A DNA stretch of 25,488 bases, taken from IMG/VR virus record IMGVR_UViG_3300036833_000331, positions 1 to 25,488 of that record. One strand, 5' to 3'. Shown one piece after another: positions 1 to 25,488 of this stretch. The notes beneath the pieces were generated by a model. It was not told the DNA's origin, made no database searches, and saw nothing but the letters and a program-made list of their open reading frames with translations. Numbering within the stretch: position 1 is the stretch's first letter; every line of letters starts with the position of its first letter. Made by a program: the position numbers and the translations under genes. The stretch is from a virus (Duplodnaviria; Caudoviricetes).

Positions 1-299
1 TTTATAGCGGTAGTAGAATCACTAGCACCTGTCCGGTCGGCTCCATAGTCCAGAACATTGATAAAACCAGGCAAAAACCAGCCACGAGTTCCGTTACTGA
101 CACCGTAATATCGTCCTGATACTGGGGCAGCAGCATCGTTTGTCAGGGTGAAATTGGTCCCAGTGAGGAGCACAGATTGAGAAGCGCTATAACTTGTGCC
201 GGCAGGCCCTTGCAAGCCAGCGATACCTTGGGCACCTCCGGGTGTCACCAAACTTCCGACGGGAACCACTGTGCCAGGAACTGCAATTGGATTAGCCAT
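1..299 (-). CDS. Tailspike / depolymerase-like protein, 5' part only (runs off the window)
   Basis: Hand translation from ATG at 299: MANPIAVPGTVVPVGSLVTPGGAQGIAGLQGPAG...FINVLDYGADRTGASDSTTAI. It has a short collagen-like G-X-Y stretch and the NVxDYGA...DxTxAI motif that opens pectate-lyase-3-like beta-helices. Starts 1 nt after the upstream stop. Confidence 0.75.
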   Translation of the reverse strand, partial: MANPIAVPGTVVPVGSLVTPGGAQGIAGLQGPAGTSYSASQSVLLTGTNFTLTNDAAAPVSGRYYGVSNGTRGWFLPGFINVLDYGADRTGASDSTTAI

Positions 300-300
300 G

Positions 301-846
301 TTAGTAAGTCAATTCCAGTTTATATCCCAGTGCTGCTGAGTAAATAGCTATACCATTGAAATTAAATCCCTGCACGGAAGGAATCGAAACGCCCGAAGTT
401 AGATTAACAATCGCCCCATTACGGCATCCTTGAACTGTAGCGTAAGCAGCGCCCGTCGGATCGTTTACCGATATGCCAAAGTTGATCGCCCCAAGTGTAT
501 TATTATACGCGAAAATATTTACAGGAACACCCGAAGCCAGCCTATCTAACCCTATCGTTCCAGTAGCAGACATTACCAGATTACACACAACCGTAGTGGC
601 GCCCGTAACTGTAACGGTAGCCGTACCCGAAAATGCAGCGTTGCCATAGACAACCGGAAACATGACGGTCGGCACTGAAACAGTGACGTCTCCAGTACCA
701 GCATCGCCTCCGGTTGAACTCAGGGTGACGTTGGTTCCTTGGATCAATTTAGCTACGACCGCCTGCCCTACGGTGCTGGTATCCAGATCGACTCTTTGAA
801 TGGTTCCACTGTGAACCTGAGTACCTCTAATAACGGTGACAGCCAT
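301..846 (-). CDS. Tail fibre / virion-associated protein
   Basis: 181 aa, G/T/V/A-rich and beta-strand-like, in the tail cluster. N-terminus (MAVTVIRGTQV) resembles that of 852..1784. Confidence 0.6.
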   Translation of the reverse strand: MAVTVIRGTQVHSGTIQRVDLDTSTVGQAVVAKLIQGTNVTLSSTGGDAGTGDVTVSVPTVMFPVVYGNAAFSGTATVTVTGATTVVCNLVMSATGTIGLDRLASGVPVNIFAYNNTLGAINFGISVNDPTGAAYATVQGCRNGAIVNLTSGVSIPSVQGFNFNGIAIYSAALGYKLELTY

Positions 847-851
847 AAAGT

Positions 852-1784
852 TTACTTTTGATAATTTGCCCTCAAACGATCACCAGTAGCGGGAACATTC
901 AGCATGGTGATGGTTGCTCCGCTTATCGTGTAGTCGTTCCCTGCACCCGGCTCTTGCAGTAAACCATTTAAAAAAACGCTCTCGGTATTCGCAATCGGCG
1001 TATTGGCTAATGTGAAAGTGGCGTTGACGCCATTAACGGTTCCGGCGGGTGTTTCCCGCGTAATAAAATCGGCAGGAGCCATATAATCCGTTCCGGCGAC
1101 CGCAGCCGAAATAGCGGTGCCGTTGCCCTTTAAGACGCCGGTGATGCTGGTCTGCATCGTGATCGCCGGCGTGGTCCCGGCATTGGCCACCGTGCCGGCA
1201 AAACCGTTGGCGCTAACCACTGATACTGTGGTGACTGTGCCAGAGCCACCACCGGAGGTATAAGCAGAATCCCAAGTACCGGCCGCAGTCCCGTTATTTA
1301 TCAGGGTAAATATGGCGTAGCTGCTGGCCGCCATAGTCTGCAACAGCGTGGCGCCGTTCATTTGCACCGTCACCACTCCGCTGGACCGGTTCATCACGAA
1401 ATACTGGGTGCCATTGGCCAGGGTGGTCGCATTCGGCAAAATCAGGATTTGCGTCGAAGACCCGGTAAACTGCTGAATTCCTGAACTGGCAACGGTCAGC
1501 GTGGTGGTACTCGCGGCAGTAGCAGTAGTAGTGACGTTTTCAATAGTATTATTTATCTGCCAATTGCCGTTGGCATCGCGATATCCCACTGTATTGGCCG
1601 TAGGCGCAGAAGTCATGGCAACAGCCGCAGGAGGAGCCGCGCTGCCGGTAGCATTACCGGCCACGCTGTTGGCAGTGAGATTCGCGAGCTTGGTTAAGGC
1701 GATTGCGGCCGCCGTGGCAACCTGTGCGTCGGCAATGGTCAGTCCGATTATCTGCGTTGAGCCGCGAATCTGGGTAGTGGCCAT
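852..1784 (-). CDS. Tail fibre-like protein
   Basis: 310 aa, A/T/G-rich. Contains GGGSGTVTTVSVVSANGFAGTV and a C-terminal ETPAGTVNGVNATFTL...VFLNGLLQ...DY module typical of phage fibre proteins. Confidence 0.7.
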   Translation of the reverse strand: MATTQIRGSTQIIGLTIADAQVATAAAIALTKLANLTANSVAGNATGSAAPPAAVAMTSAPTANTVGYRDANGNWQINNTIENVTTTATAASTTTLTVASSGIQQFTGSSTQILILPNATTLANGTQYFVMNRSSGVVTVQMNGATLLQTMAASSYAIFTLINNGTAAGTWDSAYTSGGGSGTVTTVSVVSANGFAGTVANAGTTPAITMQTSITGVLKGNGTAISAAVAGTDYMAPADFITRETPAGTVNGVNATFTLANTPIANTESVFLNGLLQEPGAGNDYTISGATITMLNVPATGDRLRANYQK

Positions 1785-1790
1785 AGCAAT

Positions 1791-2453
1791 TTAGGGGAGC
1801 ATGTAATCGATTGAGAGAATGTCTCCCGCTATTGGAGCACTGACGAACTGGAAAGAGTTGCTACCCGTCTCAGTATAATCATTCGTACGCCTCTGGCGCA
1901 GACCGTTCAAGTAAACCGATAACAAGTTTGTCCGATAAGCAGATACACTCGTAAAATTTGTATTAACCCCATTTATCGTCCCACCGGGAGTCTCGCCCCA
2001 GACCATCTGAAGTGCGGTCCCAGCAGCGGGCGGCACTGGGGTAAGCAAGGTTAGTTGGTTGCCACTTTGCGCGGTCACTTGCAGGGCACCTGCCTGGCCG
2101 ACCCCGCCGCCAGCCTGATCGAGATAAACCATCTCGCCAACGGCGACCCAGCTCGGGTTGACGACATTAACCGTAGTGGTACTGCCGACTGGCGGAACGG
2201 TCAGGGAAGCCGTAGTGGTCGTATAAGCCGGGTTTCCAGTCGGCCCGGCCGGTCCCGGTGGGCCTGTTGGCCCGGTCGCTCCCCCCCCAGAGCTGTAATA
2301 CGATCCAGGGGTTACAGAGTTTTGAACTAGCGTAGCCCACTGGCTCAATTGCAGCAGAAATAGCCGCATCTGCACATCGAACTGCTTGTTTTCTAAGGTC
2401 AGATTGTACGATGCCCAGACTTGCGGATTGCCTGCGAATAAAGCTGTTGCCAT
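1791..2453 (-). CDS. Collagen-repeat tail fibre-like protein
   Basis: GATGPTGPPGPAGPTG collagen triplets. C-terminal ETPGGTINGVNTNFT...VYLNGLRQ...DY module paralogous to 852..1784. Confidence 0.7.
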   Translation of the reverse strand: MATALFAGNPQVWASYNLTLENKQFDVQMRLFLLQLSQWATLVQNSVTPGSYYSSGGGATGPTGPPGPAGPTGNPAYTTTTASLTVPPVGSTTTVNVVNPSWVAVGEMVYLDQAGGGVGQAGALQVTAQSGNQLTLLTPVPPAAGTALQMVWGETPGGTINGVNTNFTSVSAYRTNLLSVYLNGLRQRRTNDYTETGSNSFQFVSAPIAGDILSIDYMLP

Positions 2454-2458
2454 TAGCG

Positions 2459-3313
2459 CTAAGTCTTAATGATAAACTGCACCCATAGATAGGGTGGTAA
2501 ATACGGTGCCCCAGATCCAGTATTTTGGGTAGTGTTGATCCCGGTATAACTCAGGCCAGTAGTGGCGCCTTGACTACCAAAAGCAGTGCCTGAGCCAACG
2601 CCACCCGTTCCGCCAACCTGCGCGTAAGTGTGCGCGTGCGTTAGATCGGTTATGGGGTGGCTGTGCGGCGGCAGATTCGCGATGGTGATCTGTGTCGATC
2701 CGCCGGTGGGGCCAGGTGTTCCGGTTCCCCCGCGCGGAAAGACGTTGTTGAAATTCGGAAGATTAAAGGTGGCACCCGCTCCGCCAAAATTGTAGGCGAT
2801 CACCGCGAACAGATTAGCGTAGGTAGCGGTGGACACCCCGGCGCCATTGCACAGCAGCCAGCCAAATGGGGCCGTCGCTCCTCCGAACATGGTAATGCTG
2901 CCAATGGGAGGCCCAGCGAGAGCATTGTTGATCAGACAAAAGTTTGTGCCGTCATGAATCACGATCGTTTTGCGGTTAGCAATGATCGCGTCTGCTCCTA
3001 GAGCGTTGCCGAATTCGTCCAGGATAACTTGTGATCCAAGTGGCGCCACCGTCAGTGTTGCGGTACCGGTGTTCGTGGTTGACGGAATAAAGCACACGTA
3101 CATCCCAGCCTGATACGCCGATGGAGCGCCTAAAGGGACCGTCACGCTATAGGCGTTTAGTGTGCCGGTATCAGTGGGAATTCCATTAACAAACCCCACA
3201 CTGGCATCATTAAATGTCCCTTGGAAAAACGTGCTATTCTGGTCCATCTGCGCCAGACTCCAAGGGGCCGAAGTTCCCGCAAAAGCGTTTGGATTAGGAC
3301 AGCGATTAGCCAT
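2459..3313 (-). CDS. Tail fibre protein with phage tail-collar domain
   Basis: PPIGSITMFGGATAPFGWLLCNG...YANLFAVI...TFNLPNF...FPRG is the tail-collar signature. Followed by LPPHSH, HAHT and LPPYLWVQFIIKT fibre-tip motifs. Confidence 0.9.
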   Translation of the reverse strand: MANRCPNPNAFAGTSAPWSLAQMDQNSTFFQGTFNDASVGFVNGIPTDTGTLNAYSVTVPLGAPSAYQAGMYVCFIPSTTNTGTATLTVAPLGSQVILDEFGNALGADAIIANRKTIVIHDGTNFCLINNALAGPPIGSITMFGGATAPFGWLLCNGAGVSTATYANLFAVIAYNFGGAGATFNLPNFNNVFPRGGTGTPGPTGGSTQITIANLPPHSHPITDLTHAHTYAQVGGTGGVGSGTAFGSQGATTGLSYTGINTTQNTGSGAPYLPPYLWVQFIIKT

Positions 3314-3316
3314 TGT

Positions 3317-4912
3317 TTAACCCTTGGCCGCCTCCATTTTGCGGTAGCTGACCACGAAACTATGCAGCACCGCTCCGATAGAAGAGATCGTAATATTTAC
3401 GCCCATTGCTCTTTCTTGGTATGGCACTACGGCTTGTTCTAGGACGAAGTATGCAGGGCTCATTGCAAACCAAGTCCCTTGCGTGTGCGCAGCATTTATC
3501 CAGTTTCCTTGGACACCGGCATTATTGATCCACTGGCCTTGGTTTGGACTGTAGGTGTATGTGCGAGGACCAGCCGGTTGCGCCGGACCGCTGACCACGC
3601 CAGACGAATCCAGTTCACTAATCGTCAAAGTGGTTGCTGAAAATATCACGAACTGGATAGCGAAATTCGTGTACAGGTCGTAATCGAGCTTGCTCAAGAA
3701 ATCCCAGATTTTGGAATTCATGGTGCTAGTGACCGTGCTGGAGCCGCCAAACAGGTTGTAGATATGTCCGCTAGGATCGGTCATGAACACTATCGGTTCA
3801 TTGTTCGTCACGAAACTGCTGACCTGCCCGCTAATTCGCGCTACACTCCCGGTCCCGGTCCCGGTGACTGGGATCACTCGAAACCAAAGACCATCGGAAG
3901 TAAGTCCGAACACTGTATTGTTTCCGTCGCCGTTCCATTGCGCTTGCCACAAGAGGCACGGCTTTTTTTGAATCTCCGTGTAGGCGCCCGTAAAGGAGCT
4001 GGCAGCGTTGAGGTTCTGAAAAAACCCATCCAGTTGCGTGCTAATCTTTTGTGGGACCGTCCCTGAACAGGTCCAAAAGCCGTATTGATTCGCGAAGTAG
4101 AAACTTGATCCGGAATCGATCAATGACCATTTAGTGTTAATGCTGACTGAGGAGTTGAGTGTCGGTTGCTGGAATACCAACACAGCCGGCGTCCCTACAT
4201 CCACCAGGTTGTTAATTGTTTTAATCCAATTGCTGCCGAAAACATAAAGTGACCCAAGCAGATCGCGCATCCCGATCACCGGATTATTGCAATGACCGTC
4301 CGTAATGGCAAACGAACCCGAATCGCCGGAGAGCGAATTGTACGTGCCCGATGCGGTCCACGTGATGACCAGACCGTTGGACATCCACAGCCGGCCGGCG
4401 TACACGGCGAGAAACTGTTCGGGCTGAGAACTGAACAGTGTCGTTAACGCCGATCCGTTCCAGGCATAGACTTTCGCCGCGACGAAATCGTTAATAATGA
4501 CTTGGTTGCCCTGCCAGATCGCGATGTCGCATTGGTTCATACCCGTCGCAAATCCACTGCCAAGATCCGTCACCGTTGCTCCGGTCAAGCTCACCTGATA
4601 GATATGTCCATTTGAACACAAGTACCAAGTATAAAGATTGCCGTTAAGAATGTCCGAATAACTCCAGATAACGGGTGCTGCGAGTGTGGCCAGTAGCGGC
4701 CCAGGCCCCGGAACCTGCTGGAATGCCGACAGTTGCGGCACCCAATTTATCAGTTCATCGGCCTCGCTATCCGCGATTACCCACCTGGACGCGGAATTAA
4801 ACTTGTTGAGTCCGCCCCAATTTATCGCACCGCTCGCACCCGTAATCGGGCTGATCGTTATCGGCGGTATACCGAATTCTTCATCACGACCTTTGGTTTG
4901 GGCTTCTGGCAT
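3317..4912 (-). CDS. Tail nozzle / packaged-DNA stabilisation protein (P22 gp10 / tail tubular B-like)
   Basis: 531 aa, beta-propeller-like W/F/Y-rich strands (LAVYAGRLWM, LGSLYVFG), directly after the adaptor. Call is from size and gene order. Confidence 0.7.
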   Translation of the reverse strand: MPEAQTKGRDEEFGIPPITISPITGASGAINWGGLNKFNSASRWVIADSEADELINWVPQLSAFQQVPGPGPLLATLAAPVIWSYSDILNGNLYTWYLCSNGHIYQVSLTGATVTDLGSGFATGMNQCDIAIWQGNQVIINDFVAAKVYAWNGSALTTLFSSQPEQFLAVYAGRLWMSNGLVITWTASGTYNSLSGDSGSFAITDGHCNNPVIGMRDLLGSLYVFGSNWIKTINNLVDVGTPAVLVFQQPTLNSSVSINTKWSLIDSGSSFYFANQYGFWTCSGTVPQKISTQLDGFFQNLNAASSFTGAYTEIQKKPCLLWQAQWNGDGNNTVFGLTSDGLWFRVIPVTGTGTGSVARISGQVSSFVTNNEPIVFMTDPSGHIYNLFGGSSTVTSTMNSKIWDFLSKLDYDLYTNFAIQFVIFSATTLTISELDSSGVVSGPAQPAGPRTYTYSPNQGQWINNAGVQGNWINAAHTQGTWFAMSPAYFVLEQAVVPYQERAMGVNITISSIGAVLHSFVVSYRKMEAAKG

Positions 4913-4915
4913 GGT

Positions 4916-5602
4916 CTAATCGTAGATGCTCGCATATGGCGGCGTCATGTAAGGTGGCATCGCTGCGGCGTACTGGTCGAGGTAACGCAGGTATTTCGCT
5001 TCTAACTTGTCTGCAGTTTCCTCGTCATTATTAAAGCTCCAGGCCCAGCTCGCCGCCATGAATGGAATAAGCGTATCAGCTAATGGGCTTGGGATCGCTA
5101 ATTCGGGATCGGTATAATTCACAAGGTTATTCGCGAGCCACGTGCACCGGACCTCCATGTACCAGGTTCCGTTGGACGGCGCGGGGCCCAAGTAAATATT
5201 GGCGAGCGGTCCGCCCACATCCGGCAGGATCGCGTAAGCTTCCGGTAACGAATTGATCGGGTTAAGCCGGTAACGCTGGTTGAGCGTGCTCCAAGGTACA
5301 GGCTCAAGTGGTTCTTTGAGTGTGGGTGCCTGAACGAAGTTGACGCCAAGAACAGCCTGGACGGCACGCGCACTCGGCTGAATTGCCTGGAGCGCTGACA
5401 GGATCATATTGAAGCTGTAGCTTTCTTGCCCGACAACGAGTGTTATCGTGACAACGGATTGAGTCGAAAGCGAGTCGGTAATCAACCGGTCGCGCGCCTT
5501 ATTGATGGCGCTAATTAACTGAGCGTCAAGAAAGGTTTTCGCATTCGGATCATGCAAGACGAACCGAGTATCTGTAAGGTAGCTTTGGAGTGTACTGGCC
5601 AC
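4916..5602 (-). CDS. Head-tail adaptor (tail tubular A / P22 gp4-like)
   Basis: TLQSYLTDTRFVLHD...FLDAQLISAINKA N-terminus, LVVGQESYSF and IYLGPAP motifs. Position between capsid and nozzle genes. Confidence 0.7.
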   Translation of the reverse strand: MASTLQSYLTDTRFVLHDPNAKTFLDAQLISAINKARDRLITDSLSTQSVVTITLVVGQESYSFNMILSALQAIQPSARAVQAVLGVNFVQAPTLKEPLEPVPWSTLNQRYRLNPINSLPEAYAILPDVGGPLANIYLGPAPSNGTWYMEVRCTWLANNLVNYTDPELAIPSPLADTLIPFMAASWAWSFNNDEETADKLEAKYLRYLDQYAAAMPPYMTPPYASIYD

Positions 5603-5607
5603 ATCGG

Positions 5608-6114
5608 CTAGATCCTCATGAACTCCTCCGCCGTCATCTGGCGCGGGATTCTCTTGAGGCGAAACTTCAGCTTGTTAGTAAACCAGTTCCGGAACTCCTG
5701 GTCATCATCGTAATGACCCGGTATCCCGGAGTTCTTATCGTAGGGAAAGCTGCCGTCCTGGTTAACGAACCTTTTCGGACACAGGCCGCCGAGTCGCTCA
5801 TAGAACAGTCCTTCGTCCTCGTCACCCTCAGGCTCGTATGCGCGCTCGACAAATCCGTTAGCATCGACAACGGGCTGACCTTCCGCGTCCTGCGCAAGGC
5901 CGAACAGTTGGCGCGCAACTAACCATGGAAACACGTTCCAATGCGGTTTCTCACCGGGGCGTGATACCTCGCACTTGTAATGCTGACCGGAATAAAACGG
6001 ATCGTATTTAATCGGTCCTTCATTGAGCACACCCACAATGAAGGTATCGCCAGCCCCGATCATCGTCTGTTCGGGAGCCGCCCGCATATTGCGCATGGTT
6101 GCTTGGGTTGCCAT
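5608..6114 (-). CDS. Hypothetical phage protein
   Basis: 168 aa ORF, start overlaps the upstream stop (TAATG). Confidence 0.6.
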   Translation of the reverse strand: MATQATMRNMRAAPEQTMIGAGDTFIVGVLNEGPIKYDPFYSGQHYKCEVSRPGEKPHWNVFPWLVARQLFGLAQDAEGQPVVDANGFVERAYEPEGDEDEGLFYERLGGLCPKRFVNQDGSFPYDKNSGIPGHYDDDQEFRNWFTNKLKFRLKRIPRQMTAEEFMRI

Positions 6115-6959
6115 TATTGCACACTTTGCCTAACGCGATAGATCGTGTAGGTGTTTCTGGTCGTGCCACCACTCAAAATGGCCCAGGTCATCCCATCAAG
6201 TTCCACACCTTGGAAGACTGATCCCGCTGCTAAACTAAAAACCGTTGTCCACGTCCCAGCCAGATTCGCCTGCAAAGATGACGCAGTTGTCACGATCGTA
6301 GCAGCCAAGAAACCTTTACCGGGCGCCGGAATATAGCGCTGGCTCGCCGTTGTCGAAGCAGCTTGCAAATCGGGAGGCGCCCAATATGCATCAACCACAT
6401 CTACGGTAGCAGCCGGTGGAGCAGGGAAAAAGCTAGTCGGCTGCGAAAACGTTGACGAGAACCTTGGATTAGGATTCACGTTCCAGCCGTTGCCGCCGGG
6501 AGCAGGCGCTTGAATCACCCAAGTGCTACCGGGAGGGGCGCCGGCCGGGTTCGTTGTAGGCGCTGCATAAACGACACCGTTAACCTGGACGAAGGAGGCT
6601 GCTGGAGCTACCCCGCCCCCACCAGTATAAGTGCCGGTATTATCCCAAGCCTGACTTAACCAAGTAACCGGAGCTGGAATAGTGATGCCCGCAGCACCCG
6701 AAGCAAAGCCAAAAGTCTGCTGTTGCTGCTCTTTAAGCTGCGCGAACCCAAGTTGTTCCTGGCGGCCTCTCGGCGCGAACCGTTGCCCGCGCACATGGGT
6801 TCCGTACCCGCCCGCCATCAGCCGATCAAACTGTCGGCCATGCTTGTCACGCATCGCCGCCTGATACTTCGCGCTAAAGATGCGATCAATGTCCGCAAGC
6901 GTCACTTTAGAGTTCAGCTCGTCCTCACGCTGCCACGCTGATTTAGTTGGTAAGTTCAT
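6114..6959 (-). CDS. Putative virion structural / capsid decoration protein
   Basis: Likely start is ATG at 6959 (MNLPTKS, 281 aa), just after the capsid stop. A/G/T/P-rich C-terminal part. Function inferred from position only. Confidence 0.5.
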   Translation of the reverse strand: MNLPTKSAWQREDELNSKVTLADIDRIFSAKYQAAMRDKHGRQFDRLMAGGYGTHVRGQRFAPRGRQEQLGFAQLKEQQQQTFGFASGAAGITIPAPVTWLSQAWDNTGTYTGGGGVAPAASFVQVNGVVYAAPTTNPAGAPPGSTWVIQAPAPGGNGWNVNPNPRFSSTFSQPTSFFPAPPAATVDVVDAYWAPPDLQAASTTASQRYIPAPGKGFLAATIVTTASSLQANLAGTWTTVFSLAAGSVFQGVELDGMTWAILSGGTTRNTYTIYRVRQSVQ

Positions 6960-6972
6960 AAGTAGCTGATTC

Positions 6973-7977
6973 TCAAAGGCTGACCGTGCCGGTAATTCCG
7001 TAGAGGACCGATGAGGCCCGAGGCTTAGTGTTGATAAATTGGCAGAGCAACAGCACAACGGCGACGTAGTTGAGTTGGAGGGCGGGCACCATCGATTGGA
7101 AATCGATCATTGCCCAATTGCATTTCTCGTGGACCTGCGCAGTAAAGTAGTTGGTGTTGGTTAGCCAGATCGCGCCCTCCGCAAGATATGGGTCCAAGTA
7201 GATCGGCACCCCCATCACCTCCATCGCAATAAAACTGGAGGTATACTTGTCGGTTTGGGATTCGGTTGTGATGATTCGTTCAAGCGGCAAAAAATCCTGT
7301 TGCAACTGCGCGAAAGTCGATGGACCACAAACCGCTAGATCCGGCTTTTCGCCCTGTTGTTTGAAACAGCCGATCGTGTAGAGACTGAACAGTGCGCGCG
7401 TAATTGGCGCGGCGACATTGTAGCGCTTGGATTGCCACCAGGTTCCACTCGATCTTAGAATGTTTCCAAAAGACGAATTGTTTGTTCCATCATCGATCAG
7501 CCACCCAAGTCCTTGCAACTGAGTATTGTCACTCAGATTTGTCGCTAACATTCCTTCCATGTACTCACCGGTCGCGTTGCCTGCATCGGTCATTCGAAGC
7601 TCAACCACATCCTGAATCTTCTGCTCGTCCTGTTGCAGAATCTCATTTAAGTACACGGGAATGGGCGTGGCGATCATGACGTATGGCCAGGCCGCACTTT
7701 GGACAAATGGCACCGGTTGCGGGTTGGCAAACGGGCCGGTAAATGTCGTCACTTGCGGCTGCACACCTGGCGCGTACTGGACGTTGGCCATAAGGTTGTC
7801 CAGACCGCCGGTTGCCGGGATAGCGTTGGAAAACAGCGCGGTGACGAGCGGCCGCTGGTTATAAATTTCGCAGACAGCATCCATCAAGTAGCTGCGCCGG
7901 GTGATGGAAGAGAGGAAGTTGCCGTACGCACCCGATGGTTCAGCGCCTTGACCTAATGCCAGTGGAAATATAGCCAT
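6973..7977 (-). CDS. Major capsid protein (HK97-like fold)
   Basis: 334 aa. Motifs LQGLGWLIDDGTN...FGNILRSSGTWWQS, EKPDLAVCG and MGVPIYLDPY. Lies between scaffold-like and adaptor genes. Confidence 0.85.
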   Translation of the reverse strand: MAIFPLALGQGAEPSGAYGNFLSSITRRSYLMDAVCEIYNQRPLVTALFSNAIPATGGLDNLMANVQYAPGVQPQVTTFTGPFANPQPVPFVQSAAWPYVMIATPIPVYLNEILQQDEQKIQDVVELRMTDAGNATGEYMEGMLATNLSDNTQLQGLGWLIDDGTNNSSFGNILRSSGTWWQSKRYNVAAPITRALFSLYTIGCFKQQGEKPDLAVCGPSTFAQLQQDFLPLERIITTESQTDKYTSSFIAMEVMGVPIYLDPYLAEGAIWLTNTNYFTAQVHEKCNWAMIDFQSMVPALQLNYVAVVLLLCQFINTKPRASSVLYGITGTVSL

Positions 7978-7984
7978 AAATTAC

Positions 7985-8560
7985 TTAACTGATTCTGCCT
8001 TGAATCTTGTTTAACTCGTCGTTTTTCGCCTCTTCCCACCGGCGCCGCCCATCGACTTTTCGCTGGCGCCGGTTCATCATGAGCGGATTCTTGGTCTTGT
8101 CGTCACTCATCATGTCCTCGCGCCAGCCGGCGGAATCGTTAGTCATGGGTTGACCAGCGAGATTAAATACCGGGCTTACCGTGGAAGGCGATAGGGGCGC
8201 ATCCATACGCTGAACGTATTCAGCCGCTTGGACATAGTTATGAAATACCGGGAAATCCTTTTCATCAATCATCCTCTTTTCGAGCTTGGCAATGTTGTCA
8301 TTGCTCCAGCCCTTGGCCCGGAGACTCGCGCGGTTGCGCTCATAGAAATCGCTGTTTTCGCGGTCCTTTAGCCTTAGCTCAAGGGCATCAATCTTTTCCT
8401 GGAGCGGAGAGAGCATTTTCTCCTCGGTTTCGCGCATCTTGAGGATAGGATGATCTTTGTGTTCCGGGTGACGTTTGAGCCGATCGACTAGGACGCGCAG
8501 ATCCTCGGGATCGTTCGCGAGAGTTTCAAAAGCTTTAATATCAGCGGCCGAGAGGGGCAT
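7985..8560 (-). CDS. Putative scaffolding protein
   Basis: 191 aa, highly charged and helical/coiled-coil, immediately upstream of the capsid gene. Confidence 0.55.
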   Translation of the reverse strand: MPLSAADIKAFETLANDPEDLRVLVDRLKRHPEHKDHPILKMRETEEKMLSPLQEKIDALELRLKDRENSDFYERNRASLRAKGWSNDNIAKLEKRMIDEKDFPVFHNYVQAAEYVQRMDAPLSPSTVSPVFNLAGQPMTNDSAGWREDMMSDDKTKNPLMMNRRQRKVDGRRRWEEAKNDELNKIQGRIS

Positions 8561-8562
8561 AG

Positions 8563-8853
8563 CTATGGCGTGGTTGACCAGACATTGGCAGCGAGTGGAA
8601 CAGTTTGCGAGCTAGTGGTTAAACCGTTACCGGTTTGCGCCGACCAGTATTGACCCATGCGACCGCTGGTCACAGAGCCTCCTTTGTGCATCAACTGATT
8701 GAGACATTCCTGCCATGAGAAGCAAACATCAGTAGATCCCCAAGGCGTGACAATCTGGAACGTGGCCGCATTGATCGGGTTAGTAGCAGCAACCGAAGAA
8801 CCAGGGACACTGCTGATATTCACCGACATGTAAAAGTTAGTGATAGCAGCCAC
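8563..8853 (-). CDS. Hypothetical protein
   Basis: 96 aa, GTG start overlapping the upstream stop, tightly packed in the operon. Confidence 0.55.
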   Translation of the reverse strand: MAAITNFYMSVNISSVPGSSVAATNPINAATFQIVTPWGSTDVCFSWQECLNQLMHKGGSVTSGRMGQYWSAQTGNGLTTSSQTVPLAANVWSTTP

Positions 8854-9038
8854 TATCTTTTTCCAACCTTCATGACTTGATTGCCTGCTTTACGCCGGCA
8901 AGCGAACCTGGCCTTGCTCGGGCCACCGATCTCGCCGATATCAGGTGGAGAAAAGATCGGACCTCGATCTTTGCCGCCTGCGTCCCAAGGCGATTTAGGT
9001 TTACCAAACGACGGGTTAATAGGAATTGACTGAGCCAT
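8853..9038 (-). CDS. Small basic hypothetical protein
   Basis: 61 aa, preceded by AAAGGA, K/R-rich tail, fills the operon gap. Confidence 0.6.
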   Translation of the reverse strand: MAQSIPINPSFGKPKSPWDAGGKDRGPIFSPPDIGEIGGPSKARFACRRKAGNQVMKVGKR

Positions 9039-9041
9039 AAA

Positions 9042-9290
9042 TTATCCTTTTTGCTTAACGAGAGCAGGCCCTTCGAGGCGATCAGGGCGAGCGGGTACAT
9101 TAGAAATCTGCTGTGCTTCGTCTGGGCTTAAAGCAGTGATTCTGCGATGCAGTTCATGAAGCTGATTCTCAAGAGAGCTCAAGTCAGCTTTGAACTTCGC
9201 TCTCTCCTGATCATTGATCTCCAGGCGTTCGCGCAAACTCTTGGAAGTGTCTGCAGCCTGGCCTAGCAGTTTGAGTAATTCGCTTGTCAT
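9042..9290 (-). CDS. Coiled-coil hypothetical protein
   Basis: 82 aa with heptad-like LSSLENQLHELHRRI. ATGA overlap with the upstream gene. Confidence 0.6.
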   Translation of the reverse strand: MTSELLKLLGQAADTSKSLRERLEINDQERAKFKADLSSLENQLHELHRRITALSPDEAQQISNVPARPDRLEGPALVKQKG

Positions 9291-9643
9291 TTGCGTAATT
9301 TCTTTCTACCTGGATAAGGAGTTTGCTTTTCCTCGCCTGCACCCCAATCCGGTTCGGACTTGGCAGGAGTGGACTTCGACATCGGCACAGTCAGGCTAGG
9401 CGTTTTGTGTGACTGTTTATCGAGCATGGTCGGGGGAGCGGTGCCGTCATTGATCTGGCCGGCAATCTTCTGGTAGGGTTGAACCCGCACCTGAGAACAG
9501 AGCACAAAAGCTCTATCGGCGTATTGCGGTGCTTTGATCACATCGCTGGTACAACCCCAATCGGCCATATTCTTGACTGGAAGCAACTCATCCGCAGTGC
9601 GGTGCTGATTGGTTGCGAGCGGAACTTTGCGTGTTCTGGGCAT
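9287..9643 (-). CDS. Hypothetical protein
   Basis: 118 aa ORF in the coupled operon. Confidence 0.6.
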   Translation of the reverse strand: MPRTRKVPLATNQHRTADELLPVKNMADWGCTSDVIKAPQYADRAFVLCSQVRVQPYQKIAGQINDGTAPPTMLDKQSHKTPSLTVPMSKSTPAKSEPDWGAGEEKQTPYPGRKKLRK

Positions 9644-9644
9644 C

Positions 9645-9749
9645 TTATTTCCGGGCTCCGAATCGTTTAGCTCTGCCGCCGATACGCGGCATCTTCATGG
9701 CAGCTGCGCCGGGAACTCTCAATTTGCTTCGTCCACCGATTTTTCTCAT
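9645..9749 (-). CDS. Very basic 34-aa peptide (not in ORF track)
   Basis: MRKIGGRSKLRVPGAAAMKMPRIGGRAKRFGARK. ATGA overlap with the upstream stop, and ends 1 nt before the next ATG. Confidence 0.65.
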   Translation of the reverse strand: MRKIGGRSKLRVPGAAAMKMPRIGGRAKRFGARK

Positions 9750-10216
9750 GGTCCTGCGCCTGCCATCTGTTGTTGCATTGGGATTGGGCCTCTGGGTGGA
9801 GCTGCTCCCGGCATCCCACCACCAGCCATCGGTGGTCCGCCGCCTGGAGGGCCGCCTGGGCCGCCCGCCATCGGGGGACCGCCACCGCCACCTTTTAGAG
9901 CGTCCAGATCAGGTTCCCAAAACTTGGATCCGTCCCGATACATTTTGTCAGCGTGCTTGGCCTGGTCGGTACGCGGGTCCATCATCATGCGCGCCATATG
10001 GATTGCGGCCATCGCTTTACGCATGATGTCCATACCAACAGCGTGCGTGCCGCTTGGAGGAACATTCCCAGCTTGAGGAGAAGTAGACGGGGGGGACACA
10101 CCCGGCGATTGCTCGCTTGGTGGGCCCCCGGCACCGCCGCTCGGAACCGCGCCACCCGGAGGTGGTCCTCCAGGAGGGGGAGCTATAGCTTGGCCAGGAT
10201 CACCGGGTCCAGGCAC
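9746..10216 (-). CDS. Gly/Pro-rich low-complexity protein
   Basis: 156 aa with PPPGGPPPGG / GGPPMAGG repeats flanking a short helical core. Confidence 0.6.
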   Translation of the reverse strand: MPGPGDPGQAIAPPPGGPPPGGAVPSGGAGGPPSEQSPGVSPPSTSPQAGNVPPSGTHAVGMDIMRKAMAAIHMARMMMDPRTDQAKHADKMYRDGSKFWEPDLDALKGGGGGPPMAGGPGGPPGGGPPMAGGGMPGAAPPRGPIPMQQQMAGAGP

Positions 10217-10243
10217 AAAAGTTAGAGCTTCCCAAAGTCGCGA

Positions 10244-10303
10244 TTACTTTCGACGGCCTTTGTGACGGCCGCGCCGAAACTCAAGAATCTCAGTAATCAA
10301 CAT
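10244..10303 (-). CDS. 19-aa basic peptide (not in ORF track)
   Basis: MLITEILEFRRGRHKGRRK, preceded by a perfect AGGAGG Shine-Dalgarno (10315-10320). Confidence 0.55.
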   Translation of the reverse strand: MLITEILEFRRGRHKGRRK

Positions 10304-10368
10304 TTGGGTAACTTCCTCCTTTCCTGGAAAGAAGGTATGCTCCCAAAGTCAACTACTTACAAGAGTTT

Positions 10369-10515
10369 TTACGTTTTATCCGTAATTTCCAAGAACCGGT
10401 GTTTGACCAGCTCAATACATCCAAGGACTTCGACGAAGGTCATGTCCTCGAAACGACCGTCGAAAATGACCTTTGAAATTGCCTCGGCGAGTAATTCGGA
10501 CTTAGGCTCTATCAT
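10369..10515 (-). CDS. Small hypothetical protein, 48 aa (not in ORF track)
   Basis: MIEPKSELLAEAISKVIFDGRFEDMTFVEVLGCIELVKHRFLEITDKT. ATGA overlap with the upstream stop. Confidence 0.6.
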   Translation of the reverse strand: MIEPKSELLAEAISKVIFDGRFEDMTFVEVLGCIELVKHRFLEITDKT

Positions 10516-10799
10516 CGGTAGCGGTATTGCCAGAAGGTGATCGGGCGGTTATGGCAGGTCCGACGATCAGAACGGCTGACCTTCAATCGGATCCAATCGC
10601 TGCGCGGATAAAAGATCGATCCCATCACACGCGGGTCTTTGCCTAACGGTGGCGGGCAGTTACGCCGCACGTCATCTGCACTTACCATGGGTTGAAGCTT
10701 CCCTAGCCGTTTGGCCTCGGCCCTAGCGATTTGAAGCCAGTCTGATCGGGTGTCCTCGAAGAGCGGCAAAATCTCCTGCTCGAAAATATCGTGCTTCAT
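10512..10799 (-). CDS. Hypothetical protein (possible small DNA-binding fold)
   Basis: 95 aa, VSADDVR...DPRVMGSIF...CHNRPITFW. ATGA-coupled to the portal gene. Confidence 0.6.
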   Translation of the reverse strand: MKHDIFEQEILPLFEDTRSDWLQIARAEAKRLGKLQPMVSADDVRRNCPPPLGKDPRVMGSIFYPRSDWIRLKVSRSDRRTCHNRPITFWQYRYR

Positions 10800-12451
10800 G
10801 CCTCGACGCCTGCCTGTTCTTTGCCGCCACGCTTGAGCTGCTGCTCCAATTTTATCTTCTCGCGGGCGATCATCTGGGCTTGTTCAATCGCTTCCAAGTC
10901 ATGCAGCATGAGGGATTGCATCATCGGGGATAGCATCCGGATAACGCGCGAAGGTTTAACGATGCCCATCTGGAAAAGCCCTTTCGCTTCGGTCTTCAAA
11001 TCTTCAACGGCAATGGGGCTGGAGCTGTGAGCATCGACCCTGATCTTGACGTCAGCCGGGAATTGGGCCACCCAAAACAGCTGCTTCTTGGAATCGCGCA
11101 GCTTGTGCGTGTTGTAGCGCCTCATGCTCTGGAAAATCAGTTGTGCAAAATCCTCGCACTGGGATTGAACCTGCAAGCTTTTGATGATGATCTCTGCGCT
11201 CGCGAGACTCCTGAGTGAGTTTAAGACCGACTCGCCGCGCACACCGGGTTCATTGCGGCCGCGCATCATGGGTGCGATCTGGGATTGTTCATCCATCTGG
11301 GATGCAATCACCTGCATCATGGTGTAATCGCTCTCGCTCATCTCTGGCTTGAACTGCTGAATAGAAGCGTTCTGGTTCGGGAACGCCACCCGGCCCCCGG
11401 CTCGGCTTAAGCCGGCGAGCTTTTCCTGGAAGCCTTGCCCCAAACCGATACCAGCAGTTGGCGGACGCAAGGACATGCGGAATTTCTCGTCCATGCCTTC
11501 CATGCGGTTTAAGTACCACTCTTGCAGAGGCGTGATATTCTCAATGAGACTTGATCCCCAGAAACTTTCGGGATCTTCGTCGGGACATATTTTGGCGTAG
11601 GGCAGCATTTGCGGTACACCGCATCGATATCCTGGACGGTCTGCCAGGATAACGTCACCTGAAATGGTGAATAGACGCCAGTCACCAAGATCATCATCGT
11701 AGAGTCGCAAATCATAAAATTCAGCGGCAATCTGTGCCGGAGGATCTTCACCGTCACCTGAAACACTAGGCCAGTTCTGGGGTTTCGCCTGGAGTTGGGT
11801 TGCACCGGGGGCCATCCCGCTGATGCGGCTCCCTCGCTCGCCGGCATCCACCTGAACAAAAGCGAGTTTGTGATAAACCTCGTTTTTGTCGGGCCGGTTC
11901 CGGACCCAGCGGTCAAGCTCTTCGGGCGAATGATAGGAGCGGACACAGACGGCCTGCTGATTGGAAAGCTTCCAGCTGCCGGCGCCAATCTCGCGTGACA
12001 CGCCAAAGTCACGCGGGTGAATCAGGTCGGCACGGAGTTCGACCTCGCCGTCGGTGCGGATCTGCGGAGTGCAGGAAATGATCCGGCAACCGTCGACCAA
12101 GCCGTACTTGACACCCATCGGGAAAAGCAGATCCAGATCCAAGTCACTCCACATCATCTGGATGGCGTCAGTGACCGATTCTATCTGATCCCAGACTGCC
12201 TCGTCTTCTTCTTCCGGGGGGACCACGCCGGCAAATTTGATGAGATGCGGCGCAAAGAGTAGCGCAGCCTGTTTATCAATGGCGGGCCCCGCCTTGTTGA
12301 GGCGGCCCCGGACAATACCCGATGCGCCTCGTTTGTAGATTGCTTCCCTTCGGGAGTAAGCGTTAGCGCGACCGCCCATGCTGCGAGTGCAGAGCCAGAG
12401 CTGTTCGAAAACGGCATCTTTTAACTTCCTGGAATTTTGGGGCAGGATCAA
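10796..12451 (-). CDS. Portal protein
   Basis: 551 aa between TerL and capsid. Motifs LPYAKI...PESFWGSSLIENITPLQ and IAPMMRG resemble P22/T7-like portals. Confidence 0.85.
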   Translation of the reverse strand: MILPQNSRKLKDAVFEQLWLCTRSMGGRANAYSRREAIYKRGASGIVRGRLNKAGPAIDKQAALLFAPHLIKFAGVVPPEEEDEAVWDQIESVTDAIQMMWSDLDLDLLFPMGVKYGLVDGCRIISCTPQIRTDGEVELRADLIHPRDFGVSREIGAGSWKLSNQQAVCVRSYHSPEELDRWVRNRPDKNEVYHKLAFVQVDAGERGSRISGMAPGATQLQAKPQNWPSVSGDGEDPPAQIAAEFYDLRLYDDDLGDWRLFTISGDVILADRPGYRCGVPQMLPYAKICPDEDPESFWGSSLIENITPLQEWYLNRMEGMDEKFRMSLRPPTAGIGLGQGFQEKLAGLSRAGGRVAFPNQNASIQQFKPEMSESDYTMMQVIASQMDEQSQIAPMMRGRNEPGVRGESVLNSLRSLASAEIIIKSLQVQSQCEDFAQLIFQSMRRYNTHKLRDSKKQLFWVAQFPADVKIRVDAHSSSPIAVEDLKTEAKGLFQMGIVKPSRVIRMLSPMMQSLMLHDLEAIEQAQMIAREKIKLEQQLKRGGKEQAGVEA

Positions 12452-12642
12452 GAGTACCTCACGTTAGCCAGCGGGAGCAGTAGATAGATGAGAATCAGGG
12501 CAAAGATCAGCACCACAATAAAGCGTGCGATTGCCGCGAAAGGTTCGGGCATCGGCAAATAGGAAAGCGCCCACCAGAGCAGCCAGAAGACCAGCCCCAG
12601 AATAATGATGACTACGAGTAAATGGATCAGCGCACCGACCAT
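12448..12642 (-). CDS. Small two-TM membrane protein
   Basis: 64 aa, two hydrophobic helices separated by LPMPEPF. Confidence 0.75.
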   Translation of the reverse strand: MVGALIHLLVVIIILGLVFWLLWWALSYLPMPEPFAAIARFIVVLIFALILIYLLLPLANVRYS

Positions 12643-12830
12643 CGGAAGCTCTCAGAAAAGGCCGCCCATCTAATGACATTAGGCAGACAATGCTCGCAAA
12701 AGACATAAATGCCTTCGCCCTCACTAGCTATATACTGGTGTGTATCTGGTTGCATCAATTGACTACAACAAAAGCATTCGTAGCCGCCTTTGGCTGTATC
12801 AAGAGAACGAAGCGTGCTCAGAGGTCTCAT
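12627..12830 (-). CDS. Small Cys-rich (zinc-finger-like) protein
   Basis: CFCC...CEHC, with an ATGA overlap to the upstream gene. Confidence 0.5.
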   Translation of the reverse strand: MRPLSTLRSLDTAKGGYECFCCSQLMQPDTHQYIASEGEGIYVFCEHCLPNVIRWAAFSESFRWSVR

Positions 12831-13363
12831 TTATCCCGTGCGACGATCTTTGTGCCCTGTCGCAATATGGGGCTAAACCCGCCGACGACCTGGCCGGGTT
12901 GGACGACGGGATGGACTGCGGGCGGGGCAAATGGCTGGCCGTCCATGCTCATGCCCTGAAGGTTGTATCCGGCTTTGCGTAATTGGTCCAAGCCGCCATA
13001 AGCACGGATCGGCATATCGGTAGGCTGCCCGTACATCCCGCCAACCGAGTTGTAATTTGCGCGAACCTTCTTCGACCCTCGGCTGAAAGTGCATTTCGGA
13101 ATCTTCTCCCCGTTGGGCCCTTCCTTGTGTTCGCAGTTGGTGATACCCAGCGTCTTGAAATTGGACTCCATGCAAGCGTCGATACTGCGAGCGGAATGCG
13201 GTGTAGCTGTTCCGCCGGCATAACCTGGTGGTCGCCCGCTCTCCAGACAGCTCTCGATACCGCTCATGGCTGTAGCGCGTGAGCCGCAACGGGAACACAG
13301 ATCCAGAAGACCGTCGAAAACGTGTTCACATTTCAGACACCTGAATGTTCGGAAAAGGCCCAT
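12827..13363 (-). CDS. Zinc-ribbon-containing hypothetical protein
   Basis: N-terminal FRCLKCEHVF...CSRCGS (CxxC-CxxC). Confidence 0.65.
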   Translation of the reverse strand: MGLFRTFRCLKCEHVFDGLLDLCSRCGSRATAMSGIESCLESGRPPGYAGGTATPHSARSIDACMESNFKTLGITNCEHKEGPNGEKIPKCTFSRGSKKVRANYNSVGGMYGQPTDMPIRAYGGLDQLRKAGYNLQGMSMDGQPFAPPAVHPVVQPGQVVGGFSPILRQGTKIVARDK

Positions 13364-13372
13364 TTTAAAAAA

Positions 13373-13822
13373 TCACGTATATATATATACCAGTTTAGAT
13401 AAAAGATGCTGTCCGCTAGCGCTCATCCCGGTCTTCTTCCACCCAGCCATCTTGAAGCAATACCCCGGATTCGCGCTGAGAATCTTTGCTGGATTGACAT
13501 AAGTGTACATCCGGTTCGGACCCCATTTATCGAACGCCATTGTCTCGCACTCTAGAATAATATCACTGGAACGCCTAGATGACTCATTACGAAATATAGC
13601 GCAATTGTACCCCGTCTGATTATCCATCCTCATTTCGTATTGCGGCCATATCCAGGCAAATACCATAGTGCCCTCGGCGTTGCGTATCACAAGCTTTCTT
13701 CCACTGTAAAGAAACTGACGAGCGCCTATCGTTCTTCTGCTGTAATGACGATCGGCAAGTATTCGGCATTCCTGGTCGAAATGGTTAGAGACAATTAAAG
13801 AATCATCGAATTTCAACCACAT
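13373..13822 (-). CDS. Putative GNAT / Mom-like protein
   Basis: LADRHYSR N-terminal motif, NCAIFRNE, and a C-terminal YTYV...NPGYCFKMAGW resembling the acetyl-CoA-binding end of Mom/GNAT proteins. Confidence 0.55.
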   Translation of the reverse strand: MWLKFDDSLIVSNHFDQECRILADRHYSRRTIGARQFLYSGRKLVIRNAEGTMVFAWIWPQYEMRMDNQTGYNCAIFRNESSRRSSDIILECETMAFDKWGPNRMYTYVNPAKILSANPGYCFKMAGWKKTGMSASGQHLLSKLVYIYT

Positions 13823-13828
13823 GAGATG

Positions 13829-15787
13829 CTACTCGAACCAGTTTTGCTCTTCACGAGCCTCGGCCTGGACTGCTTGTAACCAATCGGGAGTCTCGCTAAA
13901 TCCCTCGTTTTCCTCAAGAACTTCCTGCTTGATCCGGTTTCGCCAATCGTTAATGGCGTGCTGCATGATCTGGCCCGGATCTAGAATGCCGCCCTCCGGC
14001 ATTTCAGAAACCTGTTTCTGATCGGTGGATAAGGATAAAGTGTCAACGTCCTGGAGTTGGGCATAGGCCATGCAGGCGATGGCCAGCGCCAAGACCCGGT
14101 GATCGTCGTCGCCGGTATCGATATCGCCGTTACGCAGCATGGTGGCGCGCTCGCATTCCCGGATAGCGTCGGCGGAATGGAGTTCAAGCATATCGCGCGA
14201 AACCATGTTTTTCAAGTTATGCAGCATCGGCCCGCGCGTGCGCCAGGAGGTTTCCCAGTGTACTGTGCTGCCGCGTCCTGCTGTCGAATCAAATTTTACG
14301 TACTGGTAATGGGACATGCGGCTGAAGTACCTGACTAGTTTGTCCGAGTAACCATAGGCGGCACTGGCCTGGAGTTTTTTTATTTCGTCGTAGATCTGAG
14401 TACCCCCGCCTTGCATCTCGATGTTAAGGTGGGTCTCAGCGTAACTTGTCGAGTACGCACCGACCAGATGCAGGATTACCCAGGCCTGCTGATAAGTGGG
14501 GATCTCATTACGGGAAAACTCCGCTACCTGCACGGCCTTGTCGAGCCAGGCGCAAAGCACTTGGCCGCAACAATTGTCGCCCTCCTCGTTCGCGCCGTGA
14601 GAAGGATCCCAGCCAAGGCAATAGCGAACATTGGGTCCGTCGATCGGATCACAGAAACAGACCAGATCATAGTAATGAGACTCCGGATCAACTTCCTCTA
14701 AATCGCTCGATTCAAAATTGACGCCGTCTCCGGGATCAAAGACGAAAAAGCGTTTGGGTCTGGCGCGATCCTTGATTACGCGAGTAATCTGGACTGAGAG
14801 TTTGTGGCCATCGATAAAGCCGCGACCTCCGTAGGTCCATGCATCCTCGGGGATCGCCGGGTACTCCTGGTACATAAGGAGGATATTTTTCTTTTTTTTC
14901 TCACTCAAGTGCCAGCGCCACCAACTGAGCTGAGTAGGACGTATTTCATAGTTGTAACGGACGCGGACTCCCTCGACCCAGCGGGTTTCGTCCCGAGTGA
15001 GGCGGGGGCAGGGGAGCCAATAAGCTTCAAAACGTTTTTTGTGTTCGGGGTTTTTGAGATCGTGCTCGTACCAGGGATGTATCCACCAGGGGATAAAGAT
15101 CGCCTCCGCAGAGGTGTTGCCAACGCGAGCGGCGTCGTCGTAAAGTTCCTTGAATAGATTGGGCCCCTCGCTGGTTCCCTCGAATACGTTGAGTGCAAGA
15201 GGGCTATTCTCACTCATAGAGCTAGTCAGTGACAGCAGACCCTTCTCGTCCCGGTAACGACCGATCTCGGTTGCCCAGTTGCAGATACTTCCGATGGACT
15301 TTCCTAAGCCGCCTTCGTCCTGGCTGTTGGCGTTTTGCCAGTTGATTTCGCTCCCGTTCAGAAAGGAAAGGACCTCGCGATTATTGTCGTCAATCTCCTG
15401 CCGCCATTCGGGATGTTTCTCCAGCGACTTGACAAACTGGACGGTGAGCCGGCGGTTGCGCGACACCCTGGAAGAATTGTCGGCAATGAAATTTGAAACC
15501 ATGCCGTCATGCTTGAAATTCCACATCAGAAGAATCAACACCCCTTCGGTGGTGATTCCTGATTGTCGGCATTTGAGTATATAGAAGGTGTGGATGCCGC
15601 GCGCGATCCCTGCCTTCATGCGCTCGGCAACGTAAACTTGCGTCGCTAAGAACGGATCGAATGGGCGCAAGATCTGGGAAACCCCAAGTTCGGGATCGTC
15701 ACCGGGTTCCTTGGACGGGATCAGCACGTGCTTACCCATCTGCATCAACAGCTCCGGATCAAATGCTGTCTTCTTCATGCTTGACAC
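13829..15787 (-). CDS. terL: Terminase large subunit
   Basis: Walker A variant ILKCRQSGITT, Walker B-like NWATEIG, motif III FEGTSEG, FIPWW, RNase-H-like LGWDPSHG and DDDHRVLALAIA. Start is GTG 15787 or ATG 15778. Confidence 0.93.
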   Translation of the reverse strand: MSSMKKTAFDPELLMQMGKHVLIPSKEPGDDPELGVSQILRPFDPFLATQVYVAERMKAGIARGIHTFYILKCRQSGITTEGVLILLMWNFKHDGMVSNFIADNSSRVSRNRRLTVQFVKSLEKHPEWRQEIDDNNREVLSFLNGSEINWQNANSQDEGGLGKSIGSICNWATEIGRYRDEKGLLSLTSSMSENSPLALNVFEGTSEGPNLFKELYDDAARVGNTSAEAIFIPWWIHPWYEHDLKNPEHKKRFEAYWLPCPRLTRDETRWVEGVRVRYNYEIRPTQLSWWRWHLSEKKKKNILLMYQEYPAIPEDAWTYGGRGFIDGHKLSVQITRVIKDRARPKRFFVFDPGDGVNFESSDLEEVDPESHYYDLVCFCDPIDGPNVRYCLGWDPSHGANEEGDNCCGQVLCAWLDKAVQVAEFSRNEIPTYQQAWVILHLVGAYSTSYAETHLNIEMQGGGTQIYDEIKKLQASAAYGYSDKLVRYFSRMSHYQYVKFDSTAGRGSTVHWETSWRTRGPMLHNLKNMVSRDMLELHSADAIRECERATMLRNGDIDTGDDDHRVLALAIACMAYAQLQDVDTLSLSTDQKQVSEMPEGGILDPGQIMQHAINDWRNRIKQEVLEENEGFSETPDWLQAVQAEAREEQNWFE

Positions 15788-15809
15788 ATTCTTACTAAAG
15801 TGTTATTCT
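15781..15809 (+). promoter_or_regulatory. Sigma70-type promoter for the rightward operon
   Basis: TTGACA (15781-86), 17-nt spacer, TATTCT (15804-09) with extended -10 TG. ATG follows at 15818. Confidence 0.7.
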
Positions 15810-15817
15810 CACTCATT

Positions 15818-16009
15818 ATGGCACAAGGAGCAACTAAGTATGAGCGGATATTCTATACACCCAACCCGGTAAGCGAGGAAGCTATCGAAGCGTTTCGGGC
15901 AAAAATGCTCAAACTCGAAGGCTTAAAGTTGAGCCGCTCAGCAGCGTTAAAGTTCTTCGCTGATCGGGGTGCGAAGGCCTGGCTGGAAAATCAGAAAGCC
16001 TCTAAATGA
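15818..16009 (+). CDS. Small ribbon-helix-helix-like DNA-binding protein
   Basis: 63 aa with a strand-helix-helix pattern (RIFYT / EEAIEAFRAKM / LSRSAALKFFADRG). Divergent from terL. Confidence 0.55.
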   Translation: MAQGATKYERIFYTPNPVSEEAIEAFRAKMLKLEGLKLSRSAALKFFADRGAKAWLENQKASK

Positions 16010-16049
16010 TTCCATCCTCCCTAGCGGGGTTGTACGCTGGTCGCTTGTC

Positions 16050-16355
16050 ATGGCTGGAAGCTACAACCCAAGCGACTCGGAAAAGAACTGGCTCAAACGC
16101 CAGTACGAACTAGGAGGAATGAACAAAACGCCAATAGTCCGAAAACGAAAATTGCCACCCGAACCGGCAGGTTTCCGGCAATGGATCAGGCTCACTTACC
16201 CTGGCGGACAACTGGTGACCTTGCCTTCGGGGCAGGAAGTGCGGCTGGCCCCCGGCAACGCTGAATTGGAATGGCGCGAATACGTCCAAATGTTTCCCGA
16301 CGTGATCGCCCGCTACAAGCGCAGCGCGATGTACCGCAAACTCAATGAACATTGA
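16050..16355 (+). CDS. Hypothetical protein
   Basis: First ATG of the 15969..16355 frame (MAGSYNPSDSEK, 101 aa). Confidence 0.5.
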   Translation: MAGSYNPSDSEKNWLKRQYELGGMNKTPIVRKRKLPPEPAGFRQWIRLTYPGGQLVTLPSGQEVRLAPGNAELEWREYVQMFPDVIARYKRSAMYRKLNEH

Positions 16356-16515
16356 TGCCCAAATCTGGCTCGCTCTAGATCGGACAACAGGCAAATGGTT
16401 CGTCATGCTCAAAGCTGAACGACAACCTTTGCGCGACTGGATCCTGAAAACTAGGGGCCCCTTTAAACGCATCTACACTGCGCGGACTCGCGCCGCCTCC
16501 CTTAACCACAAATGA
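16345..16515 (+). CDS. Small hypothetical protein, 56 aa
   Basis: MNIDAQIWLALDRTTGKWFVML..., first of a chain of overlapping micro-ORFs. Confidence 0.5.
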   Translation: MNIDAQIWLALDRTTGKWFVMLKAERQPLRDWILKTRGPFKRIYTARTRAASLNHK

Positions 16516-16616
16516 TCGACTTACTCGAACTCGGACTTCGCTCGGGCCTCATCCCACTGTTGGGCGACCTGCTCATTTTCTCCGTTATCTTTATCGCCTG
16601 CGCACTAACCAGATGA
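16512..16616 (+). CDS. Small hydrophobic peptide, 34 aa
   Basis: MIDLLELGLRSGLIPLLGDLLIFSVIFIACALTR, with ATGA overlaps on both sides. Confidence 0.5.
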   Translation: MIDLLELGLRSGLIPLLGDLLIFSVIFIACALTR

Positions 16617-16780
16617 AACCAAAACATACCCAAGACTTAACCGCAGACGAAAAAGCTTACTTAAGGCGGTTCCTCAAGGAACATTACGACTTCTATCACA
16701 AAGTAGCCCAACACGGCTCTACCCCAGGCAACACTAAACTTTTCGCCCTGGTAGAAAGCATCTGGCTCAAACTACAATGA
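16613..16780 (+). CDS. Small hypothetical protein, 55 aa
   Basis: MKPKHTQDLTADEKAYLRRFLKEHYDF..., ATGA-coupled. Confidence 0.55.
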   Translation: MKPKHTQDLTADEKAYLRRFLKEHYDFYHKVAQHGSTPGNTKLFALVESIWLKLQ

Positions 16781-16893
16781 GATCGCGCTGGTATGAGCTA
16801 ATCGGCCTATTGCGCATCGCGCTCGACATCTTGAGCCGAAGAAAAAGAATGCCGGCCAATTCGGATGTTGACCGGCACCCAAATGAACATTGA
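16777..16893 (+). CDS. Small hypothetical protein, 38 aa
   Basis: MRSRWYELIGLLRIALDILSRRKR..., ATGA-coupled. Confidence 0.4.
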   Translation: MRSRWYELIGLLRIALDILSRRKRMPANSDVDRHPNEH

Positions 16894-16922
16894 AACACCT
16901 TGAACCTTTTAACCAATAACCA

Positions 16923-17270
16923 ATGGCAACCAAACACTGCTCACACGCCAAACGCAAGCAAGAATACGATCAGTTTCTACGCAGCAACCAATGGCAGGTC
17001 TTACGCCAAGTGGTGTTGTGCCGAGACGGTTACCAATGCGTCTATTGCCAAAGACCAGCTAAACAGGTCCATCACCTCCACTACCGCAATTGGACCGATC
17101 CATCCTCGATGGAGAGCGTCTGCCAAGATTGTCATTACTTAATCCATAATGGCAAGCACAGCGGGTTTGCCCTGTTTTTCTTTCGCGTGTGCCGCAAACA
17201 ACCGCTGCCAAACAGATTATACCCATCCAGTATTTACCGCGCCGCGCAAAAAGCGGGCTTCCTCGTCTAA
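16923..17270 (+). CDS. HNH endonuclease
   Basis: WQVLRQVVLCRDGYQCVYC...QVHHLHY...SVCQDCHYLIH is the canonical zinc-binding phage HNH motif. Confidence 0.9.
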   Translation: MATKHCSHAKRKQEYDQFLRSNQWQVLRQVVLCRDGYQCVYCQRPAKQVHHLHYRNWTDPSSMESVCQDCHYLIHNGKHSGFALFFFRVCRKQPLPNRLYPSSIYRAAQKAGFLV

Positions 17271-17876
17271 TTCAAGGTGAACAACGATCAGTTGTAAATA
17301 AGCTTGATTTTCTGTCTCTCTAGTCTCTAAAATCCCGCCTTCCCAGGCGGGCGAAGACCCTATCCGTGAGCCTCGTGTTAGTCCTCACTCCCGGATTACA
17401 CACACTCAACTTCCCAGCGCGCCTCACCCCTGACGTTCCCTCTCTTGCCATCGCGTCCACCAGACGACGCGCCTGTAGGTTGTAAAACCGCTTCGAGCGT
17501 GAGTCTTCTCTTTCGAACGTTCAAAGAAGCGCGCTTAAGTCAAAGCCGCCTCCCGCGCTCCGCCAGAGACTCCACCGTCACTGAAATCACGCGGACCCCC
17601 TACCCCCCTGACGCAGGGGGAAGAGATTCGGCAACGAAAGGAAAAAAACGTCACGTGCAAACTTTTTGGGGGAAATCGCCAAGGAGGAGCTCGTGGAAAT
17701 TCTCCCGCGCTGACCACACTTTTGTGCGTCTGCACGAGAAAAAGCATGCTAGAATCACTCACACAGCCGCAACCCCTAGGGAGCAGGCACGTCGTTCATA
17801 CGTAAGGCGTTGCGTGTGAGTACATTAACGCATAACATCATACAATCGAGGTCATATCAAACAGACCTTCGAAACC

Positions 17877-17928
17877 GGTTGACTTGTCATCCGCTATTTG
17901 TACATATGCGTATGATGACATGTCAACC
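17877..17928. repeat. 15-bp inverted repeat (1 mismatch), 22-nt spacer
   Basis: GGTTGACTTGTCATC (17877-91) and GATGACATGTCAACC (17914-28). Confidence 0.8.
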
Positions 17929-17993
17929 ATCACACATCACCGCATAAGATAGCAGCCATAGACAAGACACTCGCATACGCGTATACGCGTGCA

Positions 17994-18437
17994 ATGGAGA
18001 CCGACGACTGGATGGTAGCGGAGGCGATCCGGATAGTATTGGCGCATTGCCGGGATGATGTGGTGAGGATGCCGACGTTGAAAGACTTCCGGATAGCGAG
18101 GGTGATGTTGAGGTGCTGGTACCACGGGGAGAAGACGTGGAAGGTAGCGTTGGGGGTGAGAGAGCGAGTGGCGAGGTATGGGATGGATCCGGACACGTTT
18201 CGGATAATGGATGGGGAAGCGTTTCACTTGGCGAGGCGAGATGCGGAGGGGGAGATCTATGAGCGGCACCAGCGGAGGGTGGCGAGGGGGCGCAAGAAAG
18301 TGATGGGAGTGGAGAAGCCGAAGTTAGAGCATTACGCGAAGTATTACGCAAAGCAGAAAGAGGCTGGAGTAAAGGAGCGAAGTGGGGACATGTTGAGTAA
18401 GTGGCGCAAGGGGAAGGAGATGGAAGAGTTTGGGTAG
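17994..18437 (+). CDS. Hypothetical basic protein
   Basis: 147 aa, R/K/E-rich, encoded by strongly G-rich DNA. Confidence 0.55.
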   Translation: METDDWMVAEAIRIVLAHCRDDVVRMPTLKDFRIARVMLRCWYHGEKTWKVALGVRERVARYGMDPDTFRIMDGEAFHLARRDAEGEIYERHQRRVARGRKKVMGVEKPKLEHYAKYYAKQKEAGVKERSGDMLSKWRKGKEMEEFG

Positions 18438-18455
18438 TTGATAAGAAGAAAGCAC

Positions 18456-18484
18456 TTGACACGGTTGTGAAGTTAGTACATAGT
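18456..18484 (+). promoter_or_regulatory. Sigma70-type promoter, probably leaderless
   Basis: TTGACA (18456-61), 17-nt spacer, CATAGT (18479-84). ATG lies 7 nt downstream. Confidence 0.55.
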
Positions 18485-18491
18485 TGTAGCC

Positions 18492-19229
18492 ATGACAAAG
18501 AAAACATTCAGCCCGAAAGCGTGGGCAGCAATGAAGACAGTAAGGGAGGCGACTGGTACCAGAGGCAAAGTGAAAGAAGACGGTCAGGGACGATTATGGG
18601 AATGGCAATACGAATGTCTGGCGAAGGCTGACCGGGAAACTGGCAAGATTACTGACGGAGCGAATCAGAAATTCCGTTGTTTTGCGGCATCGATGGAATG
18701 GCGTGGGAGCGTCCGGGACGCGCGCTGGCATAATTTCGACGCACTTAAAGGCCTGTCCACTGATGAGCTGGTAACGGTCATTGGAGCCAACCTCCCAAAG
18801 AGCGCGGCTATCATTCGCGTCCATGTCAGTGGCGACTTTTTTAGCGAATCTTATTTCAAAGCTTGGATAAGGGTTGCGCGCAATAATCCGCAAATTCGTT
18901 TCTATGCTTACACCAAGAGTTTGAATTTTTGGGTTCGCAACATTGCCCGGATTCCTGCGAATTTCAAGCTCACCGCATCGCATGGGGGTCGTTACGATCA
19001 GTTGATTGAGCAACACTCGCTTAAGACTGCGAAGGTTGTTTTTACCATAGAGGAGGCGGCTGCTTTAGGGCTGGAATTAGATCACGACGATTCCCACGCC
19101 TACGATTCAGGGGATTCCTTTGCACTACTCCTTCACGGGGGCCAGCGTGCGGGCTCCAAGGCTTTAAGCGCCTTGCGCATGCTCAAAGGCATTGGCTCAT
19201 ACGGCCAGGGCGCCCAGAAAGCAGCCTAG
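18492..19229 (+). CDS. GP88-family phage protein
   Basis: IIRVHVSGDFFSESYFKAW...NPQIRFYAYTKS and FKLTASHGG motifs of the mycobacteriophage gene-88-like family. Confidence 0.8.
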   Translation: MTKKTFSPKAWAAMKTVREATGTRGKVKEDGQGRLWEWQYECLAKADRETGKITDGANQKFRCFAASMEWRGSVRDARWHNFDALKGLSTDELVTVIGANLPKSAAIIRVHVSGDFFSESYFKAWIRVARNNPQIRFYAYTKSLNFWVRNIARIPANFKLTASHGGRYDQLIEQHSLKTAKVVFTIEEAAALGLELDHDDSHAYDSGDSFALLLHGGQRAGSKALSALRMLKGIGSYGQGAQKAA

Positions 19230-19240
19230 GAAAGGCATTT

Positions 19241-19432
19241 ATGAACATTACAATCGAAACCCAAATAGTGGGCAACGGTAGCTATGGCATTCACAGAGAT
19301 TTTGATCCAATCGGAGTTTTCCACGTCATGGTGGACCATCACGTGACCAGCACTTGGGCGACTCTGGAAGAAGCTGTTCGTGAATTACGAAAAACACCAG
19401 AGTGCGACGCGCGGGATACAGCCAATGATTGA
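19241..19432 (+). CDS. Hypothetical protein
   Basis: 63 aa, preceded by AGGAAAGG. Confidence 0.55.
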   Translation: MNITIETQIVGNGSYGIHRDFDPIGVFHVMVDHHVTSTWATLEEAVRELRKTPECDARDTAND

Positions 19433-19511
19433 GGAGTTCTACAGTGCGCACCCGGCGGAGTATCACAACATCACCACCTTCCGGGAAGCCCGCATCCATT
19501 TGGGATACTGA
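19425..19511 (+). CDS. 28-aa micro-ORF
   Basis: MIEEFYSAHPAEYHNITTFREARIHLGY fills the gap between its neighbours. Confidence 0.35.
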   Translation: MIEEFYSAHPAEYHNITTFREARIHLGY

Positions 19512-19515
19512 AATT

Positions 19516-19689
19516 ATGCAGAAACCAACCCGCGAAGAACAATCCAAGCGCGCTAAGGCGTTAGCTCAAGACCGCAAACAGAATCCCGCAAAGTATAAGG
19601 CTCCGCCAACGAGGGTCGACTGGGAAGGACACCGTGTGGTTACCCGCTGCAAAATCGGGGGCAAATGGAAAGTGACCGACATTGTATGA
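19516..19689 (+). CDS. Small basic hypothetical protein
   Basis: MQKPTREEQSKRAK..., 57 aa, from the ATG within the 19429..19689 frame. Confidence 0.5.
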   Translation: MQKPTREEQSKRAKALAQDRKQNPAKYKAPPTRVDWEGHRVVTRCKIGGKWKVTDIV

Positions 19690-19982
19690 AGCGATTACTC
19701 TTTTTAGGCACCCTCCTTGGAGGTGCGACTCTTTGCAGAGGCTTGGCTGACGACGCTGCTGATACTCAATATTATCTCTATGATATTGATCACCAGCTTC
19801 AAGAACTCAATCAGCGGGCCGAAAAACAGGCGAGAGATACCGCCCCTTCACAGGAGGAGATAAACAGCAGGATGATCCAACTGGAGTGGGACGAGTATGA
19901 CATGGCAAGAATGTATGGGTGGGCCGATATGGCTAAACGCGCTAGGAAATACTTAATCCAACATGGACAAGCGCCTCACTAG
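19686..19982 (+). CDS. Exported hypothetical protein
   Basis: ATGA-coupled start MKRLLFLGTLLGGATLCRGLA resembles a signal peptide. Confidence 0.55.
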   Translation: MKRLLFLGTLLGGATLCRGLADDAADTQYYLYDIDHQLQELNQRAEKQARDTAPSQEEINSRMIQLEWDEYDMARMYGWADMAKRARKYLIQHGQAPH

Positions 19983-19986
19983 CCAG

Positions 19987-20016
19987 TTGCTTTCACGCAT
20001 CACTCATGGCTAGGAT
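19987..20016 (+). promoter_or_regulatory. Possible promoter for the lysis cassette
   Basis: TTGCTT, 18-nt spacer, TAGGAT. ATG lies 9 nt downstream. Confidence 0.35.
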
Positions 20017-20025
20017 GGTGGGTGT

Positions 20026-20439
20026 ATGGCGGCACCCATCACTTCCTATTGTAGCAATGTCACGACCAATATCGCCATTTGCCAAATCGTCGCCCCTTTG
20101 CCGTGGGCGGGCTTAAAGGCGGCTTCTCCCCAGAATACCCAGATCGCGGGCAATTGTTTTGACTGGGCTTCTTTCGATATGGTGGCCGGCTCTACTGGGG
20201 TCGGCACCATCATTACTTTTCAGCAATTAGGGGCCGATTCTTTTCCGGGCAACCTGATCTGGCGCACGTTGGTTACGGGCGGGGTGACGCCGGCGGCGAC
20301 CACGATCACCCTGGCCAATTCCACAGGCTATGGCGGCGTTCTCCAGGGGCCCTTCTGGGGTCTCCAGCTGGTCATCTCAGGCGTCGTTGGCAACGGCGTG
20401 GCTTACGCCCGCCTTTCGGGCTCCATTCGCACAAGCTAG
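20026..20439 (+). CDS. Hypothetical beta-rich protein (possibly virion-associated)
   Basis: 137 aa, G/T/A/I-rich like the structural proteins. Confidence 0.55.
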   Translation: MAAPITSYCSNVTTNIAICQIVAPLPWAGLKAASPQNTQIAGNCFDWASFDMVAGSTGVGTIITFQQLGADSFPGNLIWRTLVTGGVTPAATTITLANSTGYGGVLQGPFWGLQLVISGVVGNGVAYARLSGSIRTS

Positions 20440-20444
20440 AGCCT

Positions 20445-20720
20445 GTGAATGAAGAGAAAAATAATAGCAATTCAGCGCTCGCCAAGTTACTCAATTCCGT
20501 AAACCTGCCGACATTGGGATTAATTCTGGCGATGGGTGGAGGCAATCTTTTTCAAGGCATTACCAGTTCTCACCAAAACAAGCATGAAATTGATCGCGCC
20601 ATCCAAGAGATCCACCAGCTCTATGAAAAACTTGACGAAACCGATCGCCGCCAGTTAAAAGCCTTGGCTAATCAGCAGGAGATTCTGGAAACGTTGCGTG
20701 CGAGGCAAAAGAGTCCATGA
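20445..20720 (+). CDS. Putative holin / lysis accessory protein
   Basis: Weak hydrophobic segment followed by a coiled coil. ATGA-coupled to the endolysin. Confidence 0.4.
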   Translation: MNEEKNNSNSALAKLLNSVNLPTLGLILAMGGGNLFQGITSSHQNKHEIDRAIQEIHQLYEKLDETDRRQLKALANQQEILETLRARQKSP

Positions 20721-21316
20721 CTGAAAAACAAATCGCCATGGGGCGTGCGATTGTTGAAATGGAAGGGCGTTTCAAGGACGGTAAATTGCAAGTTTATAAC
20801 TTGCCTCCCGGCGATGGCGGCGGAAACTTCGAAGTGGCCGGAATTAACGAGCGTTATCACAAAGACAAAGCCCAAGAGTTAAAAGACTTGATCGCAGAGG
20901 GCCGGCATGAAGAAGCGCATGTGCAAGCGGCCACTTATATTGCGGAATATACCAATGCGGTTTGCGATTTCTTTCCCAGCGATGATTTACGTGATCGTAA
21001 TCCTGGGGTTGAGTTTATTCTTAGAGACAGCGCTTTTAATCGGGGTGCGAAAGGAGCTGCGACTATTTTACAAATCGCTTTGGGCGTTTCGCCGATAGAC
21101 GGGATCGTTGGAAATATTACCAAATCGCATTTCGCTTTTGCTCTTGAGCACGACCAGGAACAATTTATGGTGCACTTGCGGGACGCGCGCGAAACCTACG
21201 AACGCAACCAATATCCCTGGAAACAAAGTTCGCGTGACGAATCGAGCCGTTTCTGGAAGGGCTTAGAGAACCGTTGGGCTAAATCTCATGAAATTGGCGT
21301 GAGTCGATTCGTTTAA
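20717..21316 (+). CDS. Endolysin, glycoside hydrolase family 108-like
   Basis: EG...DGGG...AGI catalytic region, DSAFNRG, LQIALGV...DGIVGNIT and FWKGLENR peptidoglycan-binding motifs. Confidence 0.85.
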   Translation: MTEKQIAMGRAIVEMEGRFKDGKLQVYNLPPGDGGGNFEVAGINERYHKDKAQELKDLIAEGRHEEAHVQAATYIAEYTNAVCDFFPSDDLRDRNPGVEFILRDSAFNRGAKGAATILQIALGVSPIDGIVGNITKSHFAFALEHDQEQFMVHLRDARETYERNQYPWKQSSRDESSRFWKGLENRWAKSHEIGVSRFV

Positions 21317-21378
21317 TCACTTTTGGTCTGGCAAAAGGTTGCCGGGCTAAATCCCGAAAAACCAAAAGAAAACAAAAT

Positions 21379-21822
21379 ATGGCATCAGTTCCAGTTACGA
21401 TCATAGGCACAATGACCTATACCGACGTCGGTGTCGGCGGAGGTCCAATTATCGGAGGCGGCGGCCAACTTCCGGGCATTTGGCCCTCGCCGGGTGTCCC
21501 GACACCACCGATATATTATCCGCCGGGAATCTGGCCCTCGCCTGGCCATCCCGCGTTCCCCATTGCCGGACCTCCTCCGGGCATTTGGCCAAGTCCTGGC
21601 GTGCCGACACCACCGATATATTATCCGCCGATCCCGGCCCATCCCATAAGCCCAGGCGGGCCACCCTCGACACCTCCAGGGGGTGAGGACGCACCAAGCG
21701 GTGGTTGGGTCTGGAGTCCATTTTACGGCTGGTGCTGGCAACCAAGCTATGGACCGGGCAAGCCGCATCCGCCACAGCCACCTAATGAGGTTCCGCATCC
21801 CGAACACCCGATTGCGCCCTAA
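21379..21822 (+). CDS. Proline-rich repeat protein
   Basis: PGIWPSPG three times and PTPPIYYPP twice. 54-nt near-duplicate at 21472-21525 and 21577-21630. Confidence 0.7.
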
Positions 21823-21837
21823 AGCTTAAAATGGGAG

Positions 21838-21870
21838 AGGGCAGGTATCCATCAATGCCTGCCCTTTTTC
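21838..21870 (+). terminator. Rho-independent terminator
   Basis: AGGGCAGGTA-(TCCATCAA)-TGCCTGCCCT stem followed by TTTT. Confidence 0.7.
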
Positions 21871-21875
21871 TCGTT

Positions 21876-23810
21876 ATGAAATGGATTGCCCTTTGTCTGT
21901 TATTAGCTGTTAATGCCCTGGCTGCGGCCCCACCCGCAACTACCCAGATTGACTGGACTAGTACCGGTATCCCTGGCGGAATTCCGCATCGTTCGACCGT
22001 TTATAAAACCCTGAGTGCCAGCGATTACGGGAACGGAAGCTCTGACGCAACTAGTGCGATCCAAAACGCGCTCAATAGTTGTCCCGATAACCAAGTTGTT
22101 GCGCTTGGAAGCGGCAAATTTAAGATCGCTGGAAGTATCACGATTCCCGCTAACACGGTTTTAAGAGGCAACGGGAACGATACCGTTCTGGACGCTACCG
22201 GCCGCGCTAATGCGGTCATCGTTTTCGGCGGGACGCGCGCCCCGGACATAAACGCTTCGCAACCGATCACCAGCGGAGCAAACGCTGGCAGCACCACGAT
22301 TAATTTCAGTAAGGGCGCCTTGAAGGTCGGTGACCTGATTATGGTGACTGAACTCAATGATTCCAGTTACGTCTCCAAAACCGGAAACGAAGGCGATTGC
22401 AACTGGTGCGATGGCGGCTTGGGTTGGAACGGTACGCGGTTGGCGGGTCAGACGGTGCAGGTAACCGGGATCAATGGCAGCGCGGTCAGTATCAGTCCAG
22501 CCCTTTATAAGACCTACGCGCTCACGCCGCTGGCTACACCGTTTAGTCCCAATTGCGTCAATAGCGGGGTTGAGGATCTACAGCTCTATCTCAACAACTC
22601 TGGGTACAACGAAAACATTTTGCAGCAATGCGTTGCGAATTGCTGGGTCAAGAACATCGAGAGCAATTACGCCGACGGCGATCATTTTCAAGCGCATTGG
22701 TCAACGCGGGGCGAGATCCGTCATTGCAATTTTCATGACGGCTATTTGCACACCTCTGGCCAGACGGAGGCCGATCTGTTTCTAGCCGATAAGACAAGCG
22801 GATACCTCGTTATCGATAACATTTGCGTCCGCCAGCACGTCTCAGTTCTGCTTAATTGGGGAGCCAGCGGCAACGTCATTGCCTATAATTTCAGTCAAGG
22901 CGATTTTGATTCGGGTTCCTATAACGCTCTTTTCACTTTCGTCGGCATTCACGGCGCGCATCCGCAATTTAACCTGATCGAAGGCAACATCGGCCAGCAG
23001 CTCTATTTCGATAACGTCTGGGGTTCGGGCTCAAATAATACGGTGTTTCGAAACTGGATGAAAGGCGCGACTAAAGTTCAGAATCCGCTCAACGGTCGTG
23101 GAGATCCTACCGGTACGCCCTGGGAAGCTTGTCAGGCTGATCGTGCGATGCAGGTTAGCGATCAGCAAAACTACAATCAGTTCTTGGGCAACTTCGTCGG
23201 CAGCCCGCAATTATTGAATGTCACCAAATACAACGATGGAAGAAACAAACTGCCGTTTAAGGCCGAAGTCGTTGCTCCAGGTGACAGCCGCAGCTACGAT
23301 GCGGCGACCTACGGCTACACCTGGGGTTATACAAATCTGAGCGATGGCGGGGGCAAGGGAAGCAACAAGCCCAAGACGACGGCGAACATCAAAAATGAAG
23401 TGGTCTTTACTTCCGCTTCTCCTGCGGCGGTTTCAAACTCTTTGCCAGTCAGCCTCTTTCTCTCTAGTAAGCCATCGTGGTTTGGTCCATTGCCCTGGCC
23501 CCCTTTGGATGTAGCTATGCCGGCCCAGCTGGCCGACGAGAATATCCCGGCCGGCTACCGGTACAAGAACGGGCGCGATCCGGCGCCTGGACCTTCCCCA
23601 AGTCCGACCGCCAGTCCGACTCCAACGCCGACCCCTGTTCCAACGCCCAGCGCGACGCCGACGCCCGAGCCGACGCCGGCCCCATCCCCTAGCGCCACGC
23701 CAACTCCTGCGCCCACTCCTGCGCCCACTCCGGGTGGTGCCAATTTTTCAGATTGGCTGAACCAACTCTCGGATTGGATTCGAGAACATCCAGCTATTCC
23801 TAATCATTGA
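21876..23810 (+). CDS. Secreted right-handed beta-helix (pectate-lyase-3-like) protein with Pro/Thr linker
   Basis: Signal peptide [17 protein letters not shown] from ATG 21876, [13 protein letters not shown] and Asn-ladder repeats, (PT)n linker and short C-terminal helix. Confidence 0.8.
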
Positions 23811-23814
23811 GGTT

Positions 23815-24622
23815 TGGCTCGCTCAGGAACCTTGGGTTTCTCTCAGTCATTGGCTCGCTCTTTCAGGCTGGTTTTCTCACCTTTTTTGGCTCGCTCCTAC
23901 TTTGTGGATTTCTCCGCCCATCTGGCTCGCTCCAGGTCAATGGATTTCTCTGGCATTTGGCTCGCTATCATTGTGGCGGGTTTCTCTTTGACCTTGGCTC
24001 GCTCCTGTAACGTGGCGGTTCTCTCCAATTATGGCTCGCTGCTTTTCCATGGATTTCTCGTAGATCGTGGCTAGCGCTTCCGGGACATGGGTTTTATCAA
24101 CGATCATGGCTCGCTTGAGGCTCTTGGGCTATCTCGGGCTCCCTGGCTCGCTTTAGATCTCTGGGGTTTCTCTTAGCATTGACTCGCTCTTCGACCACGG
24201 GTTTCTCTCCGCTATTGGCTCGCTCCTTGTTCTTGGGTTTCTCCCTAAATATGGCTCGCTCTAGCGCTCAGGGTTTCTCCTTCATTATGGCTCGCTCTCA
24301 GGATCTGGGTTTCTCAAACCTGATGGCTCGCTACTGCAACGTGGGTTTTCTCGTCTCCTGTGGCTCGCTCTAGTCGCTTGGTTTTCTCCGTGACGATGGC
24401 TCGCTCTCACATCTTGGTTTTCTGACCCATGATGGCTCGCTCGGCTTCGGTGGTTTTCTCGAATCGGTTGGCTCGCTCGCCGGCCAAGGGTTTCTCCCCA
24501 TTCATGGCTCGCTCATATCTCGTGGGTTTCTCGTCAGATATGGCTCGATCACCTGCTTTGGTTTTCTCGGTGCCCTTGGCTCGCTCTTTGTGTTGGGGTT
24601 TCTCTCCTTGACTGGCTCAATC
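23815..24622 (-). repeat. TIGR (tandem interspaced guide RNA) dual-repeat array: 22 units of ~36 nt plus a terminal repeat
   Basis: Plus-strand TGGCTCGCT (or a close variant) starts at 23815, 23851, 23887, 23923, 23958, 23995, 24032, 24068, 24107, 24144, 24180, 24216, 24252, 24288, 24324, 24361, 24397, 24433, 24469, 24505, 24541, 24577 and 24613. Each full unit has a second repeat TGG(G/T/A)TTTCT midway and two unique ~9-nt segments. Confidence 0.93.
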
Positions 24623-25455
24623 ATTCCTGAGTGGTTGAGGATATCCTTCGCGTATGGGGCGCTCACCGGAAGCCCTCGCGCCTCGCGCGCCTTGACCCAA
24701 AGGTGGCTTAAAAACAATTTCACGGTTCGGCGCTTTGCCCTAGCGTGCAGATGCGCATCGGAGAGCTTGCCTTCCATGAGCCTCTTCTTGGTTGCGTTAT
24801 CATTCTTGAAAGTTTTGCCGACCAATTCACGCTTCGCCGCTTCCCGGTAAAAACCAGCTTCGTTCCTGTTGATTTCCTCCTTCTTGAATTGTGCGTACAG
24901 ATGCCCGTAAGTCGCACCATTCTTGCCGGACACTTTCACGAACGATTCGCCCAACTTGAAACACAAGACCTTCAGCCGCGCATTATAGGGAAGTTTGACC
25001 CCTTTTTGCCTTCGGTCGAAGCCGGGTGCCAGGCCTGCAAACTTCCATAAAGAGGAGACATGTTCCGCCCGCGTCACGTCGATGTGTGCTGCCAGGCCTG
25101 CGGCAATGATTGGCCCGATCCCTATCTGGCTATAGGCCCATTTGGCTTCCATCGGCGATTCCGCACTTTTGATCCAGTCAGCCAATTTCCCGTAGATGAC
25201 CCGTTCGCCGGCATTGAGCCAGTAATGGAACCATGAGCGCATTGGCAAGGCTTCAGCTTGTTCTGGAGTGACGACTTCTGTCGGTGCCGGTTCTTCAGGA
25301 TGTTCAGTACGGCGCTTGTTGGCCCAGCCGATTCGCAACTCTTGAGCGTCATAATACAGGGCCACCGTATCCGCGATTTCCGCGCTAGAGAGTTCGTGAC
25401 TCTTAACAATCTTGTCAATCAGCGCATTACGGATTTCTTTAGTTAATTTATCCAT
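24502..25455 (-). CDS. tasA: TIGR-associated Nop-domain protein, nuclease-less (TasA-type; IS110-related fold)
   Basis: GIGPIIAAGL helix-hairpin-helix, SSLWKFAGLAP, YNARLK and HARAKRRTVKLFLSHLW motifs of the IS110/Nop RNA-binding domain. No N-terminal DEDD RuvC and no HNH. Abuts a 36-nt dual-repeat array. Confidence 0.85.
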   Translation of the reverse strand: MDKLTKEIRNALIDKIVKSHELSSAEIADTVALYYDAQELRIGWANKRRTEHPEEPAPTEVVTPEQAEALPMRSWFHYWLNAGERVIYGKLADWIKSAESPMEAKWAYSQIGIGPIIAAGLAAHIDVTRAEHVSSLWKFAGLAPGFDRRQKGVKLPYNARLKVLCFKLGESFVKVSGKNGATYGHLYAQFKKEEINRNEAGFYREAAKRELVGKTFKNDNATKKRLMEGKLSDAHLHARAKRRTVKLFLSHLWVKAREARGLPVSAPYAKDILNHSGMIEPVKERNPNTKSEPRAPRKPKQVIEPYLTRNPRDMSEP

Positions 25456-25488
25456 TTATCTTATCATCAGTTTCCAATGTTCCTGCCA

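Follow-up and report, generated by a model that had tools for sequence, protein, structure and literature searches.

A constant G in the repeats of a viral dual-repeat TIGR array and the probable 16-bp geometry of its guides

The window, that is, the whole stretch of 25,488 bases that was analysed, is a linear virus record in which matches to major head and tail proteins, to a terminase and, weakly, to a portal protein were detected. It carries a tasA open reading frame (24502..25455, minus strand), called as 317 amino acids and coding for a Nop-domain protein without a nuclease, and, adjoining it on the same strand, a dual-repeat TIGR array (23815..24621, minus strand). The homology of the tasA frame stops near residue 281 and its last ~35 codons traverse the first array units, no stop occurring until about 110 bases into the array (24502-24621, minus strand); most of its relatives are 260-275 amino acids long, versus the 317 called in the window. 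A gene for a 659-aa pectate-lyase-like protein with a Pro/Thr-rich tail (21831-23810, plus strand) is convergent with the array and ends 5 bases away from it; neither a terminator-like site between the two, nor one directly behind the array, nor a promoter-like site for the array was found. Repeated segments of ~40-50 bases, noticed by eye, lie among overlapping short open reading frames at 21385-21700.

The tasA product matches TaTasR (E 1.7e-17) and SpTasH (E 2.5e-14), the latter match beginning after the HNH domain of SpTasH. Its structural model is all-helical (pLDDT 86) and contains neither an HNH nor a RuvC domain; since, in addition, all ten of its significant fold matches are Tas structures, the open reading frame is to be regarded as TasA. 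Residues Y268 and H275 align with the processing dyad Y289/H296 of SpTasH, H275 being invariant in 59 homologs, and the segment Y187-H235 (49 aa, helical in the model) corresponds to insertion 2. The protein has 881 relatives among 2226 candidates; the nearest genome-borne ones, in a Chthoniobacterales MAG (L165, 59%) and in an Acidobacteria MAG (L166, 56%), give a weak hint on the host range.

Along the array, edge repeats (23 copies; consensus AGCGAGCCA) and loop repeats (22 copies; consensus AGAAACCCA) follow one another in alternation and delimit 22 guide units with a period of 36 nt. The array agrees with the definition of dual-repeat arrays (two alternating 8-12-nt repeats, short spacers and 36-nt units) given in the available text of PMC12045711, where the 5' truncation of the first repeat, seen here at 24613..24621 (minus strand) within the tasA reading frame, is described as typical of TIGR arrays. 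Read with 10-nt repeats, the last edge repeat (23815..23824, minus strand) is composed of the fixed G, AG (box D), CGAG and CCA (box C), and the loop repeat at 23833..23842 (minus strand) of the fixed G, AG, AAAC and CCA; the last guide then has 8-nt spacers A (23843..23850, minus strand) and B (23825..23832, minus strand). With AG…CCA in both edge and loop repeats, box C and box D covary, and the interior of the edge repeat has complementary ends (C..G), that of the loop repeat being A..C. The original prediction that both repeats read AG-N4-CCA is right as to the motif, which is present in both, but overstates its last letter in the loop repeat, the final A being found in just 11 of the 20 regular units. 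Contigs of run X1 span the array with no differing letters; X1 may be the source sample, and thus this agreement is not independent. At 24252-24423, two short contigs of the same run, of low depth and maybe from another phage, join array positions with differing letters in between, and one of them reads as a different guide with the same grammar.

The counts that first drew attention to the base preceding the repeats, a G before 16 of the 22 edge repeats and 21 of the 22 loop repeats, hold, the aligner giving 17/22 for the edge repeat because it assigns another position to one copy that has a 2-nt insertion. When only the regular 9-nt intervals of the window are considered, G is found in 15/16 (edge) and 19/20 (loop), and five of the six edge exceptions come after irregular intervals. 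With G accounting for 0.296 of spacer positions 1-8, the probability of such a bias by chance is 4e-5 (edge) and 1e-10 (loop).

How far this grammar departs from that of known systems can be judged from the published repeats. The premise that characterised repeats begin with UG applies to TasR (UG…CCA) and not to SpTIGR and FpTIGR, which have AG at box D (Table S1, PMC12045711); hence AG…CCA, proposed as a motif variant, was already in print, and the same source, in the parts available, states that TIGR motifs diverge but covary. The arrangement in 10-nt repeats and 8-nt spacers, one of the two initially envisaged, is supported and coincides with that published for SpTIGR, for which the accessible parts of the reports describe 16 variable nt (PMC12045711), 8-bp heteroduplexes on an MM1-MM16 target (10.64898/2026.08.11.744272) and duplex DNA from position 17 on (PMC13421893). 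Upon alignment, the window edge repeat differs from that of SpTIGR only in its first base, G for A, the nine 3' bases being identical. Thus, both AG…CCA and the 10+8 layout are known and only the G for A differs, and even G-type repeats may already appear in fig. S4 of PMC12045711. The flagged grammar is an ordinary one: it is the layout of SpTIGR with G in place of A, and the family is catalogued. The array class of the window shares with SpTIGR 16 variable nt and, in edge and loop repeats alike, a fixed base ahead of box D.

The closest characterised system is therefore SpTIGR-TasH from Salicola phage CGphi29 (NC_020844; PDB 9W04; described in the available text of PMC12045711), which has in common with the window the 36-nt dual-repeat array, the AG…CCA boxes, the 8-nt spacers, the Y/H dyad and, ahead of box D in edge and loop repeats, a fixed purine; in NC_020844, as parsed here, A precedes AG in 9/11 edge and 9/10 loop repeats. 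The two Nop domains are 29% identical over 191 aa. However, the window has G rather than A at the first repeat base and another loop interior, its TasA is devoid of the HNH domain, and its insertion 2 (49 aa, helical in the model) differs from the 36-aa one of SpTasH, which includes a beta-hairpin. Close relatives from the window subclade belong to the Tas family node36549 of Faure et al., at least 19 rows of whose Table S1 carry a common C-terminal motif, three of them on contigs L087, L098 and L166; the N-terminus of the window TasA is not among the Table S1 rows listed, and no experiment on this family was found in the portions of the TIGR literature examined. FpTIGR-TasA (Flavonifractor plautii) and MbTasA, which represses transcription, are nuclease-less like the TasA of the window, and FpTIGR also has AG at box D, but with variable spacers of 9 nt. 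TaTIGR/ParTIGR-TasR (PDB 9MTY) share with the window the Nop fold, identical repeat interiors and the 36-nt period, and differ in the UG box D, the RuvC nuclease, the free ninth base and the 9-bp heteroduplexes formed on a designed 18-bp site. Lastly, the IS110 bridge RNA (IS621), according to the available text of PMC11208160, has two guides reading opposite strands, as in TIGR; IS110 recombinases and the window TasA have a related Nop-like RNA-binding domain (PF02371 below cutoff; weak fold match), the latter protein lacking the DEDD recombinase domain.

To place the constant G in a wider context, arrays were collected from the loci of three protein scans (80 of 226, 80 of 522, and 26 loci) and of two scans for repeat motifs (148 stretches found in 14 of the 64 parts, then 102), arrays being present in 123 of the 189 sources of the first locus set. 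The 282 non-redundant arrays comprise 157 with a fixed G at position 9, which is the commonest class, 14 with a fixed A, 29 with mixed purines and 82 with a free ninth base; since the protein scans favour the clade of the window and the motif scans demand the same edge core, these are not global frequencies, and since both arrays and proteins are related, the counts are not independent. The pooled position-9 table excludes L004, L147, L177, L179 and the window, the later statistics exclude L332, duplicate arrays and duplicate guides, and irregular intervals enter only the 10-nt-interval/coupling and the irregular-spacer/position-8-overlap tests. L332 is not a normal array, its spacers A and B being identical and its two repeats alike.

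Among these relatives, position 9 holds 1.4 bits versus 0.01 bits at position 8, with G at 0.89 of 1433 and 0.88 of 1418 and A at 0.09 and 0.11, respectively; its conservation within arrays (0.89) is similar to that of other repeat columns, and 99 of 115 arrays have a G/G majority. A fixed G also precedes TG repeats (19 arrays). In intervals of 10 nt, the G adjoins AG in 96/111 cases and sits at position 9 in 33/111. A point against a repeat base is that repeats next to each other share variants in this column no more often than expected (29 vs 28; 28 vs 27), unlike those of some internal repeat columns. Position 9 behaves as a repeat position across about 100 related loci, and we have little doubt that both 10-nt repeats start with the constant G. 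Several arrays (L022, L043, L061, L067, L071, L072, L079, L080 and others) have CCG as box C of edge and loop repeats alike, with the fixed G and the AG retained, and a further class is represented by L417, where pyrimidines, mostly T/T, make up almost all ninth bases of spacers A and B.

Mapping of the spacer pairs in the 8+8 and 9+9 geometries, the check that accompanied the original prediction, was carried out in the fetched loci (2.0 Mb and 3.4 Mb), where exact 16-nt targets were at the chance level at every gap, with 3 matches versus 2.2 expected; in the viral collection, each 16-nt pattern with a gap of 0-2 would, on estimate, produce chance matches by the tens. No credible self-target was found in the fetched loci, nor any natural target of the window guides in 3.4 Mb of them, where these guides gave six one-mismatch matches scattered over gaps -1 to 4. 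A single-sequence locus search gave no matches, and annotated phages gave two weak ones. At the E. coli wcaD site, spacer A forms, by eye, 6/9 Watson-Crick pairs in the overlap register and 4/9 in the 18-bp register, which wobble raises to 6-7, so that this site does not discriminate between registers. Palindromic targets were rejected, as in-register identity of A and B was not raised (209 vs 223), and a gap-0 excess for the purine/purine guides of free arrays (32 vs 18) was set aside because the junction scores gave it no backing. An overlap at position 8 was absent in the G class (321/1344) and with 10-nt spacers B (9/38), with a weak hint for 10-nt spacers A (25/69, p 0.025).

As direct searches remained at chance, we turned to the question of whether the spacers resemble natural DNA. 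For this, k-mer correlations were derived from the flanks with the arrays masked, and guides mispaired within an array served as control. In the G class (1668 guides from 141 G-fixed arrays), positions 5-8 follow on from the preceding letters as in natural DNA (z +3.2 to +5.5), but the ninth position fails to do so (z -0.4, +1.6); in free arrays (722 guides), the ninth position does as well (z +4.4, +3.8). When spacer A (positions 1-8) was joined to the reverse complement of spacer B (positions 1-8), the G class scored z +4.2 at gap 0 (0/2000 permutations), versus -0.3 at gap 1, +0.3 at gap 2 and +3.0 at gap 3; sixty pairings with other guides had a standard deviation of 0.95 and a maximum of +1.6, and splits inside a single spacer, taken as a benchmark, scored +4.6 to +6.1. 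A simulated gap-0 truth gave +8.5 with a codon echo of +3.7 at gap 3, and a simulated gap-3 truth +5.5 with +2.6 at gap 0, the observed gap-0 value being half of that simulated. The pooled gap-0 score was positive in both halves of the data (+3.7, +2.3), and one-mismatch matches of the G class were in excess solely at gap 0 (158 vs 128.8 expected, p 0.007), this being one of three such cells among the 36 tested. The window subclade (255 guides) scored +2.5 at gap 0, +2.6 at gap 3 and -1.1 at gap 1 at the junction, and +1.1 (gap 0) and +1.7 (gap 1) in the pooled score; the 15 guides of the window alone, too few to test the geometry, gave +1.1 at the gap-0 junction and pooled scores of +0.1 (gap 0) and +2.0 (gap 1). 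The A-fixed class (87 guides; gap 0 +1.7, GC centre +2.0) is too small to serve as a positive control.

Gap 0 is favoured clade-wide, and the statistics of the G class support a contiguous 8+8 site and reject a GC centre for the class; in fixed-G arrays, the site of a guide is probably 16 bp of contiguous DNA, and it is likely that its two halves were copied from one piece of natural DNA. Against this, across the edge repeat, the pooled score of the G class also links spacer B to spacer A of the next guide (+3.6 at gap 2, -2.8 at gap 0), and complementary stretches of at least 4 nt are slightly depleted there (114 vs 134).

A different picture emerges from the 82 arrays with a free ninth base (for example L257, L303, L373, L368 and L405). 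In these, the ninth base of spacer A (A9) is complementary to that of spacer B (B9) of the same guide in 311/768 cases, versus 204±10 expected, the excess being present both in the first set (192/521 vs 130) and in a later separate scan (119/247 vs 73) and above expectation in 51/62 arrays; adjacent guides gave no such signal (190/748 vs 197), nor did position 8. In the units listed in Table S1, the two bases are complementary, by eye, in 8/8 of ParTIGR and 3/6 of TaTIGR. Free arrays score best, although weakly, at gap 1 (+1.5 at the junction, +2.9 to +3.1 pooled), and their complementary guides have 33 gap-1 near-matches versus 20, whose centre matches in 10/34, the same share as in controls (6.6/23). 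This suggests that part of the free guides have 17-bp targets read with a 1-bp overlap. An overlap in about a fifth to a quarter of the free guides would, arithmetically, suffice for the counts, and the non-complementary guides keep natural ninth bases; free arrays are therefore probably mixed in geometry. In the available text of PMC12045711, Faure et al. saw no obvious covariation of A and B and tested a 1-bp-overlap substrate. The A9:B9 covariation appears unreported in the portions of the TIGR literature searched: it does not occur in the accessible parts of 10.64898/2026.09.09.750476, 10.64898/2026.07.30.739390, 10.64898/2026.07.15.738680 and 10.64898/2026.10.21.760802, and those of 10.64898/2026.07.30.739400 have no bearing on it.

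The covariation might also reflect the structure of the RNA rather than the target, the ninth bases of A and B pairing within the guide as G·G in the window, A·A in SpTIGR and Watson-Crick pairs in free arrays, an arrangement compatible with a 16-bp target in the window. The edge and loop bases do covary among arrays, with 123 G/G, 11 A/A and no G/A array in 208 scored, deviations from the fixed base are almost all purines, and in irregular free-array spacers complementarity tracks the last base (17/32). However, combinations of the G·U type are depleted (GT 0.53-0.69 and TG 0.46-0.74 of expected), the ninth bases of free arrays continue natural DNA, and a departure from G in one spacer of a guide does not go with a departure in the other (48 vs 42), so that we hold this explanation to be unlikely. 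Still less probable is an 8+1+8 arrangement in the G class, in which the site would measure 17 bp, like that of free arrays, and both Gs would face a single central base pair, the strand with the pyrimidine pairing with one of them; the A9:B9 complementarity of free arrays, the pooled gap-1 score of the window alone and the tolerance of TasR to gaps (according to the available text of PMC12045711) speak for it, whereas the gap-1 junction score of the G class is -0.3 against +6.0 in simulation, that of the subclade is negative too, and gap-1 near-matches are not in excess (122 vs 128.6). 

The other reading initially offered, in which 9-nt spacers address 18 bp of target whose central GC is fixed, as an IS110-like core or an acquisition bias, is very improbable. 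In its favour, it agrees formally with the G/G pattern, TasR uses all 9 nt for pairing on its 18-bp site (available text of PMC12045711), and GC occupies 15/133 centres of gap-2 near-matches (mostly chance hits). Against it, the GC-centre junction scores z +0.4 versus +9.3 simulated (or ~+4.5 if halved like gap 0), gap-2 near-matches are not enriched (132 vs 120.5), 3.4 Mb of fetched loci contain no exact GC-centred 9+9 match, and in free arrays the two ninth bases are identical less often than expected (z -3.5). Nor does the likeness to IS110 withstand scrutiny: the two base pairs of the IS110 core are covered by both guides, which overlap there (PMC11208160, in the text available). Where both spacers have G at position 9, an overlap of 2 bp would require each of them to have C at position 8; this is excluded, as C occupies that position in 413 (25%) and 360 (22%) of 1624 guides, and a 1-bp overlap would need G to be its own complement. 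Hence, the idea that the ninth base informs on acquisition is retained through the complementarity in free arrays and not through a central GC.

With good confidence, we interpret the locus as a dual-repeat TIGR array with a nuclease-less TasA, in which the G belongs to the repeat and the guides likely read 8+8 on a contiguous 16-bp site that would be blocked without being cut. By analogy with SpTasH, the array, presumably co-transcribed with tasA, would be processed by TasA itself, acting as a dimer, with Y268/H275 cutting midway along the edge repeat to give predicted 36-nt guides, of which spacer A would read one strand and spacer B the other strand of one site; the dimer would bind the 16 bp by two predicted 8-bp heteroduplexes, the constant G being held unpaired at the centre of the complex. 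Bound TasA might then act as a roadblock to transcription or replication, as for MbTasA and dead SpTasH, and a role in steric repression, most plausibly of competing mobile elements, is slightly favoured on these analogies. On a further proposal, for and against which we see equal chances, guides are captured from contiguous, largely coding natural DNA, and the geometry of each clade can be told from the base that precedes box D: 16 bp where the repeat supplies the ninth base (G/G or A/A) and insertion 2 is long, and 17 bp in part of the free guides, including ParTIGR, whose spacers would overlap on the central base pair. If this is true, the 18-bp sites of TasR engineering are not the natural geometry of many guides.

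These questions bear on spacer acquisition and on natural targets, both listed as open in the available text of the TIGRFinder preprint, and the part worth following is the geometry statistics, which come mostly from the related loci. The A9:B9 result offers a handle on the origin of TIGR spacers. The suggested geometries constrain any acquisition model and allow target searches to be narrowed, to 16 bp for fixed-base arrays and, for part of the free arrays, to 17 bp with overlapping spacers; engineers should keep the G as scaffold in this large TasA family.

A remaining point concerns what might set the length of pairing. Insertion 2, equated here with the segment aligned to Y187-H235, measures at least 30 aa in 105/106 fixed-base systems and less than 30 aa in 24/37 free ones, counts that are inflated by relatedness; this fits the earlier published hypothesis of insertion 2 as a ruler, according to which a long insertion may limit pairing to 8 bp. 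No single residue was found to separate fixed from free arrays beyond clade identity. The fixed G occurs on several branches of a quick tree, and the sequences of insertion 2 differ among the window clade, the SpTasH-like group and the cysteine-rich TG group. In seven TG-type arrays that lie beside a short TasA (L227, L245, L365, L379, L396, L413 and L414), the fixed G likely had a separate origin, and in five of these seven systems the long insertion 2 contains CxxC motifs.
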